From: Dehalococcoidia bacterium
GTDB lineage: Bacteria; Chloroflexota; Dehalococcoidia; Plut-88900
Assembly: GCA_965197645.1 (NCBI GenBank)
Contig: OZ240219.1
Span: forward strand, 705,157 to 769,156
Direction: 5' to 3'
DNA: 64,000 nucleotides
In this document: piece by piece, positions 1 through 64,000 of the stretch
Numbering within the stretch: position 1 is the first letter of the stretch
Layout: the number at the start of each line of letters is the position of its first letter
Made by a program: the position numbers and the translations under genes
The notes under the pieces: generated by a model
What the model was told of the DNA's origin: nothing
The model's input: only the letters and a program-made list of their open reading frames with translations
The model's database searches: none

Positions 1-2
1 GC

Positions 3-779
3 ATGGGGTACGGGGGAAACCAGGAGCCCTTCGGCCGGCTGGCCCGGCTGCTGCCCCTCTCGACGCTGGGGGCCTTGACCGGCGGGATGTCCGACGACGC
101 CCGGGCTCCGGCGGTGGCGGCATATCTTCTGGGGACGTCGGGGCTGCTGCCTTCCCAGTCGGGGGTGCCGCTGCCCAATCCTGCGAGGAGCAGTGGAGCG
201 GCCCTGGAGGAGATGTGGCGGGACTCGGGGTTGACCCGGGAGATGAAGCTCCCCGATTGGCGTACAACCCGCATCAGACCCGCAAACCAGCCTGCTAATC
301 GCATCGTGGGGGCGGCCCGGCTGATGTCCCGGTTTGCCCAGCTGCTGGAGGGCCTGCGGGACCTGCTCTTGAAGTCCCATTTTCAAGGTAGTCCGTCCCT
401 GTTGGAGGACGGTCTCATCGTGCCCGGGTACCTGGGAAGGGGCAGGGTAAGGGAGATGCTGGCCAGCGTGGTGTTGCCCTTCCTGTGGGGGCTGGGCGAA
501 GAGCGCCAACTGCCCGTGCTGGCCCAGGCTGCCGTGGAGCTGTTCCGCGGGATGCCAAAGGGCCAGGGTAACCGGGTCACCAGGGAGATGGAGGCCCAGC
601 TGCTGGGAGCGGCATCGAGGGGCGTGGTCAACTCGCTGGCGAGGCAGCAGGGGCTGATACACCTGTTCAAAGGCCCGTGTCGCTACGGGTCCTGTGAGGG
701 ATGCCCCCTGGGGCGGGCGCTGGGGGAGTTCAAGGGGACCATCGAAGGCGCACCGATAGCCGAGGAGGTAGATGGATGA
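3..779 (+). CDS. DUF2851-like protein, C-terminal portion (5' end outside window)
   Basis: The frame is open from the window edge. The RIRPANQPANRI motif and Cys-rich tail CRYGSCEGCPLG resemble DUF2851 from memory. The stop overlaps the next start (ATGA at 776-779). Confidence 0.4.
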   Translation: MGYGGNQEPFGRLARLLPLSTLGALTGGMSDDARAPAVAAYLLGTSGLLPSQSGVPLPNPARSSGAALEEMWRDSGLTREMKLPDWRTTRIRPANQPANRIVGAARLMSRFAQLLEGLRDLLLKSHFQGSPSLLEDGLIVPGYLGRGRVREMLASVVLPFLWGLGEERQLPVLAQAAVELFRGMPKGQGNRVTREMEAQLLGAASRGVVNSLARQQGLIHLFKGPCRYGSCEGCPLGRALGEFKGTIEGAPIAEEVDG

Positions 780-1075
780 AGATGGAGTACAGGCACGGCG
801 CCTCTCCGCAGGAGGCGCACGAGAAGATCGACGGGCTGCTGGCCGCTCTGGAGCGAAGGTATGGCGACCAGGTGAGCAGAGCACACAGGTCCTGGAACGA
901 GACCGGGAACGGGATGGAGTTCAGCTTGAACGTTCAGGGCATGACGCTGTCCGGGGAGCTGCACCTGGTCGATGACCGGGCCGTCATAGAGATCAAGCTG
1001 CCCTTTCTGGCCAGGGCGTTCAGCGGCCGAATCGAGAGCACGATGAGGGAGGAGCTGGACCGGCTGTTCAGGTAG
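776..1075 (+). CDS. small protein resembling the polyhydroxyalkanoic-acid-system family (~99 aa)
   Basis: The ATG at 776 is coupled to the upstream stop. The product MKMEYRHGASPQEAHEKIDGLL...W..TGNGMEFSL..QG has the size and layout of that family as I recall it. Confidence 0.45.
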   Translation: MKMEYRHGASPQEAHEKIDGLLAALERRYGDQVSRAHRSWNETGNGMEFSLNVQGMTLSGELHLVDDRAVIEIKLPFLARAFSGRIESTMREELDRLFR

Positions 1076-1104
1076 CGGGTTCGAGGGTACCGAGAGCCTT
1101 CGGA

Positions 1105-2151
1105 TCAGGCCAGGCGGGCCATGGGCAGGTTGGGGTAGACCTCCAGGTCCCAGCCGGAGCGCTCCCCACGCTGGAGGCGGTAGTAGCCGCAGGCGGCGAT
1201 CATAGCGGCGTTATCGGTGCACAACACCGGCTTGGGACAGGCCACGCTTACGGGAGAGCGGGAGGACATCGCCTCCCGGAGGGCGCCGTTGGCGGCCACT
1301 CCCCCCGACAGGAGCACCTGATCGACGCCGTGGCGCCGGGCCGTCTCGGCGGTGCGCTCCACCAGCATGTCCACGACGGCGTCCTGGAACCCCGCGGAGA
1401 CGTCGGCCACGACTTCGGGGGACTGGGACGGCTCATCCTCGTGGCCGTTGGCATCGATGCCCAGAGCCTGGGCGGTGCGAATGACGGCGGTCTTCAGGCC
1501 GCTGAAGCTGAAGTCGTCGCTGTCCCGTATCACCGCCCTGGGAAAGGGGTGGGGCGAGGAGGCGCCGCGGGCCGTCTTCTCTATGATGGGCCCCCCGGGA
1601 AAGCCCAATCCCAAGACACGGGCCACCTTGTCGAAGGCCTCGCCGGCGGCGTCGTCCCGGGTCCTTCCCAGGATGACGTAGTCGCCGTGACCCTTCATCA
1701 GCACCAGGTCAGTGTGGCCGCCGGAGACGATGAGACAGAGGTTGGGGAAGACGGGTGGCGCATGAGAGTCGTCCAACCGGATCCAGTTGGCGTAGACGTG
1801 GCCCTCCAGGTGGTTGATGCCCACCAGGGGCAGCTCGTGGGCCAGGGCCAGCGTCTTGGCCATGTTCATTCCCACCAGCAGGGACCCGGTCAGCCCGGGG
1901 CCCATGGTGACGGCGATGGCGTCCAGGTCCCGCCAGCCGACGCCGGCCTTTTCCAGTGCCATCGTCACCACGGGGACGATCTCCAGCATGTGCTGCCGCG
2001 AGGCGACTTCGGGCACGATGCCTCCGTACCTGGCGTGGATCTCCACCTGGGACGAGACGACGTTGGACAGGGCGTGGACGCCGCTATCTACCACGGCGGC
2101 CGCGGTCTCATCGCATGATGACTCTATTCCCAGTACCAGCATCCGTGTCAC
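1105..2151 (-). CDS. tsaD: tRNA N6-adenosine threonylcarbamoyltransferase TsaD (Kae1/Gcp family)
   Basis: 348 aa. Contains LGIESSCDETAAAV, HxEGH-type motif (INHLEGHV) and GGVAAN near the C-terminus. Ends in TGA. Confidence 0.95.
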   Translation of the reverse strand: MTRMLVLGIESSCDETAAAVVDSGVHALSNVVSSQVEIHARYGGIVPEVASRQHMLEIVPVVTMALEKAGVGWRDLDAIAVTMGPGLTGSLLVGMNMAKTLALAHELPLVGINHLEGHVYANWIRLDDSHAPPVFPNLCLIVSGGHTDLVLMKGHGDYVILGRTRDDAAGEAFDKVARVLGLGFPGGPIIEKTARGASSPHPFPRAVIRDSDDFSFSGLKTAVIRTAQALGIDANGHEDEPSQSPEVVADVSAGFQDAVVDMLVERTAETARRHGVDQVLLSGGVAANGALREAMSSRSPVSVACPKPVLCTDNAAMIAACGYYRLQRGERSGWDLEVYPNLPMARLA

Positions 2152-2325
2152 CTCACTCGGTCACGATTGACAGCGCTCTTTGATTACGGGCCTCGGCCGG
2201 TCTTGTAACTGGGAGTTCATCTCCCACCCTCTCTAGCTGAAAGCGAGGGCGCCGGTGTGCGCTGTCGGTCGTATAAACGGGTTCGGGCTCCTGAGCATAC
2301 AGTATAAGACAGACCGAGGCGGCTG

Positions 2326-2355
2326 TTAAGAGGACGGCGTACCGTCTGATATAAT
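2326..2355 (+). promoter_or_regulatory. possible sigma70-type promoter for proBA
   Basis: TTAAGA, then an 18-nt spacer, then a perfect TATAAT (2350-2355), about 30 nt upstream of the proB ORF start. Confidence 0.25.
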
Positions 2356-2385
2356 GGCGCACAACATGGAGATGGCAGGGTCCCC

Positions 2386-3576
2386 TTGAGCAGATCCGTC
2401 CCAACCCAGAGCCGGAAAGACACCGAGCTCCCCAGCGCAGTAAAGCCTGGGGAGTTGAGCTATCATCGACTGGTGGTGAAGCTGGGCAGCAACCTGCTGA
2501 CCGGCGATGACCGGGGGCTGAACGTAGAGGTGATGTCGTCCCTGGTCGGGCAGCTAGCCCGGCTGCACCGAGAAAACGCCGAGGTGATAGTCGTTTCCTC
2601 GGGGGCGATAGCCTCGGGGAGGGGAATACTCAGGTCCTTCGCGCAGGGGGCCAAGCACCGGGGAGCGCCCATGCGGCAGGTGCTGGCATCAGTGGGCCAG
2701 AGCAGGCTGATGCAGACCTACGACAAGCTTTTCGCCGACCAGGGCATCACCGTGGCCCAGGCCCTGGTGTCCCGGGGGGACCTGACGGACCGGTCCCGCT
2801 ATCTCAACGTTCGAAATGCCCTGTCCACCCTGGTGGAGCTGGGGGTGGTACCGATAGTGAACGAGAACGACGTGGTGGCCGTGGACGAGATACGAGGGGC
2901 CCACTTCGGGGACAACGACAACCTCTCGGCGATGGTGGCCAACCTGGTGGACGCCGACCTGCTGATGGTGCTGACCGATACGGCCGGCCTGTACACCTCC
3001 GATCCCCATCTGTACGAAGACGCCGAGCTGATCCGGCGGGTGGAGGTGATAGACGAGAAGATCGAGGCGATAGCGTCGGGAACCCGGAACCCTAGTGCAG
3101 TGGGGGGAATGGTCACCAAGGTACAGGCGGCCCGGCTGGCCACGTCATCGGGGATCGACGTGGCGGTGGCCGACGGCCATGTTCCGGACGTTATAGTCCG
3201 GCTGGCCGGGGGAGAGTCGCTGGGCACGCTGTTTCCCAGCCTGACGACCAGGAAGGAGAGCCGGAAGCGGTGGATGCTGACGGGCCTGAGCTCCCAGGGG
3301 ACGATCCAAGTAGACCAGGGTGCCGCGGGGGCACTGAAGCAAGGGGGCAAGAGCCTGCTTCCAGCGGGGGTGGTGGATGTAGAGGGGGAGTTCTGTCGGG
3401 GTGACCTGGTGGACATCATGGACCCATCGGGCCGGCGGATAGCGTGCGGGCTTACCAACTACGCCACCCATGAGGTGGGCTTGATCAAAGGGGTCCAGTC
3501 CAGCGCCATCGAGGGGCTGCTGGGGACGGAGTACGGGGAGGAGATAGTACACCGCAACAACCTGGTCTTGCTCTAG
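2386..3576 (+). CDS. proB: glutamate 5-kinase with C-terminal PUA domain
   Basis: Contains VVKLGSNLLT, VSSGAI and NENDVV motifs, with a PUA-like C-terminus. Lies directly upstream of proA. The TTG start is uncertain. Confidence 0.9.
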   Translation: MSRSVPTQSRKDTELPSAVKPGELSYHRLVVKLGSNLLTGDDRGLNVEVMSSLVGQLARLHRENAEVIVVSSGAIASGRGILRSFAQGAKHRGAPMRQVLASVGQSRLMQTYDKLFADQGITVAQALVSRGDLTDRSRYLNVRNALSTLVELGVVPIVNENDVVAVDEIRGAHFGDNDNLSAMVANLVDADLLMVLTDTAGLYTSDPHLYEDAELIRRVEVIDEKIEAIASGTRNPSAVGGMVTKVQAARLATSSGIDVAVADGHVPDVIVRLAGGESLGTLFPSLTTRKESRKRWMLTGLSSQGTIQVDQGAAGALKQGGKSLLPAGVVDVEGEFCRGDLVDIMDPSGRRIACGLTNYATHEVGLIKGVQSSAIEGLLGTEYGEEIVHRNNLVLL

Positions 3577-3680
3577 GCAGGGCGTGGCCCTGCACCCACA
3601 ACAAGCAGGGCACTGCCCTACGCCTATAACGTGACAACAAGAGAGTTGGAGCCTGTCTCAAAAGAAGGAACGTCTTGTTT

Positions 3681-3767
3681 CCAGCCGCCCGTCCTCGGAC
3701 GTTATTGTGGCTGGAGGCACATCCCCCATACCCCCTGCCAGAGAGAAGGTTCCCTCTGGACTCCCTC
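3681..3767 (-). repeat. family B hairpin repeat copy (proB-proA spacer)
   Basis: The sequence ggcacatcccccataccccctgccagagagaaggttccctctggactccctc matches copies at 31061, 43480, 43705, 49886, 55952 and 60165. Confidence 0.8.
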
Positions 3768-3860
3768 GATTCAGGGATCCGAATCAGGTTTGTCAACCCA
3801 TGACAACGCGTGCAAGCGGCGAGGAACATGGGACAACACATTGATTAGGAAACGGACGAT

Positions 3861-5144
3861 ATGACTATCACATCTGCGACGGGCCTGGAGGAGAAGGCGC
3901 GAGCGGCGAGAACGGCCTCCAAGGCGCTGGCTGAGGCTTCGACGGAGGCCAAGGACCGGATGTTGGCCCACATCGCCGAGGGCCTCGTCGCCCGGCAGGA
4001 AACGATCCTGGATGCCAACGAGGCGGACTGCCGGCAGGCGGCGGCCGACGGCATCAGCGGGGCGTTCCTGGACCGGCTTCGTCTGACCCCCCAACGGTTG
4101 GAGGAACAGGCGGAGGACGTTAAGCGGATAGCCGCGCTGCCCGATCCGGTAGGCGAGACCTACGACGAGCAAACGTTGCCCAACGGGCTGCGCATCTGCA
4201 AGCGGCGGGTGCCGCTGGGGGTCATCGGCGCCATATACGAAAGCAGGCCCAACGTTACCATAGACATCTCGGTGCTGTGCCTCAAATCGGGCAACGGGTT
4301 GGTGCTGCGGGGCGGAAAAGAGGCCCTCGGGTCCAACTCGGCGCTGGCTCTGCTGGTGCGGGACTCGCTGAAAGAGGCGGGGCTGCCCCAGGAGGCGGTG
4401 CAGTTCGTAGAGTCCACGGATAGGGTCCTGGTCCAACAGATGCTGGCCATGCGGGGACTGATCGACCTGATGGTGCCTCGAGGAGGCGCCGACCTGATCC
4501 GCCGGGTCAAAGAGGAGGCGAGCATGCCGGCGGTGACCGGCGGCGTCGGGGTGTGCCACACCTACGTCGACGCCTCGGCCGATGTGGACAAGGCCGTAGC
4601 CATTGCCTACAATGCCAAGGTGCAGCGACCCTCCGTCTGCAACGCCCTGGACACCTTGCTGATACACCGTGAGATAGCGCCCGAGTACCTGCCCCGCATC
4701 GCAGCGGAGTGGGGTGGGGCGGGGGTTGAGATTCGTTGCGACGAAGAGGCCCTGACCATTTTGAAGGGCCTTCCCGAGGCGGAATCAAACATCACGCCGG
4801 CCCGGGAAAGCGACTGGGGCCAGGAGTTCCTGGCGTTGGTCGCCTCGGTGAAGGTGGTGGACAGCCTCGAAGAGGCGCTTTCTCACATCGATGAGTACGG
4901 CTCCGGGCACTCCGAGGCGATACTGACCGAAGACGAATTCAATGCCGACCGGTTCCTGGACAGGGTGGACGCCGCAGCGGTGTTCGTCAACGCCAGCACC
5001 CGGTTCACCGATGGAGGCCAGTTCGGGCTGGGAGCCGAGGTGGGCATCAGCACCCAGAAGATGCACGCCCGGGGCCCGATGGGCCTCAGGGAGATGACCT
5101 CCTACAAGTGGATAGTTCAAGGTGAGGGACACGTTCGACCCTAA
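3861..5144 (+). CDS. proA: gamma-glutamyl phosphate reductase
   Basis: 427 aa aldehyde-dehydrogenase-fold protein with RPSVCNALDTLLIH and GSGHSEAILT motifs. Shows proBA synteny. Confidence 0.95.
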   Translation: MTITSATGLEEKARAARTASKALAEASTEAKDRMLAHIAEGLVARQETILDANEADCRQAAADGISGAFLDRLRLTPQRLEEQAEDVKRIAALPDPVGETYDEQTLPNGLRICKRRVPLGVIGAIYESRPNVTIDISVLCLKSGNGLVLRGGKEALGSNSALALLVRDSLKEAGLPQEAVQFVESTDRVLVQQMLAMRGLIDLMVPRGGADLIRRVKEEASMPAVTGGVGVCHTYVDASADVDKAVAIAYNAKVQRPSVCNALDTLLIHREIAPEYLPRIAAEWGGAGVEIRCDEEALTILKGLPEAESNITPARESDWGQEFLALVASVKVVDSLEEALSHIDEYGSGHSEAILTEDEFNADRFLDRVDAAAVFVNASTRFTDGGQFGLGAEVGISTQKMHARGPMGLREMTSYKWIVQGEGHVRP

Positions 5145-5158
5145 GGAGGAACACATAA

Positions 5159-5467
5159 ATGGCCGACTACAATTTCGAGCGGGAATGCCGCACCCCCTAC
5201 TCCGAAGTCTACACCATCACCGATGATGAGAACCCGGCGGGCAGGGTGGACATTCACTACACCAACAACGTGGTCCACGCCACCCTCGCAGTGCTGGAGA
5301 ACGTGACCCAGGACGGCATTCAGGAGCTGATAGACACGATAGACGAAGAGCTGGTGATGACCGCGGACGCAACCCGGGGGGACTTCATCGTCTCGGTCTA
5401 CCAGGGCCGGGACGTGGGGGTCTTCAGCGATGAGGACTTCGACGAGGACGGAGGGGAAAAGGGTTGA
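5159..5467 (+). CDS. hypothetical acidic protein (102 aa)
   Basis: Strong RBS (AAGGAGG) 8 nt before the ATG and 14 nt after the proA stop. No family recognised. Confidence 0.55.
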   Translation: MADYNFERECRTPYSEVYTITDDENPAGRVDIHYTNNVVHATLAVLENVTQDGIQELIDTIDEELVMTADATRGDFIVSVYQGRDVGVFSDEDFDEDGGEKG

Positions 5468-5548
5468 TGCGGTACAGAGATCGTCGATAACTGCCTGTAT
5501 TCGATGGAGTTGACCCTGTACCATATCTTGTGAGAGAACAAGTTGCCC

Positions 5549-5577
5549 TTGACTGGGCCCATCTTCGCCGATACAAT
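5549..5577 (+). promoter_or_regulatory. sigma70-like promoter (TTGACT-17nt-TACAAT)
   Basis: Near-consensus -35 and -10 boxes with a 17-nt spacer in a locally AT-richer intergenic region. Lies about 285 nt upstream of the SBP gene at 5863. Confidence 0.45.
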
Positions 5578-5862
5578 TTATCTTGATCAGTTAACGGCCA
5601 AAACCTAATATTTGGTTGCACCTGACCTGCTCCCTACCTCTCCGCCCGCAGGGCCTCCTACCCCTTACGATTCCGTATGAAGCACTCCTATTGTACCTTC
5701 ACATACGGGCCTACTAGACCCACAGGGTGCTCCATGACCACCCCGATCCCGTGGGCAGTAGGGGGTGCGATATGACCACTACGTGAACACCCAACCGTTG
5801 GACACTAGGGTCCGCCGGTATCCGTCTATTGTGGACCGACTTAGTTTTAGGAGGTCGAAACA

Positions 5863-7269
5863 ATGACTATGTATAAGAAGTTCATGAGGCGCCGCACCGT
5901 TCTGGGTATCGTCGCTGTAGTCTTGGCGTTGATGCTCGTGGCGGCCGCTTGCGGTGAGGAGGCTGCACCCGAGCCGACCGAGGAGGTCATGGAAGAAGTG
6001 ATGGAGGAGGAGGTCGAAGAGGTGATGGAAGAGGACGTGATGGAGGAGGAGGCGATGGAGGAAGAGATGGTAGAAGAGGTGATGGAAGAGGACGTGATGG
6101 AGGAGGAGATGGTCGAGGAGGTAATGGAAGAGGACGTCATGGAGGAGGAGCCGGGCGATGGGATGGTCGGACTGCGAGGTCCCGACGAGTGGACAGTCGA
6201 GAACCCGGCTACGTTGGAAGAGGTGGAAGCCGAGCTGGAGAAGCTCCGAGGCGGCAGCCTTGTGTTCGTATCCTGGGGCGGCGCCTACCAGAGCGCCCAG
6301 CGCCAGGCCTTCATCGTGCCCTTCGTAGAGAAATTCGGCATCGAGGTGATCGAAGAGAGCGTTCCGACGATCGCCAAGCAGCGGGCCATGGCCGAGACGG
6401 GCAACATCACCTGGCACGTCATCGACTGGGGTACCCCCGCCGTTTACCAGATGAGCGCCACCGGCCACCTGGAAGAGCTGGACTTCAGCATCATCGACAA
6501 CCGCAAGTACATGGAGATCATCAAGTGCCCCTACTGCGGAGGGGGAAGCATAACCTGGTCGGAAGTGCTGGCCTACAACACCGACACCTACCCCGACGGC
6601 CTGCCCGACATGTCGGCCTACTACGACACCGAGAGATACCCCGGCCGGCGGGGCTGGGCCTACTACAGCGATCCCGAGGAGGTCTTCGTCCTCCTGGGTG
6701 ACAACCCCTCGCTCCTTGATACCATGGAGGGTCGCTCCAGCCTCTCCCGGTTGAGCGACGAACAGTTGGACCGCGCGTACGAGCTGTTCGAGCAGTACGG
6801 GGACCAGGTAACCATGTTCTGGCAGACCGGTTCCGACTGTCCTCAGCTGCTTATCAGCGGCGAGCTGGACATGTGCACCGCCTGGAATGGACGGATCTAC
6901 GACGCCGCCAGGGAGGGCGCGCCGATAGCCATCTGCTGGCACTGCGGTCACAAGCTGAACACCGGCGTCTTCGTAGTCCCGGACGGGCTGGCGGAGCAGG
7001 ACCCGGACCAGATGTACCTGGTGAACCTCTTCATCGCCTGGGTCGGCTCCGGTAAGATCAACGCCGACAATGCCAAGTTCATCAGCTACGGCCCCGTCAA
7101 CCTGGACGGTCTTCCCTACCTGGACGACCCGGCCTTCGACGAGGTCCGGGACGAGCTCCCCTCGTCATCGTCCAACATCCCCTACGCCATCCTGACCGAC
7201 GAGAAGTGGGCGGGTGAGACGGGCGACGCTCGCTATGAGCGCTACCTGGAATGGCAGCAGAACCTGTAG
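5863..7269 (+). CDS. extracellular solute-binding lipoprotein (PotD/polyamine-type ABC SBP family) with Met/Glu repeat tether
   Basis: Signal peptide plus lipobox (LVAAAC), RBS AGGAGG, 57-aa E/V/M/D low-complexity segment, then an SBP body (VSWGGAYQ...CTAWNGRIYDA). Confidence 0.85.
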   Translation: MTMYKKFMRRRTVLGIVAVVLALMLVAAACGEEAAPEPTEEVMEEVMEEEVEEVMEEDVMEEEAMEEEMVEEVMEEDVMEEEMVEEVMEEDVMEEEPGDGMVGLRGPDEWTVENPATLEEVEAELEKLRGGSLVFVSWGGAYQSAQRQAFIVPFVEKFGIEVIEESVPTIAKQRAMAETGNITWHVIDWGTPAVYQMSATGHLEELDFSIIDNRKYMEIIKCPYCGGGSITWSEVLAYNTDTYPDGLPDMSAYYDTERYPGRRGWAYYSDPEEVFVLLGDNPSLLDTMEGRSSLSRLSDEQLDRAYELFEQYGDQVTMFWQTGSDCPQLLISGELDMCTAWNGRIYDAAREGAPIAICWHCGHKLNTGVFVVPDGLAEQDPDQMYLVNLFIAWVGSGKINADNAKFISYGPVNLDGLPYLDDPAFDEVRDELPSSSSNIPYAILTDEKWAGETGDARYERYLEWQQNL

Positions 7270-7321
7270 CTGGTCATAGCCTAGACACGACACAGGCAAT
7301 CTGGATTTGCCGAGAAGGAGA

Positions 7322-7352
7322 GTGGGCCTCCCGATGGTATCGGGAGGTCCAC
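7322..7352 (+). terminator. rho-independent-type terminator hairpin
   Basis: 14-bp stem gtgggcctcccgat/atcgggaggtccac with loop ggt, followed by TTTACAT. Confidence 0.6.
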
Positions 7353-7414
7353 TTTACATGCCAACAGAATACGTGCTTCTTCCTCCAACCAACCCACCGA
7401 TTTAGAGAGGCCTA

Positions 7415-7537
7415 TTGCGCAAAGTACTGTCGATTCTGATCTTGGCGGGCGTGTTGCTGACCCCGGCCGGCTGCGGAGGTGAGCTGGAACCCCCCGGACC
7501 GGTGGGCAGTAGGGGGTGCGATATGACCACTTCGTGA
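7415..7537 (+). pseudogene. duplicated 5' fragment (signal peptide only) of the beta-propeller lipoprotein gene
   Basis: TTG-start frame LRKVLSILILAGVLLTPAGCGGELEPPGP is a copy of the start of the gene at 9166. It runs into the duplication junction at 7501/7502 and stops after 40 codons. Confidence 0.6.
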
Positions 7538-7613
7538 ACGCTCAACCGATGGGCACAAGGGTTCGCCGGTATCCGTCCATTGTGAACCGACTTAGTGTTA
7601 GGAGGTCGAAACA

Positions 7614-9020
7614 ATGACTACGTATAAGAAGTTCATGAGGCGCCGCACCGTTCTGGGTATCGTCGCTGTAGTCTTGGCGTTTATGCTCGTTGCGGCCGCT
7701 TGCGGTGAGGAGGCTGCACCCGAGCCGACCGAGGAGGTCATGGAAGAAGTGATGGAGGAGGAGGTCGAAGAGGTGATGGAAGAGGACGTCATGGAGGAGG
7801 AGGCGGTGGAGGAAGAGATGGTAGAAGAGGTGATGGAAGAGGACGTGATGGAGGAGGAGATGGTCGAGGAGGTAATGGAAGAGGACGTGATGGAGGAGGA
7901 GCCAGGCGATGGGATGGTCGGACTGCGTGGTCCTGACCAGTGGACGGTTGACAACCCGGCTACGTTGGAAGAGGTCGAAGCCGAGCTGGAGAAGTTCCGA
8001 GGCTCAAGCTTCGTCTTCGTATCCTGGGGTGGCGCCTACCAGGCGGCCCAGCGCCAGGCCTACATCGTTCCCTTTGAAGAGAAGTTCGGCATAGACGTGG
8101 TCGAAGAGAGCGTGCCCACGGCCGCCAAGATCAGGGCCATGGTGGAGACGAGCAACATCGAATGGCACGTCATTGACAACGGTACGGGCAGCGCCTTCCA
8201 GCTAGCCCTAACTGGAGACCTGGAGGAGCTGGACTTCAGCATCATTGACAACCGGGACTACCTGGATGTCCTGAAGGCTCCCTGGTTCGGTGGCGGCGGC
8301 ATCACCTGGTCCGAGGTGCTGGCCTACAACACCGAGACTTACCCCGACGGCTTAGGGGACGTCTCCGCCTTTTACGATGACGAAAGGTACCCGGGTCGCA
8401 GGGGCTGGGCTTACTACGGTGATATTGCGGAGAGGTTCGTTCTCCTAGCCCAGGACCCTTCACTTCTGGACACTGTGGAAGGCCGCGCCAGCCTATCGAG
8501 CCTGACCGACGAGCAGCTGGACCGCTCCTACGAGCTGTTCGAGCAGTACAAAGACCAGATAAGCCTCTTCTGGCAGACCGGCTCGGACTGTCCCCAGCTA
8601 CTGATCAGCGGTGAGCTAGACATGTGCACTGCTTGGAACGGACGGATCTACGACGCCGCCCAGGAAGGCGCCCCCATAGCCGTCTGCTGGCACTGTGGCC
8701 ACATCCTGAAGACCGACACCTGGTACATCCCCAGGGGCTTGGCCGAGCAGGCCCCTGATACCTTCTATCTGGCCCAGCTATTCTTGGCCTGGACCGGATC
8801 ACCGGGGATCAACGCCAATATATCCAAGTACATCAGCTACGGTCCCATCAACATTAAGGCCCTTCCCTACTTGGATGCCCCCGAGTTCGATGTGGTGAGG
8901 GATGAGTTGCCTTCGTCTGCTTCCAACATTCAGTACGCCATCCTGGCGGATGAGAGGTGGGGTGGGGACACCGCCGACCTTCGCTACGAGCGCTACCTGG
9001 AATGGCAGCAGAACCTGTAG
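7614..9020 (+). CDS. extracellular solute-binding lipoprotein, tandem paralogue of 5863..7269
   Basis: Same length (468 aa), same signal peptide, lipobox and Met/Glu repeat. Offset by exactly 1751 bp from copy 1. Confidence 0.85.
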   Translation: MTTYKKFMRRRTVLGIVAVVLAFMLVAAACGEEAAPEPTEEVMEEVMEEEVEEVMEEDVMEEEAVEEEMVEEVMEEDVMEEEMVEEVMEEDVMEEEPGDGMVGLRGPDQWTVDNPATLEEVEAELEKFRGSSFVFVSWGGAYQAAQRQAYIVPFEEKFGIDVVEESVPTAAKIRAMVETSNIEWHVIDNGTGSAFQLALTGDLEELDFSIIDNRDYLDVLKAPWFGGGGITWSEVLAYNTETYPDGLGDVSAFYDDERYPGRRGWAYYGDIAERFVLLAQDPSLLDTVEGRASLSSLTDEQLDRSYELFEQYKDQISLFWQTGSDCPQLLISGELDMCTAWNGRIYDAAQEGAPIAVCWHCGHILKTDTWYIPRGLAEQAPDTFYLAQLFLAWTGSPGINANISKYISYGPINIKALPYLDAPEFDVVRDELPSSASNIQYAILADERWGGDTADLRYERYLEWQQNL

Positions 9021-9072
9021 CCGGTCATAGCCTAGACACGACACAGGCAATCTGGATTTGCCGAGAAGAAAA

Positions 9073-9103
9073 GTGGGCCTCCCGATGGTATCGGGAGGCC
9101 CAC
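9073..9103 (+). terminator. rho-independent-type terminator hairpin (duplicate of 7322..7352)
   Basis: Same hairpin (gtgggcctcccgat ggt atcgggaggcccac) followed by TTTACAT. Confidence 0.6.
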
Positions 9104-9165
9104 TTTACATGCCAATCGAGTACGTGTTTCTTCCTCCAACCGACCGACCGATTTAGAGAGGGCTA

Positions 9166-10959
9166 TTGCGCAAGATACTGTTTATTCTTACCGTGGCGGG
9201 CCTGTTGCTGGCTCCGGCCGGTTGCGGAGGCGAGCCGGACCCCCCCGGACCGGCTACGTTGAACCCCTTCCCACCCCCCGGCGATAACGGGGTGGTGCTC
9301 CCACGGGCCCGGACCTTCTATTCCGGGAGGCAGCCCTTCGGCATTCTTTACGATGGCGAATACATGTGGCTGGCCAACATGTCCGATGATACGGTGTCCA
9401 AGTACTCGCGGAAGAGCGAGCTCCTGGGCACGTTCCCGGTGGGCAAGTGGCCCATGGACATCGCCTTCGATGGGGAACACGTCTGGACGGCGAACAAGGG
9501 AGACGGCACAGTATCCAAGCTGACCAGGGATGGCCGGGTCGTCGGTTCATTCCACCTGGGCGGTCAACCCTACTCACTGGCCTTCGACGGCGAGGATATC
9601 TGGGTTGTGGACTACGCTGAGGACTCGGTGTCCAAGCTCAGCCGGCAGGGAGACCTGCTGGGGACCTTCCCGGTGGGAGACCAGCCCAGGGACGTAGTGT
9701 TCGATGGCGAATCGATATGGGTGGCCAACGAGCTGGACCTATCCGTGACCAAGCTGGAGATGGACGGCTCCATCGTCGGGACCTTTCCCATCGGCGATGG
9801 CCCTGTGAACATGGCGGTATACAACGATACGGTCTGGATCGCGGCCAGGACGAGCATGAGGCGGATATCGTTGGATGGGGAGCTGATAGGGACCTACCTG
9901 GAGTGGATGTGGCTGGAAAGCATCCTTGTGTCGGGCGACGACCTGTGGGTCGGGGTCCGGTCCAACGACTCGGTGCTCCGGCTGGATGCGGCCACGGGAG
10001 AGGTGGAGGCCCGATTTTCGACGGGAAGCTGCCTGCCCTATGGGCTGGCAACGGACGGCTCCACCCTGTGGGTGGCGGAGGCGGGCTGCTCGGAGGTTGC
10101 CCACTGGGACCTGGAGGGGGGACACGAGTTCGTCACCTACGTGGCGGAAAGCAACCCCACAGATATGGTCCACGCCCTCGATGGGATATGGGTATCTAAC
10201 AGGGCCAGCGCCACCGTCACCAAGTTCAGTACCGATGGCAGGGTGCTCAAGGTGGTGAGGGTGGGTGCCAAACCCGGCCCACTGGCCTTCGATGGCCGGA
10301 ACGTGTGGGTGGTGGGCAAAGGCGGCTGGACCCTCACCAAGCTCAGGGCCAACGGCAAGTTCAGGAGCACGATACAGCTGGAGCACCGGCCGGAGGACCT
10401 CGTCTTCGACGGCCAACAGCTGTGGGTCTCCTTTCCCGGTGCCGATCAAGTGTCTCGCTTTTCACTGGACGGGAAGAGGACGGGAGATTTCAGCCTCCAG
10501 GGCAAGCCGACGGACATGGAGGCGGGCGCAGGGTACCTGTGGGTGGCCATGAGGGACAGGGACGAGGTGGTCAAGCTATCGTCGGAAGGGGTCCCGCTGG
10601 GGAGGTTCGCGGTGGGAGACAAGCCGGGATCGCTTCTCTTTGATGGCGAGAGCCTTTGGGTCGGCAACCTCGGCGACAACACCCTGTTGAAATTGGACCA
10701 GAACGGAAGGGTGCTGGACACCTTCGAGTTTGGCGCTGCGCCGGGGGCGTTGGGGTTTGACGGCCAGCATATCTGGGTGTCTCCCTGGTATGATGCCGCC
10801 GTGTTGAGCCCCGGCATCGCCACCTTGACCCCGGCCGGGGAGAGGGTTGCGCTACTGCCGGTGGGGTTCAACGCCGGATCGATGGTGTTCGATGGGAAGC
10901 GGATGTGGCTGTCGAACCCTACGGGAGATACGGTCTCGCGTGTTACGCTGACTCCCTAA
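9166..10959 (+). CDS. lipoprotein built from ~14 tandem ~40-aa beta-propeller blades (NHL/YVTN/Vgb-like)
   Basis: TTG start and lipobox LLAPAGC. The blade motif G.[QK]P..[LMV].FDG..[IL]WV.N....V.KL recurs about 14 times. Confidence 0.8.
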   Translation: MRKILFILTVAGLLLAPAGCGGEPDPPGPATLNPFPPPGDNGVVLPRARTFYSGRQPFGILYDGEYMWLANMSDDTVSKYSRKSELLGTFPVGKWPMDIAFDGEHVWTANKGDGTVSKLTRDGRVVGSFHLGGQPYSLAFDGEDIWVVDYAEDSVSKLSRQGDLLGTFPVGDQPRDVVFDGESIWVANELDLSVTKLEMDGSIVGTFPIGDGPVNMAVYNDTVWIAARTSMRRISLDGELIGTYLEWMWLESILVSGDDLWVGVRSNDSVLRLDAATGEVEARFSTGSCLPYGLATDGSTLWVAEAGCSEVAHWDLEGGHEFVTYVAESNPTDMVHALDGIWVSNRASATVTKFSTDGRVLKVVRVGAKPGPLAFDGRNVWVVGKGGWTLTKLRANGKFRSTIQLEHRPEDLVFDGQQLWVSFPGADQVSRFSLDGKRTGDFSLQGKPTDMEAGAGYLWVAMRDRDEVVKLSSEGVPLGRFAVGDKPGSLLFDGESLWVGNLGDNTLLKLDQNGRVLDTFEFGAAPGALGFDGQHIWVSPWYDAAVLSPGIATLTPAGERVALLPVGFNAGSMVFDGKRMWLSNPTGDTVSRVTLTP

Positions 10960-11168
10960 AGGCGTCCCTGCAGTTTCGCCCCTCTGCACACTTCCTTTTC
11001 TGTCAATCTGGTAACCCTAGTTTGGGGAGTAAGGAGCCCGCGGCTCCAATCCGGGGCGGGGGGAGGGCAACCCAACCTGGGGGCGGGGCGCCCTTCCATC
11101 AACCCAGGCTCCGCTCACATGGAAGGAAACCTAACCCTCTTAGGCGGTAGCCCTAAGCGCCCTCGCTA

Positions 11169-11207
11169 GATTGCCACGCCCCGACTATGTCGGGGCTCGC
11201 AATGACG
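11169..11207 (+). repeat. family A repeat core (single copy)
   Basis: The sequence gattgccacgccccgactatgtcggggctcgcaatgacg lies between the convergent propeller and mnmG genes. Confidence 0.85.
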
Positions 11208-11263
11208 AAGGCATAGATTCCGTCCAGCCGACGCGGGCGGGTGAGACAACCAACGCTGCGAGG

Positions 11264-13219
11264 TCAATTTCGGGGTCGGCTGCGCTCCAGGTGGACCATG
11301 AGCACGCTCAGGTCCGAGGGCGTTACGCCGCTTATCCGGCCCGCCTGGCCGAGGGTCATGGGACGAAACCGACCGAGCTTCTCTCGGCTTTCGTTGGAGA
11401 GGCCGACGATCTCCTGGTAGTCGATGTCGCCGGGGATGGCACGCTCCTCCATGCGGGCGATGCGCTGGACCTCCTTGAGCTGTCGGTCGATATAGCTCTG
11501 GTACTTAGCCTCGGTCTCCACCTGCTCGGCGGTGCGGGTCTCTAGTCGGGCATCGCCCAGGCCCAGGGAAAGCATCGTCGGGTAGTCGACTTCCGGGCGG
11601 CGCAGAAACTCCAGCGCCGACGTGGACCTGGTCACGGGTGCTAGACCGTGGGCGGCTAGGCGATCTCCCAGGGCGCCGTTCTGGGGAACGTAGCTGGCAG
11701 CAAGCCTCTGCAGCTCTCCCGATATCCTGTCTCGCTTGTTCTCCAGCGCCTGGGACCGGGCGTCGTCCAGGAGGCCCAGATCATGACCGATGGGGCCCAG
11801 GCGTAGGTCGGCGTTGTCCTGTCTGAGCAGGAGCCGGTACTCGGCGCGGGAGGTCATCAGGCGATAGGGTTCGGAGTGGTCCTGGGTGACCAGGTCGTCG
11901 ATCATAACCCCAAGGTAGGCTTGGTCGCGGCGCAGGACCAGCGGAGGTCTGCCCTTGACCTTGAGGGCCGCGTTGATGCCCGCCAGAAGTCCCTGCCCGG
12001 CAGCTTCCTCGTAGCCGGAGGTGCCGCAAATCTGCCCGGCGAAGTATAGGCCGGACACCAGCCGGGACTCGAGGCTGGCCCTGGTCTGGCTGGTGATGAC
12101 GTAGTCGTACTCCACGGCATAACCGAGTCGCAGTATTTCGGCGTGCTCCAGGGCCGGGATGGAGCGGACCATAGCGTGCTGCACATCTTCGGGAAGGCTG
12201 GTGTTTGCCCCTTGAAGGTAGACCTCGTTGGTCTCCCAGCCCTCGGGCTCCAGGAACAGGCCGTGGGAGTCCTTGTGCGCGAACCGGACGATCTTGTCTT
12301 CGATGGAGGGGCAGTACCGGGGTCCAACCCCCTCTATCATGCCGGTGAACATCGGCGCCCGGTGAAGGTTATCTCGAATGACCTGGTGGGTGGCCCCGTT
12401 GGTATGGACCAGGTAGCAGGGCATCTGCGGCCGCCAGCTGCTGTCCGGGCCGGGCGGATAGGCGGGGTTGGGGTGAGGGAAGTCCAGTTCGTCTCCATGC
12501 GGACCCCAGAAGCTGAAGTGAAGGGGCGTATCACTGCCGGGTTGGAGCCTGGTGCGAGAGTAATCGATGGAGCCGGCCTCGATGCGGGGAGGGGTGCCCG
12601 TCTTCAACCTGCCCAGCTTGAAGCCCATCCGTCGAAGGCTCTTGGAGACGCCCATGGCGGCGGGTTCGCCGGCCCTGCCTCCGGTGTAGGCTTTCTCTCC
12701 CATGATGATGCGGCCTCCCAGGGACGTGCCGGTGGTCAGAACTACGGTCTTGCCGCGGAACACGGCGCCGTCCCGGGCCCTGAGGTAGAGGCCTTGGCTT
12801 CCCTCCATCGGCCCCAGGTCTTCGATCAGCGCCTGGGTGATGGTGAGGTTGGCCTGGGCCTCGAGGGCTTCCCGCATTTCCAGGCCGTACAGCTTCTTGT
12901 CGGCCTGGGCGCGGAGGGCCTGGACGGCAGGTCCTTTGCCGGTGTTGAGCATCCTTATCTGGATGAAGGTCTTATCGATGTTGCGCGCCATCTCGCCGCC
13001 CAGGGCATCGATCTCCCGAACGAGATGGCCCTTGGCCGGCCCGCCGATGGAGGGGTTGCACGGCATGAGCGCAATGTGCTCCAGCTTCATGGTGAGCACC
13101 AGGGTGGAGCAGCCCATTCGAGCGGCGGCCAGGGCGGCCTCGCAGCCGGCGTGACCACCACCCACGACGATGACGTCGTAAACGAGTCCGTTCAAATTCT
13201 TATCCTGCTGAGGCGGCAT
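11264..13219 (-). CDS. mnmG: tRNA uridine 5-carboxymethylaminomethyl modification enzyme MnmG (GidA)
   Basis: 651 aa. Has the FAD motif VIVVGGGHAGCEAA and conserved GQINGTSGYEEAA-like (GQICGTSGYEEAAGQG) motif. Confidence 0.95.
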   Translation of the reverse strand: MPPQQDKNLNGLVYDVIVVGGGHAGCEAALAAARMGCSTLVLTMKLEHIALMPCNPSIGGPAKGHLVREIDALGGEMARNIDKTFIQIRMLNTGKGPAVQALRAQADKKLYGLEMREALEAQANLTITQALIEDLGPMEGSQGLYLRARDGAVFRGKTVVLTTGTSLGGRIIMGEKAYTGGRAGEPAAMGVSKSLRRMGFKLGRLKTGTPPRIEAGSIDYSRTRLQPGSDTPLHFSFWGPHGDELDFPHPNPAYPPGPDSSWRPQMPCYLVHTNGATHQVIRDNLHRAPMFTGMIEGVGPRYCPSIEDKIVRFAHKDSHGLFLEPEGWETNEVYLQGANTSLPEDVQHAMVRSIPALEHAEILRLGYAVEYDYVITSQTRASLESRLVSGLYFAGQICGTSGYEEAAGQGLLAGINAALKVKGRPPLVLRRDQAYLGVMIDDLVTQDHSEPYRLMTSRAEYRLLLRQDNADLRLGPIGHDLGLLDDARSQALENKRDRISGELQRLAASYVPQNGALGDRLAAHGLAPVTRSTSALEFLRRPEVDYPTMLSLGLGDARLETRTAEQVETEAKYQSYIDRQLKEVQRIARMEERAIPGDIDYQEIVGLSNESREKLGRFRPMTLGQAGRISGVTPSDLSVLMVHLERSRPRN

Positions 13220-13318
13220 GGAGATATATTACCCCGGCTGTCGACTAGCCGGCGAGGACAGCGTGCTATACTAAAATCGGATGCGGACCTACTTGCTAGA
13301 CCCGGCGGAGGACTGGGT

Positions 13319-13603
13319 ATGAACCTCTTCAACGTGGGCGCCCTGGAGATAATGGTGATTGTGGTGCTGGCATTCATCCTCTTCGGGCCGCAGAAGCTGC
13401 TGGGCCTGGTCGCTTCGTTGCGCAAGGCGTTCACCGAGTTCCAGAGGAACGTCTCCGACGTGGCCTCGGCGGCGATGGAGCAGCACGAGGCCAGCGAGGC
13501 CGAGGCCGCCCCCGATGATCGGGCCGAGTTCGTTCGTGAGAGCCCATCGAGACAGGAAAAGCCCAGTCGACTCAACGAGCTCCGCGGAGAAGACGAGGGG
13601 TGA
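13319..13603 (+). CDS. twin-arginine translocase TatA/TatB-family protein (94 aa)
   Basis: MNLFNVGALEIMVIVVLAFILFGPQKL gives an N-terminal TM segment plus amphipathic helix. RBS GGAGGA. Lies immediately upstream of tatC. Confidence 0.8.
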   Translation: MNLFNVGALEIMVIVVLAFILFGPQKLLGLVASLRKAFTEFQRNVSDVASAAMEQHEASEAEAAPDDRAEFVRESPSRQEKPSRLNELRGEDEG

Positions 13604-13631
13604 AGAGGCTCCGCCTAACGGGTCCTGCCAA

Positions 13632-14387
13632 ATGAGGGAACAGGACAGGCAGACCATATTCGAGCACCTGACGGAGCTGCGCAGCCGACTTGTAAAGTCG
13701 GTGATAGCGCTGACCGTGGGTACCGGCATAGCCGCTGGGCTGACCTTCCCGGTGCTCAAGTTCCTCAAGCGCCCGGCCGGCGACATAGCCCTGGTGTACA
13801 TCGATCCCACGGAGCTGATTGGCACCTACTTCAAGGTGGCCCTACTCGGCGGGCTGATAATAGCCATGCCCGTGGTGCTGTACCAGCTGATCATGTTCGT
13901 TGCGCCCGGGCTGACCACCCGAGAGAAGAGGTACATCGGCGTGGCCCTGCCAGCGGCGTTTCTATGTTTCGTCGCCGGGGTGTTCTTTACCTGGTACATC
14001 CTGCTGCCCCCTGCGCTGGACTTCCTCTTCAGCTTCGGGAGCAGCGTGGCCGAGCCCCAGATACGCATCAGCCGGTACGTCCACCTGGTGATCATGTTGT
14101 CCTTCTGGACGGGGGTCTCCTTCCAGACGCCCTTGCTGATGCTCATCTTTGCCCGGCTGGGGATAGTGAGTCCGAAGGGGTTCGCCAGGAAGCGAAAGGT
14201 CGCCGTACTGGGCGCATTCGTTGCCGGGGCGGTCTTCACCCCCACCTTCGATCCGATCAACCAGACGCTCCTGGCCAGCCCGATAATCGTGCTGTACGAG
14301 GTGGGGATATGGCTATCGAAGCTGGCGGCCCGGCAGAGAAGACGCTCGGCCGAGCGGGCCCGGGATGCCCTGGAAGGCACGGGGTAG
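13632..14387 (+). CDS. tatC: twin-arginine translocase subunit TatC
   Basis: Contains IFEHLTELRSRL, six predicted TM segments and FTPTFDP near the C-terminus. The start was chosen at the MREQDRQ methionine. Confidence 0.9.
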   Translation: MREQDRQTIFEHLTELRSRLVKSVIALTVGTGIAAGLTFPVLKFLKRPAGDIALVYIDPTELIGTYFKVALLGGLIIAMPVVLYQLIMFVAPGLTTREKRYIGVALPAAFLCFVAGVFFTWYILLPPALDFLFSFGSSVAEPQIRISRYVHLVIMLSFWTGVSFQTPLLMLIFARLGIVSPKGFARKRKVAVLGAFVAGAVFTPTFDPINQTLLASPIIVLYEVGIWLSKLAARQRRRSAERARDALEGTG

Positions 14388-14415
14388 GTTAGGCCTTTCG
14401 CGACCATCCCCCTGG

Positions 14416-14439
14416 CCCCCTTCCTGGCCAGGAAGGGGG
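14416..14439. terminator. perfect 24-nt palindrome between convergent genes (possible bidirectional terminator)
   Basis: The palindrome cccccttcctgg/ccaggaaggggg has no canonical T-tract on either side. Confidence 0.3.
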
Positions 14440-14646
14440 TAAGAAAAAGGGATAGTTTCTGAGGGACACCCCTTCGGCGGGCTCAGGGCAGGCTCTCAGG
14501 CTCCCGGCCCCCAGCAGGCAGTCCCAGAAGAATTGGCTTCGCCCCTCTGCACACCCTGAGTCCTAGCGATCCGCTAACCGCCCCTTCAGAGGAAGAGAGC
14601 CGTTGGCTCCCATGCGGGGTGGGTGGGAGGGAAAAACCACCTTTCT

Positions 14647-15690
14647 CTAGGGCGAGGCCACAGACCGGGTTACGGCACGGCTGTAGTCAACCTCGCTGCC
14701 CCAGGAGACTAAGTAGGTGGAGAATCCGCCGGCTCCGCCCCCTGCAACCATGATCAGGAAGTCGTCGGGGGTGTCCACGACGGACATCGAGTCCACACCG
14801 ACGCCGTAGTCATGCTTGCCGCTGTTGGGAATCCTCTCCCAGAAGGACACGGGCATGGTGGCGGCCTGGAAGAGATGCCGCTTCACCTGTTCCTTGGACC
14901 ATCCTGCCCCATGGATGATGCGCAGGTGCTCCGGCACGATCACCACAAGTATCTGACCTCCCCGGGCGTAGTAGGGATAGTGAACGATGCTGCGGGCCAG
15001 GTTATCAAGCACCTCCTCGGGGGTCTGGCTGAGATGGTCCGAGACCTGCACGGGCGCGTAGCAGGCGATGGCAGTCACCGCGCTCTCATCAACCGGGTAG
15101 CCGAAGTCACAGCGAAGGGGGAGCCAGGGCGTCAACTCCTCGTCTTCAGCGATGCATGCTGAGTACTTACCCGGGTTCCCGACGGTCGACCTGTCCAGCA
15201 CACCGGGCCTCGCTTCGCACACGTTCATGATGACGAGCCTGATCGCCCTGCCTATGGCGGCGTTGGCCCGCTTGGTGGGGCCGAAGACGTTGGCGCCGTA
15301 GTTGACGTCCAGCTCCCCGGCGATCGGTCCGCCCACGATCAGCATATGGGACGCGCCCGAGGTGCTGGCCGCGGTGGAGTGGAGGCCGAACTCGGGCCGG
15401 GTCATCGCTTCGACTCCTGCGACGAGTACCGGCATGTACTCCGGCAAGCAGCCTGCCATAACCGCGTTGACGGCTATCTTCTCGGCGGTGATGGTCCGGT
15501 CTCCAACCTCGACTCGACCGACCACGTGATCGGGCTCCAGTTGGGCATGGGCGAGGAACTCGGTTACCAGCTCAGGAGTGGGAGGGATGATGGGCAGACC
15601 ATCGGTAAGACCCTCCCGGTGGTATAGCTCGATGGCTTCAAGGAAGCCGACCACCTCGCGGGAGCCGTAGGACGATGGTCCGTTCGGCAT
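14647..15690 (-). CDS. conserved hypothetical protein (347 aa)
   Basis: Long ORF with coding-like composition. Motifs GLTDGLPIIPPT and AVNAVMAGCLPEYMP could not be assigned to a named family. Confidence 0.7.
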   Translation of the reverse strand: MPNGPSSYGSREVVGFLEAIELYHREGLTDGLPIIPPTPELVTEFLAHAQLEPDHVVGRVEVGDRTITAEKIAVNAVMAGCLPEYMPVLVAGVEAMTRPEFGLHSTAASTSGASHMLIVGGPIAGELDVNYGANVFGPTKRANAAIGRAIRLVIMNVCEARPGVLDRSTVGNPGKYSACIAEDEELTPWLPLRCDFGYPVDESAVTAIACYAPVQVSDHLSQTPEEVLDNLARSIVHYPYYARGGQILVVIVPEHLRIIHGAGWSKEQVKRHLFQAATMPVSFWERIPNSGKHDYGVGVDSMSVVDTPDDFLIMVAGGGAGGFSTYLVSWGSEVDYSRAVTRSVASP

Positions 15691-15791
15691 GTTTGTCCTC
15701 CTCCCAAACCGAGGGGATTATATCACCGCAACAGGGCCGGCTTTCCCCATGTACTTCACGCGGCCCCCGGATATAGAATGCCCAAGAGCAG

Positions 15792-17846
15792 ATGATTATC
15801 AAGTCTCTACTGTTCAATCCAAAGCCTTCCCTGTCCAGCAAGGAGATCGTCCGGGGCTCCCGGATGCTGGTCTGGGAGGGCATGTGCTCCAACGCCATGT
15901 TCAGCGTCCTGACCAGCGGTCTGCTGGCAGCCTACGCTCTGGCCCTGGGCGCCAACAATCTCCAGATAGGGATCATATCCGCGATCCCTTTCGTCACCCA
16001 GCTCGCACAGATACCCTCGGTGGTGCTGGTGGAGCGATTCAAGAGTCGTAAAGCGATCGCGACCACTACCTTCCTGGTAGGCCAGCTGCTGTGGTTCCTG
16101 ATCGCCAGCATTCCGTTGTTCACGTCGACACCGGGCTCGGTAGCCACATATCTGCTACTCGGTGTCCTGGCGGCCCGCGGCACCATACTGGCGCTGAGCA
16201 CGACGGCTTGGAACGGATGGGTCAGGGACCTTCTGCCCCAGTCCCGGCTGGGAGACGCCTTTTCCAGACGGCTGGCGTGGGGCACCACCGCCACCATAAT
16301 CTTCGGGATAAGCAGCGCTCTCTTCATCGACTATTGGCGCGGGCGCACGGAGGGCGAGACCGAGCTATGGGGCTATACCCTGGTGCTGATCATAGGGGCC
16401 TCCACCTTCGGTCTCGCCGCTCCCATATTCATGGCGTTCATGCCGGAACGTTCGATGGCGCCGGTGAGCAAGGCCCAACCATCCGTTTTCAAGGCCTTGG
16501 CCATCCCCCTCCGCGACCCCAATTTCAGATCTCTGCTGCTCTTTCTGCTGCTGTTCATGGGCTCCCTCTACCTGGCTGTGCCGTTCTTTGCCGTCTACAT
16601 GTTCCAGCGCCTCGATTTTCCCGTCTCCGCCGTGATAGGCCTCTACATGTTGAGCCAGATATCCAACCTGATGTTCGTCAGGGTATGGGGCGGCTTCGTC
16701 GATAGATTCAGCAACAAGGCCGTTCTGTCTCTCTGCGGCTCCCTGCATCTGCTGGTGCTGCTGGGATGGACCTTCACGACCATGCCGGAAAGTTACTTTC
16801 TCACCATCCCCCTCCTGGTGGTCCTGCACATCCTGTTGGGAGCGGCCCAGGCAGGCTTGACCCTTGGCCAATACACCATCGGCATGAAGATGGCGCCGGA
16901 GACCGAGTCCACGTCTTACCTGGCGGCGGTGTCGCTGGCGCTGAGCCTGGGAATAGGGATCGGCCCTCTGCTGGGCGGAGCATTCGCCAACTTCTTCGAG
17001 ATAAGAGAGCTGAGCCTCGGTTTTTCGTGGGTCGACCCCAATAATGTGCACAGCTTCCCGGTGGTGCACCTCACGGGGTTCGATTTCCTGTTTGCAGTGG
17101 CCTTCATCCTGGGGCTGCTTTCCTTGAGGTTTCTAACAACCGTGAAGGAAGAGGGGGAGGTGGAGCAGGAGGTTGTCCTTCAGGAGCTGATGGCCAGGTC
17201 CCAGGGAGTTTCCCGGGCTGTGGGCTGGATACCCGGGCTGCACTTCATTGGCGGCCTGCCCTTGACCCTCCTCCGCTGGGTACCCGGGTTTAACGTGGCG
17301 ATGGGAGTGATGGGCTACGAGCTGGCCACTTCGACCAAGACGGCGGTCTCGGCAGCCAGCAAGGGGCGGGACACGGCCGCCGACATAGCGGAGCGTGTCG
17401 CCCATGCTGTCAACGACGCGGCGGGCGAGATCGGAGAGCTGGGGACACAGGGCGTGGACCTCGCCCGTCAGGCGACCCGCGGCGCGATGCATGGAATAGG
17501 TGAGATATCGGAGGACGTGGGGCATCTCGCTCGAGGTGGCATTCAAGGTGTCATAGAATCGCTGGGACAGACCCGGATCAACAATCTGGAGATGATGTGG
17601 GGGGTGGGCTACGGTGTCGTCCAAGGTGCTGATGAGATCGGGGCGGACCTGGGGGAGGTCGCATCAGAGGCCATCGAGAAGACCCGCGAGGCCGCCAGAG
17701 AGCTTGGGGTGTCCGAAGAGGAGGCAGCGTCCATGGCTGCGGAGGGCGCCCTTGCCGCGGCGGAGGCCCTCGGTGAGGACGCGGCCTCCCAGGTCCTGGC
17801 AGCGTTGTCCGATGAGCTGGTGCCTGACGTGGAGGATGAATCGTAG
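15792..17846 (+). CDS. MFS transporter with ~240-aa soluble C-terminal extension
   Basis: About 12 hydrophobic segments in the first ~440 aa, then an acidic Ala/Gly/Glu-rich tail. The start codon is uncertain. Confidence 0.8.
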   Translation: MIIKSLLFNPKPSLSSKEIVRGSRMLVWEGMCSNAMFSVLTSGLLAAYALALGANNLQIGIISAIPFVTQLAQIPSVVLVERFKSRKAIATTTFLVGQLLWFLIASIPLFTSTPGSVATYLLLGVLAARGTILALSTTAWNGWVRDLLPQSRLGDAFSRRLAWGTTATIIFGISSALFIDYWRGRTEGETELWGYTLVLIIGASTFGLAAPIFMAFMPERSMAPVSKAQPSVFKALAIPLRDPNFRSLLLFLLLFMGSLYLAVPFFAVYMFQRLDFPVSAVIGLYMLSQISNLMFVRVWGGFVDRFSNKAVLSLCGSLHLLVLLGWTFTTMPESYFLTIPLLVVLHILLGAAQAGLTLGQYTIGMKMAPETESTSYLAAVSLALSLGIGIGPLLGGAFANFFEIRELSLGFSWVDPNNVHSFPVVHLTGFDFLFAVAFILGLLSLRFLTTVKEEGEVEQEVVLQELMARSQGVSRAVGWIPGLHFIGGLPLTLLRWVPGFNVAMGVMGYELATSTKTAVSAASKGRDTAADIAERVAHAVNDAAGEIGELGTQGVDLARQATRGAMHGIGEISEDVGHLARGGIQGVIESLGQTRINNLEMMWGVGYGVVQGADEIGADLGEVASEAIEKTREAARELGVSEEEAASMAAEGALAAAEALGEDAASQVLAALSDELVPDVEDES

Positions 17847-17936
17847 TATCACCAAATATGAGGACCTGTCGAAAGGATGTTGGAACGACTCTTCCACGGG
17901 AGAGCGCTCCATCGAGCAACGGGTTAGGAGCAGACC

Positions 17937-18455
17937 ATGGAAGTGGGCGAGGTATTGGCCAACCTTGTAAGGCAAAACGGGGAAATGATAGAAACGGCGC
18001 TGGAGGGCCTCACCGAGGAGGAGCTGTACAAACAGCCCAACGACCAGTGCAACTCCATCGGGTGGCTGTTGTGGCATCTCGCACGGTCGGAGGACGACCT
18101 GGTCTCCCTGATGAACGAAGCGCCGGAGATCTGGACCGAGCAGGGAATAAATGAGAGGTTCGGCATGGGCGCCGAGGAGACGGGCGAGGGTGACGGACAC
18201 GAGAAGATATCCGCTTTCCGCGCCCCATCCACCGACGATCTCAAGTCCTACTGGCGCGCATCGGAGGCGAAGGCGATCAGCTACCTGGATTCGCTGCGAC
18301 CCGCCGATATGGACAGGGAGATGCCGGCGATGGTAGGCGAAGGCACAACGAACCTGTCCACGTACGCAGAGGACACGGTGAACGAGGCGCTGGTCCACGG
18401 CGGCCAGATCGCCTACGTGCGAGGCATGCTCAAGGGCATGGGCTGGTATTTCTAG
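17937..18455 (+). CDS. DinB-family (DinB_2-like) protein
   Basis: 172 aa. Contains NSIGWLLWHLARSEDD and ALVHGGQIAYVRG, typical of the DinB four-helix bundle family. Confidence 0.75.
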   Translation: MEVGEVLANLVRQNGEMIETALEGLTEEELYKQPNDQCNSIGWLLWHLARSEDDLVSLMNEAPEIWTEQGINERFGMGAEETGEGDGHEKISAFRAPSTDDLKSYWRASEAKAISYLDSLRPADMDREMPAMVGEGTTNLSTYAEDTVNEALVHGGQIAYVRGMLKGMGWYF

Positions 18456-18551
18456 AGAGACGGCATCACCAATGTCTGTACAAGGCCGGGGTGTTAGAAT
18501 GGGCCTCCGGCATAGCGAAGAGACGGGAGACGGCATTTTAGGAGGAGTAAC

Positions 18552-19070
18552 GTGGAAGTCGGCCAGGTATTGAGCAACATGCTCGCACAGAACAGAGAGA
18601 TGATAGGCATGGCGCTGGAGGGCCTCAGCGAGGAGGAGCTGTACAAACAGCCCAACGAGGACTCCAACTCCATCGGATGGCTGGTGTGGCACATCGGAAG
18701 AGCCGAGGACCTCCAGGTTTCCGCCATGGACGGATCACAGGAGATCTGGACCGAGCAGGGAATCAATGCAAAGTTTGGCATTGACGCCGACGTATCGGGC
18801 TTCGGCCACGGCTCAAAGGAGATATCCGCTTTCCGCGCCCCATCCATCGATGACCTGAAGTCCTACTGGCAGGCGGCGGAGGAGAAGGCGAGCGGCTACA
18901 TAGCATCCCTGGGACCCGCCGATATGGACCGGGAGATGCCTGGGATGGGAGATGAGGGCACGACGAACGTGGCCTTCTACGCCAGCCTAGTGGTGAACGA
19001 GGCGTTGGTCCACGGCGGCCAGATAGCCTACCTGCGAGGCATGCTCAAAGGCCTGGGCTGGTACTTCTAG
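18552..19070 (+). CDS. DinB-family protein, tandem paralogue
   Basis: GTG start after AGGAGG. 172 aa and collinear with 17937..18455. Confidence 0.75.
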   Translation: MEVGQVLSNMLAQNREMIGMALEGLSEEELYKQPNEDSNSIGWLVWHIGRAEDLQVSAMDGSQEIWTEQGINAKFGIDADVSGFGHGSKEISAFRAPSIDDLKSYWQAAEEKASGYIASLGPADMDREMPGMGDEGTTNVAFYASLVVNEALVHGGQIAYLRGMLKGLGWYF

Positions 19071-20059
19071 AGCCTCAGCACCGCCGCTCCCTGTACTCGA
19101 CCCTCTTTCATACGCACCAGCGCCTCATTGGCGTCCTCCAGCGGAAAATCTTCGACCTCCGTACGGATGGGGATCTCCTCCGCCAGCCGTAGCATACCCC
19201 TGACGTCCTCGCGGGTGCTGTTGGCCACGCTGCGCAGCGTCTTCTCGTGGTAGAGGTGCCTGCTGTAGTCCAGCTGCGGCACGGGGGTCATGTAGATGCC
19301 CGCCAGGGACACTGTCCCGCCCCTCTCCAGGGCTTCCAGGGCGGCGGGGACGAGCCAACCCGCCGGAGCGAAGATGATGGCGCCGTGCAGCTTCTCCGGC
19401 AACGGATCGGCGGCGCTTCCCGTCCATACGGCCCCAAGCTCTCGAGCTAGCCGCCGGTGCTCCTCAGTGCGGGAGAAGACGTAGACCCGGTAGCCGAGGT
19501 GCACGGCGATCTGGATGACTATGTGGGCCGAGGCGCCAAAGCCGTACAGTCCCAACCGTCCACCCTCCTCGACTTCGGCCAGGTTCAAAGATCGGTAGCC
19601 GATGACCCCGGCGCACAGTAGGGGGGCGGCCTGCAGATCGGGAAGGCCCGCTGGCAGGGGATAGACGGCCTTCTCATCAGCGGCGACGAACTGGGCGTAC
19701 CCGCCATCGATATCGTAGCCGGTGAAGGTCGCCTCGGGGCAGAGGTTCTCTTTCCCTCCGATGCAGAACCGGCAACGACCGCAGGTGGTGTGCAGCCAGG
19801 GTATCCCAACCCTAGTACCGGCCTCGATGGCGCCGGCGCTTCGCTCCACCGTCCCAACTACCTGGTGGCCGGGAATCACCGGCATCCTGTGGGACGGCAG
19901 CTCACCCTCGATGATGTGGAGGTCGGTGTGGCAGACCCCGCAGGCCGTGACCCTGACCAGCGCCTGTTCCGGAGGGACCTGGGGAACGGGCGTTTCGACG
20001 AGTCGGAGCCGTCCTTCTCCCGCCGGGCCCGTCTCCTCCAGCCTCATGGCTCTCATCAC
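19067..20059 (-). CDS. zinc-dependent alcohol dehydrogenase family protein
   Basis: Contains the GVCHTDLH motif, structural-zinc Cys cluster (CGRCRFCIGGKENLC) and GxGxxA Rossmann motif. Confidence 0.85.
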   Translation of the reverse strand: MMRAMRLEETGPAGEGRLRLVETPVPQVPPEQALVRVTACGVCHTDLHIIEGELPSHRMPVIPGHQVVGTVERSAGAIEAGTRVGIPWLHTTCGRCRFCIGGKENLCPEATFTGYDIDGGYAQFVAADEKAVYPLPAGLPDLQAAPLLCAGVIGYRSLNLAEVEEGGRLGLYGFGASAHIVIQIAVHLGYRVYVFSRTEEHRRLARELGAVWTGSAADPLPEKLHGAIIFAPAGWLVPAALEALERGGTVSLAGIYMTPVPQLDYSRHLYHEKTLRSVANSTREDVRGMLRLAEEIPIRTEVEDFPLEDANEALVRMKEGRVQGAAVLRL

Positions 20060-20118
20060 CGGCGAGCTCTCAAAGAGCGCTGTTCAAGGGGGAGCCGGGC
20101 GGGGTTGAGGAGAAAGCG

Positions 20119-20730
20119 CTACTCATATATCTCGATGGCCAGGTCCGAGGGATTGAACCCGTTGCAGGGGTTCAGGTCCTGGGGGCACGCCGAGCCCGCT
20201 ATCAGCAGGTCCTCCAACGCCCTCATGACCACGTAGTCACCGGCCTGGGACGACGGCTCTTTGACCGAAAGGTTGCCCTCCAGGTCGTCAGGCCCGCTGT
20301 TCTGGAAGATGTTGACCACCTCCGGAGTGACCGGCGGGTGAACGCCGAACTCGGCCAGGGCCTCGGTGACGTTCTGCTTGCAGCTCCGATGGTCCTTGAC
20401 CCCGTAGTCCACGAGGTAGCGTACGGGGTCGCAGGGCGCAAACAGCATATCGATGTTGCCGGCCTTGTCCTCTTCCAACATCAGGATGGGCTGTCGCTGG
20501 TTGTTGTAGAGGGGCTTGCCCACCTGGGGCCTCATGTGGTTGATGCTGCTCCGGGTATGTATGCCGGACAAGTATACGGTCGGATCGTTGGGGTCCACGG
20601 CGAAGAAATCGCACACCTGCTTGCCCTGGACGTCGATCACTTTGATCCTCTGGCCCTTCTTCACGTGGACTGCCCGCCCGTGTCTGGCGGGAATGTGGAC
20701 TGTCGTCACCAAACTGCCTAGCGTGACCAT
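20119..20730 (-). CDS. DUF1989 / urea-carboxylase-associated family protein
   Basis: 203 aa. The pattern IPARHGRAV.VKKGQRIKVIDVQGKQVCDF is characteristic of the DUF1989 family as I recall it. Confidence 0.7.
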   Translation of the reverse strand: MVTLGSLVTTVHIPARHGRAVHVKKGQRIKVIDVQGKQVCDFFAVDPNDPTVYLSGIHTRSSINHMRPQVGKPLYNNQRQPILMLEEDKAGNIDMLFAPCDPVRYLVDYGVKDHRSCKQNVTEALAEFGVHPPVTPEVVNIFQNSGPDDLEGNLSVKEPSSQAGDYVVMRALEDLLIAGSACPQDLNPCNGFNPSDLAIEIYE

Positions 20731-20853
20731 ATCTCCCTCCCTTCTATCTCCCTTCGGTATAGCTTACCTAGTATATATCAGTAATCGACGGAGATGATTA
20801 GAAAGCGACGTTACGATAGAATAGCTCCACGCTCTTCACAAAGGAGGTGGGGT

Positions 20854-22278
20854 ATGTCCAACAACGGGGTCGATACCATAGTTCACGGCGGGCAGGTGGT
20901 CACGGCAACGGACAGCTTCGAGGCCGCCATCGCCATCAAGGACGGGAAGATCGCTGCGCTGGCGCCCCCGGAGCTGCTTCCTCCCGCCGAGAGGTACATC
21001 GACGCATCGGGCAAGTACGTGCTGCCCGGCGCCATCGACGCCCACATCCACATCGACTCCAAGAAGTGCGACGACTGGACCACGGGCCCGATCTCCGCCG
21101 CTCACGGGGGCATCACCTCCCTCATCGTGTTCGCCATCTACAACGACCAGGAGGGCGAGACCCTGCCCCAGTCCATCGAGCACACCAGGGAGGAGGCCGA
21201 GGCCAAATCGACACTGGATTTCGCCTTCCACTACATCCTGCACAACCAGCCCTACATCCTGGACGGCATTCCCAGGGCCTTCGAGATGGGGGTCACCTCC
21301 TACAAGATGTTCATGACCTACAAGGCGCGCCAGTACCGGATGTGCTCCGATGATTTCATCTGCCAGGCCATGGAGATCATAAGCAAGCACGGCGGCATCA
21401 CCCAGCTCCACTGCGAAAACGGCGACATCCTGGACTACCTGGAGAACAAGTTCATCAGCGAGGGCCAGGTCCACCCCCGCTACTATCCTCACTCCTGTCC
21501 TCCCTGGGCCGAGGAGGAGGCGATCAATCGCGCGGTCAAGATGGGAGCGATGACCAACTGCCCCACATACGTGGTCCATCTCAGCACCAAGCTGGGGCTG
21601 GAGCGGATCAAGGAGGCGCAGCGGACCGGACAGCCCGTTTGGACCGAGACCTGTCCCCAGTACCTGCTACTCTCCGATGCGGAGATGGAAAGGTGGGGCC
21701 CGCACGCCAAGATAGGCCCTCCCCTCCGCCCGGATGCGGGGCCCGATCGCGAGGCGATGTGGAACGGCATGGAGACGGGGAACGTCTCCATAGTGGCCAG
21801 CGATCACTCGGCAACCCTCAAGGAGGAGAAGGAGATAGGCTGGTCCAACGTGTTCAAGGACCCGGATGGAAAGACCGTGCCATTCGGAAGCGCATCCGTG
21901 GAGACGATGCTGCCGCTGATGTACAGCGAAGGGGTGGTGGAGCGGGGCCTGCCCATCAACTGGATGGCAAGGGTGCTGGCGGAAAACCCGGCCCGCATCT
22001 TCGGGCTTTATCCCAAGAAGGGCACCATACGCGTCGGCTCGGATGCGGACCTGCTGCTGATAGACCCGGACTACGAGACGACGGTGCGTGCATCAGACCT
22101 ACACAGTAACGCCGGCCTGACCATGTACGAGGGCAAGAAGCGCAAGGGAAGACCGTACATGACCCTGCTGAGGGGCGAGGTAGTACTGAACGAGGACAGG
22201 TTGGAGGGGAGTCCCGGCTACGGCCAGTACCTGCCGTCAGGGTCTCCCACGCCACCCTTGGGCGGCCCGCTGAGGTAG
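20854..22278 (+). CDS. dihydropyrimidinase / D-hydantoinase-type cyclic amidohydrolase
   Basis: ATG at 20854 follows AAGGAGGTG. All metal ligands are present: DAHIH, the carbamylated-Lys context SYKMF, HCE, VVHLS and SDHS. Confidence 0.85.
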   Translation: MSNNGVDTIVHGGQVVTATDSFEAAIAIKDGKIAALAPPELLPPAERYIDASGKYVLPGAIDAHIHIDSKKCDDWTTGPISAAHGGITSLIVFAIYNDQEGETLPQSIEHTREEAEAKSTLDFAFHYILHNQPYILDGIPRAFEMGVTSYKMFMTYKARQYRMCSDDFICQAMEIISKHGGITQLHCENGDILDYLENKFISEGQVHPRYYPHSCPPWAEEEAINRAVKMGAMTNCPTYVVHLSTKLGLERIKEAQRTGQPVWTETCPQYLLLSDAEMERWGPHAKIGPPLRPDAGPDREAMWNGMETGNVSIVASDHSATLKEEKEIGWSNVFKDPDGKTVPFGSASVETMLPLMYSEGVVERGLPINWMARVLAENPARIFGLYPKKGTIRVGSDADLLLIDPDYETTVRASDLHSNAGLTMYEGKKRKGRPYMTLLRGEVVLNEDRLEGSPGYGQYLPSGSPTPPLGGPLR

Positions 22279-22321
22279 CCCGGCCCCATCCGTGGATCAG
22301 TAACAGCAAAACGAGTTGCGG

Positions 22322-22885
22322 CTAGGACATTATTTGCTGGAACTGCACCTTGACCGAGTGCAGGCCGTCGAACTGGGGGTACTTGAGGTTGCCGTTGGTG
22401 CGGCCGTACAGGTAGAGGTCCCGGGTGACGGCTACGTCGTTCCGGCAGTAGGAGACCACCCAGTCCTTATCGCCCTGGCGCCAGCGCCGTACCGATTCGA
22501 ACCCGTCGCCGCTCTTGCGTCGGTCCAGGGTGGCCTCAGCTAGATCGTCCAGCTTCAATCTGTGTCCCAGCTGCGTCTCTATTACCTTCAGGATGTCCAG
22601 GGTATGGGCGCCGAGGTGCGATGTGGAGCAGTAGGGGTCGAGGACCCGGTAATCGAACCGCAGGATGTTGAATCCGACGATGGTGGGAAATCCGGCCATG
22701 TACTCGACCAGCTCCGGCACCTGGTCATCGAACCAGTCTTTGTAGCCGTCGGTCTCGGCCCAGGTGCAGGCCACGGCTAGGCCGAACCCCTCGATGTTGC
22801 TCCAGCCGCCGTCTACTTCGCTGGAAAGCCGCTGCGTCTCCAGGTCCATGACGACGCAGGAGGGAAACATAGACTCGGTTGTCAT
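22322..22885 (-). CDS. RNase H-fold DEDDy-type 3'-5' exonuclease-like protein
   Basis: Contains VMDLET (Exo I), GFNILRFD (Exo II) and YCRNDV (Exo III, Y-x3-D). The start is set at MTTESMF. Confidence 0.65.
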   Translation of the reverse strand: MTTESMFPSCVVMDLETQRLSSEVDGGWSNIEGFGLAVACTWAETDGYKDWFDDQVPELVEYMAGFPTIVGFNILRFDYRVLDPYCSTSHLGAHTLDILKVIETQLGHRLKLDDLAEATLDRRKSGDGFESVRRWRQGDKDWVVSYCRNDVAVTRDLYLYGRTNGNLKYPQFDGLHSVKVQFQQIMS

Positions 22886-23029
22886 ACCTTGGCTCCCGAT
22901 CGGTATCAAGTGTAGGGCCGTATTATGGACGTATCTTTCCTCATTGGTAAATGGCCGCCGGAACCGGGTTAGCGATAGTTTGCTTCCCTGGGTTAACTTT
23001 CTTCGTTCTTGAGCGAAGTGCAAAATACC

Positions 23030-23326
23030 TTACTGAGGCTGCGCAGTCTCCGAGCTGTATGCCCCAAGAACCGGCGCGCAGCGTTCCTCTGCGTCGCCAT
23101 CTATTGGTTGCCAACGAATGTACGCCTCCTGTATCAGCGTAAGGCACTGTACCAAAGCGGCATTGCCTTCCTGCTTGGCCTTCACTATCTCCTGCTCTAG
23201 AAAATCGACCATGAAGGCTTGGTACACGGGATCGAACACCGATATTGGTTCTGAGGTCGGTGCGGCCTCGGACCCGCAAGCCAGCGCCAATACCAAGACC
23301 ACCGCGGCGGCTGCCAACGTCTTCAT
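23030..23326 (-). CDS. small lipoprotein, hypothetical (98 aa)
   Basis: MKTLAAAAVVLVLALACGSE gives a signal peptide with lipobox. No family recognised. Confidence 0.5.
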   Translation of the reverse strand: MKTLAAAAVVLVLALACGSEAAPTSEPISVFDPVYQAFMVDFLEQEIVKAKQEGNAALVQCLTLIQEAYIRWQPIDGDAEERCAPVLGAYSSETAQPQ

Positions 23327-23594
23327 GTGTACTCCTCGCGGGACTAAGCCTCCTTGGCCTCTACTGATTTGCAACGTCGTCGCGGGGTTACGGGATATTT
23401 TACACTTCGCTCGTTCTTGGCACCCTATCGCCACGCTGATATTCTAGTCATAGAGGAGAACGAGATGTCCGGGGCCTGAGCGCGAAGAGAGCTGAGCCCG
23501 TGGACAGAGCGTCCTCGCTCATCGTTTGGCATCCAAATAGCATAGACGGATACCCCGAGACAAGCACAGCGTCGGTATCGAAAGGAGCGGTGGC

Positions 23595-24869
23595 ATGGTT
23601 GACGTCGCACCTCCCAAACCGGTCGAAGAGGTAGACCCGCTGCAGATGGCATTAGAGCAGTTCGATACCGCTGCCGACCACCTGGACCTGGACGAAGACG
23701 TCCGCGTGATACTAAGGGTCCCCAAGAGGGAGCTGGTGGTCCACTTCCCCGTGAAAATGGACGATGGGTCGGTAAAGATGTTCACCGGATACCGGGTACA
23801 GCACAATCTATTTCGCGGCCCGGCCAAAGGGGGCATCCGGTACCGGCCCGACGTCGATCTGAACGAAGTGAAGGCCCTCGCCATGTGGATGACCTGGAAG
23901 TGCGCCGTGGTGGACCTGCCCTACGGGGGCGCCAAGGGCGGTGTCGCCTGCGATACCAAGCATATGTCGATGAAAGAGCTGGAGGCGATGACCCGCCGCT
24001 ACGCCACCGAGATTTCGGTCCTCATCGGCCCGGAAGAGGATATTCCGGCCCCGGATATGAACACCAACGCCCAGATCATGGCCTGGATCATGGACACCTA
24101 TAGCATGCACAAAGGGTTCTCGGTGCCCGGGGTGGTTACAGGCAAGCCGATCAGCGTCGGCGGGACGCAGGGAAGGGTACAGGCGACGGGCAGGGGTTGC
24201 ATGTACGTGGCGAGGGAGGCGGCCAAGCGACTGAACATGCCCCTGGAAGGCGCCAGGGTGGCCGTCCAGGGATTCGGGAATGTTGGGTCAATAGCGGCGA
24301 AGATGCTGGAGGCGGAGGGTTGCAAAATCATCGCCGTCAGCGACGCCTTCGGCGGCGTCATGAACGAAAACGGTCTAGGGGTGCAGCAGCTGATCGATTT
24401 CAAACAGCAGCACCCCAGTTTCTGGGACTGCCCCGGCTGCGAGCAGATCACGAACCGGGAACTCCTGGAACTGCCCTGTGACATCCTGGTGCTCGCCGCT
24501 ATCCAGGGGCAGGTCACGGAGGTGAATGCCGATCGCATCCGAGCGAAGATGGTAATCGAAGGGGCCAATGGGCCCACCACTCCGGAAGCCGACCGAATCC
24601 TGAACGAGAAGGGAGTGCTGGTGGTGCCCGACATCCTGGCCAATGCCGGCGGTGTTATCGTCTCCTACTTCGAGTGGGTACAGGACCTGCAGTTCTACTT
24701 CTGGGACAGGGAGGAAGTGGTCCGGCGTTTGGAATCGATCATGGTGAGAAGCTTCGATGAGGTGTGGCAGATCGCGCAGGAGCGTAAGCTGAGCATGAGG
24801 ATGGCGGCCTACATGCTGGGAGTGCGTCGGGTAGCCGACGCTCACATCACTCGAGGTGTCTATCCATGA
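23595..24869 (+). CDS. gdhA: Glu/Leu/Phe/Val dehydrogenase (glutamate dehydrogenase)
   Basis: 424 aa. Has the catalytic-Lys motif LPYGGAKGG and the GFGNVG NAD(P) motif. Confidence 0.9.
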   Translation: MVDVAPPKPVEEVDPLQMALEQFDTAADHLDLDEDVRVILRVPKRELVVHFPVKMDDGSVKMFTGYRVQHNLFRGPAKGGIRYRPDVDLNEVKALAMWMTWKCAVVDLPYGGAKGGVACDTKHMSMKELEAMTRRYATEISVLIGPEEDIPAPDMNTNAQIMAWIMDTYSMHKGFSVPGVVTGKPISVGGTQGRVQATGRGCMYVAREAAKRLNMPLEGARVAVQGFGNVGSIAAKMLEAEGCKIIAVSDAFGGVMNENGLGVQQLIDFKQQHPSFWDCPGCEQITNRELLELPCDILVLAAIQGQVTEVNADRIRAKMVIEGANGPTTPEADRILNEKGVLVVPDILANAGGVIVSYFEWVQDLQFYFWDREEVVRRLESIMVRSFDEVWQIAQERKLSMRMAAYMLGVRRVADAHITRGVYP

Positions 24870-24911
24870 GGTCGTGCTGGAGATAGGGGACGGACCGAGG
24901 GTGCAGAGCCC

Positions 24912-25364
24912 CTACTGTCGGTAGGACATGGAGTGGCCAACGAGGGCCACCAACTCCCCATTCTGGTTGACCAGCCTGCTCTCTACAACCACGAAAATCA
25001 TGGTCCCCGAGCGCCCGGTCTTCTTGTAGACGTCCTTGATCTTGGCGGTGCAGGTCAGAACATCGCTGGGGCGTACGGGAAGAATGGGCTCGACGGACTG
25101 GCCGGCGGCGAAGGTGACCCCCTTGATATCGAGGTCGAAGTCCTCGGGCATCTGCCTATCTACCATGGATGCGATCAACGCCGGCGAGGCGATGAGTCCG
25201 CCGTAGGGGCCTTCTGACGCGGCCTGCTCATCCACGAAGTTGGGGTTGGTCTCACCCATCGCCCGAGAGAAGTTCAGCATGAGGCTCTTCGGCACCTGGA
25301 AGGAGCCGCGAGGGTACTCTCTCCCCAGAATCTCCTGGTTGAACTCGAGTGCCGTCTCGCTCAA
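24912..25364 (-). CDS. MaoC-like (hotdog fold) dehydratase
   Basis: 150 aa with hotdog-like pattern. Shows a 4-nt overlap with the upstream oxidoreductase gene. Confidence 0.7.
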   Translation of the reverse strand: MSETALEFNQEILGREYPRGSFQVPKSLMLNFSRAMGETNPNFVDEQAASEGPYGGLIASPALIASMVDRQMPEDFDLDIKGVTFAAGQSVEPILPVRPSDVLTCTAKIKDVYKKTGRSGTMIFVVVESRLVNQNGELVALVGHSMSYRQ

Positions 25365-26710
25365 GACCGGAGCTCAGCCAGCACCCGGTCGGCGCTGTAT
25401 ATGGCAGCGTCCAGCCCGCCGGAAACGGTCCAATCGCCCAGGTAGTGTATGTTGCCGGTGGGCGCCTGCAGGTCTCGGACCAGGTCTATCCTCCCCACGC
25501 GCCAGGGGCTGATGGCGTGGGGCCAGTGCCTAACGTAGCTTTCAACGATGTTGCCCTTTAGCTTGGGGAACAGCTCCACCAGCTCGGCGCCCATCTGCTC
25601 CAGGGCTTCGCCGTCGGACATGGAGGACAGCCTCTTGGAGGCGGCGTCACCCGTGTAGACCCGGATCAGGCCCTGGCCCGTTCTCTCTTTCACCTCCCTG
25701 GGAAAGGTGAAGCTGGGGTTGGTCACCGAGATGAAGGTCTTGCCGACTACGGGCACCCGCCATACGCCCTCGCCCATGAAGCTCTCTGCGGGAACCCCGG
25801 TTAGAAATCCGGCGCTGGTCATTGCGCCCATGTCTATCTGGGACAGGACGTCCTGCTTCCATTCGGGCAACCCTTTGACCATACCGGACACCAGGGGGCC
25901 GGGCACAGCCAGAGCGCAACGTTTGGCTTGCACCGTCTTCGTCTGGCCGGCCAGGTCATAGGTGACGTTCACCAGGCCATCCTTTTCTTCGACCGATTGC
26001 ACGTCCGCGGAGGTCTCAGTCTTGTCCCTGACGTGGTCCCAAAGGGTCTTCGTGAGGGTCCACGTGCCTCCCTCGACGAAGTGCTCGTCGCCGGAGAAGT
26101 GCAGGAAGGTCAACACAGGCTGGAGGGCGGCTACCTGATCGGAGTCTACGGTGTTGGCGCCCCGCGACAGAGTGTCCCACAGCGCTTTGACGTCCGGATG
26201 TGAGGCTCCGATAAAGCGGTCCATCCTGACCGAGTCCAGCTCCCTGGCCTTTGGGTTGTTGGTATCGGGTGGTTCATCACCCATGTGTCCGTACCGGCGC
26301 CTCATGTTGAGGATCTTCCAACCCAGTTTCACTTTCTCTGCCAAGGGTAGGGGCAGCTGCCATAGGAAGCTGGGCTCTGATCCGGCAGCGATGTATTTTC
26401 CCTTCATGATCAGGGGCATCTTGGTCTTGCGAATAAGGGTGAACTTGACACCGAGCTCCCTGGCCAGCCTGGCCGGTGGGCTCTCCTTGCCGATGATCAC
26501 CTGGGCGCCCTGGTTGTAGAAGTACTCGCCCATCTGCTGGGAGATGGTCCGGCCGCCGGCGACGTCCTCTTTCTCCAGCAGCAGGATGTTCTTGTCCTTT
26601 AGCCGGTAGGCCAGTGTGAGACCGGCCAGTCCCGCACCGATTATCACCAGGTCCAACACCTGGGATCCTTCGTCTGTTGATGTGGTCGTAACGTCGCTCG
26701 TCTGAGCCAT
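25361..26710 (-). CDS. FAD-dependent oxidoreductase (amine oxidase / phytoene desaturase superfamily)
   Basis: Has the N-terminal DLVIIGAGLAGLT dinucleotide motif and the C-terminal GDW..GGLDAA flavin motif. The start is set at MAQTSDV (26710). Confidence 0.8.
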   Translation of the reverse strand: MAQTSDVTTTSTDEGSQVLDLVIIGAGLAGLTLAYRLKDKNILLLEKEDVAGGRTISQQMGEYFYNQGAQVIIGKESPPARLARELGVKFTLIRKTKMPLIMKGKYIAAGSEPSFLWQLPLPLAEKVKLGWKILNMRRRYGHMGDEPPDTNNPKARELDSVRMDRFIGASHPDVKALWDTLSRGANTVDSDQVAALQPVLTFLHFSGDEHFVEGGTWTLTKTLWDHVRDKTETSADVQSVEEKDGLVNVTYDLAGQTKTVQAKRCALAVPGPLVSGMVKGLPEWKQDVLSQIDMGAMTSAGFLTGVPAESFMGEGVWRVPVVGKTFISVTNPSFTFPREVKERTGQGLIRVYTGDAASKRLSSMSDGEALEQMGAELVELFPKLKGNIVESYVRHWPHAISPWRVGRIDLVRDLQAPTGNIHYLGDWTVSGGLDAAIYSADRVLAELRS

Positions 26711-26849
26711 GGGTGGGTCCTTCCTCCGCTTGGTCGGTCGATATGCCGAGCGTATCATACACTATGGTACGGCCTTGAAACCCGCGAGATAGCGTCTCCG
26801 CCAATGCTGTTAGGCTGACGGAGCATCGTGTGGGCAAAGTGGCGAACGC

Positions 26850-27300
26850 CCCCTCGCTCGCAACGACGGTAACCGTTAGACTGGGTCCGAACCTCCGTCA
26901 TTGCGAGCACCGACAAAGTCGGGGCGTGGCAATCCAACCCAAGTCTGGCGGTTGACTGGCAGAGGCGTGTACCCCACCCGCTCCAGATTGCTTCGCTCCC
27001 TTCATCCTCCCCCAGACCTACCCCCGCCTCGTTCGCAACGACGGCAACCGTTAGACTGGCTCCGTACCTCCGTCATTGCGAGCACCGACAAAGTCGGGGC
27101 GTGGCAATCCAACCCAAGTCTGGCGGTTGACTGGCAGAGGCGTGTACCCCACCCGCTCCAGATTGCTTCGCTCTATTCATCCTCCCCCAGACCTACCCCC
27201 CCCCGCTCGCAACGACGGCAACCGTTAGACTGGCTCCGTACCTCCGCCATTGCGAGCACCGACGAAGTCGGGGCGTGGCAATCTCAGGTTAGGCTTTCTC
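26850..27300 (-). repeat. family A composite repeat, 3 tandem units (period 175/174 bp)
   Basis: Cores cgtcattgcgagcaccgacaaagtcggggcgtggcaatc lie at 26896, 27071 and 27245. The inter-core sequence is also conserved. Confidence 0.9.
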
Positions 27301-27337
27301 CAAGTGGGCAGGGCTTGGGTTGATGGAAGAGTATCGC

Positions 27338-27808
27338 CTAGACCGAGACGAACTGGGTCTTCACCCACCCCTCATCGAAGGGTGTCCAGAAGAAGGACGT
27401 AAGCTTCAGGTGCTTGAACATCCAGGCGCCGTCGACCCTGACGTAATCTTCATCGTACCTGGCCGATCCCCATACCGCCCTGTTGCCCTCGCCAAAGGTG
27501 CACGCCTGGAACAGGTACCAGGTCCCCTTGGCGGTATCGCCGTCCACATCTATGATCGGGTTCATGACCATGTGAACGGCAAAGGGCATGCCTTCGGGGG
27601 ACCCGAGGAAGAAGGAACGGATCCCTTCCCGGCCGTCGGCTCGGCCCATCATCCCGCCGTCCCAGATGCCGTCTTCCGTGAACAGGCCGGCGATGCCATC
27701 GGCGTCGTAGCTATCGTCGCAAAATCCGCAGTACTGGTGCTTGAGCCGCTTGATCTCCTCCACGTCTTCGAGGGCTTTCAACCGTTTTTCCATCTCCTGC
27801 AGGTCCAT
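27338..27808 (-). CDS. SnoaL-like / NTF2-fold protein
   Basis: 156 aa from MDLQEMEKRLKALEDVEEIKRLKHQYC, an opening typical of the SnoaL_4 family. Confidence 0.65.
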   Translation of the reverse strand: MDLQEMEKRLKALEDVEEIKRLKHQYCGFCDDSYDADGIAGLFTEDGIWDGGMMGRADGREGIRSFFLGSPEGMPFAVHMVMNPIIDVDGDTAKGTWYLFQACTFGEGNRAVWGSARYDEDYVRVDGAWMFKHLKLTSFFWTPFDEGWVKTQFVSV

Positions 27809-27883
27809 TTGCAGCCTCCTTGGGGTGTACGTTATGCCGATGCTATAATTCCTCCACCGCCAAATCAAGGCCAAGGATAGTTT

Positions 27884-28171
27884 ATGGCTCTGAGCAGAGA
27901 AGAGGTCGAGCACATAGCCCAGCTGGCACGGGTTGGGATGACCGAGGAGGACCTGGATGCCTTCGCCGGACAGCTTTCCCATATCCTAGAGCAGTTCGAG
28001 ATACTGGAAGAGGTGGACACCGATGACGTGCCTCCCTCCTCCCATCCCATCGACATCACCAGCGTCTTCAGGGACGATGAAGTTGCACCCTCCTACCCCA
28101 GGGAGGACGTACTGGCCAACGCACCCAGAGAGGACGACGGGTTCTTCCGGGTGAAATCGGTGCTGGGTTGA
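27884..28171 (+). CDS. gatC: Asp/Glu-tRNA amidotransferase subunit C
   Basis: 95 aa. Contains LSREEVEHIAQLARVGMTEEDL. Lies directly upstream of gatA. Confidence 0.9.
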   Translation: MALSREEVEHIAQLARVGMTEEDLDAFAGQLSHILEQFEILEEVDTDDVPPSSHPIDITSVFRDDEVAPSYPREDVLANAPREDDGFFRVKSVLG

Positions 28172-28174
28172 CCG

Positions 28175-29650
28175 ATGGACAGCCCAACCCCTGAGCGCCT
28201 CCACGAGCTAACCCTTCACGAGGCCCAAAGCCTTCTCCAGGAAAGGCAGGTCACCTCGGTGGAGCTCACCCGGGCCGTCCTGGACCGCATAGAAAGCGTC
28301 GACGAGCGGCTCAAGGCCTTCGTCACCGTCACGCCGGAGCTGGCGTTGGAGCGGGCCAAAGCGGCCGATAAGGCCATCGGCGAGGACCGGGCCGGGCCGC
28401 TGACCGGCGTCCCGATGCAGCTCAAGGACAACATATCCACCCAGGGCGTCGCCACCACCTGCTCCTCCAGGATGCTGGAGAGCTTCGTGCCGCCCTACGA
28501 CGCCCACGTTGCCGATAAGCTGAAAAAGGCCGGTGCGGTGCTGGTGGGCAAGGGAAACCTGGACGAGTTCGCTATGGGTTCCTCCACGGAGAACTCGGCA
28601 TTCTCGACTACACGGAACCCGTGGGACCTGGAGCGGGTGCCCGGTGGTTCGAGTGGAGGCCCGGCGGCGGCGGTGGCCGCGGGCGAGGCGGTCTACGCAC
28701 TGGGGTCTGATACGGGAGGGAGCATTCGACAACCCGCCTCGCTGTGTGGTGTGGTCGGTATGAAGCCCACCTACGGGCTGGTGAGCCGGTTCGGGCTGGT
28801 GGCCTTCGGCAGCTCCCTGGACCAGATCGGGCCGTTGACCAAGGACGTGACCGACACCGCCCTCGTGATGAACGCCATCACGGGACACGACCCCAGGGAC
28901 TCCACCTCCGCCAAGTACGACCCTCCCGACTATACGAAAGCCCTGACGGGGGACATCAAGGGGCTGCGCGTCGGGGTGCCCAGGGAATACATGGTTGAGT
29001 GGATGGAGCAGGACGTAGTGGACGTGATGGAACGAGCCCTGGCCAAGCTGGAGGACCTGGGCGCCGTGGTGGACCGGGAGGTGTCCCTGCCCAACACCAA
29101 GTATGCGCTGGCCGTCTACTACATCATCGCACCCTCGGAGGCCTCGGCGAACCTGGCACGCTACGACGGCGTTAAGTACGGTTTCTCCGCCCAGGACGCC
29201 GGCGGTATGTGGGAGGCGATGGAGAAGACCCGGCAGCATGGGTTCGGGCCCGAGGTGAAGCGACGGATCATGCTGGGAGCCTATGCCCTCTCGGCGGGCT
29301 ACTACGACGCCTATTACCTCAAGGCCCAGAAGGTGCGGACCCTCATCCGCCGGGAGTTGAACGAGGCGTTTGAGAAGTACGACGTGCTGGTGTCCCCCAC
29401 CTCCCCCACGGTCCCCTTCAAGTTGGGCGATAGGACCGAGGACCCAGTGCAGATGTACTACAGCGATATCTGCACCATTCCCGCCAACATCGCGGGAATC
29501 CCCTCGATTTCGGTGCCCGCAGGCTTCTCCTTCGGGCTGCCTATAGGGCTGCAGATCATGGGTAGGCCCTTCGGCGAAGAGGCCATCCTCCGCACGGCCT
29601 ACGCCTACGAGCAGGCCAACGGGTGGCACAAGCTGCGTGCCCCCTTATAG
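28175..29650 (+). CDS. gatA: Asp/Glu-tRNA amidotransferase subunit A
   Basis: 491 aa with the amidase signature [14 protein letters not shown]...[12 protein letters not shown]. Confidence 0.95.
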
Positions 29651-29663
29651 CTCCTACGGGCGT

Positions 29664-30896
29664 CTAGCGAATGGCGCCGGCTTGTTGCAGCTTCTCGATG
29701 CCGTCCCAGTCGTAGCCGGCCTCCAGAAGGATCTCCTCAGTGTGTTGGCCCAGCTCGGGGGCCTCTCGGTGGATGCCCGCGGGAGTCTTGGAGTAGGTGA
29801 CGGGATGGTTGCACATCTTGACCGAGCCGAGGGCGGGATGATCGAAGGGGACGATGTAGTCGTTGGCTATCACCTGGGTGTCGTGCTCCAACTCATCCAG
29901 GGATTGGACCTTGGAGAATATGAAGTCTCCCCCGGTGCGGAAGGCCTCGTCCCATTCGGCGTAGGTCCTGGTCAGGAAACGCTCATCGAGTATTCGCGTT
30001 AGCTCCTCGCTGTTCTTGCTCCTCGCCTCTATGTCGGCATACCGGGAGTCGTTTATCAGGTCCGGTATGCCCAGGACCTCGGCGAAGGTCGGCCAGTACC
30101 GGTCGGCCTGGGGCATGGTGAGAACGACCCAGCGTCCATCCTTGCACTGGTAGTGGTTCCACAAGGGGTTTCCCGGGTCTTTGCGATTGATCGGGCCGAA
30201 GTCCTGCCCGTCGATGAGGCCCATGCTCACACTCAGTCCCTGCAGCCACATGATGCTGCTGAGATGAGATGCATCGATCTTCTGTCCGATGCCCTGCTGG
30301 TCCCGGGCCACCAGTGCCGCCAGGACACCGAAGCACAGCATGACCGCTCCCATCTGGTCGGCAACGCCCGCCCCGACTACCGGCGGCTCGGTGGAGCCGT
30401 GCTGGGCCGCAGTCATCATCAGGCCGCCTCGCGCCTGGCCACAGGTATCGAAGGAGGGCTGGTAGGCGTCCGGGCCTTCGGGGCCGTAGCCGGAAGCTGA
30501 GGCGTAGACCAGCTTGGGGTTGATTTTGCTGAGCGTTGCGTAGTCGACACCCAGCCGCTCGGCCACTCCCTTGCGGAAGTTCTCGACGAACACGTCGGCG
30601 GTTTCGACCAGCTTGTAGACTATCGCCCGGCCTTCTTCGGTCTTGAGATCGACGGCGATGCCCCGCTTGTTGCGATTGCAGGTCTCGAAGTAGGAGTTAC
30701 GCTCCGGCTGGAACTCGGGGTTTTGCGCATCTTGAACGGAGAGGGCGCGACCCCCATCGCCTACCAGCGACTCGATTTTCACGACGTCGGCGCCCATGTC
30801 ACCCATCATCGACGAGGCGACGGGGCCGAACTGCCACATGGTCCAGTCGAGCACCTTGATTCCGGTCATCGGGCCCTTTACACCGTTGGAGTTCAC
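29664..30896 (-). CDS. family III CoA-transferase (CaiB/BaiF family)
   Basis: Has the N-terminal pattern GIKVLDWT..QFGP.....GDMGADVVKIE. Confidence 0.85.
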   Translation of the reverse strand: MNSNGVKGPMTGIKVLDWTMWQFGPVASSMMGDMGADVVKIESLVGDGGRALSVQDAQNPEFQPERNSYFETCNRNKRGIAVDLKTEEGRAIVYKLVETADVFVENFRKGVAERLGVDYATLSKINPKLVYASASGYGPEGPDAYQPSFDTCGQARGGLMMTAAQHGSTEPPVVGAGVADQMGAVMLCFGVLAALVARDQQGIGQKIDASHLSSIMWLQGLSVSMGLIDGQDFGPINRKDPGNPLWNHYQCKDGRWVVLTMPQADRYWPTFAEVLGIPDLINDSRYADIEARSKNSEELTRILDERFLTRTYAEWDEAFRTGGDFIFSKVQSLDELEHDTQVIANDYIVPFDHPALGSVKMCNHPVTYSKTPAGIHREAPELGQHTEEILLEAGYDWDGIEKLQQAGAIR

Positions 30897-31043
30897 TGCT
30901 CACCTCCCTGAACGTCCTTACAACTGAGTAGTGTATAAACCGTAGGACGGAAGGTCAAACTTTGGGTGGGAGACAAAAACCCATAGCACACTATCTCAAG
31001 TTGCACTACCATCGGGCCTCTAAAGCTCAAACCAGAGGCTGTA

Positions 31044-31147
31044 TCAGAACTACTGTTTTGAGGGAGTCCAGAGGGAACCTTCCCTCTGGCAGGGGGCCTG
31101 GGGGACGTTCCCCCAGCAATAACACCTTCCGAGGGTGGGCGGTTGGG
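31044..31147 (+). repeat. family B hairpin repeat copy
   Basis: The sequence is tcagaac...gagggagtccagagggaaccttccctctggcagggggcctgggggacgttcccccagc...gagggtgggcgg. Confidence 0.85.
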
Positions 31148-31287
31148 ACCAAGGCATCCGCTTTTGTCAGACAGGCCCACCGGCGAGATGCCAGCGGAGC
31201 CGGTCTCCCCTACCCTTTCGGTGGAGTAGAATGAGCCTGCCGATCCGGCCGGCAGGCTTGCCAACGTCCCACAGGGACTGCCAGGGG

Positions 31288-31674
31288 CTATCCCTTTAAG
31301 TAGGCCAGCTTCCGCCAGACCTTGCCGTCCCGGACGGTGTAGATGTCGGTGCCCCGCATCCTGCCGGGATTGCCCTCGGCGTCCTTCCACGTCATTACCC
31401 ACCGGGTGACGCATCTATCGCCGGCGGCGAAAAGCTCCTCTTCGTCGAAATACGAATCGAGGAACGCGGCGAAGAGGCCGTCCCAGGCCTCCCTGACCTC
31501 GGCTTGCCCCTCGAACCGGGCGCCATCGGGTGCGCCGACCCCCTCGAACACGCAGTCGTCGCTCATCAGAGCCATGATGCCGTCGACGTCCCGATTGTTG
31601 AACGCCTCGCCGAAGCGATTGATAACGTCGATGGTCGCCTGGGTCTCGGTGTCTTGTGCCAGTGCCTGCTGCAT
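31288..31674 (-). CDS. NTF2/SnoaL-like fold protein (128 aa)
   Basis: Contains VINRFGEAFNNRDVDGIMALMSDDCVFE, typical of the SnoaL-like polyketide cyclase family. Confidence 0.65.
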   Translation of the reverse strand: MQQALAQDTETQATIDVINRFGEAFNNRDVDGIMALMSDDCVFEGVGAPDGARFEGQAEVREAWDGLFAAFLDSYFDEEELFAAGDRCVTRWVMTWKDAEGNPGRMRGTDIYTVRDGKVWRKLAYLKG

Positions 31675-31723
31675 GTTAGTTCCCCTTCCTATCTTGCTGC
31701 CGTGCCGTTCTCTTCGCGGTCTA

Positions 31724-32554
31724 CTATTTCAGGACGTAGCTCTCGCCGTCATTCCTAGTCTCCACCTTACCCTCTCGCTCCAACTTTACCAGGTGTACCT
31801 TGACCTGACCCCGGGCCGAATCGAGCAGGTCCTTGTTTAACTCGGGATAGATCGCCTTGACCATCCCCTCGATGTCGTCAACACCGTCCGATAGAAGAGC
31901 GATGACCTGCTTCTCTCGCTCCATCCGGTGATCGATCAGCTCCTTGATCTTGCGCTGGGGTTCTTTCACCGGCTGGCCGTGACCCGGGTACAAAGCGCTG
32001 ATCTCCAGCCCCTGCAGCTTCCTGAGGGAGTCCATGTACCTGGCCATGTCACCCCGGTCCGGGCTGACGGCAGTGGTGCCCGTGCCGAGGATGTGGTCGC
32101 CGGTGAAGAGCGCCCTATCGTCCCGTTTCAACACGCAGGTGTGGCCGTGGGTGTGCCCCGGGGTATGGATAAGCTCCAGCTCGGTGCTGCCCACCCTTAC
32201 CACCTCGCCTCCCTTGAAGGTCTCGTCTACTCTCGTGTCTTCGAACTCTTCGTTGGCCACGTCCGCGTCATCCGCATGAATCAGAATCTTCGCCCCGGTG
32301 ACCTTCTTGAACCTCTCGGCTCCGCCCAGGTGGTCGACGTGGGGGTGGGTGAGGATAATGTGGCTGATGCTGGGGCTTCCGATACTTTTCAGGTAGTCCA
32401 GCCGCTGGTCCACGGCATCATCGGCGTTGTAGCCGGTGTCGATGAAAACGCCTTCGCCATCCATCACAAGGTAGACGTTGGGCGGAAACGCCCGCACGAA
32501 GAACTCGCCTGTCATCGGCACGTGCAACGAGTGTATGCCGGGCGTCAGCTCCAT
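31724..32554 (-). CDS. MBL-fold metallo-hydrolase with C-terminal winged-helix-like extension
   Basis: Has the HxHxDH motif (THPHVDHLGG). The start is set at MELTPGIHSL, preceded by AAGGAG. Confidence 0.8.
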   Translation of the reverse strand: MELTPGIHSLHVPMTGEFFVRAFPPNVYLVMDGEGVFIDTGYNADDAVDQRLDYLKSIGSPSISHIILTHPHVDHLGGAERFKKVTGAKILIHADDADVANEEFEDTRVDETFKGGEVVRVGSTELELIHTPGHTHGHTCVLKRDDRALFTGDHILGTGTTAVSPDRGDMARYMDSLRKLQGLEISALYPGHGQPVKEPQRKIKELIDHRMEREKQVIALLSDGVDDIEGMVKAIYPELNKDLLDSARGQVKVHLVKLEREGKVETRNDGESYVLK

Positions 32555-32619
32555 GGGAGCTCTCCTTTCGAGGGCCGAAACGAAGGGCTGAGAATTCATG
32601 TTAATTGGAGCATCGGTGA

Positions 32620-33003
32620 GTGTCAATCGGGATTACACGTTGTGCCAGATGGAAAACTAGCATGGCAACGGGAAGGCCCGGAGTAGGCTATCCTCGGGGG
32701 CAAAAATACGATGGACTGGCAACAAGGCTGATCTCGTTCAGAAAGATGGGGATACGTCTCTTCGTAATTCCTCCCCGTTCTCCCAAGCTTAACGGCCATG
32801 TGGAAAGGGCCCTGCGCACCCACACGGAGGAGTTCTATGAGGTCTACGACGGCGACCTGGATATGGGCCCTCTCAACCAGGCCCTTCGGAACTGGGAGGA
32901 GGTCTACAATACCGTACGCCCTCACCAGTCCCTCGGCTACCTCACTCCCCTTCAGTTCCTACATCATCAATACAAGTCAAACAAAGGCCTCATGTGTCAC
33001 TGA
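32620..33003 (+). pseudogene. 5'-truncated transposase remnant (rve integrase-core C-terminus, IS481/IS3-like)
   Basis: The sequence IPPRSPKLNGHVERALRTHTEEFY...YNTVRPHQSLGYLTP is the C-terminal third of a DDE/rve transposase. No N-terminal part and no inverted repeat pair are present. GC is locally lower. Confidence 0.7.
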
Positions 33004-33094
33004 TCTACCGAACGAGTACATTTCCTTGACGCCCCATCGCCCGCTCTGTATGATGCAAACGTAGCAGAGACGCCCCGGGCGTGGAGGTAAGAAG

Positions 33095-33337
33095 ATGCCC
33101 TTCGGCATTGGCCCTCTTGAACTGATAATCGTACTGGTGATCATAATCATCATCTTTGGCGTCGGTCGGCTTCCGGAGATAGGCGGCGCGCTGGGTAAGG
33201 GCATTCGAGAGTTCAAGAAGTCCAGCTCCGACATTCGAGACGCGGCCAAGGACATCGAAAAGGACGTGACAGAGCCCATCCGCACCGCCTCCAAGCCCGA
33301 CAGCAGACCGAAGTCCAGACCCCGCATTCCCGAATAA
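33095..33337 (+). CDS. tatA: twin-arginine translocase TatA (second Tat-family gene in window)
   Basis: 80 aa. Contains [42 protein letters not shown]. Confidence 0.85.
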
Positions 33338-33366
33338 CAGCCCCTCAAGCTTCTGTTACAGCACAG

Positions 33367-33393
33367 GGCGGGACAGCGTAACGCTATCCCGCC
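33367..33393 (+). terminator. hairpin downstream of tatA
   Basis: The hairpin ggcggga-c-agcg-taa-cgct-a-tcccgcc is followed by TCTTC. The T-tract is weak. Confidence 0.45.
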
Positions 33394-33605
33394 TCTTCGC
33401 GGCAAGCGGAGTTGGAACGCACCGGGTGTGGCAACCACCGGGGACGGTGTCCGCTTCAGGACATGACCCCGATGGGTCTTTCTCAACTCACACTCTGCCC
33501 ATTGGAAGAGTTCGCTAACGGCCTCTGCCATAACCCCAGATCGAGGGAATCCAGGAGGTTCTTGCCGTGGCAGGGCGTTGAAGAACCCTGTCGACCAGAT
33601 CCCTC

Positions 33606-33690
33606 AGGACGAACTCCCCTCGCTCGCTACGACCACGACTGTTGGACTGGGCACGTACCTTTGTCATTGCGATCCGAGGCGAGGGGCAGG
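33606..33690 (-). repeat. degenerate family A unit
   Basis: The sequence cccctcgctcgctacgaccacgactgttggactgggcacgtacctttgtcattgcgatccgaggcgagggg is collinear with the units at 55800-55890. Confidence 0.45.
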
Positions 33691-33860
33691 CTCTCAGACT
33701 CCCGGCAAAGGACCTTCACCCCCTCTCTCTTCTCTCATCTTATAGGTGCGGGGCCTCGCAGAGGGTTTGGGGGATGTGCCTCCGAAACACCAAAACGTCT
33801 CAGGGTGGGAGGGAGGGAGAAACTATCCCGGGGGGGGTGATTAGTGAGGACAAAAGGAAA

Positions 33861-34003
33861 GCCCCGAAGTCTTTTGGTCTAAGACCAACCCGATGGACTA
33901 AGTCGGGAACTTCGGGGCCCGGTGCCTGTTGGGCTTCCGTATACGGAACCCAAGGCATAGTCGTTTGCTAAATCCTTAGGTGCCGGCTACGTTACAAGCA
34001 CCT
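33861..34003. other. unassigned structured element (three-way junction plus two hairpins)
   Basis: 10-bp closing stem 33861-33870/33909-33918 encloses hairpins 33874-33888 and 33889-33907. Further hairpins lie at 33923-33955 and 33978-34003. No known RNA family was recognised. Confidence 0.3.
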
Positions 34004-34099
34004 CACTAGTCCGTTTATCATCTGTTTCCAATAGATCACCTCCTTTCTTAGTGTACCCAGAGATTACTACACAATTGAGCATGATGACAAGTACCACCT

Positions 34100-34270
34100 C
34101 GGTGGTTGCGAGCAGGGAGAGTTAGTCCAGGGGGTGGAAAGAAGCGAAGCAATCTGGGGTGGAGGGGTAGATGTCCCTGTCGGGAAGGAGGCCAGACCTT
34201 AATAGATTGCCACGCCCCGACTTTGTCGGGGCTCGCAATGACGAGGGGGTGTCGTTGCGAGCGAGGCAAT
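34100..34270 (+). repeat. family A unit plus truncated next unit, abutting the GIY-YIG gene
   Basis: The core lies at 34205-34243. It is followed by the short hairpin gctcgcaatgacg/gtcgttgcgagc and then gaggcaatc directly before the gene's stop codon. Confidence 0.85.
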
Positions 34271-34582
34271 CTAGTCCGCGGATGAATCCTGACCCAGCAG
34301 GTCAACGCTCATATCTCGCCAAGTTGGGTTCATGCCGTTTATCAAAGCCACTTTCTTTCGTCGTGGACCTGCCTTCAACAGCTTCTCACGAGAAATCGCA
34401 GCTTCGGCTGTTTCAGCCATTTCGTAATACACGAGGTGGTTCACGTTGTACTTCGACGTAAAGCCAGGCGAAAGCTTTTCTCTGTGTTCGTAAACACGCC
34501 GGGGCAGGTTGTTGGTCACACCGGTGTAGAGAACAGTGTGCCTGGGGTTGGTCATGATGTAAACGTAGAAAGCTCTGTCCAA
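34271..34582 (-). CDS. small stand-alone GIY-YIG nuclease family protein (UPF0213/COG2827-like, 103 aa)
   Basis: FYVYIMTN...LYTGVTNNLPRRVYEH...E..AI.REK matches the GIY-YIG motifs. TTG start follows AAGAGGA. Confidence 0.85.
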   Translation of the reverse strand: MDRAFYVYIMTNPRHTVLYTGVTNNLPRRVYEHREKLSPGFTSKYNVNHLVYYEMAETAEAAISREKLLKAGPRRKKVALINGMNPTWRDMSVDLLGQDSSAD

Positions 34583-34946
34583 GGTAATCCTCTTGAAACG
34601 AGGTTACGGACTCAGCCTAACCGTTGCCGTCGTTGCGAGCGTGGGGGGGAAGTCCTGAGGGAAGTGGCAGGGAGCGAAGCATTCTGGGGTGGAGGGGTAT
34701 ATGTCCCTGTCGGGAAAGAGGCCAGACCTTAGTAGATTGCCACGCCCCGACTTCATCGGGGCTCGCAATGACGAGGCTACGGACTCAGCCTAACTGTTGC
34801 CGTGGTTGCGAGCAGGGGGAGTTGGTCCTGGGGATGGCCGGGAGCGAAGCAATCTGGGGTGGAGGGGTATATGTCCCTGTCGGGAAAGAGGCCAGACCTT
34901 AATAGATTGCCACGCCCCGACTTTGTCGGGGCTCGCAATGACGAGG
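34583..34946 (+). repeat. family A composite repeat, 2 tandem units (period 170 bp)
   Basis: Cores lie at 34735-34773 and 34905-34943. The array begins in the loop module immediately upstream of the GIY-YIG start codon. Confidence 0.9.
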
Positions 34947-34989
34947 GCTGGGGGCCCGGTGTTCGAATGGGCCGGTTTGACAGGCAGCC

Positions 34990-36012
34990 CTAAAAGGCCA
35001 GGAGGCGGCGGGGGTTCTCGACGGTCATCTGATGTATGGCATCCTCGCTCACACCGGACTTTAGCAGCGCCGGGATGATCTCCTCGAAGAGCCGGCAGAT
35101 GTTACGGCTCTGATACCTCGATGGGTCCTGCTCGGTGCTCGGAGGCCGCATTTCGTAAAGCACTATGTCGTGGGAGAGCACCATCTGGGAAGCATATCCC
35201 ATGGCGACGAGGGCAGTTATTGTCCCCAGTCTCGCCGAGTCGCCCAGCTGTCCCAGGGAGTAGGCGAACATGTCAATCCCCACGTTGGCGCCCCGGTCCA
35301 TGATCTGGGCCAGATGCCTGATGTTGGAGGTGCCGTCGGCGTGGCCGATGATGCACCTCGAAGGGTCCGCCCCCTCGTCCAGCAGCACGTCCAGCTGGCG
35401 CATCCCGATGTTACAGATAGCCCAATCGTAGCTATCGGTGTGGGTGGTGATGGTGACGCCCAGCTTCCTCTGCACCCGTGCAGCGGCCCTGAACCCCTTT
35501 TCCTCCACCTTGGTGGGGCCAAGAGCGTAGGGGACCAGCTCGTCGCCCCAGGAGGGTGTCGGCCCGGCTATCACCAGCTGGGGGCCGGTGGCCAGCTTGA
35601 TGATGCCACACTTTGAACCGGTGCCCAAGGCGCCCTCGGTAATCTCCGTGGCGAAGAACTCCTCGACGGCGTCCAGGGGCCTGGCATGCCAGTAGTAGGG
35701 TATGCCCATGCTCTCGGTGTAGAAGCCGGTGGAGGAGACGATGTGGACCCCGCTGCGCCGGGATGCCTCGGTCAGGAGCCCCATGTAGCGGCCGCAGTCG
35801 GAAGTGGTGACGTCGACCAGGCAGGTGAGACCGTGTGCCTCTCTGGCGCCAGCCAACTCCTTCACCAGCTTTGCCAGCAGATCATCCTCGTCGTAGCTAC
35901 CCTGGATATCGACCTCGGCGCCCTGCCAGTTGAAGAAAAGGTGCTCATGGGGCAGAACTACGCCCAACTCGCCGGGGGAGATGTCTCCCAGCACCGTCCT
36001 CACTATGGACAT
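34990..36012 (-). CDS. phosphotriesterase-related (PTE/PHP family) amidohydrolase-fold protein
   Basis: Contains GVVLPHEHLF and downstream His/Asp ligands (HTD, GHAD, SHD). Confidence 0.85.
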   Translation of the reverse strand: MSIVRTVLGDISPGELGVVLPHEHLFFNWQGAEVDIQGSYDEDDLLAKLVKELAGAREAHGLTCLVDVTTSDCGRYMGLLTEASRRSGVHIVSSTGFYTESMGIPYYWHARPLDAVEEFFATEITEGALGTGSKCGIIKLATGPQLVIAGPTPSWGDELVPYALGPTKVEEKGFRAAARVQRKLGVTITTHTDSYDWAICNIGMRQLDVLLDEGADPSRCIIGHADGTSNIRHLAQIMDRGANVGIDMFAYSLGQLGDSARLGTITALVAMGYASQMVLSHDIVLYEMRPPSTEQDPSRYQSRNICRLFEEIIPALLKSGVSEDAIHQMTVENPRRLLAF

Positions 36013-36027
36013 TTAGTGCCCGCTCCT

Positions 36028-36786
36028 CTACCGGAAGTCTTCGGCCGAGTCCTGGGGCTCCCAGCCCAACACCTGCTTCGGGTGTTCCAGGTCCCGATAG
36101 CCCCACTTGTTCTTGGAGGTGGCGAAGAAGATGTCGTACATCAGGTCTTCAGACGCATCGATGCACTTGTGAAGAATAGTGGCGACGTCCCTGTGGCTCA
36201 AGTGGGTGGCGTAGTCGTGAATATCCTTCGGCCGGTCCTCCTGGTGCACCATGCCGATGCGCACCGATAGGATGGAGATGTCATAGGCATCGGAGTAGTG
36301 ACGAGCGAGGGCTTCACCGAATACCTTGGCGGCCCCATATATGGTCTGGGGCCGAAACTGGCCCTCTGTGATCATGGGCCAGCTTTCGGGGACATCTTCG
36401 TAGCGACCCTCCGCTATGGCCTTGTACGGCTCCACCTTGAGGGGGAATCCCCTGATGGTCATGCCACTGCTGGCGTATACCACCCTCTTGACCCCGGCCA
36501 GCCGCGACGCCTCGTACACGTTGTACGTGCCGATGATGCTGGCGTTGAGATTTCCCTCGAAGGGGTCATCCTCCTCAACCCATGCCGCCAGGTGGACCAC
36601 GGTATCTATACCCTCGAAGGCCGGCTTGATCGCCTCCAGGTCGGCGATGTCGGCCTGGAGGCACTTGACCCCCTCGACCGGGCGCCGGTTCAGGGCGCTG
36701 AGCTCGTAGCCTCCGGCCTCCTCCAGATGGCGTCGTAGGACGCCGCCGATGAGCCCGCTCATGCCCGTTATCAAGACCTTTTTCAT
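36028..36786 (-). CDS. NAD-dependent epimerase/dehydratase (extended SDR) family protein
   Basis: Has the N-terminal ITGMSGLIGG Rossmann motif and the YGAAK catalytic motif. Confidence 0.8.
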   Translation of the reverse strand: MKKVLITGMSGLIGGVLRRHLEEAGGYELSALNRRPVEGVKCLQADIADLEAIKPAFEGIDTVVHLAAWVEEDDPFEGNLNASIIGTYNVYEASRLAGVKRVVYASSGMTIRGFPLKVEPYKAIAEGRYEDVPESWPMITEGQFRPQTIYGAAKVFGEALARHYSDAYDISILSVRIGMVHQEDRPKDIHDYATHLSHRDVATILHKCIDASEDLMYDIFFATSKNKWGYRDLEHPKQVLGWEPQDSAEDFR

Positions 36787-36792
36787 AGCCCT

Positions 36793-37299
36793 TTATCCTG
36801 TTCTGGCCTGGCGGGGTTCCAGCCGGCCGGTCTCTATTCGGTACTGCAGGTGCTCCATGACGTCTGCGGGTGGGGCGAGGCCGTTGGCCGTGCTCAGGAT
36901 GCACTGGTAGATGAGTACGCCGTCCTTGTTCATGAGGAAGACCGCCGGTTCGTTGAACTCTCCCTCGGTGCTCCACATGCACCCGAAGCTCCGAGCTACG
37001 GCGCCGTCGTGGTCTATGAGGACCGGGAAGGTCAGCCCCAGCCGGTCTCGCATGCGGCGGAGCCCTTCCGGGTCGTCGACGCTGATGGTGGCCCACTCCA
37101 CGCCCATCTCCTGGAACTTGGGGTACCACTCCTGCGCCACGCGCAGGTACTTATTGCAGCCGTCTCACCAGGAGCCTCGGCGAAAGACCAGGACCATCGG
37201 CGCCTTGCCCAGACGGTCGTAGAGATTGAACTCCTGCCCGTCGACGTCCTCAAGGGTGAAGTCGGGGACTTTTGTTTCCATATCGATAAGCGTAGTCAT
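36793..37299 (-). CDS. peroxiredoxin-like/redoxin-fold protein with in-frame TGA (candidate selenocysteine, U-x-x-C)
   Basis: ATG at 37299 follows AAGGAGG. 44 redoxin-like codons (KVPDFTLEDVDGQEF..APMVLVFRRGSW) are followed by TGA at 37165-37167. The sequence then continues DGCNKY... in the same frame as the tracked ORF 36793..37140. Confidence 0.6.
37131..37147 (-). promoter_or_regulatory. candidate SECIS-like hairpin
   Basis: The hairpin CCUGCGC-GUG-GCGCAGG starts 17 nt downstream of the in-frame UGA. It is short compared with canonical bacterial SECIS elements. Confidence 0.3.
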
Positions 37300-37312
37300 C
37301 GGGTAGACCTCC

Positions 37313-38305
37313 TTAGCTTGCTACCGCCACCATGGCGCCGACGGCCAGAGTGGCCAAGTCTGCCTGGCCCTCTTCCCAGGTCTCGCCGCGATCGGAGCTG
37401 ACGAATATGCGGCCGGCATCGGTGCCGGCATAAACCCGGTCCGAGTCGCAGGGGTCCCAGGTGTAGGCGATAACCATATCGTCATCGGATCCCAGGTCTA
37501 GTCTCCGCCAATCATCGCCGGAACTGGTCGATATGTATGCCTGAGCGCCCTGGCGACCGGCGTTGTTCGATACGGCCGTCAGCACCCGGGTGTGGTCGTC
37601 GGGGGCGCAGACCACGGGGACGGTATAGGTGCGCTCCAGGCCGGTGATCAGATGGTTCCAGCTGTCGCCGCCGTCGCCGCTGCGATAGGGGCCAGCCGCG
37701 GTGGCGGCGTAGACCGTGCCGGCATCGGTGTCGCTGATGTGAAGGGAGTGTATGTCGGGGTCGGTGCCGTGGAGCTGCTGCCAGGTCAGGCCGCCGTCCT
37801 TGGATCGGACCATGCCGCCGACCTCGATGCCGGTGAAGATCTGGTCCGGGTCGTGAGGAGAGAGCTTTATCTCCCGGACGTGGGACAGCCGCTCGCCGTG
37901 GAAACCCCAACCCGTCGACTCGGGGACCTCCTGGTAGCTGCTGATCTCCTCCCAGCTATCCCCACCGTCGGCGGAGCGGAACAGGGCCGCCGGTTCGCTG
38001 CCGGCGTAGACCAGGTCCGGGTTGCCGGGGTGGACGGCGACGCTGTGGGCGTAAGCCGTGGGGTAGCCGTCGAGGCGGCGCCAGGCGGCACCACCGTCGT
38101 CGGTGCGCCACACTCCCGATTCGTAGGCCGCCAGGTAGGCCCGCTCCGGCGAGCTCTGGGAGTGGGCGAAGCGGGCCGCTGCATGGTCCAGGGTCATCAC
38201 GCTCCGCTTCGTCCAAGCGCCGTTGCCGTCGGACGAAACCAGGGTGCCTATTCCGTCGTGCATGCCCACGTATAACTTGGTACGGGTCCCGTTGCCAGTA
38301 GCCAT
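37313..38305 (-). CDS. BNR/Asp-box repeat beta-propeller protein (sialidase-fold / Ycf48-like)
   Basis: Six S-x-D-x-G-x-x-W boxes are present (TDDGGAAW, SADGGDSW, SKDGGLTW, SGDGGDSW, SSGDDW, SSDRGETW). The start is set at MATGNG after AGGGGAG. Confidence 0.75.
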   Translation of the reverse strand: MATGNGTRTKLYVGMHDGIGTLVSSDGNGAWTKRSVMTLDHAAARFAHSQSSPERAYLAAYESGVWRTDDGGAAWRRLDGYPTAYAHSVAVHPGNPDLVYAGSEPAALFRSADGGDSWEEISSYQEVPESTGWGFHGERLSHVREIKLSPHDPDQIFTGIEVGGMVRSKDGGLTWQQLHGTDPDIHSLHISDTDAGTVYAATAAGPYRSGDGGDSWNHLITGLERTYTVPVVCAPDDHTRVLTAVSNNAGRQGAQAYISTSSGDDWRRLDLGSDDDMVIAYTWDPCDSDRVYAGTDAGRIFVSSDRGETWEEGQADLATLAVGAMVAVAS

Positions 38306-38435
38306 TCGTTCTCCCCTTCCAGCCGCCGTGCTTCCGTCTGAAGTGGGTGCCATGTCCCATCGGTATTGGATGGCATGTATTGTAGCGTGAATCCCCGACG
38401 ATTTCACGCCGCATGCTGATATACTCTGGCCTCCA

Positions 38436-39320
38436 ATGAAGATTCACCTCGTAGACGGGACCTACGAGCTGTTCCGGTCCTACTTCGCTCTCCCTTCGAT
38501 TAGCGCGCCCGATGGCCGGGAGGTGGGAGCGGTGCGGGGGCTGATACAGACTCTGCTCCTTCTGCTCAGGTCCGAAGGAGTGACCCACGTAGGCTGCGCC
38601 TTCGACCACGTGGTCCGGTCTTTCCGAAACGATCTGTTCGACGGCTACAAGACCGGAGATGGGGTGGCCGAAGAGCTTTTGAGCCAGTTCGGTCTGGCGG
38701 AGCGGGCAGTCTCCGCTCTGGGCATCGTCGTGTGGCCCATGGTGGAGTTCGAGGCCGACGACGCCATCGCTACCGCCGCTTCCCGCTGGTGGCAAGCCGA
38801 GGGGGTGGAACAGGTGGTCATCTGCTCTCCGGACAAAGACCTGATGCAGATGGCGCGGGGCCAAAGGATCGTCAGCCTGGACCGGCGCAAAGAGTTGGTC
38901 ACCGATGAGGCCGGGGTCGTGGAGAAGTTCGGAGTGAGGCCTGGGTCCATACCCGACTACCTGGCCCTGGTGGGCGATGCAGCCGACGGCATCCCAGGCA
39001 TTCCCAGGTGGGGCGCCAAGTCCACTGCCCTCGTCCTGGGACGGTATGAGCACATCGAGCTTATACCCGACGATCCCTCGGACTGGGAGGTCTCGCCCAG
39101 GGGCGCCGCGGCGATGGCCTCTAACCTTTCGGAGCGGCGGAACGATGCCCTGCTATACAAGCAGCTGGCGACCCTCAGGTTGGATGTGCCGCTGCCCGAG
39201 GATCTGGCGGACCTGGAGTGGGGTGGGGTGAAGAGGAAAGAGTACGAGTCGTTGTGCCAGGAGCTGGGCTTGGGCAGGCTGGCGACCCTGCCCCACAGGT
39301 GGGAGGGAGAAGAAGGCTAG
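38436..39320 (+). CDS. 5'-3' exonuclease (FEN/PIN + H3TH, Pol I N-terminal-like)
   Basis: Contains MKIHLVDGTYELFRSYF, the acidic clusters FEADD and SPDKD, and the H3TH segment GDAADGIPGIPRWGAKS. Confidence 0.85.
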   Translation: MKIHLVDGTYELFRSYFALPSISAPDGREVGAVRGLIQTLLLLLRSEGVTHVGCAFDHVVRSFRNDLFDGYKTGDGVAEELLSQFGLAERAVSALGIVVWPMVEFEADDAIATAASRWWQAEGVEQVVICSPDKDLMQMARGQRIVSLDRRKELVTDEAGVVEKFGVRPGSIPDYLALVGDAADGIPGIPRWGAKSTALVLGRYEHIELIPDDPSDWEVSPRGAAAMASNLSERRNDALLYKQLATLRLDVPLPEDLADLEWGGVKRKEYESLCQELGLGRLATLPHRWEGEEG

Positions 39321-39679
39321 GCGGTGGCGAGCATCTCCTTGAGAAGCTCCCGGTGGCAGCGGGCGTCCGGCTTGGACAGGTCCTCGTGGCAGATCAGGGT
39401 TACCGTGCCGTGCTCCGCCTCGAGCCTCTTGACCTCATCGAACAGGCCCAGCTCTGAATCTCGCTCCCTGATCGACTGCTCGTAGCGGGCGGAGAACTCG
39501 GGCCAGTCCACATGCCCATCTCGCAGTTCGCCCAGCAGCTCCTTGGAAGGGGCCAGCTCCTTGACCCAACCGTCGATGCGGTCCTTCTTCACGCCCCGGG
39601 GCCAGTAGCGCATTACCAGCAGCCGGTAGCCGTCCCCAGGCTCGATGGGATCGTAGTAGATGCTCTTCGTTCCTATCAT
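39317..39679 (-). CDS. DUF488 family protein
   Basis: Contains YRLLVMRYWPRGVKK....W.KELAPS..L...F, characteristic of DUF488. The start is set at MIGTKSIYYD. Confidence 0.75.
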   Translation of the reverse strand: MIGTKSIYYDPIEPGDGYRLLVMRYWPRGVKKDRIDGWVKELAPSKELLGELRDGHVDWPEFSARYEQSIRERDSELGLFDEVKRLEAEHGTVTLICHEDLSKPDARCHRELLKEMLATA

Positions 39680-39878
39680 TGGGTCCCCTTCGGCAAGCGA
39701 GTTACCGGGCGCCATGCTATTCAGGTCTGGAATTCTTGACACTAATACACCGCAAGTGTACACTTTGCGACGGTTTGCAGGCCCAGTGGCGGGGTCACAA
39801 CATCAGTCGTAAATCCAGTCCCGTCGGCCTGCTGCGTCCTCTGTAATCAGTGGGCTATCCGGTTCGAGGGGAAAGAGA

Positions 39879-40331
39879 ATGGCTGAAAACGAATCCCTTA
39901 TCACCGATGAAATGAGAGGTCTGGTGGGTGAGGAGTCCGAGCCCGTCACCTACGACATCGAAGCGGGCCTCATCAGACAATTTGCTCAGGCCATCGGCGA
40001 CGATAATCCCCTGTGGCAGGATGAACCCGATGCGCGGGATACCCGGTGGGCCGGCATCACCGCTCCCCCCACATTTCTCAGGACCTGCGAGCCGAACCCC
40101 AACCGCGACGTCAGTATCCCCGTAAGCAGGGGCCTGGACGCCGGCAGCGAGTGGGAGTACTTCCTGCCGGTCCGTCCCGGAGATCGGATAACCGTGACCC
40201 GCAGAGTGACCGATTTCACCCAGAAAGAGGGGCGCTTGGGCCAGATGCTCCTTTCTACTGCAGAGGTACGGTACGTCAACCAGTTCGGGAAGCTGGTAGC
40301 GACCCAGACAGAGAGAGGAATCTCTTACTAA
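39879..40331 (+). CDS. MaoC_dehydrat_N-type hotdog protein (hydratase subunit-like)
   Basis: Contains IRQFAQAIGDDNPLW and a hotdog C-terminal half. 150 aa. Confidence 0.75.
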   Translation: MAENESLITDEMRGLVGEESEPVTYDIEAGLIRQFAQAIGDDNPLWQDEPDARDTRWAGITAPPTFLRTCEPNPNRDVSIPVSRGLDAGSEWEYFLPVRPGDRITVTRRVTDFTQKEGRLGQMLLSTAEVRYVNQFGKLVATQTERGISY

Positions 40332-40364
40332 TACCCCGCCCCAGTGCTAGAGGAGGTTGCTTGG

Positions 40365-40820
40365 ATGGCCGATGACTCCATTTACGAAGAACTTAAGAAG
40401 AAGGTTGGGATCGAATCGGACCCTGTGGTGTACACGGTGGAGAAGGGACACATCAGGCGGTTCGCCGAGGCCATAGGTGACGACAACCCCCTGTTCACCG
40501 ACGAGTCCGAGGCCCGCCAGAACCAGTACGGAGGCATCATCGCCATGCCCACCTTCACCCGGGCCTTCGCATCCCGGGAAGACGACGAAGGCGTGACCCG
40601 GGAGGATACCGACGTTAAGGTGCTGGATGCCGGCAGCGAGTGGGAGTACTTCCACCCGATCAGGGTTGGCGATACCATCTCCGTAACCACCAAGGTGGCC
40701 GAGACCTATCAGAAAGAGGGCCGGCTGGGCACGATGACCTTTGACGTGCGGGAGACCACCTACAAGAACCAGTTCGGCCAGGTGGTGATAACGCGCCGGG
40801 ATACCGGCATTACCTATTAG
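40365..40820 (+). CDS. MaoC_dehydrat_N-type hotdog protein, tandem paralogue
   Basis: Contains IRRFAEAIGDDNPLF. The ATG at 40365 lies 8 nt after AGGAGG. Confidence 0.75.
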   Translation: MADDSIYEELKKKVGIESDPVVYTVEKGHIRRFAEAIGDDNPLFTDESEARQNQYGGIIAMPTFTRAFASREDDEGVTREDTDVKVLDAGSEWEYFHPIRVGDTISVTTKVAETYQKEGRLGTMTFDVRETTYKNQFGQVVITRRDTGITY

Positions 40821-40886
40821 CCAGATCAGCGGCATTACTAGAGCCAGGACAAAGCAAAGTTTGGAGATAGACTCCAGGAGGCAAGT

Positions 40887-41315
40887 ATGAGCCAGGTATA
40901 TTTCGAGGACGTCACCGAGGGGATGGACATCCCTACTTTGACCAAGAACCCCACCACTCGACAGCTGGTCAAGTACGCCGGGGCATCCGGTGACTTCTAC
41001 GAGATCCACTACGACAAGGACTACGCTCTAGGTAACGAGCTCCCAGGCCCCATCATCCATGGCGCCCTGAAGAACGCGTGGCTGGGCCAGGCCGTCACCG
41101 ACTGGATCGGTAGCGAAGGCCTTCTCAAGAAGCTCAGCTGCCAGTACCGGGGCATGGATGTGCCCGGCGTGGAGTGCAACGTCAAGGGCAAGGTGGTCAA
41201 GAAGTACACCGAGGACGGCCAGAACCTCGTCGACTGCGAGATTTGGCTGGAGAACAACGAAGGTAAGGCCACTACCCCCGGAAGAGCCACCGCGGCTCTG
41301 CCCTCCAGGGGCTAG
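40887..41315 (+). CDS. MaoC family (R)-specific enoyl-CoA hydratase-type hotdog protein
   Basis: Contains YAGASGDFYEIHYDKDYA, matching the MaoC active-site region D-x(4)-H context. Confidence 0.75.
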   Translation: MSQVYFEDVTEGMDIPTLTKNPTTRQLVKYAGASGDFYEIHYDKDYALGNELPGPIIHGALKNAWLGQAVTDWIGSEGLLKKLSCQYRGMDVPGVECNVKGKVVKKYTEDGQNLVDCEIWLENNEGKATTPGRATAALPSRG

Positions 41316-41406
41316 TACGGCCTCTACGGGTGCTCTGAGCACGAAAGCGCTCGCGGCACGTTGATTTTATAGACTGATCAGTTTGGAAGAGAAAGGGGTA
41401 GGAGAT

Positions 41407-42327
41407 ATGGCCGATCTTTTGGAAGGAAAGGCGGCGGTGGTTACCGGTGGAGGCCGAGGTATAGGCCGGGGCATCGCCAAGGCGCTGTCTGCCCATGGGG
41501 CCAGCGTCGTAGTCTGTGACCTGGGAGGCGCCACCGATGGCTCCGGCAGCTCCCACGGGCCCGCCGACGATGTAGTCGCGGAGATCAAGGCCTCCGGCGG
41601 CAACGCTATCGCCAACTACGAATCGGTTGCCACCATGGCGGGCGGCGAGAACATCATCCAGTCATGCGTCGACGAATTCGGCAAGATAGACATCCTGGTC
41701 TGCGTGGCGGGAATCCTCCGGGACCGGATGGTCTTCAACATGACGGAAGAAGAGTGGGACGATGTCATAGCGGTGCACCTGAAGGGTACCTTCAGCTGTA
41801 CCAAGTACGCCTCCATCCTTATGCGCCAGCAGCGAGGCGGCAGGATCATAGGCTTCTCGTCCGAGTCCGCGCTGGGGACCTCCGGCCAGTTCAACTACGG
41901 CGCCGCCAAGAGCGGTATCGCCGGTTTCATGAAGGTGGTGGGCCGGGACCTGGGCAAGTACGGCGTGACGGCTAACGCCATCCTTCCAAGGGCGGCTACC
42001 CGGATGACCGAGACAGACGAGGTCCGCAAGGCCCGGGAGATCCGTATCGCTCGAGGCCTCCCCGAGGGCAACGGCGACGAGGGACCCCAGGACCCGGAGG
42101 ACGTGGCACCCTTCGTCACCTATCTGTGCAGCGATAGAGCAGCCAAGGTCAACGGTCAGACCTTCATGGTTTATGGCAACAACATAAGCCTGATCTCCCA
42201 GCCAAGGGTGACCCATTCGATTACCAGGGATGGCATGTGGTCCGTGGATGAGTTGGTCGAGATGGCGCCCAAGAGCTTCGGCAAGGGCGTGGTCAACAAG
42301 TTCCCGCCCCAAGCCCCCAAGTCCTGA
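41407..42327 (+). CDS. SDR family oxidoreductase (MFE-2 dehydrogenase-domain-like, ~306 aa)
   Basis: Contains VTGGGRGIGRG, NYGAAK (Y-x3-K) and a long C-terminal extension. Confidence 0.8.
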   Translation: MADLLEGKAAVVTGGGRGIGRGIAKALSAHGASVVVCDLGGATDGSGSSHGPADDVVAEIKASGGNAIANYESVATMAGGENIIQSCVDEFGKIDILVCVAGILRDRMVFNMTEEEWDDVIAVHLKGTFSCTKYASILMRQQRGGRIIGFSSESALGTSGQFNYGAAKSGIAGFMKVVGRDLGKYGVTANAILPRAATRMTETDEVRKAREIRIARGLPEGNGDEGPQDPEDVAPFVTYLCSDRAAKVNGQTFMVYGNNISLISQPRVTHSITRDGMWSVDELVEMAPKSFGKGVVNKFPPQAPKS

Positions 42328-42385
42328 TATGGGGCGATTCAACAAGTAGATTTCTAAACCTAGGAAAATTCGGGAGGAAACAGGA

Positions 42386-43312
42386 ATGGCCAACAGACTT
42401 ACGGACAGGGTAGCCGTTGTGACCGGCGCAGGACGGGGTATCGGCCGGGGCATTGCGCTCCTTCTGGCGGATGAGGGGGCCAAATTGGTGGTGAACGACC
42501 TTGGCGGCGAGGTCGACGGCTCGGGCGCTTCCCAGTCGCCGGCGGATGACGTGGTGGCGGAGATCAAAGCCAAGGGCGGCGACGCGGTCGCCAACTACGA
42601 GTCGGTCTCCAGCATGGAGGGCGGCGAAAAGATCATCCAGACCGCCGTCGATAATTTCGGCAGAATAGACATCCTGGTCTGTGTGGCGGGTATCCTCCGC
42701 GACCGGATGGTCTTCAACATGACCGAGGAGGAGTGGGATGACGTTATAGCGGTGCACCTCAAGGGCACCTTCACCTGCGTCAAGTACGCCTCCATCCTCA
42801 TGCGCCAGCAGCGCAGCGGCAGGATAGTCTGCTTCTCGTCCACCTCCGGGCTTTGGGGCGCCTCCGGCCAGGCCAACTACGGAGCGGCCAAGGATGGGAT
42901 CGCCGGTGGCGTTCGATGCGCCGCCCAAGACCTGGGCAAGTACGGCGTTACGGTCAACGGCATATCGCCGGGCGCAGCTACCCGCATGACCGAGACCGAC
43001 GAAGTGCGACAGGCCAGGGAGATCCGCAAGCAGCGGGGCCTGGCAGACGAAGAGTTCGAGGGCGGACCTCAGCCTCCCGAGGCCGTTGCACCGACGGTGG
43101 TCTACCTCTGCACCGACGAGGCATCCAACTTCAACGGAGAGATCCTCCACGTGCACGGGGGATTCGTCGGCCTGATGGGCAACCCTGAAGAGACGAAGAC
43201 CCTGAAGAAGCTGGAAGGACGCTGGACGGTAGACGAGATATCAGCGGCGTTCCCCGAGTCCATCGGCATGGACCTGGTGAACCCTGCGCCGGCCCAGGCT
43301 CCTCCGCAGTAG
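42386..43312 (+). CDS. SDR family oxidoreductase, tandem paralogue
   Basis: Contains VTGAGRGIGRG and NYGAAK. Collinear with 41407..42327. Confidence 0.8.
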   Translation: MANRLTDRVAVVTGAGRGIGRGIALLLADEGAKLVVNDLGGEVDGSGASQSPADDVVAEIKAKGGDAVANYESVSSMEGGEKIIQTAVDNFGRIDILVCVAGILRDRMVFNMTEEEWDDVIAVHLKGTFTCVKYASILMRQQRSGRIVCFSSTSGLWGASGQANYGAAKDGIAGGVRCAAQDLGKYGVTVNGISPGAATRMTETDEVRQAREIRKQRGLADEEFEGGPQPPEAVAPTVVYLCTDEASNFNGEILHVHGGFVGLMGNPEETKTLKKLEGRWTVDEISAAFPESIGMDLVNPAPAQAPPQ

Positions 43313-43334
43313 AGCCTTACAAAGAGGGTAATGA

Positions 43335-43368
43335 AAGAGGGCTTCTCGATAAATCGAGAAGCCCTCTT
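43335..43368 (+). terminator. rho-independent terminator
   Basis: Perfect 15-bp stem aagagggcttctcga/tcgagaagccctctt with loop taaa, followed by GATTTGTG. Confidence 0.75.
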
Positions 43369-43426
43369 GATTTGTGGGCCTGACGTGACCCTTTACATTA
43401 CTGAATAATCCGGATTCCCCGCCCCA

Positions 43427-43755
43427 GGTTGATTTACCCACCACCCGCCCTGGTACGTATTGTTTTTGGAGGCACATCCCCCACGCCCCCTGCCAGAGGC
43501 AGGGCGAGGCCCTGCACCCTTAACATGAGAGAAGATAGGGCAACATCTGAATCCGTGGTGTCGTCATTGCGAGACCCGACGAAGTCGGGGCGTGGCAATC
43601 TAACTGGGTATGGCCGTTGACCCCGGTAGAGTCGTATCCTCCTACCCGCCCTCTAGGTGTTTCTTCCCACCCGCCCGCCCTGGGACGTTTTGTTGGGGAT
43701 TGGGGGGCACATCCCCCACGCCCCCTGCCAGAGGGAAGCCCTCTGGACTCCTGGG
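43427..43755 (-). repeat. composite repeat block: family B, family A core (43562-43600), family B
   Basis: Two copies of ggcacatcccccacgccccctgccagagg flank cgtcattgcgagacccgacgaagtcggggcgtggcaatc. Confidence 0.8.
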
Positions 43756-43794
43756 ATTGCATCCGTAGGCTCTACGCCACGAAGGGCTGGACGG

Positions 43795-44340
43795 TCAGGT
43801 TGCGTTGCTGAGGGCCGGGTTACGGTTGGCCAGCCACTGGTCTTTGGAGATGGCCATCTTAACGAAGGACTGACCGTCTCTCCTCACCCTGTCACACTCC
43901 ACGAAACCGCACTTCTCAAAGCTGCGCTGGGCCCTCTTGTTCCAGTCCAGGGTATGGAGATAGACCGTTTTCATCTTCTCCCGGTTGAAGAGGTGCTCCA
44001 ACAGGGCAAGCACGGCGTCGGCGCCGTAGCCCTTGTCCCAGTAGCCCTTGTCGCCGATCATGATCCCCATCTCGGTCTGCGCTTTGAGCTTGTCCATGTC
44101 GTAGTACATGCAGTTGCCGATATGCTTCCCGGACAGGTCGTCCACGGCAAATTTACAGCGCCGGGGCATGGGGAACTGCAGCTCCTCGGCGTAGAACTCC
44201 TTGTAGTCCTCGAAACGGGTCTTCAGGGGTAAGGCCGCGTCCAGCTTGGCCAGCTCCTCGTCCCTGCGCCACGCGTAGTCGCGGGCGGCGTCTTCGAGGC
44301 GCTTGTCCCTGAGAATCACCTTGTTACCGCGCAGGAACAT
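43795..44340 (-). CDS. GNAT family N-acetyltransferase (RimJ/RimL-like)
   Basis: 181 aa. Contains GYWDKGYGADAV (acetyl-CoA binding Q/R-x-x-G-x-G/A region). Confidence 0.8.
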   Translation of the reverse strand: MFLRGNKVILRDKRLEDAARDYAWRRDEELAKLDAALPLKTRFEDYKEFYAEELQFPMPRRCKFAVDDLSGKHIGNCMYYDMDKLKAQTEMGIMIGDKGYWDKGYGADAVLALLEHLFNREKMKTVYLHTLDWNKRAQRSFEKCGFVECDRVRRDGQSFVKMAISKDQWLANRNPALSNAT

Positions 44341-44776
44341 CCAACTCCTCGGCGCCTCTGCTGTTGAGGGTTGCCAGGGCCTGTTTGGCTATCTCCACCT
44401 CGTTCTTGTAGGTCAAAGCCCCTTCGACTTGCTCAGCGTCGAACCAGCGCACGACGTCGAACTCCGGATCGTGGTCGTCTATGGACCCGCCGATAGGCTG
44501 CATCAAGTAAAAGTGCACCGTCTTGTGGTTCCTGACCCCCGAGGCGTAGAACCAGTACTGGATGCTCCCCAGATGCTCCTCGATGGCCACCTTCAACCCG
44601 GTCTCTTCGGTTACCTCCCGGATGGCCGTTTGCTCGTGGGACTCACCCGGGTCCGGGGTGCCCTTGGGAAGACGCCAGCTCTCCGGTTGGATGCGGCCGC
44701 ACAGGGCTATCTCGATTCTATCGTGCTCTTTTCGGTATACGATGCCACCGGCTGAAACCGGGTATTCCGTTCTCAT
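44324..44776 (-). CDS. NUDIX hydrolase
   Basis: Has the Nudix box GTPDPGESHEQTAIREVTEETGL. Overlaps the GNAT gene by 17 nt. Confidence 0.8.
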   Translation of the reverse strand: MRTEYPVSAGGIVYRKEHDRIEIALCGRIQPESWRLPKGTPDPGESHEQTAIREVTEETGLKVAIEEHLGSIQYWFYASGVRNHKTVHFYLMQPIGGSIDDHDPEFDVVRWFDAEQVEGALTYKNEVEIAKQALATLNSRGAEELDVPAR

Positions 44777-44933
44777 ATGATGCGGCCTCGTCCAGGTGAG
44801 ACGCCACCAATTTTAGAAACGCCGAAATTGCGGGTCAAGTGCAAATCCCACCTAAAGCGGTGCATCCGCTACGGTTTCCTGCGGATTTGCTTCCACTCAA
44901 GCTAGCAGTATATACGATGGAGGCCGGAGCCCC

Positions 44934-46244
44934 CTACGAACCTTCCGCACTGGCCACGGCTACCTCCCGGCAGAAGAGGTGGGGCGTGCGAAAGGAGCCT
45001 CCCCTCCATTCGGGCTCGATGCCTATGGCCTCCAGGTTGCCGAGTACGCTGTAGACGTTGCCCGAGAGCATGATGTTCTTGACCCGGCCCGCTATCCTAC
45101 CGTTTTCGATCTTGTAACCCAGCAGGACGTTGCCGCTGAAATCGCCGGCGAGGACGTTGGTCTGGCCGGCGCCCAGCAGCGATTCCACTATCAGGCCTTC
45201 CTTTATGTCCGAGACCATATCATCGTAGGAGGTGTCGCCCTCCTGGATGAAGAGGACGCTGGTGGAGGGTCCAGGCAGGGAACCCGCGCCCCTGGAGGCG
45301 CTTCCCGTGGTTTCGGCATTCATCTGGGCGGCGGTCTTCAGGTCGTAGAGGAAACTCCTGGCCACGCCGTTCTCGACGAGGGGGATGCGGCGGGTGGGGA
45401 GACCCTCGTCGTCCCATGGCCGGCTGCCGGGCCGGTAGACAGCCGTACCGTCGTCGTAGAGGCTGAAGCGCCGGTCGCATATCTCTTCGCCCAGCCGCTC
45501 GATGAGCGGGGAAGCCCCCTGTACGACCGTGCGGCCGTTGAAGGCCACCAGGAGGGGGTGCAACAGTACCCCGGCGACCGCTGCAGGGGTGAAGATTACC
45601 GGCAGGTCGCCCGTGGGCGCCTCCACGATCTCCTCGGCCTGGTCCAGCTGCGTGTTCACCTTCTCTACCAGCCTGTGCCAGTTGGACAGGGGTTGAGACG
45701 AGCTTTCGCCGTCGCCGACGAAGAGCATATCGGTGCCCCGCACCCTGGTGCCACCAATCCCCAGGCTGAACACGCTTTTCTTGTAGGAGACGTCGGTCCC
45801 TTTCGAGTTGAGCAGCCTGACGGAAACAACGGTCCGGCTGACCCCAGCGTCGCACTGCACCTCCGAGGAGTGGGCCATCACACCATCGACCATGTGCTGG
45901 CCCAGCTCCACCATCTGTTCCACGGTGGTCTCCTCTACGGCCGGGTCGTAGATGGCCACTTCCGGATAACGGTTGGCGGATGGGAGATCGAAGGTGGCAT
46001 CGGCGCCAAAGGGCGCCACGTCTACGGCGTTCTGCACCAACCCTTCAACATCGCCGATCCGGTTGGTGGCCGAGAAGCCGACCTTTCCGTCCTTGATGAT
46101 CCGGAGGCCCACCCCGTGGGACTCCTTGGTCTGGAGGCTCTTGAGCCGGTTGGACTCGAAGGATACCGGCGTCGTGCGGCTGGTTACGGCAAAGACCTCC
46201 GCCGTCTCCGCCTGCTTACTGGCCACCTCTAGAATACGCTCCAC
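44934..46244 (-). CDS. pmbA: TldD/PmbA family metalloprotease, PmbA-like
   Basis: 436 aa. GTG start abuts the tldD stop. Shows the family C-terminal pattern GDFSGN...G..IENG. Confidence 0.8.
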   Translation of the reverse strand: MERILEVASKQAETAEVFAVTSRTTPVSFESNRLKSLQTKESHGVGLRIIKDGKVGFSATNRIGDVEGLVQNAVDVAPFGADATFDLPSANRYPEVAIYDPAVEETTVEQMVELGQHMVDGVMAHSSEVQCDAGVSRTVVSVRLLNSKGTDVSYKKSVFSLGIGGTRVRGTDMLFVGDGESSSQPLSNWHRLVEKVNTQLDQAEEIVEAPTGDLPVIFTPAAVAGVLLHPLLVAFNGRTVVQGASPLIERLGEEICDRRFSLYDDGTAVYRPGSRPWDDEGLPTRRIPLVENGVARSFLYDLKTAAQMNAETTGSASRGAGSLPGPSTSVLFIQEGDTSYDDMVSDIKEGLIVESLLGAGQTNVLAGDFSGNVLLGYKIENGRIAGRVKNIMLSGNVYSVLGNLEAIGIEPEWRGGSFRTPHLFCREVAVASAEGS

Positions 46245-47603
46245 TTAAGCGCCTCCTACCAGGCACTTGGAGATCCTGATGTGGGGGCTGCCATTGGATA
46301 CCGGCAGGGGCGATTGTCCACCCTTGCCGCAACCGCCCCCCTGGTTCATGTCCAGGTCATCACCGACAGCGTCCAGGTTCTGGAGGGTTTCGAATACGTT
46401 GCCCGAAAGGGTTACGGGCCGGAGCAGCTCGGCCACTTTGCCATCGCGGATCATGTAGGCCTCTCTGGCGGAGAAGGTGAACATCTCCATGCTGGTCATG
46501 CCGCCGTACCAGTTGCAGGCGTACACCCCTTCTTTGATATCCGAAATCATCTCGTCGAAGGTGGTGGATCCGGGCTCGATGAAGGTGTTGGTCATGCGCA
46601 CGATGGGTTCGAACCGGAAGTCTATGGCCCGGGCGTTGCCCGTGGTCGGCTCGCCCATCTTGGCCGCGGTCTCCCGGGAGTGGAGGCGCCCGACAAGCTC
46701 CCCCTCTCTGATCAGGTCGGACCTGGTTGCGGGAACGCCCTCGTCGTCGTACTTGTAGCTGCCTCTCAGGCCGGCCACGGCCGCCTCATCTACTATGTTT
46801 AGGTGCTTGCCGCCGAACTTGCGGCCCAGGAGCATAACCTCCTTGAGCTGGTCATTTTCATATACGTGGTCCGACTCGGAGAGGTGACCGAAGGCCTCGT
46901 GGACGAAGACGCCGGCCAGTATCGGGTCCAGGACGACGGTGTAGTCGCCGCCTTTGACCTTGGGTGCGGAGAGCAGGTCCACCGCCTTCTGAGCGACATC
47001 CTTGGCCTCCTCGTGCAGGTCCTCGACGAGGCCGAAGTCACCGTTGCTGCCGAGGCTCACACCCGCCTGCTGGACCTCGGGGCCATCCTTGGCCGTAGCC
47101 GAGAGGCGCAGGGTCACGTCGATCCTCTCCTGCTGGATATGACTGCCTTCCGAGTTGGCGAAGGTCACCTTCTTCCGGCTATTGCCGTAACCGATGTTGG
47201 TGGTCTGTATCCCCTCGACGCTCCACATGATCTCGTTGTACTGGTCCAGCAGCTCTTTCTTGTCGGCCAGGGAGAGGGCCGAAGGGTCTTTCACAACATT
47301 CGGCTCGACCTCGTCCACTACCGGCTCCAGGGAGACGAAGGAGCTGGTCTCGTTGCCCACCAGACGCGCTTGCTGCACCGCGGTCCGGACCCTGTCTTTG
47401 AGGTCTTCGATATCATTGAAGCTGACGAAACCCCAACCGCCGTTGACCAGCGCCCTCACGTTGCCCCCCAGGCTGGTGGTAGAGCCGATATCCTCCAGCT
47501 CCCGACCTCGGTACATGATACGGGTGCCCTCGGACTCCTCGATCCGTATTTCGACGTACTCGGCACCGTGGTCCTTCAGGGCTTCGGTGATAACGTCGCG
47601 CAT
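46245..47603 (-). CDS. tldD: TldD/PmbA family metalloprotease, TldD-like
   Basis: Contains the HEAFGH metalloprotease motif. The start is set at MRDVITEAL (47603). The longer tracked ORF upstream overlaps the divergent MFS gene. Confidence 0.85.
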   Translation of the reverse strand: MRDVITEALKDHGAEYVEIRIEESEGTRIMYRGRELEDIGSTTSLGGNVRALVNGGWGFVSFNDIEDLKDRVRTAVQQARLVGNETSSFVSLEPVVDEVEPNVVKDPSALSLADKKELLDQYNEIMWSVEGIQTTNIGYGNSRKKVTFANSEGSHIQQERIDVTLRLSATAKDGPEVQQAGVSLGSNGDFGLVEDLHEEAKDVAQKAVDLLSAPKVKGGDYTVVLDPILAGVFVHEAFGHLSESDHVYENDQLKEVMLLGRKFGGKHLNIVDEAAVAGLRGSYKYDDEGVPATRSDLIREGELVGRLHSRETAAKMGEPTTGNARAIDFRFEPIVRMTNTFIEPGSTTFDEMISDIKEGVYACNWYGGMTSMEMFTFSAREAYMIRDGKVAELLRPVTLSGNVFETLQNLDAVGDDLDMNQGGGCGKGGQSPLPVSNGSPHIRISKCLVGGA

Positions 47604-47708
47604 GAGTGCTCCTGTAGAGATGACGGGTGTGATGTGGGAAGGCGTAGTATAGCAGATTGTGGAGACGCTTCGATTGACCCTGAGGAGGGCCTGGGTGTAT
47701 AAGGCGGC

Positions 47709-48980
47709 TTGATGCAAGGGGAGAGGGACCTGGACTCGGAGAGAATACCGCGCTACGCCTGGGTGGTGTTGGGCTTCTTCACCCTCAACTACACCCTGGT
47801 GCTCATCCCGCTTCTCACCCTCGGTCTCCTGCTGCCTGACATAGCTGACGAGTTCTCGCTGTCGCCGTCCCAGCAGGGGTGGCTGGCCTCGTCGGTGCTG
47901 TTTGCCAACCTGATCTTCGAGGTGCCGATCAACTGGCTGACGTCCCGGTACCCGGTATGGCGGGTGTCCAGCGTCTGCTTTGTAGCGGCTAGCCTGTTCC
48001 TGCTCCTGCACGGCTGGTCGGCCACCTTCGCAGTACTGATAATCGCCCGGGTGGGTCTTGGCATGTGGCTGCTGTCCACGGAAGCGCCCCGGACGCTGGT
48101 GATTCTCCAGTGGATGCCAAGGCGGTACATAGGCGCAGCCAACGGAGTGACGTTCAGCGCCCTCGAGGCGATGCTCGGTGTCGGCTGGGTCGTAATCCCG
48201 TTCATTCTGGGTTGGCTGGACAGTTGGAGGGACACCCTCTACCTGTGGGCTGGTGTGTGCCTTTTTGCCAACGTCCTCTGGGTAGTACTGGGTCGGGACC
48301 GGATCACGTCCGAGTACAGCAGGAGAATAGGCTCGCAGGCGGAGACGCCCCTGAGCAGCCTGTTCAAATACAAAGAGCCCTGGATACTGGGCATCGGGGT
48401 AGTAGGGTCCGTGGCCGGCAGATCGTCCTTTGGGACCTTCTGGCCCACCTTTACGCAGGACTACTATGGTACGTCGTTGACCATGGCCGGTCTGGTGGTG
48501 GGAGTAGTCGCCTTTGCCGGCGCTCCGGCAATGCTGGGCACGAGCATCATACCTTACTTCACCCGGCGCGCTCCGTTGGTGTTGACGGCGTGCGGGGTTA
48601 TTTTATCCGGCTCCTTCATCGGGACTCTGTTCACGGATTCGATGCCCCTGCTGTTTCTATCCGGCATTGGTGTTGGAGTGGGCTTTGCCTTCTTGCCGGT
48701 GGTGATGACCCGCCTGTATGAGCAGCCGGGGATCAAACCGCGAGAGGTCGCGGTGGTTGCCGCCCTGATCTTTACGATGCTGTGGGGAGGATCGGCCATA
48801 GGCCCGCTCGTGGTCGGGTTGATCCAGGAAGCGACGGACAATTTGAGACTGGCCCTAGTGATCACCTCTCTAGCCCCGCTGGCCCTCAGCGGCGCGGGCC
48901 TGGCCATTTCAGGACGGCGAGACGGCGCGGTCGAGATGGACCCGGAGCCGTCACCGACTACTGGCACCCGTTCGAAGTAA
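47709..48980 (+). CDS. MFS transporter
   Basis: 423 aa with about 12 hydrophobic segments. Divergent from tldD. Confidence 0.8.
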   Translation: MMQGERDLDSERIPRYAWVVLGFFTLNYTLVLIPLLTLGLLLPDIADEFSLSPSQQGWLASSVLFANLIFEVPINWLTSRYPVWRVSSVCFVAASLFLLLHGWSATFAVLIIARVGLGMWLLSTEAPRTLVILQWMPRRYIGAANGVTFSALEAMLGVGWVVIPFILGWLDSWRDTLYLWAGVCLFANVLWVVLGRDRITSEYSRRIGSQAETPLSSLFKYKEPWILGIGVVGSVAGRSSFGTFWPTFTQDYYGTSLTMAGLVVGVVAFAGAPAMLGTSIIPYFTRRAPLVLTACGVILSGSFIGTLFTDSMPLLFLSGIGVGVGFAFLPVVMTRLYEQPGIKPREVAVVAALIFTMLWGGSAIGPLVVGLIQEATDNLRLALVITSLAPLALSGAGLAISGRRDGAVEMDPEPSPTTGTRSK

Positions 48981-49096
48981 CCAGGCATCCGTGACATCGA
49001 GAATCTAGCCGTTCTGCGAAAGCCACAACCGGCGTCTTGTGAGGTTGGGACCCGTTTGTCGGGAGGTGGGCCGGATGCTAGAATCGGAGTACGCCC

Positions 49097-49855
49097 ATGG
49101 CCACCACCCGCAGTAAACCCACCAGAAAATCGATGGCCGGTAAGAGGCCAAAGAAGGGGCACCTGCCCATCGATGAGATCGTACGCAGACTCGACCCGCT
49201 GTACGGCCCGGCGGAGGCGCCCCGCCCCTACGATCCCATCTCCGAGCTGATCTTCACCGTCCTTTCGCAGCACACCTCGGACGTCAACTCCTACCGGGCC
49301 AACGAGACCATGCGGGAGCGGTTCCCGACCTGGGAAGCTCTCATGGAGGCCGATATCGACGAGGTGGCCGATGCTATACAGATAGGCGGCCTGGCCAAGG
49401 TGAAAGCCCCTCGCATCCAGGCCATCCTGAGGGCGATACTGGAGCGCAACGAGGGCTCGTGGGACCTCTCCTTCCTGTCCGAGATGCCCCTGGCCGAGGC
49501 AAAGGAGTGGCTGCTGGAGCTGCCCGGAGTCGGTCCGAAGACGGCCGGGTGCGTGCTGCTGTTCTCCCTCGGCCGACCCGCCATGATAGTTGACACCCAC
49601 GTCTACCGCGTGTCGCAACGGCTGGGTCTCATCGGTCCCAAGGTCAACGCCGACGAGGCCCACGATCTGCTTGAGGAGATGACCCTCGACGATGATATGC
49701 TGGCTGCCCACGTCTACATCATCACCCACGGTCGACAGGTCTGCAAAGCCCAGAACCCGCTGTGCCGGGAGTGCACCCTGGAGGACGGCTGTCCCTCGAG
49801 CACCCTGAAGAGCAAGAAGAAACGGCCTAAGAAAGCCAAGAGCTCGGCGAAGTAA
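49097..49855 (+). CDS. nth: endonuclease III (HhH-GPD glycosylase with 4Fe-4S cluster) with Lys-rich tail
   Basis: Contains the HhH motif LPGVGPKTAGCVL, VDTHVYRV and the cluster C-x6-C-x2-C-x5-C (CKAQNPLCRECTLEDGC). The C-terminal tail is KSKKKRPKKAKSSAK. Confidence 0.9.
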   Translation: MATTRSKPTRKSMAGKRPKKGHLPIDEIVRRLDPLYGPAEAPRPYDPISELIFTVLSQHTSDVNSYRANETMRERFPTWEALMEADIDEVADAIQIGGLAKVKAPRIQAILRAILERNEGSWDLSFLSEMPLAEAKEWLLELPGVGPKTAGCVLLFSLGRPAMIVDTHVYRVSQRLGLIGPKVNADEAHDLLEEMTLDDDMLAAHVYIITHGRQVCKAQNPLCRECTLEDGCPSSTLKSKKKRPKKAKSSAK

Positions 49856-49869
49856 GGAAATGAGCCTGT

Positions 49870-49965
49870 CTCAGAACCCTCCTTTGAGGGAGTCCAGAGG
49901 GAAACTTCCCTTTGGCAGAGGGCCTGGGGGATGTTCCCCAGCTACAAAACCTTCCGGGGGAAGGG
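49870..49965 (+). repeat. family B hairpin repeat copy
   Basis: The sequence is tcagaac...gagggagtccagagggaaacttccctttggcagagggcctgggggatgttccccagc. Confidence 0.85.
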
Positions 49966-50036
49966 CGTATTTGTCTACGTGCCCACCTACCTACTATACT
50001 TTACCTTTCACGAAATGGAGACTTTGAGATAAAGAG

Positions 50037-51068
50037 ATGAAAGTAGGGATACTGAACGTAACCGGGTACGCTGGCGCGGAGCTGGCGAGGGTGCTGCACA
50101 ACCACCGGGAGGTGGAGCTGACCTCGGTCACCGGGCGGAGCGCCCAGGGACAGGGGCTGGGGGAGGTGTTTCCCCACCTGGCAGACATCGACCTGACCAT
50201 CGAAGCGGAGCTGGGCGGCATCGACTTTGTCTTCTCCGCCCTGCCCCACAAGTCCAGCGCCGAGAGGGTAGCCCCCCTGGTGGGGCCCGACGTCCGAGTC
50301 GTGGACATCAGCGCCGACTTCCGGCTGAACAGCCCCCAGGTATACGAGGAGTGGTACGAAGTGCCCCACCCCGCTCCCCAACTCCTGGAAGAGTCGGTAT
50401 ACGGGCTCACCGAGCTTTACCGGCCCCAGGTGGAGTCGGCTCGGGTCGTGGCCAACCCCGGCTGCTATCCCACCTCGGCCATACTGGGACTGGCGCCGTT
50501 GGTGAAGGAGCAGCTGATCGGCCCCGATATCATCGTGGACAGCAAGTCCGGCATTTCGGGAGCGGGTCGAGGCTTCAGCCTCAAGACCCACTTCTCCGAA
50601 GTGAACGAGAACACCATGGCCTACGGGCTCAGCGGACACCGGCACCTGCCGGAGATCGTGCAGGAGCTGGAGCTGTTGGACTCATCGCGGAAACCCAGGG
50701 TTACCTTTCTGCCCCACCTGGTGCCCATGACCCGGGGCATACTGAGCTCATGCTACGCCACCTTGGCGGACTCCAAGATATCGGTAGACGAGAAGGGACA
50801 GCAGGAGCTAACGGACCTGTACAGGGAGTTCTATAGAGACGATCCTTTCGTGAAGGTGGTGGAGTCGCCGCCTCAGACCAAGCAGACCTGGGGCAACAAC
50901 GACTGTCTGATCCATCCCACCATCGATCTCAGAACGGGCCGAGCCGTGGTCATAAGCTGCCTGGACAACCTGGTGAAGGGGGCGGCGGGTCAGGCGGTGC
51001 AGAACATGAACGTGATGCTGGGCTATCCTGAAACGACGGGTCTGGAGTCGATAGCCCTCTACCCTTGA
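50037..51068 (+). CDS. argC: N-acetyl-gamma-glutamyl-phosphate reductase
   Basis: Contains NVTGYAGAEL, the catalytic NPGCYPTS and the C-terminal DNLVKGAAGQAVQNMN. Confidence 0.95.
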   Translation: MKVGILNVTGYAGAELARVLHNHREVELTSVTGRSAQGQGLGEVFPHLADIDLTIEAELGGIDFVFSALPHKSSAERVAPLVGPDVRVVDISADFRLNSPQVYEEWYEVPHPAPQLLEESVYGLTELYRPQVESARVVANPGCYPTSAILGLAPLVKEQLIGPDIIVDSKSGISGAGRGFSLKTHFSEVNENTMAYGLSGHRHLPEIVQELELLDSSRKPRVTFLPHLVPMTRGILSSCYATLADSKISVDEKGQQELTDLYREFYRDDPFVKVVESPPQTKQTWGNNDCLIHPTIDLRTGRAVVISCLDNLVKGAAGQAVQNMNVMLGYPETTGLESIALYP

Positions 51069-51151
51069 TCTGTCCTCCGATAGCGTTGCGCGTAGGTTGA
51101 GCCCTTCTTATACTGTGTCGGGTTTATATCTCACTGGCAGGGTATGGGCGC

Positions 51152-51227
51152 GTCCCCATCGTCTAGAGGCCTAGGACACCACCCTTTCAAGGTGGCGACA
51201 CGGGTTCGAATCCCGTTGGGGATACCA
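51152..51227 (+). tRNA. tRNA-Glu (anticodon UUC), CCA encoded
   Basis: The cloverleaf was folded by hand. The acceptor stem is gtcccca/tggggat and the D-arm is gtctagaggcctaggac. The anticodon stem ccacc/ggtgg carries loop cTTTCaa, and the T-arm is acggg-ttcgaat-cccgt. Discriminator A plus CCA follow. Confidence 0.93.
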
Positions 51228-51262
51228 CCCTTTGAAAGTAGCAACACAGGATTTTGACTCCG
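51224..51262 (+). other. decayed partial duplicate of the tRNA-Glu anticodon-to-T-arm region
   Basis: The sequence accaccctttgaaagtagcaacacaggattttgactccg aligns to tRNA positions 51178-51215. About 28 of 38 positions match and many differences are G-to-A. Confidence 0.5.
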
Positions 51263-51424
51263 CCGCGAACATCAAAGCCCCATTTCGCTGACTAGCTTGG
51301 CCGACGCTTAGATTGACGGCTGCTTAGGGCGAGAGTTCATCCTGAATGCCGGCGCTCGTGGCTACCTGAACATCGGGCCCGTTCTTACCTTCTGAGGAAA
51401 GGGGCCCGAAGAGTTTCACGTATT

Positions 51425-52435
51425 TTACGCTCGCAGGGGAACGCTGACCTGATGCAGATGCTGGAGGATCTCCCTGTAGGACTGAAGTACCGTGGTCTCA
51501 TGGTAGGAGAGACCATTCGCCTGGCAAAAAGCCTTGACAGTTTTCTGCGCTTCTCTCAGGTTGTTTCTGGGCATCTTCGGGAACAGATGGTGCTCAATCT
51601 GGTAATTGAGACCGCCGTACCAGAAGTCAGTAAAATGATTCGGCTTCACGTTTCGGGAAGTAAGGACCTGCCTCTGAAGGAAATCAAGCTGACTATCTTT
51701 CTCCACTGTAAGCATGCCCTTGTGGTTCGGGGCAAAAACCGGACCAATGCAAAGACCAAATAGCATCTGATGGACCACGATGAATAGTGCTCCATGCCAG
51801 GCGCCCAAGAAATAGAACACTAGGGTTAAGTACGCTGCGAAATGGAAGGCCACCAGCAGCGGTTCGGCTACAGGATATTTAACTTTCGTCCGAAGCAGAT
51901 ACTGGATCCCACCAAGCCGCAGTCCGAACCCTTCGAGACTGAGCATTAGAATAAAGAGGTAGGACTGGTATTTTACGATTAGTCTATATAACCCCATTTT
52001 TCTAACGGCCTGCTCACTGGTGAAAGCCAAGATGGGGAAATCAGCGTCAGGGTCCAAGTCTACGTTATTGGGGTAAGCGTGATGCCGATTGTGCTTGTTG
52101 ACCCACCAACTCCGGTCCACGCCCAGAAGGAGGGAGACAATGAGGCCAACGACCTCGTTCTTCCGACTTGAATGGAAGATCTGCAGGTGGCCGGCGTCGT
52201 GGCCAATGAAGGAAAGCTGGGCAAAAACGAAGGCCAAAAAAGCAGCGTTTAGGAGTTGTAACCAGAGGCCGTCTGCTACTATCAGGAAAGCGATACTAAG
52301 TGTCAGCAGGCTCAGAGTAAGAATGATCTTTGGAGCGTAGTAACCTAGCTGCCGCTCCATCAACCCTTGCTGATAGATTACCTTCTTTATTTCGGCGTAG
52401 CTATTCGACTGCAAGTTCAGTGGACTGACTCTCAT
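51425..52435 (-). CDS. membrane fatty-acid (acyl-lipid/acyl-CoA) desaturase
   Basis: Three His boxes are present: HDAGH, HNRHH and QIEHH. Hydrophobic segments are present and GC is clearly lower than in neighbouring genes. Confidence 0.85.
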   Translation of the reverse strand: MRVSPLNLQSNSYAEIKKVIYQQGLMERQLGYYAPKIILTLSLLTLSIAFLIVADGLWLQLLNAAFLAFVFAQLSFIGHDAGHLQIFHSSRKNEVVGLIVSLLLGVDRSWWVNKHNRHHAYPNNVDLDPDADFPILAFTSEQAVRKMGLYRLIVKYQSYLFILMLSLEGFGLRLGGIQYLLRTKVKYPVAEPLLVAFHFAAYLTLVFYFLGAWHGALFIVVHQMLFGLCIGPVFAPNHKGMLTVEKDSQLDFLQRQVLTSRNVKPNHFTDFWYGGLNYQIEHHLFPKMPRNNLREAQKTVKAFCQANGLSYHETTVLQSYREILQHLHQVSVPLRA

Positions 52436-52506
52436 GAACCGGACTGTAGCATGCCATCCAAACCGTCCTGTCCGACTATTCTCACTTTATTCTTTGTAAA
52501 TTACAA

Positions 52507-52534
52507 GCGGATCGTGGGTTCGATTCACCGTTGA
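52507..52534 (+). other. tRNA T-arm/3'-acceptor-like fragment (possible att remnant)
   Basis: The sequence gcggatcgtgggttcgattcaccgttga resembles gcgacacgggttcgaatcccgttgg of the tRNA-Glu at 51195-51220, in the same orientation. Confidence 0.4.
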
Positions 52535-52780
52535 ACTGGACATATGATGATCGTCATCAGGGACCAGATGGATTTCAGAAGCAAGACGGCCCCACTCGAC
52601 CTAGAGGACAGCCGGTAACACCAAGTGTACATTCTTGGCATCAATGAGGCAAGGTGATAATAGGATAGCGAGATTCGAAAATATAGCCGTTAGTAGCACC
52701 AAAGCCTCCTGTAGGTTAAAGAGCTCACAGTTATTAAAGACTAATGGGGCGGAAAGAGCGAAAACAGGCTCGCTGAAGGC

Positions 52781-53965
52781 CTAGCCGGTCCTCGGGGTAG
52801 CTTCTCGCTGGAGCTGGGGTATCACCCGTTCGGCAAACAGCTCCAAGCCTCGATAGACCGAAGAGAAGGGGATGAATCCCGGGTTGGGCCAGAGGGTCAC
52901 GTGCTGGCAGTTGAGCTCGGACCGCAGCTTGTCTATCTTCTCGGCCACGTAGTCCGGCGAACCTATCAAAGTGACCTCCTTTTCCTGAAGGAAGTCGAAC
53001 CAGTCTTTGTTCATGTCATCGTCGGTCAGCTCTTCGTCGGCGGCGATGCATCCCTTCCGAGCCCAGTTATCGTTGATGCCGGCGTTGATGTTGAAAAAGG
53101 CGTTGACGCCGGGGCGAGCCTCAGCTTCGGCCTGCTCCTGGGTCTCGGCCATGTGAAAGGTTCTCATTACGTTGAGGGTCAGGCCGTCGGCCGTCCGTCC
53201 CATGGGGACGGCCTTACCAGACACCCTGGATGCCGTGTCCCGGTAGGCGGTCCAAGCCTCCCGCAGCCCTGCGAAGGTCCGACCCACAACGGTCGTCGAT
53301 ATCCCCTGCTCGGCGGCAAAGACGTAGGACCTGGTGGAGTCCGCCGCCTGGTAGATGGGTGGATGCGGTTTCTGGTAGGGCTTCGGCATGACGCCCAGGG
53401 CTATGAGCTCGCCATCGGGCCCGTAGTGGGTGGAGTCACCGACGTATATCCTCGGATCGTCCTCCTTCCAGCCGGGCACAGGCAGCTTGTAGAACTCTCC
53501 ATCGTAGGAGAGGGCATCCTCGGTCCACGCCCTTCGTATGATGTCCAGGGACTCCTTGAACAGGGCGTAGTTTCGCTCCTGGTTCCTCCGATCGGCGTTG
53601 ACGTTGAACTGGATGCTGGTGCTGCTGTTGGTGCCCCGGGCGATCCCCACGTCGAGGCGACCTCTGGTGATCTGGTCGAGCATCGCCAGGTCCTCGGCCA
53701 AGCGGATGGGGTGCCAGTCGGGCAGAATGCAGGCCGTCTGTCCCACGCGCAAGTTCTCCGTGTACGTGGCCAGATGGGTACCGATGAGAACGGGGTTGGG
53801 GGCGGCCACGGGATAGCCGCTGTACCAGAAATGGTGCTCGCCGAGCCAGATGGTGGTGAAATCGGTCTCGTCGTAGAGCTTGGCGGTCTGACGCCACTCG
53901 TCCATCATCACGTCGACGGGGTACGGTTCAAGCTCGTGGTAGTAGACATTGCTATCGAAACGCAT
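52781..53965 (-). CDS. LLM-class (luciferase-like) flavin-dependent oxidoreductase
   Basis: 394 aa. Contains FTTIWLGEHHF and the TIM-barrel LLM pattern. Confidence 0.85.
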   Translation of the reverse strand: MRFDSNVYYHELEPYPVDVMMDEWRQTAKLYDETDFTTIWLGEHHFWYSGYPVAAPNPVLIGTHLATYTENLRVGQTACILPDWHPIRLAEDLAMLDQITRGRLDVGIARGTNSSTSIQFNVNADRRNQERNYALFKESLDIIRRAWTEDALSYDGEFYKLPVPGWKEDDPRIYVGDSTHYGPDGELIALGVMPKPYQKPHPPIYQAADSTRSYVFAAEQGISTTVVGRTFAGLREAWTAYRDTASRVSGKAVPMGRTADGLTLNVMRTFHMAETQEQAEAEARPGVNAFFNINAGINDNWARKGCIAADEELTDDDMNKDWFDFLQEKEVTLIGSPDYVAEKIDKLRSELNCQHVTLWPNPGFIPFSSVYRGLELFAERVIPQLQREATPRTG

Positions 53966-54171
53966 TGCACCCTCCAGACTTACGCCCGCCGGTTTCCGAC
54001 GGCGGCAACTAGTTTATAGCGTGGGTCTGCAGATGTAAAATTTCCGGGCCTGAACTTACCTCAAGCAGGCCCCCTGATAGAGGAGGCCCGGGGGGATGGT
54101 CGCGGAGGGGGTATCAAAGCAGACCCCGATCCCTGGGATGTGATAAGCTCCACCTGCGCCACAGCCCAGTC

Positions 54172-55569
54172 ATGAAGGAGGCAGCCGTGGACCTGGTCAT
54201 CAAGAATGGCACCGTCATCACATCGGGAAGCCGGTTTGTTGGAGACGTGGGTATACGGGACGGTAAGGTAGCCCAGCTCGGCGGCGAGATTACTGCAGGC
54301 AGAGAGATCGATGCCTCGGGCAAGCTGGTCATTCCCGGAGGCATCGATATACACGTACACTTAGAGCGGGCCGAGATGCTCACCGGGGAGGGCGAGCCGA
54401 GGATGGTTGACGACGTCTATACAGGGACCGTCGGCGCAGCGGTCGGGGGCGTGACCACCGTCGGCAACATGATCCACCCTGAGCCCGGCGAGCGGCTCAC
54501 CCCCTTCCAGCTGTTGGAGCGGGCCGAGCCCGATGCCCTGGCCAACAGCGTAATAGACTTCACCCAGCATCCGGTCATCACCTATCCCTCTGCCGAGGTC
54601 ATCGAGCAGATACCGGACCTGGTTGGCGCCGGCTACTCGTCCCTCAAGATCTTCACCGATCTGGGGTTTCAAAAGAACGTGGCCGAGTTCGCACGGGTGC
54701 TGGAGACGGCCGGGCGGAGCGGGGTCCTGCCCATGATCCACTGCGAGGACTGGGCCATAGATACCTACCTGGAGAATCGTCTCAACGCCCAGGGCAAGTC
54801 CGACGTCACCTACTACTCGGCGAGCAGGCCCGGCTACGCCGAGGCCACGGCTACGGTCAGGGCCATGGCCGCCAGCCGCGCCGCCGGCAATCCGATGTAC
54901 GTGGTACACCTCTCCTCGGCCGCTGCGCTGGAGGAGACCCGTCGGGCACGCATTAGCGGTCAACCCGTCTACGTCGAGACCCGGCCCATCTACCTCTACT
55001 ACACCAGCGCCGTACACGAGGAGTCCGACGGCGCCAAGTACACCGGCTGGCCCCCGTTGCGAGAGGACGCCGACGTCGACGCCCTGTGGGAGGGGCTGAA
55101 CCTCAGCGACATTCACACCTTCGCCAGCGACCATGCTCCCTGGACCCTGGACCAGAAGCTGGACGCCGACCTGAAGCTCGGTACATTCCGACCGGGCATG
55201 GCCAACCTGGAAACCCTCATGCCTATGCTCTACTCCGAAGGGGTGCGCAAAGGCCGGATCTCCATGAACCGGTTCGTCGAGCTGACGTCAACCAACCCCG
55301 CCAAGCTCTTCGGGATGTACCCGCAGAAGGGCACCATTGCCATCGGCTCCGACGCCGACATCCTGGTATGGGACCCGGACCTGAAACGCACCATCCGAGG
55401 CGAGGAGATGACCTCCAACGCCGGCTACGACATATACGAGGGCTGGGAAGTCCTGGGATGGCCGGTGTACACCGTCTCGCGGGGAGATGTGATAGTGGAG
55501 AAGGGCGAGATTACCGGGGCCCGGGGCCGAGGCAAGCGGGTGCACACCACGGGCCATCAGCCCCTATAG
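54172..55569 (+). CDS. dihydropyrimidinase / D-hydantoinase-type cyclic amidohydrolase (second paralogue)
   Basis: Ligands GIDIHVH, SLKIF, HCED, VVHLSS and SDHAP are present. An alternative in-frame GTG start at 54187 lies 5 nt after AAGGAGG. Confidence 0.85.
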   Translation: MKEAAVDLVIKNGTVITSGSRFVGDVGIRDGKVAQLGGEITAGREIDASGKLVIPGGIDIHVHLERAEMLTGEGEPRMVDDVYTGTVGAAVGGVTTVGNMIHPEPGERLTPFQLLERAEPDALANSVIDFTQHPVITYPSAEVIEQIPDLVGAGYSSLKIFTDLGFQKNVAEFARVLETAGRSGVLPMIHCEDWAIDTYLENRLNAQGKSDVTYYSASRPGYAEATATVRAMAASRAAGNPMYVVHLSSAAALEETRRARISGQPVYVETRPIYLYYTSAVHEESDGAKYTGWPPLREDADVDALWEGLNLSDIHTFASDHAPWTLDQKLDADLKLGTFRPGMANLETLMPMLYSEGVRKGRISMNRFVELTSTNPAKLFGMYPQKGTIAIGSDADILVWDPDLKRTIRGEEMTSNAGYDIYEGWEVLGWPVYTVSRGDVIVEKGEITGARGRGKRVHTTGHQPL

Positions 55570-55639
55570 CAGCGTCGCTATCGAGCGGAGGCCTGACCCC
55601 CGGATAAGGGGGTTGCTCATCCTCAAGCCTACCTCTCCT

Positions 55640-55915
55640 CAGTCGCGGCGACGGCAACAGTTAAACTGAGTCCGTACCCCCGTCATTGCGAGCCTCGGCC
55701 AAGCCGGGGCGTGGCAATCCAGCCACGTCTAGTCGGTGCCCGCCAGAGGCGTGTACCCCCACCACCCCAGATTGTTTCGCTCCCTTGCACTCCCCTCAGA
55801 ACCAACTCCCCTCGCTCGCAACGACGGCAACAGTTAGACCGAGTCCGTACCCCCCGTCATTGCGAGTCCCGACAACGTCGGGGCGTGGCAATCTAATTGC
55901 TTCGCTCCCGCCTGC
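55640..55915 (-). repeat. family A composite repeat, 2 tandem units (period 173 bp)
   Basis: Cores lie at 55681-55719 (hairpin variant cctcggccaagccgggg) and 55854-55892. Confidence 0.85.
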
Positions 55916-55935
55916 TCCACACTGCATGGGTCTGC

Positions 55936-56100
55936 CTCAGAACCTGGCGTCGAGGGAGTCCAGAGGGTTTCTTTCCCTTGATGGCAAATCGAGATTCGGT
56001 TGTGCAACCAGCGTCGAAGGTTGGAGTCAGCCTTTCCTACTGCGGGGGCTTGGGGGGACGTTCCCCCAACCCCAAAATCGTTTCAGGGTGGGTGGGATGG
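55936..56100 (+). repeat. family B repeat copy with internal insertion
   Basis: The sequence ctcagaac...gagggagtccagagggtttctttccc... is followed about 70 nt later by ggggggacgttcccccaac...cagggtgggtggg. Confidence 0.65.
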
Positions 56101-56128
56101 TAGAACCACCTAGGGCGGGACGACCTAG

Positions 56129-58375
56129 CTAAGCCTCTCCGTTCTTGGCCTTCAACGCCTCCACCACCGCGCCCGGGTTCATGGGCAGCCGCCTCATCCT
56201 GACACCGACGGCGTCGTAGATAGCGTTGGCCAGAGCGGCCAGGGGTGGGGCGATGTTGGCCTCGCCGGCGCCGCGCACTCCGAAGGGATGGCCGGGGTTG
56301 GGCACCTCCACTATCACCGACTCGATCATCGGCAGGTCCACGATGGTGGGCATCCGATAGTCCAACAGGCTGGAGTTGAGAAGCTGTCCGTCCTTGCCCA
56401 TGAAATACTCTTCGTTCAACGCCCAACCCACGCCTTGGGCTGCTCCCCCCTGTATCTGCCCCTCTACGTAGTCGGGGTGTATCGCCTTTCCTACGTCCTG
56501 GAAGGCCGTGTACCGGAGTATATCGACCTTGCCCGTTTCATCGTCCACCTCAACGTCGACGATGTTGGCGGCATAGGAGGGGCCCACGCCCATGGGCAGG
56601 ACGGTGGCGCTGCCCACTACGGGCCCGCCGGTCCCGGCCAGCATACCCGCCATCTCCTTGAAGCCCAGTTTCAGCTCGGGGTCTGACCGGTGCCGGAGAG
56701 CGCCGTCAACGTACTCCACCTGGTCCTCCTCGACCTCCCAGATCCTGGCTGTCCGCTGGATCAGCTGCTTCCTGATGTCCATGCCGGCATCGTGGGCTGC
56801 GAAGCCCGTCTTGAAGGCCACGCTGCTCCCGCCTGTAGGGGAGGTGTAGCCGACGGTATCGGTATCGGCCACCTGGGGAATGACGTCCTCGACGGGAATC
56901 CCCAAGACCTCGGCCAGCTGCTGGGCCACGGCGGCCCTGCTGCCCCCGATATCCGGCGAGCCCTCGATGAGGCTGACTTTGCCATCGGACAGGACGCTGA
57001 CCACCGCGGCGGCCGGGCCCGTATTGTTGCGGCAGAAGCCCATCGAAAGCCCCCGCCCTCGGTTCTTCCCCTCCAGAGGCGCCTCGAAGTGAGGGTGACC
57101 CTTCATCGCCTCCATCACTTCCTTGGCGCCGATCCGCTTGTTCTTGGCGCCATCCGCCCGACGAGACCCCTCCTCGGCTACGTTGGCCAGCCGAAAGTCT
57201 ATCGGGTCCATCTTCAGCTCTTCGGCGATCTCGTCCATCAGCGCTTCAATGGCGAAGGTGACGTTGGGGGCGCCCGGGGCCCTGTAGGCGGAGGTCTTGG
57301 GCTTGTTGTCCACCACGTCGTAGCCCTCCACCTGCAGATTATCAACATAGTAGGGAGCGAAGATGGCTGCCGTGGCGGCGGCGACGGGCGCGCCGGGATA
57401 GGCGCCCGCTTCGAAATAGAAGGATGCGTGAGCGGCGGTGATTTTGCCTTCCTTAGTGACCCCTATCTTGGCCCTGGTGTAGCTTCCGCAGGTGGGCCCT
57501 GTGGACTCCAGCACCTCGGCCCTGGTCATGGTCATGTGGACCGGCTTGCCGCTCTTTTTCGATAGTGCGGCGGCCAACGGCTCCAGGTATGCGCCCAGCT
57601 TGCCGCCGAACCCGCCGCCGATCTCCATAGGCACCACCTTCACCTGGGAGGGCGGAATCCCCAGTATCTCCGCCGTCTGGTCCCGGATGGTGAAGTGCCC
57701 CTGGCTGCTGCACCAGACCGTCAACCGGCCGTCGGGCGCCCAGGACGCGGTAGCATTCTGAGGCTCGATGTAGCCCTGGTGCACCGTTTTCGTCCTGTAC
57801 TCCCGCTCGAGTACCAGGTCAGCCTCGGCGAACCCCTTTTCCAGGTCGCCGAACTGGTGCTGTTGATGGCTGGCAACGTTGAGCGACTCTGACCCGTTCT
57901 CCGACGGAGACCAGTGTTCGTGCAGCACCGGCGCATCCGGCTTCATCGCATCTTCCACGTCGAAGACCGGCGGCAGCACCTCGTACTCTACGTCGATGAG
58001 GGAAAGGGCCTCTTCGGCATCGTGAGTACTGGTTGCGGCCACCGCGGCCACCGGGTGGCCAGTGTAAAGCACCTTGTCCCGGGCCAGCATGTTCTCGACG
58101 ATCACCTGCAGGACCATGACCTCACGCCCGATGGGTTCACCCTGGGCCAGATCGTTGCCTGTGACCACGGCGCGAACCTGCGGATGTGCCTCGGCCTTGC
58201 TGGTATCGATGGACTTCACCCTGGCGTGGGCGTGGGGGCTTCTCAGCACCTTGCCGTGGAGCATACCCGGAAGCTGGATGTCAGCCCCGTAGCGAGCTGC
58301 ACCCGTTACCTTCTCCACCCCATCGTGCCTCACCGGTCGCGTCCCGATAACCTTGTATTCCGATGTAGTAGTCAC
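56129..58375 (-). CDS. xanthine dehydrogenase/aldehyde oxidase family molybdopterin-binding large subunit
   Basis: 748 aa. Has an N-terminal a/b-hammerhead region (VGTRPVRHDGVEKVTGAARYGAD), GGGFGGK and a C-terminal Mo-co domain. Confidence 0.9.
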   Translation of the reverse strand: MTTTSEYKVIGTRPVRHDGVEKVTGAARYGADIQLPGMLHGKVLRSPHAHARVKSIDTSKAEAHPQVRAVVTGNDLAQGEPIGREVMVLQVIVENMLARDKVLYTGHPVAAVAATSTHDAEEALSLIDVEYEVLPPVFDVEDAMKPDAPVLHEHWSPSENGSESLNVASHQQHQFGDLEKGFAEADLVLEREYRTKTVHQGYIEPQNATASWAPDGRLTVWCSSQGHFTIRDQTAEILGIPPSQVKVVPMEIGGGFGGKLGAYLEPLAAALSKKSGKPVHMTMTRAEVLESTGPTCGSYTRAKIGVTKEGKITAAHASFYFEAGAYPGAPVAAATAAIFAPYYVDNLQVEGYDVVDNKPKTSAYRAPGAPNVTFAIEALMDEIAEELKMDPIDFRLANVAEEGSRRADGAKNKRIGAKEVMEAMKGHPHFEAPLEGKNRGRGLSMGFCRNNTGPAAAVVSVLSDGKVSLIEGSPDIGGSRAAVAQQLAEVLGIPVEDVIPQVADTDTVGYTSPTGGSSVAFKTGFAAHDAGMDIRKQLIQRTARIWEVEEDQVEYVDGALRHRSDPELKLGFKEMAGMLAGTGGPVVGSATVLPMGVGPSYAANIVDVEVDDETGKVDILRYTAFQDVGKAIHPDYVEGQIQGGAAQGVGWALNEEYFMGKDGQLLNSSLLDYRMPTIVDLPMIESVIVEVPNPGHPFGVRGAGEANIAPPLAALANAIYDAVGVRMRRLPMNPGAVVEALKAKNGEA

Positions 58376-58532
58376 TGTCGTAAGTCCTTCCCGTCTAATA
58401 GCTGTGGTGGGGGACCCTGCCTAGGCTGATATCTTAACACGATCTGCCCTCATGTTCCCTATTCCCTCGGGTAAGACGGTATACTTACGGGGCCTGGCCA
58501 CAGCTACCCCAGGGAGACGAAGATGGTAGGGG

Positions 58533-59753
58533 ATGAGCATACAGTCTAAGGTTGTAGTTGGTCTGCTGGTCATCACCTGCCTGCTGCTGATCGCCTGTGG
58601 AGAAAACCCCGATCCCACTCCCACCACGCCCACTCAAACGGTATCTCTAGCCCCTGGCCTCCGGCCCCGCGACGAGTGGACCGTCGATAGCCCGGCCACC
58701 CTGGCGGAGATCGAGGCGGAGCTGCAGCGGTTCCGGGGCCATACCCTGACCTTCGTATCCTGGGGCGGCCCTTACCAGGTCGCTCAGCGCCGGGCCTACC
58801 TCGAACCCTTCGAGGAGAGGTTCGGCATAGAGATCATCGAGGACCAACCTCCTTCCTGGATCGAGTTGCAGTTCATGCTAGAGCTGGAAGACGTCACCTG
58901 GCACGTCCTCGATTTTCCCCAAACGGAGGTGCTCCAACTGGGCGCCGACGGCATTTTAGAGGAGCTGGATTTCAGCATCATCGATAACCGCCAGTTCGTC
59001 GATTCGGCAAAATCGGCCTGGGGGGCCGGGGGAGGCATCACCTGGTCCACCGTGCTGGCCTACAACACCGACGTCTATCCGGGAGGGCTTCCCGACATGT
59101 CCGCCTACTTCGATCCGGTCGGTTACCCCGGCTCACGGGCCTGGATCGACGGTGCAGGGCCCCAGGAGCTGTTTGCCCTGATAGGCGATAACCCCGGCCT
59201 GCTGGACACCCCGGAGGGCCGGGAGAGCCTGTCCAGCCTCTCGGAAGAGCAACTGGACCACGCCTACCGGCTCATGGACTCCCACCGGAGCCAGATCGAG
59301 ACCTACTGGTCGGGCGGCGTCGACTGCCGCTTCCTCGTCGGCACTGCAGAGATCGATATCTCCACCTGTTGGAATGGCCGGGTCTACGACGTCCAGCAGA
59401 TAGGCGCTCCCATAGGCATTTGCTGGCACTGCGGGCACCTAGTGCAGACCGAAACCTGGGTCATCCCCAAGGGTGTCAGCGAAGATCCGGACAAGTTCTA
59501 CCTGGCACAGCTCTTCATGGCCTGGGCCTCCTTCCCCGAGAGGAACGTCGAGCTGACCCGGTACATCAGCTACGGCCCTGTCAACCAGGCCTCGATCCCC
59601 CTGCTGAACGACGAGTCCTTCGATCACGTTCGCGACCACCTGCCCACCTCCCCCACCAACCTCCAGTACGCCATCTTCCTAGACGAGCAGTGGGCCAGCG
59701 AGACGGCCATCTCCAGGGCTCAGCGATACCTGGAGTGGCAACAGAGCTTTTGA
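58533..59753 (+). CDS. extracellular solute-binding lipoprotein, third paralogue (no Met/Glu repeat)
   Basis: Lipobox LLIAC. Collinear with 5863 and 7614 from RPRDEWTVDSPATL to RYLEWQQSF. Confidence 0.85.
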   Translation: MSIQSKVVVGLLVITCLLLIACGENPDPTPTTPTQTVSLAPGLRPRDEWTVDSPATLAEIEAELQRFRGHTLTFVSWGGPYQVAQRRAYLEPFEERFGIEIIEDQPPSWIELQFMLELEDVTWHVLDFPQTEVLQLGADGILEELDFSIIDNRQFVDSAKSAWGAGGGITWSTVLAYNTDVYPGGLPDMSAYFDPVGYPGSRAWIDGAGPQELFALIGDNPGLLDTPEGRESLSSLSEEQLDHAYRLMDSHRSQIETYWSGGVDCRFLVGTAEIDISTCWNGRVYDVQQIGAPIGICWHCGHLVQTETWVIPKGVSEDPDKFYLAQLFMAWASFPERNVELTRYISYGPVNQASIPLLNDESFDHVRDHLPTSPTNLQYAIFLDEQWASETAISRAQRYLEWQQSF

Positions 59754-59936
59754 GTTTCCGCGGGAGATGTGAGGGAGCCTTCGCACTTAAACCCCACGTT
59801 TCCTCAAGGTATGAGGGCCGCTCATCAAGGCAGAGGGGGAAGGGAGCCTCGATTGCGATCCGGGTTGGGTGGGAGGGAAAACGATCTTGGAAGAAAGCCT
59901 GAGCTTCTTGAAAGGTGGCTCTACGCGCATTCGCTG

Positions 59937-60144
59937 GATTGCCACGCCCCGCCTTTGTCGGGGCTCGCAATGACATAGGTATGGATTCAATCTAACCCTG
60001 GGCGTCGTTGCGAGCGAGGGGAGTTAGTCCTAGGGGTTGAAGGGAGCGAAGCAATCTGGGGAGGAGGGGCATACGTCTCCGGTGGGCAATGACCAAACCT
60101 GGGTAGATTGCCACACCCCGACCTTGTCGGGGCTCGCAATGACG
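59937..60144 (+). repeat. family A repeat, 2 cores (period 169 bp)
   Basis: Cores lie at 59937-59974 and 60106-60144, with a complete unit between them. Confidence 0.85.
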
Positions 60145-60159
60145 GAGGGGGCGTATCCG

Positions 60160-60247
60160 GGGAGTCCGGAGGGCATCCCTCTGGCAGGGGGTGTGGGGGA
60201 TGTGCTCCCAATCTACAGAATAATCGTACCAGGGCGGGTGGGAGGGA
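60160..60247 (+). repeat. family B hairpin repeat copy
   Basis: The sequence is gagtccggagggcatccctctggcagggggtgtgggggatgtgctccc...agggcgggtgggaggg. Confidence 0.75.
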
Positions 60248-60371
60248 AAAGCAACGCGGTGTGGGCTGGCACGTGAAGAGGATTCCTCGACGGACTGGGA
60301 ATGACCTGACCAGGGAACACCCTATAGCTCTCGCAAAGAGTGAAAGCCGCTGTGCACACCCGAGTTTGTTC

Positions 60372-61421
60372 CTACGGCTTTACGGCCGTCACCAGCGAGA
60401 ATATCCCGGGCAAAGGTATCTGCTTGGGAGAGATGAAGCCGGCCTCCGTGAGGGTCTCCGCCATTTCGTCGCCGGACTGCGATTCACCTTCCCCGCCGTA
60501 CATCACTGCGCCCATGAGGCTGCTCAGCGCCGGGCAAGCGGTCGTTTCGGTGTAAGGGCCCATGATCATGTCGTCCTGGATCATGATCAAACCCCCGGAT
60601 GCCATGCTCTCATAGGACTTCCTGCACACAAGCCGGCATACCTCCAGAGACTCCAGTAGTAGTACTCCCGAGATCAACACTACATCGTACCCCGTGCCGA
60701 AGGCATCAGTAAGGAAGTTCCCTGCCAGTGTTGAGATTCGCTGGGACAACCCCTGGGCTTCTACCAGAGACTGGGCAATGGGCAGGGCCTTTTCCTGATC
60801 GAAGACTACCCCCTCCAGCTCAGGGTACTTTTGGCAAAAGGCGATGGTGTAGACGCCGGACCCGCCGGCCACGTCCAGAAGTTTCCTCTTACCCGTCAGG
60901 TCGGTGCTCTGCAGGAGCTGGTCCTGCTGCCCGGATGCGCCCCACTGATGCATGGCCATCATGTAGTGGCGCCAGTAGGCCGATTCCTCCTCTTCAGAGT
61001 TGAACTCCGGCTCGTGGGCGATGGGCGTTCCCGTGCGCACGCCGGAATCAAGCTGGTCCCAGAGGGCCCACTGCCCCGTCCAGTAGGTAAACAGATCGCC
61101 ATAGTACTTGGGTTTCCCTTTTACCAGGTAAGTACCGCTCTCTTCGCTGTTCCGGTACTCGTCGCCCGCCTTTTCCAACAGACCTATGGCCACACAGGCA
61201 TTGAGCAACAGCTCCGTGTATCGATGGTGCGATCCAACCAGGTCCGCCACCCTCGCCGAGGTCAACTGTTCCCCATACAACTTGGTAAACAGCTCCAGCC
61301 TGATGGCGGCCTGCGCCGTGCCGATGGCCCACATCGCCCGAGACAGCTGGGATACCAGGGGCGGTTCGGCCTTGTTGGCTATCTTGGAAAAGACTTCCCC
61401 TATGTTCATGGGTCTCCTCAA
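60372..61421 (-). CDS. class I SAM-dependent O-methyltransferase (family 2-like, with N-terminal dimerisation/wHTH domain)
   Basis: Has SAM motif I LLDVAGGSGVY and the overall 349-aa two-domain layout. Confidence 0.75.
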   Translation of the reverse strand: MRRPMNIGEVFSKIANKAEPPLVSQLSRAMWAIGTAQAAIRLELFTKLYGEQLTSARVADLVGSHHRYTELLLNACVAIGLLEKAGDEYRNSEESGTYLVKGKPKYYGDLFTYWTGQWALWDQLDSGVRTGTPIAHEPEFNSEEEESAYWRHYMMAMHQWGASGQQDQLLQSTDLTGKRKLLDVAGGSGVYTIAFCQKYPELEGVVFDQEKALPIAQSLVEAQGLSQRISTLAGNFLTDAFGTGYDVVLISGVLLLESLEVCRLVCRKSYESMASGGLIMIQDDMIMGPYTETTACPALSSLMGAVMYGGEGESQSGDEMAETLTEAGFISPKQIPLPGIFSLVTAVKP

Positions 61422-61653
61422 ACGGGCTTGTCTCTCGTTTTGGAAAATAGAGGCTCTACGGTGACTATCTTACCCTACCGGCGATGAAAACGTCCCTGGG
61501 TCCGCATGAGGGCACTATCGCCCCGGCAGTTTCAATGCCTCTCCTCATCCGCGATGGTCAAGGTGGTAAAATCCTCGCCGGGACAGCTTCTCTCCGGCGG
61601 CCCGGAGGCTGGATTCCGAGACGTGCCCACAGGGGACTTGACGCGGTGAAAAC

Positions 61654-62910
61654 GTGACCGGCATCAACATATCGAACTCTCAAGCAAGGCGCATAGCCGT
61701 CTTCAAGCAGCGCCTCACCGGCCCTCGGCCACCGTCCACCGCCGACGCCATCGTGGACCTGATTCGAGACCTGGGTTGCGTTCAGATCGACCCTATTCGC
61801 GCCGTCGAGCGGACCCAGCACCTGGTCCTATGGAGCCGGTTGAGCGGCTACGATCCTTCGCAACTGGACGTAGCTCTTTGGGAGGAGCGGCGCCTGTTCG
61901 AGTACTGGGCCCACGCCGCGTCCATAGTCCTCACGGAAAATTACCAGATACACAGGTCCCAGATGGAGGCTAACCGCGTCAGCGACCGTGCATGGGAAAA
62001 AGAGAACCGGAACTGGATGGAGGGTCAGGAGGAGCTCCGTGAGCGGGTAATCGAATCTCTGAGAGAGAGTCCGCCGCTGTCGGCAGCCCAGCTCAGCACG
62101 CCCGATTCGACGAAGCGCCGCAGCGAGCCGGGTGGCTGGAGCATGGGTTCCGACGTCAGCCGGTTGCTGTCTACTCTCTGGACCCGGGGCGAGCTGATGA
62201 TCGCAGGGCGCAACAATCAGACTCGCCTGTGGACGCTGCCGGACCGGTGGCTGCCCGATTGGGTCCCGGATGGCGACCTATCGGAGCGGGAAGTGGCCCG
62301 TCGTGCGGTGCAGATATCGCTGAAGGCGCTGGGCGTCGGAACACCGGTACACATACGAAACCACTTCGTCCGCGCCCACTACCCGGGCCTCAACGAGGTG
62401 CTGGCCGAGCTGGTGAGCGAAGGCCAGGTGAGACCAGTGACTGTAGAGGATGACGATGGCACCTGGTCGGGCGACTGGTTCATTCACGCTGACGACGTCC
62501 CGCTGCTGGAACGGCTGGGCGAGGAGTGGGAACCAAGGACCACTCTGCTATCGCCCTTCGACAACCTGGTATGCGACCGCTCCCGGACGCTGGCCATGTG
62601 GGACTTCGATTTCACCATCGAGATATACCTTCCCAAATCGCAGCGCCGGTACGGATACTACGTGATGCCCATTCTTCACGGAGACCGGCTGGTCGGACGG
62701 ATCGATCCCAAGATGGACCGGTCGACGGGCACGCTCATCGTCAATGCCGTCTACGCAGAGCCCAGCACCCGAGAAGACGTCGGGATAGCCGAGGGCACGG
62801 CCCGCTCAATCGAAGACTTGGGGAGGTTCCTGGGCGCCCGTCGCGTGAAGTACGGGCGGCGTAAGCCTCCAGGGTGGCGTCCGTACCTGCGCACGGGAAA
62901 GCTCCCTTGA
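61654..62910 (+). CDS. winged-helix DUF1006 / YcaQ-family (AlkZ-like) DNA glycosylase-like protein
   Basis: Contains GCVQIDPI, EYWAHAAS and RRYGYYVMPILHGDRLVGRIDPK, which are family hallmarks as I recall them. Confidence 0.75.
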   Translation: MTGINISNSQARRIAVFKQRLTGPRPPSTADAIVDLIRDLGCVQIDPIRAVERTQHLVLWSRLSGYDPSQLDVALWEERRLFEYWAHAASIVLTENYQIHRSQMEANRVSDRAWEKENRNWMEGQEELRERVIESLRESPPLSAAQLSTPDSTKRRSEPGGWSMGSDVSRLLSTLWTRGELMIAGRNNQTRLWTLPDRWLPDWVPDGDLSEREVARRAVQISLKALGVGTPVHIRNHFVRAHYPGLNEVLAELVSEGQVRPVTVEDDDGTWSGDWFIHADDVPLLERLGEEWEPRTTLLSPFDNLVCDRSRTLAMWDFDFTIEIYLPKSQRRYGYYVMPILHGDRLVGRIDPKMDRSTGTLIVNAVYAEPSTREDVGIAEGTARSIEDLGRFLGARRVKYGRRKPPGWRPYLRTGKLP

Positions 62911-62914
62911 ATGA

Positions 62915-63335
62915 AAGCCTGGGCTGAGATTGCCACGCCCCGACTTTGTCGGGTCTCGTAATGACGAGGTGGTCGTTGCGAGCGAGGGGAGAGTTAGCCC
63001 TGGGGGGTGGAAGAGGGCGAAGCAATCTGGGTCGGAGGGGTATATGCCCCTGCCAGTCAACAGCCAGGCCTGGCTAGATTGCCACGCCCCGACTTCGTCG
63101 GGTCTCGCAATGACGAGGTGGTCGTTGCGAGCAACGGGGGAGGTCGTCTTGAGGGAGTCGAAGGGAGCGAAGCAATCTGGGCCGGGGGGGTATATGCCCC
63201 TGCCAGTCAACAGCCAGACCTGACTAGATTGCCACGCCCCGACTTCGTCGGGTCTCGCAATGACGAGGTGGTCGTTGCGAGCGATGGGAGAGTTAGCCCT
63301 GGGGGTGGAAGAGGGCGAAGCAATGTGGGCCGGAG
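62915..63335 (+). repeat. family A composite repeat, 3 tandem units, short-loop variant (period 148/150 bp)
   Basis: Cores lie at 62928, 63076 and 63226. Units are joined by the short hairpin ctcgcaatgacg-aggtg-gtcgttgcgag. Confidence 0.9.
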
Positions 63336-63358
63336 GAAGGGAAGGCACGCCTCATTTT

Positions 63359-63997
63359 TCAGACGGGCGACAGTCCCGTTTCGGAGATCTCCAGCACGTC
63401 GCCTTTGAAGTGATCGATGAACCAGCGGTCGTGGGAGGCGGCTATCACCGGGCCGGGCCACTCAGCAACCGTAGCTTCGAACGCTTCGAGGACATCCAGG
63501 CTCAGGTAGTTGGTAGGCTCGTCCAGGATCAGCAGGTTGGGCTCCGAGGCGATGAGGCGAGCGATCTCCACCTTTCTCAGCTGACCAACGCTCAGCTGGC
63601 GCAGGGTCTTGCCGATGTCGTCTTCCCGGAACAGGCCGTATCGCAGCAGGTCAAAAGTGAAGTCCCCCTGGTATCCCACCAGGCCTTCCCGGTACGCTTC
63701 CAGCACGGTACGTCCAAGGTCGTCGAACAGGGACTCCTGGGGCAGGTATCCCGCCCGCGCTCTCGGTGCGAAGGCGATCTCTCCCTCGTCCGGCGCTTCG
63801 TCGCCGGCCAGGATGCGCAGCAGGGTGGTCTTACCGGACCCGTTGGGGCCGACTATCGCGACCCTGGAATCGCGATTCAATGTGAGGTCCAGGTCGTTCA
63901 AGATACAATTAGAGCCGTACCGCTTGGTCACCCCGGTAGCCTTGGCGACGATGGCAGACCGGATGGATAGCGGCGTCAGCCCGGCCGTAACTTTCAA
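63359..63997 (-). CDS. ABC-F type ATP-binding cassette protein, C-terminal ABC domain (5' end outside window)
   Basis: Contains Walker A GPNGSGKTT, signature LSVGQ and Walker B LLILDEPTN. The frame is open to the window edge. Confidence 0.85.
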   Translation of the reverse strand: MKVTAGLTPLSIRSAIVAKATGVTKRYGSNCILNDLDLTLNRDSRVAIVGPNGSGKTTLLRILAGDEAPDEGEIAFAPRARAGYLPQESLFDDLGRTVLEAYREGLVGYQGDFTFDLLRYGLFREDDIGKTLRQLSVGQLRKVEIARLIASEPNLLILDEPTNYLSLDVLEAFEATVAEWPGPVIAASHDRWFIDHFKGDVLEISETGLSPV

Positions 63998-64000
63998 AGG

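Follow-up and report, generated by a model that had tools for sequence, protein, structure and literature searches.

A GIY-YIG nuclease gene and its probable CGTC-tagged hairpin repeats in a Dehalococcoidia-like genome: a likely Ssn-family pair

The 64-kb stretch of DNA analysed here (the window) carries a small gene embedded in an array of structured repeats. From its similarity to characterized enzymes, we conclude that this gene very probably encodes a site-specific single-stranded DNA (ssDNA) endonuclease of the Ssn family and that the surrounding repeats, termed 'family A' in the initial annotation, are probably its cognate CGTC-tagged, REP-like hairpins. The partnership between Ssn enzymes and hairpins was already published in 2025 (Chenal et al., Nat Commun 2025; PMC11893778). 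To this the present pair adds a Dehalococcoidia-like case with variant features of its own, namely a hairpin that is longer and interrupted by an internal loop, regular tandem units containing two hairpins each, and a partly eroded cassette. The suggestion made in the initial annotation that a small GIY-YIG nuclease serves as the processing partner of the hairpin repeat is supported by the precedent of SsnA and its repeats, by 49% protein identity and a shared repeat grammar, and further by the association of hairpins with 81 homologous loci across many phyla.

SsnA of Neisseria meningitidis is a 94-aa single-domain GIY-YIG protein that binds the repeat CGTCATTCCCGCGMAVGCGGGAATCYRG (NTS/SRM) solely as ssDNA, on one strand only, and cuts a few nucleotides upstream of it (PMC11893778). 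The C that follows the palindrome is critical for binding, while the three bases that precede the palindrome are critical for cleavage, and cutting is abolished by the substitutions Y6A, Y17A and E64A (PMC11893778). SsnA is inactive on double-stranded DNA, RNA with the sequence of the repeat is not bound or cleaved by it, and three more SsnA homologues were shown to cut only ssDNA, beside their own repeats (PMC11893778). At least one motif was present in the flanks of 71% of the homologues, with motifs on both sides in 42%; of the genomes in which motifs exceed 200, 81% have a gene for a homologue, and in Neisseria transformation by repeat-bearing DNA is reduced by the enzyme (PMC11893778). 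On the refuting conditions set in the initial annotation, this survey thus speaks for the proposed partnership. Neither Chloroflexota nor tandem arrays are mentioned by Chenal et al. (PMC11893778). Our literature searches retrieved no follow-up to that study, and nothing relevant was found with the repeat sequence itself.

The ORF on the minus strand at 34271-34582, annotated initially as a 312-bp GIY-YIG gene, proved to be intact and encodes 103 residues, or 97 when counted to an ancestral stop codon; its homologues typically have 95. Residues 5-71 matched the Pfam GIY-YIG domain (PF01541) with E=1.3e-14, and no other domain was found. Ssn proteins are likewise single-domain GIY-YIG nucleases acting on ssDNA, and they correspond to model cd10448 of the CDD (GIY-YIG_unchar_3). 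In a BLASTP comparison, the window protein aligned with a 94-aa ORF of N. gonorrhoeae over 90 ungapped residues with 49% identity and 69% positives. The resulting E-value of 6e-31 lies below the E<1e-10 by which Chenal et al. define homology to SsnA. The gonococcal ORF came from two chromosomes that are filed as plasmids in PLSDB and, judging from its length, its residues Y6, Y17 and E64 and the canonical NTS repeats flanking it, it is presumably the SsnA orthologue. Residues Y8, Y19 and E66 of the window protein align with Y6, Y17 and E64 of SsnA, the residues required for cleavage. Indeed, Y8, Y19, R29, H33 and E66 are invariant in an alignment of 18 sequences that includes the Neisseria protein. 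No NCBIfam model matched the window protein, nor did any PADLOC anti-phage defence model (E<=0.01) or PHROGs phage family, and a PDB sequence search with the same protein matched no solved structure. Within the 64-kb window, no second copy or fragment of ssn was detected.

The repeats were located by searching the 64-kb window for the 39-nt core pattern GATTGCCACGCCCCGACNNNGTCGGGGCTCGCAATGACG, allowing up to three mismatches. This yielded 15 matches, as against none in 100 shuffles, in agreement with the 15 cores initially annotated. The loci that bear them number seven, or the eight originally counted if the core at 34205 is taken apart from those at 34735 and 34905. These three cores were found exactly where they had been placed, with spacings of 530 bp and then 170 bp. 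Array periods in the window were 170, 175 and 150 bp according to Tandem Repeats Finder. All seven loci are intergenic and lie 3′ of at least one gene, and four of the seven are situated between convergent genes. When the exact 39-nt core was searched in a collection of one genome per species other than the window's own genome, it was matched twice, both times in Dehalococcoidia. The coordinates of the individual elements are listed in Table 1.

Table 1. Positions of the nuclease gene and of repeat elements in the window
Feature	Coordinates	Strand	Basis or remark
ssn gene, single-domain GIY-YIG, 103 aa, TTG start	34271..34582	-	Pfam, homology
Short hairpin GTC-GTTGC-GAGCGAG-GCAAT-C (GTCGTTGCGAGCGAGGCAATC)	34251..34271	+	Orientation opposite to that of the gene; 1-nt overlap with the stop codon
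Gene-leader remnant with ribosome-binding region (tttcaagaggattacc)	34583..34598	-	Comparison with L082; deletion junction at upstream end
Conserved 28-nt linker cgaggttacggactcagcctaaccgttgc between outward-facing CGTC tags	34599..34627	.	Unit alignment
Second linker copy, between units 1 and 2	34774..34800	.	Unit alignment
Type-2 long arm	34101..34154	+	Sequence
Type-2 long arm, unit 2	34628..34684	+	Sequence
Type-2 long arm, unit 1	34801..34854	+	Sequence
Type-1 hairpin (39-nt core)	34205..34243	-	Pattern match and fold; 8 nt beyond the short hairpin at the stop codon
Type-1 hairpin (39-nt core), gene-less unit 2	34735..34773	-	Pattern match
Type-1 hairpin (39-nt core), gene-less unit 1	34905..34943	-	Adjoins the 3′ end of the phosphotriesterase-family gene
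Array, three cores, period 175 bp	26802..27283	+	Pattern match, tandem-repeat scan
Array, three cores, period 150 bp, short-linker form	62928..63336	-	Pattern match, tandem-repeat scan, unit alignment
Two-core array between convergent genes	55681..55893	+	Pattern match
Two-core array between convergent genes	59937..60144	-	Pattern match
Solitary 39-nt core	11169..11207	-	Pattern match
Solitary 39-nt core	43562..43600	+	Pattern match

Read in the orientation of the gene, a repeat unit is composed of a compact hairpin, a loop of about 48 nt, a long arm and a linker. The compact, or type-1, hairpin has the form CGTC-ATTGC-GA-GCCCCGAC-AAA-GTCGGGGC-GTG-GCAAT-C. The long arm, which measures 54-58 nt, begins with G-ATTGC-TTCGC and continues through about 30 nt to GCTC-GCAAC-GACG; written on its own strand, opposite to that of the cores, this type-2 element reads (C)GT(C/G)-GTTGC-GAGC, a purine-rich insert of ~30 nt, and GCGAA-GCAAT-C. 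At both ends it repeats the terminal sequences of the compact hairpin in inverted form, and each unit accordingly holds a pair of hairpin-type elements, one per strand, whose CGTC tags point outward. From the unit alignment, the linker exists in two forms of about 28 nt or 5-8 nt. Comparison by eye of the 45-nt loop of the gene-less units with the leader and trailer of the gene revealed no convincing similarity, and so gave no evidence that the gene-less units arose by internal deletion.

The same grammar is found in all 15 cores, namely a CGTC tag, a palindrome starting with AT (ATTGC...GCAAT) and then a C. The 39-nt core is predicted to fold as ssDNA with -13 kcal/mol (z=-4.3), leaving CGTC unpaired on the 5′ side of the stem. 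Folding of the type-2 long arm alone as ssDNA gave no convincing structure, and long arms start with GTTGC, so that their stem would open with a G-T pair; for these two reasons the long arms may not be substrates. When whole units were folded as ssDNA, an alternative four-way structure was obtained with a z of only -1.7 to -1.9, which is marginal.

Taken side by side, the window pair and SsnA with NTS have in common a protein of about 95 aa that consists of one GIY-YIG domain and keeps the same catalytic residues, and a hairpin in which a CGTC tag on the 5′ side precedes an AT-starting palindrome followed by C. In both, the gene is flanked by its own repeats, which are numerous, intergenic and clustered. 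The window pair differs in its host, which is Dehalococcoidia-like (Chloroflexota), and in its 39-nt hairpin, which an internal loop interrupts (ATTGC-GA[GC stem]GTG-GCAAT) and whose stems are longer than those assayed. Furthermore, the window repeats form regular tandem units of 150-175 bp in which a compact hairpin is combined with a long arm on the opposite strand. The published search motif, HGTCWYN(0-2)YYVSBRHN(0-5)WNVSBRGN(0-2)RNCYNB, is a heuristic derived from 29 genomes and not a definition. None of the window's repeats match it, because an internal loop interrupts their stem, which is also longer; its sole hit in the window, at 58488-58519, is a chance match unrelated to the repeats.

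Both junctions of the gene with the array were as first described: the stop codon meets a short hairpin, and the leader runs into the next unit. The short hairpin has the position and the orientation of the downstream element at most homologous loci. On the 5′ side, the linker and cgtcgttgcgagc that belong to the next unit begin after a leader of only 16 nt upstream of the start codon. The history of these junctions could be read from a close relative, L082, in which a protein 89% identical to that of the window is encoded at a syntenic locus. The neighbours are alike in the two genomes, with an epimerase gene, a phosphotriesterase-family gene, the nuclease gene and then the same small RNA. 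L082 carries an intact hairpin-gene-hairpin cassette as a tandem duplicate with a period of 472 bp, and within the cassette a 39-nt compact hairpin is followed by a leader of 38 nt, by the gene (TTG to TAG) and, after 16 nt, by a long arm. This arrangement places the gene in the loop of a unit, between two inverted arms, and it replaces the earlier view that the gene had taken the place of the 3′ two-thirds of a unit.

Compared with L082, the window locus has lost about 65 nt upstream of the gene, corresponding to the 39-nt compact hairpin and most of the leader. The hairpin at the stop codon and the core 8 nt beyond it are thus left on the downstream side only, whereas L082 has hairpins on both sides. 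In addition, the ancestral TAG stop is now CAG (34289-34291, codon 98), and translation would read through to a TAG that overlaps the downstream element, adding six residues (QDSSAD) past G97, where the L082 copies end. The downstream long arm has been shortened to the 21-nt short form. Since the upstream hairpin is gone and the stop codon has moved, the window copy of ssn may be decaying. Its reading frame and catalytic residues are intact, and pN/pS relative to L082 is 0.41, a value obtained from only 22 substitutions.

The protein family to which the window protein belongs is very large and spans many phyla, with identities of 55-65% to the window protein. At the first 20 genome loci inspected, the same short motifs recurred on either side of the gene, and their distances from it were consistent. 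We extended the comparison of flanks, which had been proposed along with the initial annotation, to 81 homologous genes from at least 10 phyla, including Chloroflexota, Cyanobacteria, Planctomycetota, Nitrospirota, candidate phyla radiation groups and others. Two classes of flank were recognized: in one, GTCATTGCGAG...GAAGCAATC lies upstream and its reverse complement downstream, and in the other, GTCATTCTGAG...GAAGAATC or GTCATCCTGAG...GAAGGATC lies upstream and is mirrored downstream. With a strict definition of the hairpin (GTC, a 4-nt stem starting with AT, its complement within 75 nt, then C), forward hairpins were found upstream of 50 of the 81 genes and reversed hairpins downstream of 52, and 36 genes had both. 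The stem type was the same on the two sides in 32 of these 36, and variant stems in which GAAT or GGAT replaces GCAAT switch on both sides of the gene together. Strict hairpins reached a density of 3.6 per kb beside the gene and 0.23 per kb at more than 1 kb from it, a difference of ~15-fold. An unbiased count of 8-mers gave enrichments of 50-60-fold for GTCATTGC and AAGCAATC upstream and for GATTGCTT and GCAATGAC downstream. The nearest upstream hairpin was forward in 53 of 66 cases and the nearest downstream hairpin reversed in 44 of 71. This orientation is not a fixed rule, because the nearest repeats in N. gonorrhoeae are oriented opposite to those of most loci surveyed. Finally, a Fisher test (p=5e-5, post hoc and without phylogenetic correction) linked the hairpin stem type to the kind of C-terminal tail that the protein carries, a co-variation that is suggestive only.

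Taken as an Ssn enzyme with its cognate hairpins, the pair would be expected to work as follows. The ancestral cassette would have consisted of a forward hairpin, a short leader, ssn and a reversed hairpin, placed at the loop position of one unit in a tandem array. A hairpin extruded in ssDNA during replication, repair or DNA uptake would be bound by the protein, which, by homology with SsnA, would recognise the palindrome at its base together with the adjoining C on the 3′ side and GTC on the 5′ side. The protein would then nick the hairpin-bearing strand a few nucleotides 5′ of the CGTC tag, and neither duplex DNA nor RNA should be a substrate. The two tags of a unit point outward and lie on different strands, so the cuts predicted by analogy with SsnA would fall in the linkers between units, one per strand. 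Candidate roles for such an activity are the restriction or processing of repeat-bearing ssDNA and the spread or turnover of the repeats.

Conceivably, the cassette is more than a nuclease gene with its recognition sites and constitutes an autonomous element resembling an insertion sequence or a homing element. The nuclease would then cut at the outward tags, and the cassette, or gene-less units derived from it, would be copied to new sites or into existing repeats, so that the nuclease would serve mobilisation and would not be a tool of the host. Several observations point in this direction. The gene lies exactly between two inverted hairpins, and the gene-bearing unit has been tandemly duplicated in L082. 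At a Smithella locus (L043), the homology between two diverged copies ends exactly at the GTC...GAC tags, and in a Melioribacter assembly a 473-bp cassette occurs with 99% identity in two contexts. Moreover, cassette-sized stretches that lack homology in their flanks are shared by an Izemoplasmatales and a Dehalococcoidales assembly with 96% identity, and by a Tissierellia and a Varibaculum genome with 86%. The co-variation of stem type with the C-terminal tail would also fit, and the same idea was raised in the discussion of Chenal et al., who noted that the repeat-gene-repeat arrangement resembles an insertion sequence and drew the analogy with REP/RAYT (PMC11893778).

On the other hand, the near-identities between phyla come from metagenome bins and could reflect mis-binning, and the presence of the gene at the same locus in two relatives fits vertical inheritance. 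No target-site duplication was visible in the cassette copies compared, the window copy is without one of its ends, and of the two inverted hairpins each strand presents just one in the orientation that can be cleaved. GIY-YIG enzymes hydrolyse DNA and are not known to have strand-transfer activity. Classical homing through double-strand breaks is not supported, because SsnA is inactive on duplex DNA; the initial proposal that the nuclease may home into the repeat thus found no direct support. Altogether we consider it rather unlikely that the nuclease drives its own dispersal in this way. On a reading that is just as unlikely, the cassette would be a minimal autonomous mobile element of ~400-470 bp, with a 95-aa GIY-YIG protein as its sole product and the 150-175-bp units as its non-autonomous derivatives. 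If true, this would be a GIY-YIG counterpart of IS200/IS605 elements with their REPINs, moving between phyla.

It is improbable that the repeats act at the RNA level, as transcribed hairpins (terminators, mRNA stabilisers or small RNAs) on which the protein would work. Such a reading would fit their placement, since all seven loci are 3′ of at least one gene and four are between convergent genes. This placement is usual for REP-like elements, and these are believed to function at the transcript level (Di Nocera et al., BMC Genomics 2013; PMC3733652). However, SsnA is indifferent to RNA of the same sequence as its repeat (PMC11893778), and no Rfam family matched the repeats of the window and nine related loci at gathering or E-value thresholds. 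The hairpins may have a secondary role as terminators, but this would not explain the nuclease. Least likely by far is a chance juxtaposition, in which repeats occupying many intergenic regions happened to enclose an unrelated small nuclease gene in one array: the window does contain only one such juxtaposition and its arrays, estimated from their coordinates, cover roughly 3-4% of the 64 kb, but the flanks of most of the 81 loci in many phyla carry the same hairpin class, and this enrichment, together with the agreeing genome-wide survey (PMC11893778), refutes it.

The assignment to Ssn and its hairpins also relates the window repeats to a known group of REPs. Di Nocera et al. described CGTC-tagged REPs as having a CGTC tag, stems starting with A-T and an arrangement as head-to-head dimers; they include dRS3 of Neisseria and RPE-4 and RPE-6 of Rickettsia, and they were concluded to be without a dedicated transposase (PMC3733652). 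The role of dedicated enzyme for these REPs is now filled by Ssn. The window repeats resemble them in the terminal CGTC (or TGTC) tag, in the A-T stem starts, in being arranged mostly as head-to-head dimers and in their location downstream of genes. The stems of the known CGTC-tagged REPs, in contrast, are perfect, with 8-9 bp and loops of 4-5 nt, while those of the window consist of two segments split by an internal loop.

A functional resemblance exists to REP/BIME/REPIN-RAYT systems, in which a small gene likewise lies between inverted copies of a genome-filling hairpin repeat, the enzyme recognises ssDNA hairpins and the repeats form mosaic arrays. RAYT, however, is a covalent tyrosine transposase of the Y1/HUH type (IS200/IS605-like), and its repeats carry a GTAG tag. 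With a hydrolytic GIY-YIG protein and a CGTC tag, the window pair was rejected as a member of the REP/RAYT group. Membership among the GIY-YIG homing endonucleases, such as I-TevI and the Seg proteins of T4, was rejected as well. The catalytic domain and the small, free-standing gene reminiscent of a selfish element are common to both, but homing endonucleases have in addition a long C-terminal domain for DNA binding, they cleave long asymmetric sites in duplex DNA, and their genes lie in introns or stand free in the genomes of phages or organelles. The window protein, in contrast, comprises nothing but the catalytic domain, and ssDNA is the sole substrate of its homologue. In addition, the window protein has no second domain and no PHROG match, and its context is chromosomal and intergenic. 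Similar in organization are the intergenic mosaic elements of Neisseria, reportedly described by Parkhill et al. in 2000 as arrays of 50-150-bp repeat units bounded by dRS3. These too are tandem intergenic arrays in which units are bounded by the hairpin motif of the nuclease, but the window units are more regular (150-175 bp), each with two inverted hairpins and a conserved linker. Within Neisseria itself, the orientation of repeats at the N. gonorrhoeae locus is the reverse of the outward-tag orientation that predominates around the surveyed genes.

These results extend the Ssn-hairpin partnership to an uncultured Chloroflexota lineage, far outside the group of proteobacterial symbionts from which it was first characterized. 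They also bring out a class of hairpins that the published motif misses, with GCAAT, GAAT or GGAT stems split by a conserved GA-rich internal loop. This class dominates the flanks of the 81 closest homologues, and since the motif misses it, published counts of such motifs are probably underestimates. The pairs are candidates for new cleavage specificities in tools that act on ssDNA. That the nuclease spreads the repeats is a hypothesis in Chenal et al. (PMC11893778) and here alike, and the two-hairpin tandem units, the discrete ends of the cassettes and the near-identical cassettes in different phyla provide material on how repeats might be propagated by Ssn.

Two further observations concern individual loci. 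L010 and L015 proved to be duplicate contigs and do not represent two copies. The cassette of the Melioribacter assembly is bounded by an extra 18-bp inverted repeat.

The nuclease-bearing repeat array of the window was compared with L082, the syntenic locus of a close relative whose ssn product is 89% identical at the protein level. In L082, the gene-bearing unit was present as a tandem duplicate (6058-6838), the two ssn copies differing by 3 nt, and the first half-unit of the array was different from that in the window. This tandem duplication and the different starting half-unit show that the array, while staying at one locus, has undergone turnover after the divergence of the two lineages.

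In a Melioribacter assembly, a 473-bp stretch holding the hairpin-ssn-hairpin cassette occurred twice, with 99% identity (2924-3396 in both L018 and L019), and the contexts of the two copies were unrelated. Outside the hairpins, the stretch ended in terminal inverted repeats of 18 bp that match perfectly (CAATGCTGTCAGGTTAAG), and no target duplication was found at either copy. The Melioribacter nuclease cassette may be carried inside another miniature element. Cassette-sized matches were also detected in two pairs of distant genomes: an assembly of Izemoplasmatales shared one with an assembly of Dehalococcoidales (L051 1273-1628 versus L053 1-357; 96% identity), and a Tissierellia assembly shared another with a Varibaculum genome (L039 922-1232 versus L045 3008-3318; 86% identity). 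In each pair, the matching stretch was limited to the cassette, only the downstream flank of L053 being informative since its contig starts at the match. This identity reflects either recent horizontal transfer or mis-binning.

In Neisseria gonorrhoeae, the repeats nearest to the ssnA orthologue have their tags toward the gene, whereas the orientation is opposite in most of the loci studied here. The ssnA orthologue lacks annotation in both NZ_CP119140.1 and NZ_CP119142.1; each of these records, at 2.17 Mb, is evidently a chromosome that a plasmid collection lists under a plasmid label.

Directly adjoining the array in the window is a match to Ms_IGR-5 (Rfam RF02471), an actinobacterial small RNA family (33853-34054, minus strand; 51.3 bits against a gathering score of 45). 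The family was not expected in a genome that is Chloroflexota-like. Its position is kept in the relative (L082, about 7040-7245). The match starts with a strong Shine-Dalgarno-like sequence, AAGGAGGTGATC, and a 14-codon ORF may be encoded within it.

A second dispersed repeat family, consisting of GGCAGGGGGCGTGGGGGATGTGCC followed by a G-rich tail, was represented in the window by six copies with at most three mismatches, against 0.02 expected. Several of these copies directly adjoin family A hairpins, the repeats with the 39-nt core. No partner gene was identified for this second family.

Positions of further features
Feature	Record	Position	Strand	Remark
ssnA orthologue locus (L085)	NZ_CP119140.1	1881687-1883156		N. 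gonorrhoeae; second record NZ_CP119142.1
GGCAGGGGGCGTGGGGGATGTGCC repeat copies	window	3716-3739, 31088-31111, 43471-43494, 43706-43729, 49914-49937, 60183-60206		
GGCAGGGGGCGTGGGGGATGTGCC repeat, degenerate copy	window	near 33700-33800		
Integrase-core fragment ORF	window	32620-33003	+	127 aa; Pfam rve_3, precomputed annotation of L081
Neighbouring equal-length ORFs	window	5863-7269, 7614-9020	+	468 aa each
Spurious array ORFs (examples)	window	34106-34285, 34624-34902, 34797-35078 and similar		

The integrase-core fragment, about 1.1 kb from the array, is probably an insertion sequence remnant. The two 468-aa ORFs, which look like a recent tandem gene duplication, share a Glu/Val/Met-rich acidic tandem repeat with periods of 15, 42 and 57 nt. 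Lastly, both strands of the repeat arrays of the window give rise to spurious ORFs, 50-140 aa long, whose peptides include ...CHAPTSSGLAMT... and ...RSNLGWRG...; such ORFs may be annotated by gene callers as hypothetical proteins.

Follow-up and report, generated by a model that had tools for sequence, protein, structure and literature searches.

The closest described relatives of the gene analyzed here belong to a selenoprotein family known as Prx-like 1 (pfam00578, UxxC), which was predicted by Kryukov, Zhang and Gladyshev (PMC2398784; PMC1794560). The family appears with eight sequences, under the name 'Prx-like thiol:disulfide oxidoreductase', in a 2006 survey of bacterial genomes (PMC1794560 Table 1), and in the GOS metagenome, where it is called Prx-like 1, it has 225 selenocysteine (Sec) sequences against 2,740 homologues with Cys (PMC2398784 Table 2). 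Sec occupies the first position of its U-x-x-C motif, where the numerous C-x-x-C homologues have their first Cys, and the Sec codon is followed closely by a bacterial SECIS (bSECIS) hairpin. The function is presumed to be redox, the members originally described came from Deltaproteobacteria and marine plankton, and in 2026 the Prx-like UxxC family still had the status 'predicted with high confidence' (PMC13188914 Table 1). In the bSECIS model of the same 2026 review, the apical loop has 3-9 nt with at least one G in its first two positions, the upper stem has 4-16 bp, the distance from the UGA to the loop is 16-37 nt, and the minimum free energy (MFE) is at most -7.5 kcal/mol (PMC13188914 Fig. 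2). Chloroflexi are known to have selenoproteins (PMC1794560 Table 2) and also an unusual 8/4 tRNA-Sec (PMC5389517).

Three other groups of thioredoxin-like proteins invite comparison. The extracytoplasmic proteins ResA, TlpA and DsbE (CcmG) carry a W-C-x-x-C motif. True peroxiredoxins (Prx) have the classical motif P-x-x-x-T/S-x-x-Cp together with a conserved Arg, and in their Sec-type forms (TxxU, PrxU) Sec replaces the peroxidatic Cys. SelL, the SelL-related proteins (NF040769) and PRX-like2 (cd02970) combine a Prx-like thioredoxin fold with a CxxC-type motif in which Sec is possible at the redox positions, the motif being UxxU in SelL. In cd02970, the second Cys of the CxxC corresponds to the Prx peroxidatic Cys, while the other catalytic residues are missing.

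Here, we analyze a gene with an in-frame TGA on the minus strand of a 64,000-nucleotide stretch of DNA, referred to as the window. The original prediction was that this TGA is a site-specific selenocysteine codon and that ORF calling truncates the gene. Conservation of the TGA, the alignment of the encoded residue with a catalytic Cys, and a hairpin specific to the Sec-type loci all support this proposal, and we conclude from the comparative sequence evidence that positions 36793-37299 very probably constitute a single gene whose UGA at 37165-37167 is decoded as Sec.

Results

Gene structure and reading frame

The features of the locus, in the order of transcription, are as follows.

37308..37314, minus strand: Shine-Dalgarno sequence AAGGAGG, 8 nt before the ATG at 37299, read from the sequence
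37299-37297, minus strand: start codon ATG, read from the sequence
36793..37299, minus strand: predicted selenoprotein CDS, 168 codons including Sec45, with the stop codon TAA at 36795-36793
37165..37167, minus strand: in-frame UGA, the proposed Sec45 codon, at the first position of the W-U-D-G-C redox motif
37156..37158, minus strand: Cys48 codon TGC, putative resolving Cys of U-x-x-C, invariant in the orthologues and equivalent to the Prx peroxidatic Cys
37131..37147, minus strand: putative bSECIS upper stem-loop, with a 7-bp stem CCUGCGC/GCGCAGG and a GUG loop at 37138-37140
36946..36948, minus strand: Pro118 codon, in the conserved 'EP-AVF' segment, invariant in the orthologues and aligned with the cis-Pro of ResA

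The 44 sense codons that precede the TGA encode MTTLIDMETKVPDFTLEDVDGQEFNLYDRLGKAPMVLVFRRGSW. After the TGA (37167-37165), the same frame continues with DGCNKYLRVAQEWYPKF for 123 codons until the TAA at 36795-36793, and translation thus confirms that the 44 codons and the TGA lead directly into the frame of the tracked 115-aa ORF. The ATG at 37299 and the upstream AAGGAGG are both present as had been described, except that the spacer between them is 8 nt rather than 9 nt. The start follows closely on the preceding BNR-repeat gene, the stop codon of which (TAA, 37315-37313) overlaps the AAGGAGG (37314-37308), giving the minus-strand context ...GCAAGC-TAA-GGAGG-TCTACCCG-ATG. The GTG that serves as the 'start' of the tracked ORF (37140-37138) coincides with the apical loop of the hairpin listed above.

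With U written as C, the read-through protein matches Pfam AhpC-TSA (PF00578) over positions 3-123 of 124, with an E-value of 1.2e-26 and 93.5 bits (cut-off 26), whereas the tracked 115-aa ORF covers positions 49-123 only. The N-terminal third that the tracked ORF lacks is hence provided by the 44 upstream codons, and the suggestion that they encode the absent N-terminal part of a redoxin fold is borne out by this restored coverage. The default mis-calling that had been anticipated is also seen in practice, as public calls present the gene in two pieces of 44 aa and 102-115 aa.

Conservation of the TGA

Queried with the read-through sequence, a set of 5.8 billion proteins yielded four relatives only. 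Each of them is truncated (103-115 aa), with protein calls that span just the C-terminal 60-68% of the query, and the DNA of all four has a TGA at the same codon, in the context VFRRGGW-TGA-DGCN(K/D)YL. The same TGA arrangement is found in the Chloroflexota MAG JADFJI010000073, at 68% identity, and relatives at 40-42% identity also keep the TGA, with the contexts FYRGAW-TGA-PVCEVYL (L009) and FIRGEW-TGA-PPCNEYL (L010). Overall, a TGA in the same alignment column is present in eight loci (L001, L002, L003, L004, L005, L006, L009 and L010), whose protein identities extend from 98% to as low as about 40%, and there is no other frame disruption in the TGA-bearing loci.

The clade is small. When 1.84 billion representatives were searched exhaustively with HMMER, the query being the 123 residues after the UGA, one 50%-identity cluster scored below 1e-30 and four below 1e-10. 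Scans of sequence collections with protein alignment employed patterns in which U was back-translated as Cys (TGY) and which were therefore biased against Sec loci; these scans gave one new orthologue (L006), one duplicate (L007, the same as L003) and one distant Cys form (L008).

Measured against three orthologues, pN/pS is 0.31-0.42 for the 36 codons before the TGA and 0.38-0.40 for the 100 codons after it. Equal values on both sides indicate that the two parts form a single, uniformly constrained coding unit. The question of whether homologues include the 44 upstream codons, which had been singled out as a check of the proposal, is thereby settled in its favor, because conservation among the orthologues extends to either side of the TGA. 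Near-identical sequences from four independent assemblies or samples (L014-L017), one of them 3.4% diverged, contain the TGA as well. The window gene differs from an ENA ERZ25072670 contig by one mismatch over the 507-nt gene, and the same gene is also present on contigs of 3.15 and 3.21 Mb.

The neighboring genes in the window encode a BNR protein, an epimerase and a PTE. Elsewhere, the neighbors are a methyltransferase and a sulfatase (L001), TenA (L009), and NIPSNAP and a hydantoinase (L010). Since the gene neighborhood differs at every locus, it does not point to a partner.

The hairpin downstream of the UGA

The 7-bp GC hairpin that had been noted at 37131-37147 is confirmed. Written in the direction of transcription, it reads CCUGCGC-GUG-GCGCAGG (37147-37131), starts 17 nt after the UGA and places the loop 24 nt from the UGA. 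With its 7-bp stem, GUG loop, 24-nt spacing and an MFE of -11.3 kcal/mol, it lies within the limits of the published bSECIS model in every respect. This is also the case for all eight Sec-type loci, in which the hairpin occupies nt 21-37 counted from the UGA, with stems of 6-7 bp, spacings of 23-24 nt, MFE values from -7.6 to -11.3 kcal/mol, and GUG, GGC, GGGCG, GUC or AGGUG as the apical loop. By contrast, the Cys-type loci L011 (UACCUCCACUCCAUCCAGG) and L013 (UACCUGCACUCCCUACAGG) code for the same peptide, YLHSxQE, and cannot form the stem. This contrast between Sec and Cys forms is a stronger argument for a bSECIS than covariation.

Covariation itself gives only modest support. In two stem pairs both partners have changed, G-C giving A-U in one and C-G giving A-U in the other, even though this alters the protein (R/H and A/V). 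Among the six distinct sequences, the observed covariation is equalled or exceeded in 49 of 500 column shuffles. Five pairs of the seven in the stem (CCUGC/GCAGG) do not vary at all, which partly reflects Tyr-Leu and Gln-Glu/Asp codons; the outer CUG...CAG codes for Leu and Gln, two residues that the Cys forms also retain. The few sequences with their shuffle result, the invariant pairs and the unexceptional single-sequence fold together limit what covariation can add. The fold of the 76 nt after the UGA has z = -0.14, which is not exceptional for DNA of 61.5% GC, and in this GC-rich context the significance of the hairpin derives only from the comparative evidence.

Rfam yielded chance matches and no SECIS-type match, either for the whole window at gathering thresholds or for 37000-37320 at E-values up to 10. 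We also considered a conserved lower stem that begins 4 nt after the UGA, as suggested by RNAalifold, and rejected this candidate: the stem is broken in the window and is not conserved in L009 and L010.

The residue replaced by the TGA and the protein fold

Position 45 aligns with the first Cys of W-C-x-x-C in the ResA structures 4nmu (E-value 4.4e-14) and 1st9. Cys-type relatives have Cys at this position, as in FYRGEWCHFCNLYL (P0016), FHRGDWCSWCNGQL (P0017), FYRGDFCPACNRYL (P0023) and also P0008. The ResA alignments and those of the Cys-type relatives hence agree with the proposal that the TGA marks the site of the first Cys in W-C-x-x-C.

A different picture emerges for the description of the protein as peroxiredoxin-like. 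In the alignment with the bacterioferritin comigratory protein (BCP) structure 2cx3 (134 residues, E-value 3.8e-12), the Prx Pro corresponds to Arg41, the Ser/Thr to Sec45, the peroxidatic Cys to Cys48 and the catalytic Arg to Pro118, meaning that the classical Prx motif and the conserved Arg are absent from the window protein. In the mechanistic sense the label does not hold, given that Pro, Thr and Arg are missing and that the peroxidatic Cys aligns with C48 rather than U45. Because these residues are lacking while a thioredoxin-type cis-Pro is present, the alignments identify the predicted protein as a thioredoxin-type U-x-x-C thiol-disulfide oxidoreductase on an AhpC-TSA scaffold and not as a true peroxiredoxin. 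The window protein has no signal peptide, membrane anchor or hydrophobic N-terminal segment, and its AhpC-TSA domain begins at residue 9; it should therefore be cytoplasmic.

No NCBIfam model that we compared reached its cut-off. The scores in bits, with cut-offs in parentheses, were 40.7 (140) for BCP, 29.1 (260) for PrxQ, 27.8 (270) for PrxU and 24.1 (272) for AhpC among the Prx models; 64.8 (170) for ResA, 16.7 (123) for DsbE and 16.1 (230) for TlpA; and 37.7 (300) for WAxxUGC_long, 33.7 (120) for SelL_rel_redox and 22.5 (250) for deiodinase_rel among the selenoprotein models. This is probably why automated pipelines split the gene.

Genetic code and Sec machinery

TGA is an ordinary stop codon in the window, as had been maintained, and there is no sign of a reassigned code. 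Among the 20 window genes with Pfam support, four end in TGA (gidA, tsaD, asd and an amine oxidase; the tsaD stop is at 1105-1107), eleven in TAG and five in TAA. The window has 13 further Cys-adjacent TGAs with open flanks, and the six longest-flanked translations, which we read, all look like off-frame noise.

ARAGORN found only a tRNA-Glu in the window, and the fetched loci have no tRNA, so that neither contains a tRNA-Sec. Likewise, Pfam scans of the window's 30 largest ORFs found no SelA, SelB or SelD domain, and none occurs among the genes called publicly in the central 20 kb. As the window represents about 2% of a genome of roughly 3.2 Mb, these absences are uninformative rather than negative.

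Discussion

Alternative readings of the UGA

Any explanation of the locus has to account for a stop codon in the middle of a conserved domain. The simplest reading would be that the gene is a pseudogene, or that sequencing or assembly has turned a TGC or TGT into TGA, and a lone in-frame stop in one sequence does resemble a nonsense mutation. The stop is not alone, however: it is identical in the four independent assemblies or samples, including the one that is 3.4% diverged, and in seven further loci, and pN/pS stays at about 0.3-0.4 on both sides of it. Recurrence in independent assemblies and in orthologues excludes error and decay for practical purposes, and we consider this the least credible of the explanations. 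A truly split gene, in which the UGA ends one product and a second, C-terminal one is made from the GTG at 37140 or from a later start, is what public pipelines in effect propose (a 115-aa 'peroxiredoxin' at JGI, and 44 and 102 aa at ENA), and the GTG is indeed there. Yet it has no Shine-Dalgarno sequence and sits in the hairpin loop; the C-terminal piece by itself, confined to Pfam positions 49-123, would be without the first beta-strands and the entire redox motif; and both the frame relation and the TGA are kept down to about 40% identity, with purifying selection that is equal on both sides. The starts chosen by the callers, moreover, vary (102, 103, 104, 105, 111, 115 and 117 aa), which implies that there is no conserved internal start. 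A genuine split is accordingly highly improbable.

If the UGA is read through, the inserted residue need not be Sec. Cys or Trp could be inserted by a near-cognate tRNA, or the Sec machinery could itself supply Cys when selenium is limiting, and the window and fetched loci, in which no Sec machinery turned up, would be in keeping with non-Sec read-through. Against this, the hairpin fits a SelB-dependent bSECIS in spacing, loop size and a G-first loop at eight of eight loci, and the UGA is at the catalytic Cys site, which is typical for Sec/Cys pairs in the Prx-like family (PMC2398784 Table 2). Furthermore, if Cys were the intended residue, TGC or TGT would be expected in some of the loci, and none of the eight has one. 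We regard insertion of a residue other than Sec as very unlikely, if a little easier to envisage than a split gene, and proceed with the reading of the UGA as a Sec codon.

Proposed mechanism

By analogy with what is established for bacteria, Sec would be inserted at the UGA (37165-37167), with the hairpin at 37131-37147, which has a G-first loop, acting as the bSECIS that recruits SelB-GTP-Sec-tRNA(Sec) as long as this codon occupies the A site. In the resulting protein, Sec45 would take the nucleophilic N-terminal position of W-U-D-G-C at the start of helix alpha-1, from which it may attack a substrate disulfide or oxidized thiol. On the basis of the family, Cys48 would then resolve the intermediate, yielding an intramolecular selenenylsulfide, and a reductant of the thioredoxin type or similar would presumably re-reduce the latter.

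Relationship to described families

By the operational definition of PF00578 plus U-x-x-C, the predicted protein fits the Prx-like 1 / Prx-like thiol:disulfide oxidoreductase family. It shares with Prx-like 1 the Pfam family, Sec at the first position of a U-x-x-C that aligns with C-x-x-C homologues, the hairpin just downstream and a presumed redox function. The family is not new, which had been acknowledged from the start, as Prx-like selenoproteins have been known for some twenty years (PMC2398784, PMC1794560, PMC13188914). The window clade differs from the members described earlier in being small and divergent, in having its sole named relative from Chloroflexota rather than Deltaproteobacteria or marine plankton, and in its motif, W-U-D-G-C-N instead of the commoner W-U-P-x-C. 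The latter is found in the distant Sec-type loci L009 and L010, which link the window clade to the broader Prx-like group.

Among solved structures, the best matches are ResA, TlpA and DsbE (PDB 4nmu, 1st9 and 1jfu; E-values from 4e-14 to 1e-7). The position of the W-C-x-x-C motif (W44-U45-D-G-C48), the cis-Pro loop (Pro118) and a thioredoxin-like fold with an insertion are common to ResA and the window protein. Unlike these extracytoplasmic proteins, the latter has neither signal peptide nor anchor, Sec replaces the nucleophilic Cys, and there are no cytochrome c maturation genes near the window gene. With true peroxiredoxins, including the Sec-type TxxU and PrxU forms, the window protein has the AhpC-TSA family and the fold in common, but it carries Cys48 at the peroxidatic position and Sec three residues earlier. 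It also resembles the SelL and PRX-like2 groups in its fold and the type of its redox motif. The cd02970 pattern described above applies to it directly, with the second Cys at the peroxidatic site and the other Prx residues missing, whereas the UxxU of SelL is here UxxC.

Implications

The gene thus appears to represent a small and divergent clade, probably centered on Chloroflexota, within a known selenoprotein family. One could go further and view the window gene and its orthologues as a distinct, obligately Sec-containing and Chloroflexota-centered subfamily, which would be cytoplasmic, characterized by W-U-D-G-C-N and an invariant Cys107 in 'GCMWS', captured by no curated selenoprotein model and mis-split in every public annotation. 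We consider this broader interpretation rather doubtful. Were it true, Cys107 could join Sec45 and Cys48 as a redox residue in a Sec-Cys-Cys relay, in contrast to the chemistry with two residues that is assumed for Prx-like 1.

What is known of Sec biology is unchanged by the finding, which would not surprise a specialist. For the host genome, which to judge by the 68%-identical MAG orthologue is probably from Chloroflexota, it predicts a full Sec-insertion machinery and probably other selenoproteins, and hence a selenium-dependent organism. The more immediate value lies in annotation: every public copy is split in two, with one of the pieces named 'peroxiredoxin', such that the active site is missed and the selenoprotein hidden. 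The eight matched Sec/SECIS examples, together with the Cys-form controls, could help to train predictors of SECIS elements and selenoproteins for GC-rich genomes.

Annotation and sequence context of the candidate selenocysteine gene

The GTG at 37138-37140 (minus strand), used by ORF callers as the initiation codon of a truncated 115-aa ORF, forms the apical loop of the hairpin proposed as a SECIS. Other pipelines place the start elsewhere and report products of 102-104 aa, so that the public records for the gene are mutually inconsistent. Two protein relatives, P0008 (259 aa) and P0010 (326 aa), are both secreted-looking and each contain one complete CxxC peroxiredoxin-like domain. Their called products stop abruptly at ...VVLVFYRAFW, the point at which a further domain with selenocysteine would be interrupted by its TGA, so the two are probably tandem-domain proteins with an unannotated selenocysteine.

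The window gene also encodes an extra cysteine, Cys107, within the motif GCMWS (codon 36979-36981, minus strand). This residue is invariant among the gene and its three aligned orthologues and is missing in L009 and L010, the more distant selenocysteine-type loci. It may act as a third redox residue particular to this clade.

In GC-rich bacteria, TGA is usually the dominant stop codon. Compared with this pattern, TGA looks rare as a stop in the window (61.5% GC), where it ends 4 of the 20 Pfam-supported genes, the others ending in TAG (11) or TAA (5).

Other features of the window and of an orthologue-bearing contig

Three further features were located in the window:
approximately 32.7-33.0 kb (13797-14054 in the near-identical independent assembly L014), an 85-aa rve_3 integrase-core fragment adjoining tatA
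33853-34054, minus strand, a full-length Rfam match to RF02471 (Ms_IGR-5, "Actinobacteria sRNA")
62927-63336, plus strand, a tandem repeat of three copies, 88-96% identical, with a unit of about 150 nt

The integrase fragment beside tatA is probably an insertion sequence remnant. The RF02471 match sits in the gap separating tatA from a GIY-YIG gene, covers model positions 1-184, and at 51.3 bits exceeds the gathering threshold of 45. It opens with the anti-16S-like sequence AAGGAGGUGAUC and finishes with a terminator-like hairpin and U-run. A match to an actinobacterial sRNA is unexpected if the host is a member of the Chloroflexota. The tandem repeat is flanked by an AlkZ-like glycosylase gene (61654-62910) and an ORF at 63260-63970, and every copy carries the short GC hairpins CCCCGACTTCGTCGGG and TCGCAATGACGAGGTGGTCGTTGCGA.

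The 129-kb contig L001, which bears a selenocysteine-type orthologue, also encodes two other proteins of interest within 10 kb:
6528-7187, minus strand, a 1-Cys peroxiredoxin (AhpC-TSA and 1-cysPrx_C)
17850-18245, plus strand, MsrB (SelR)
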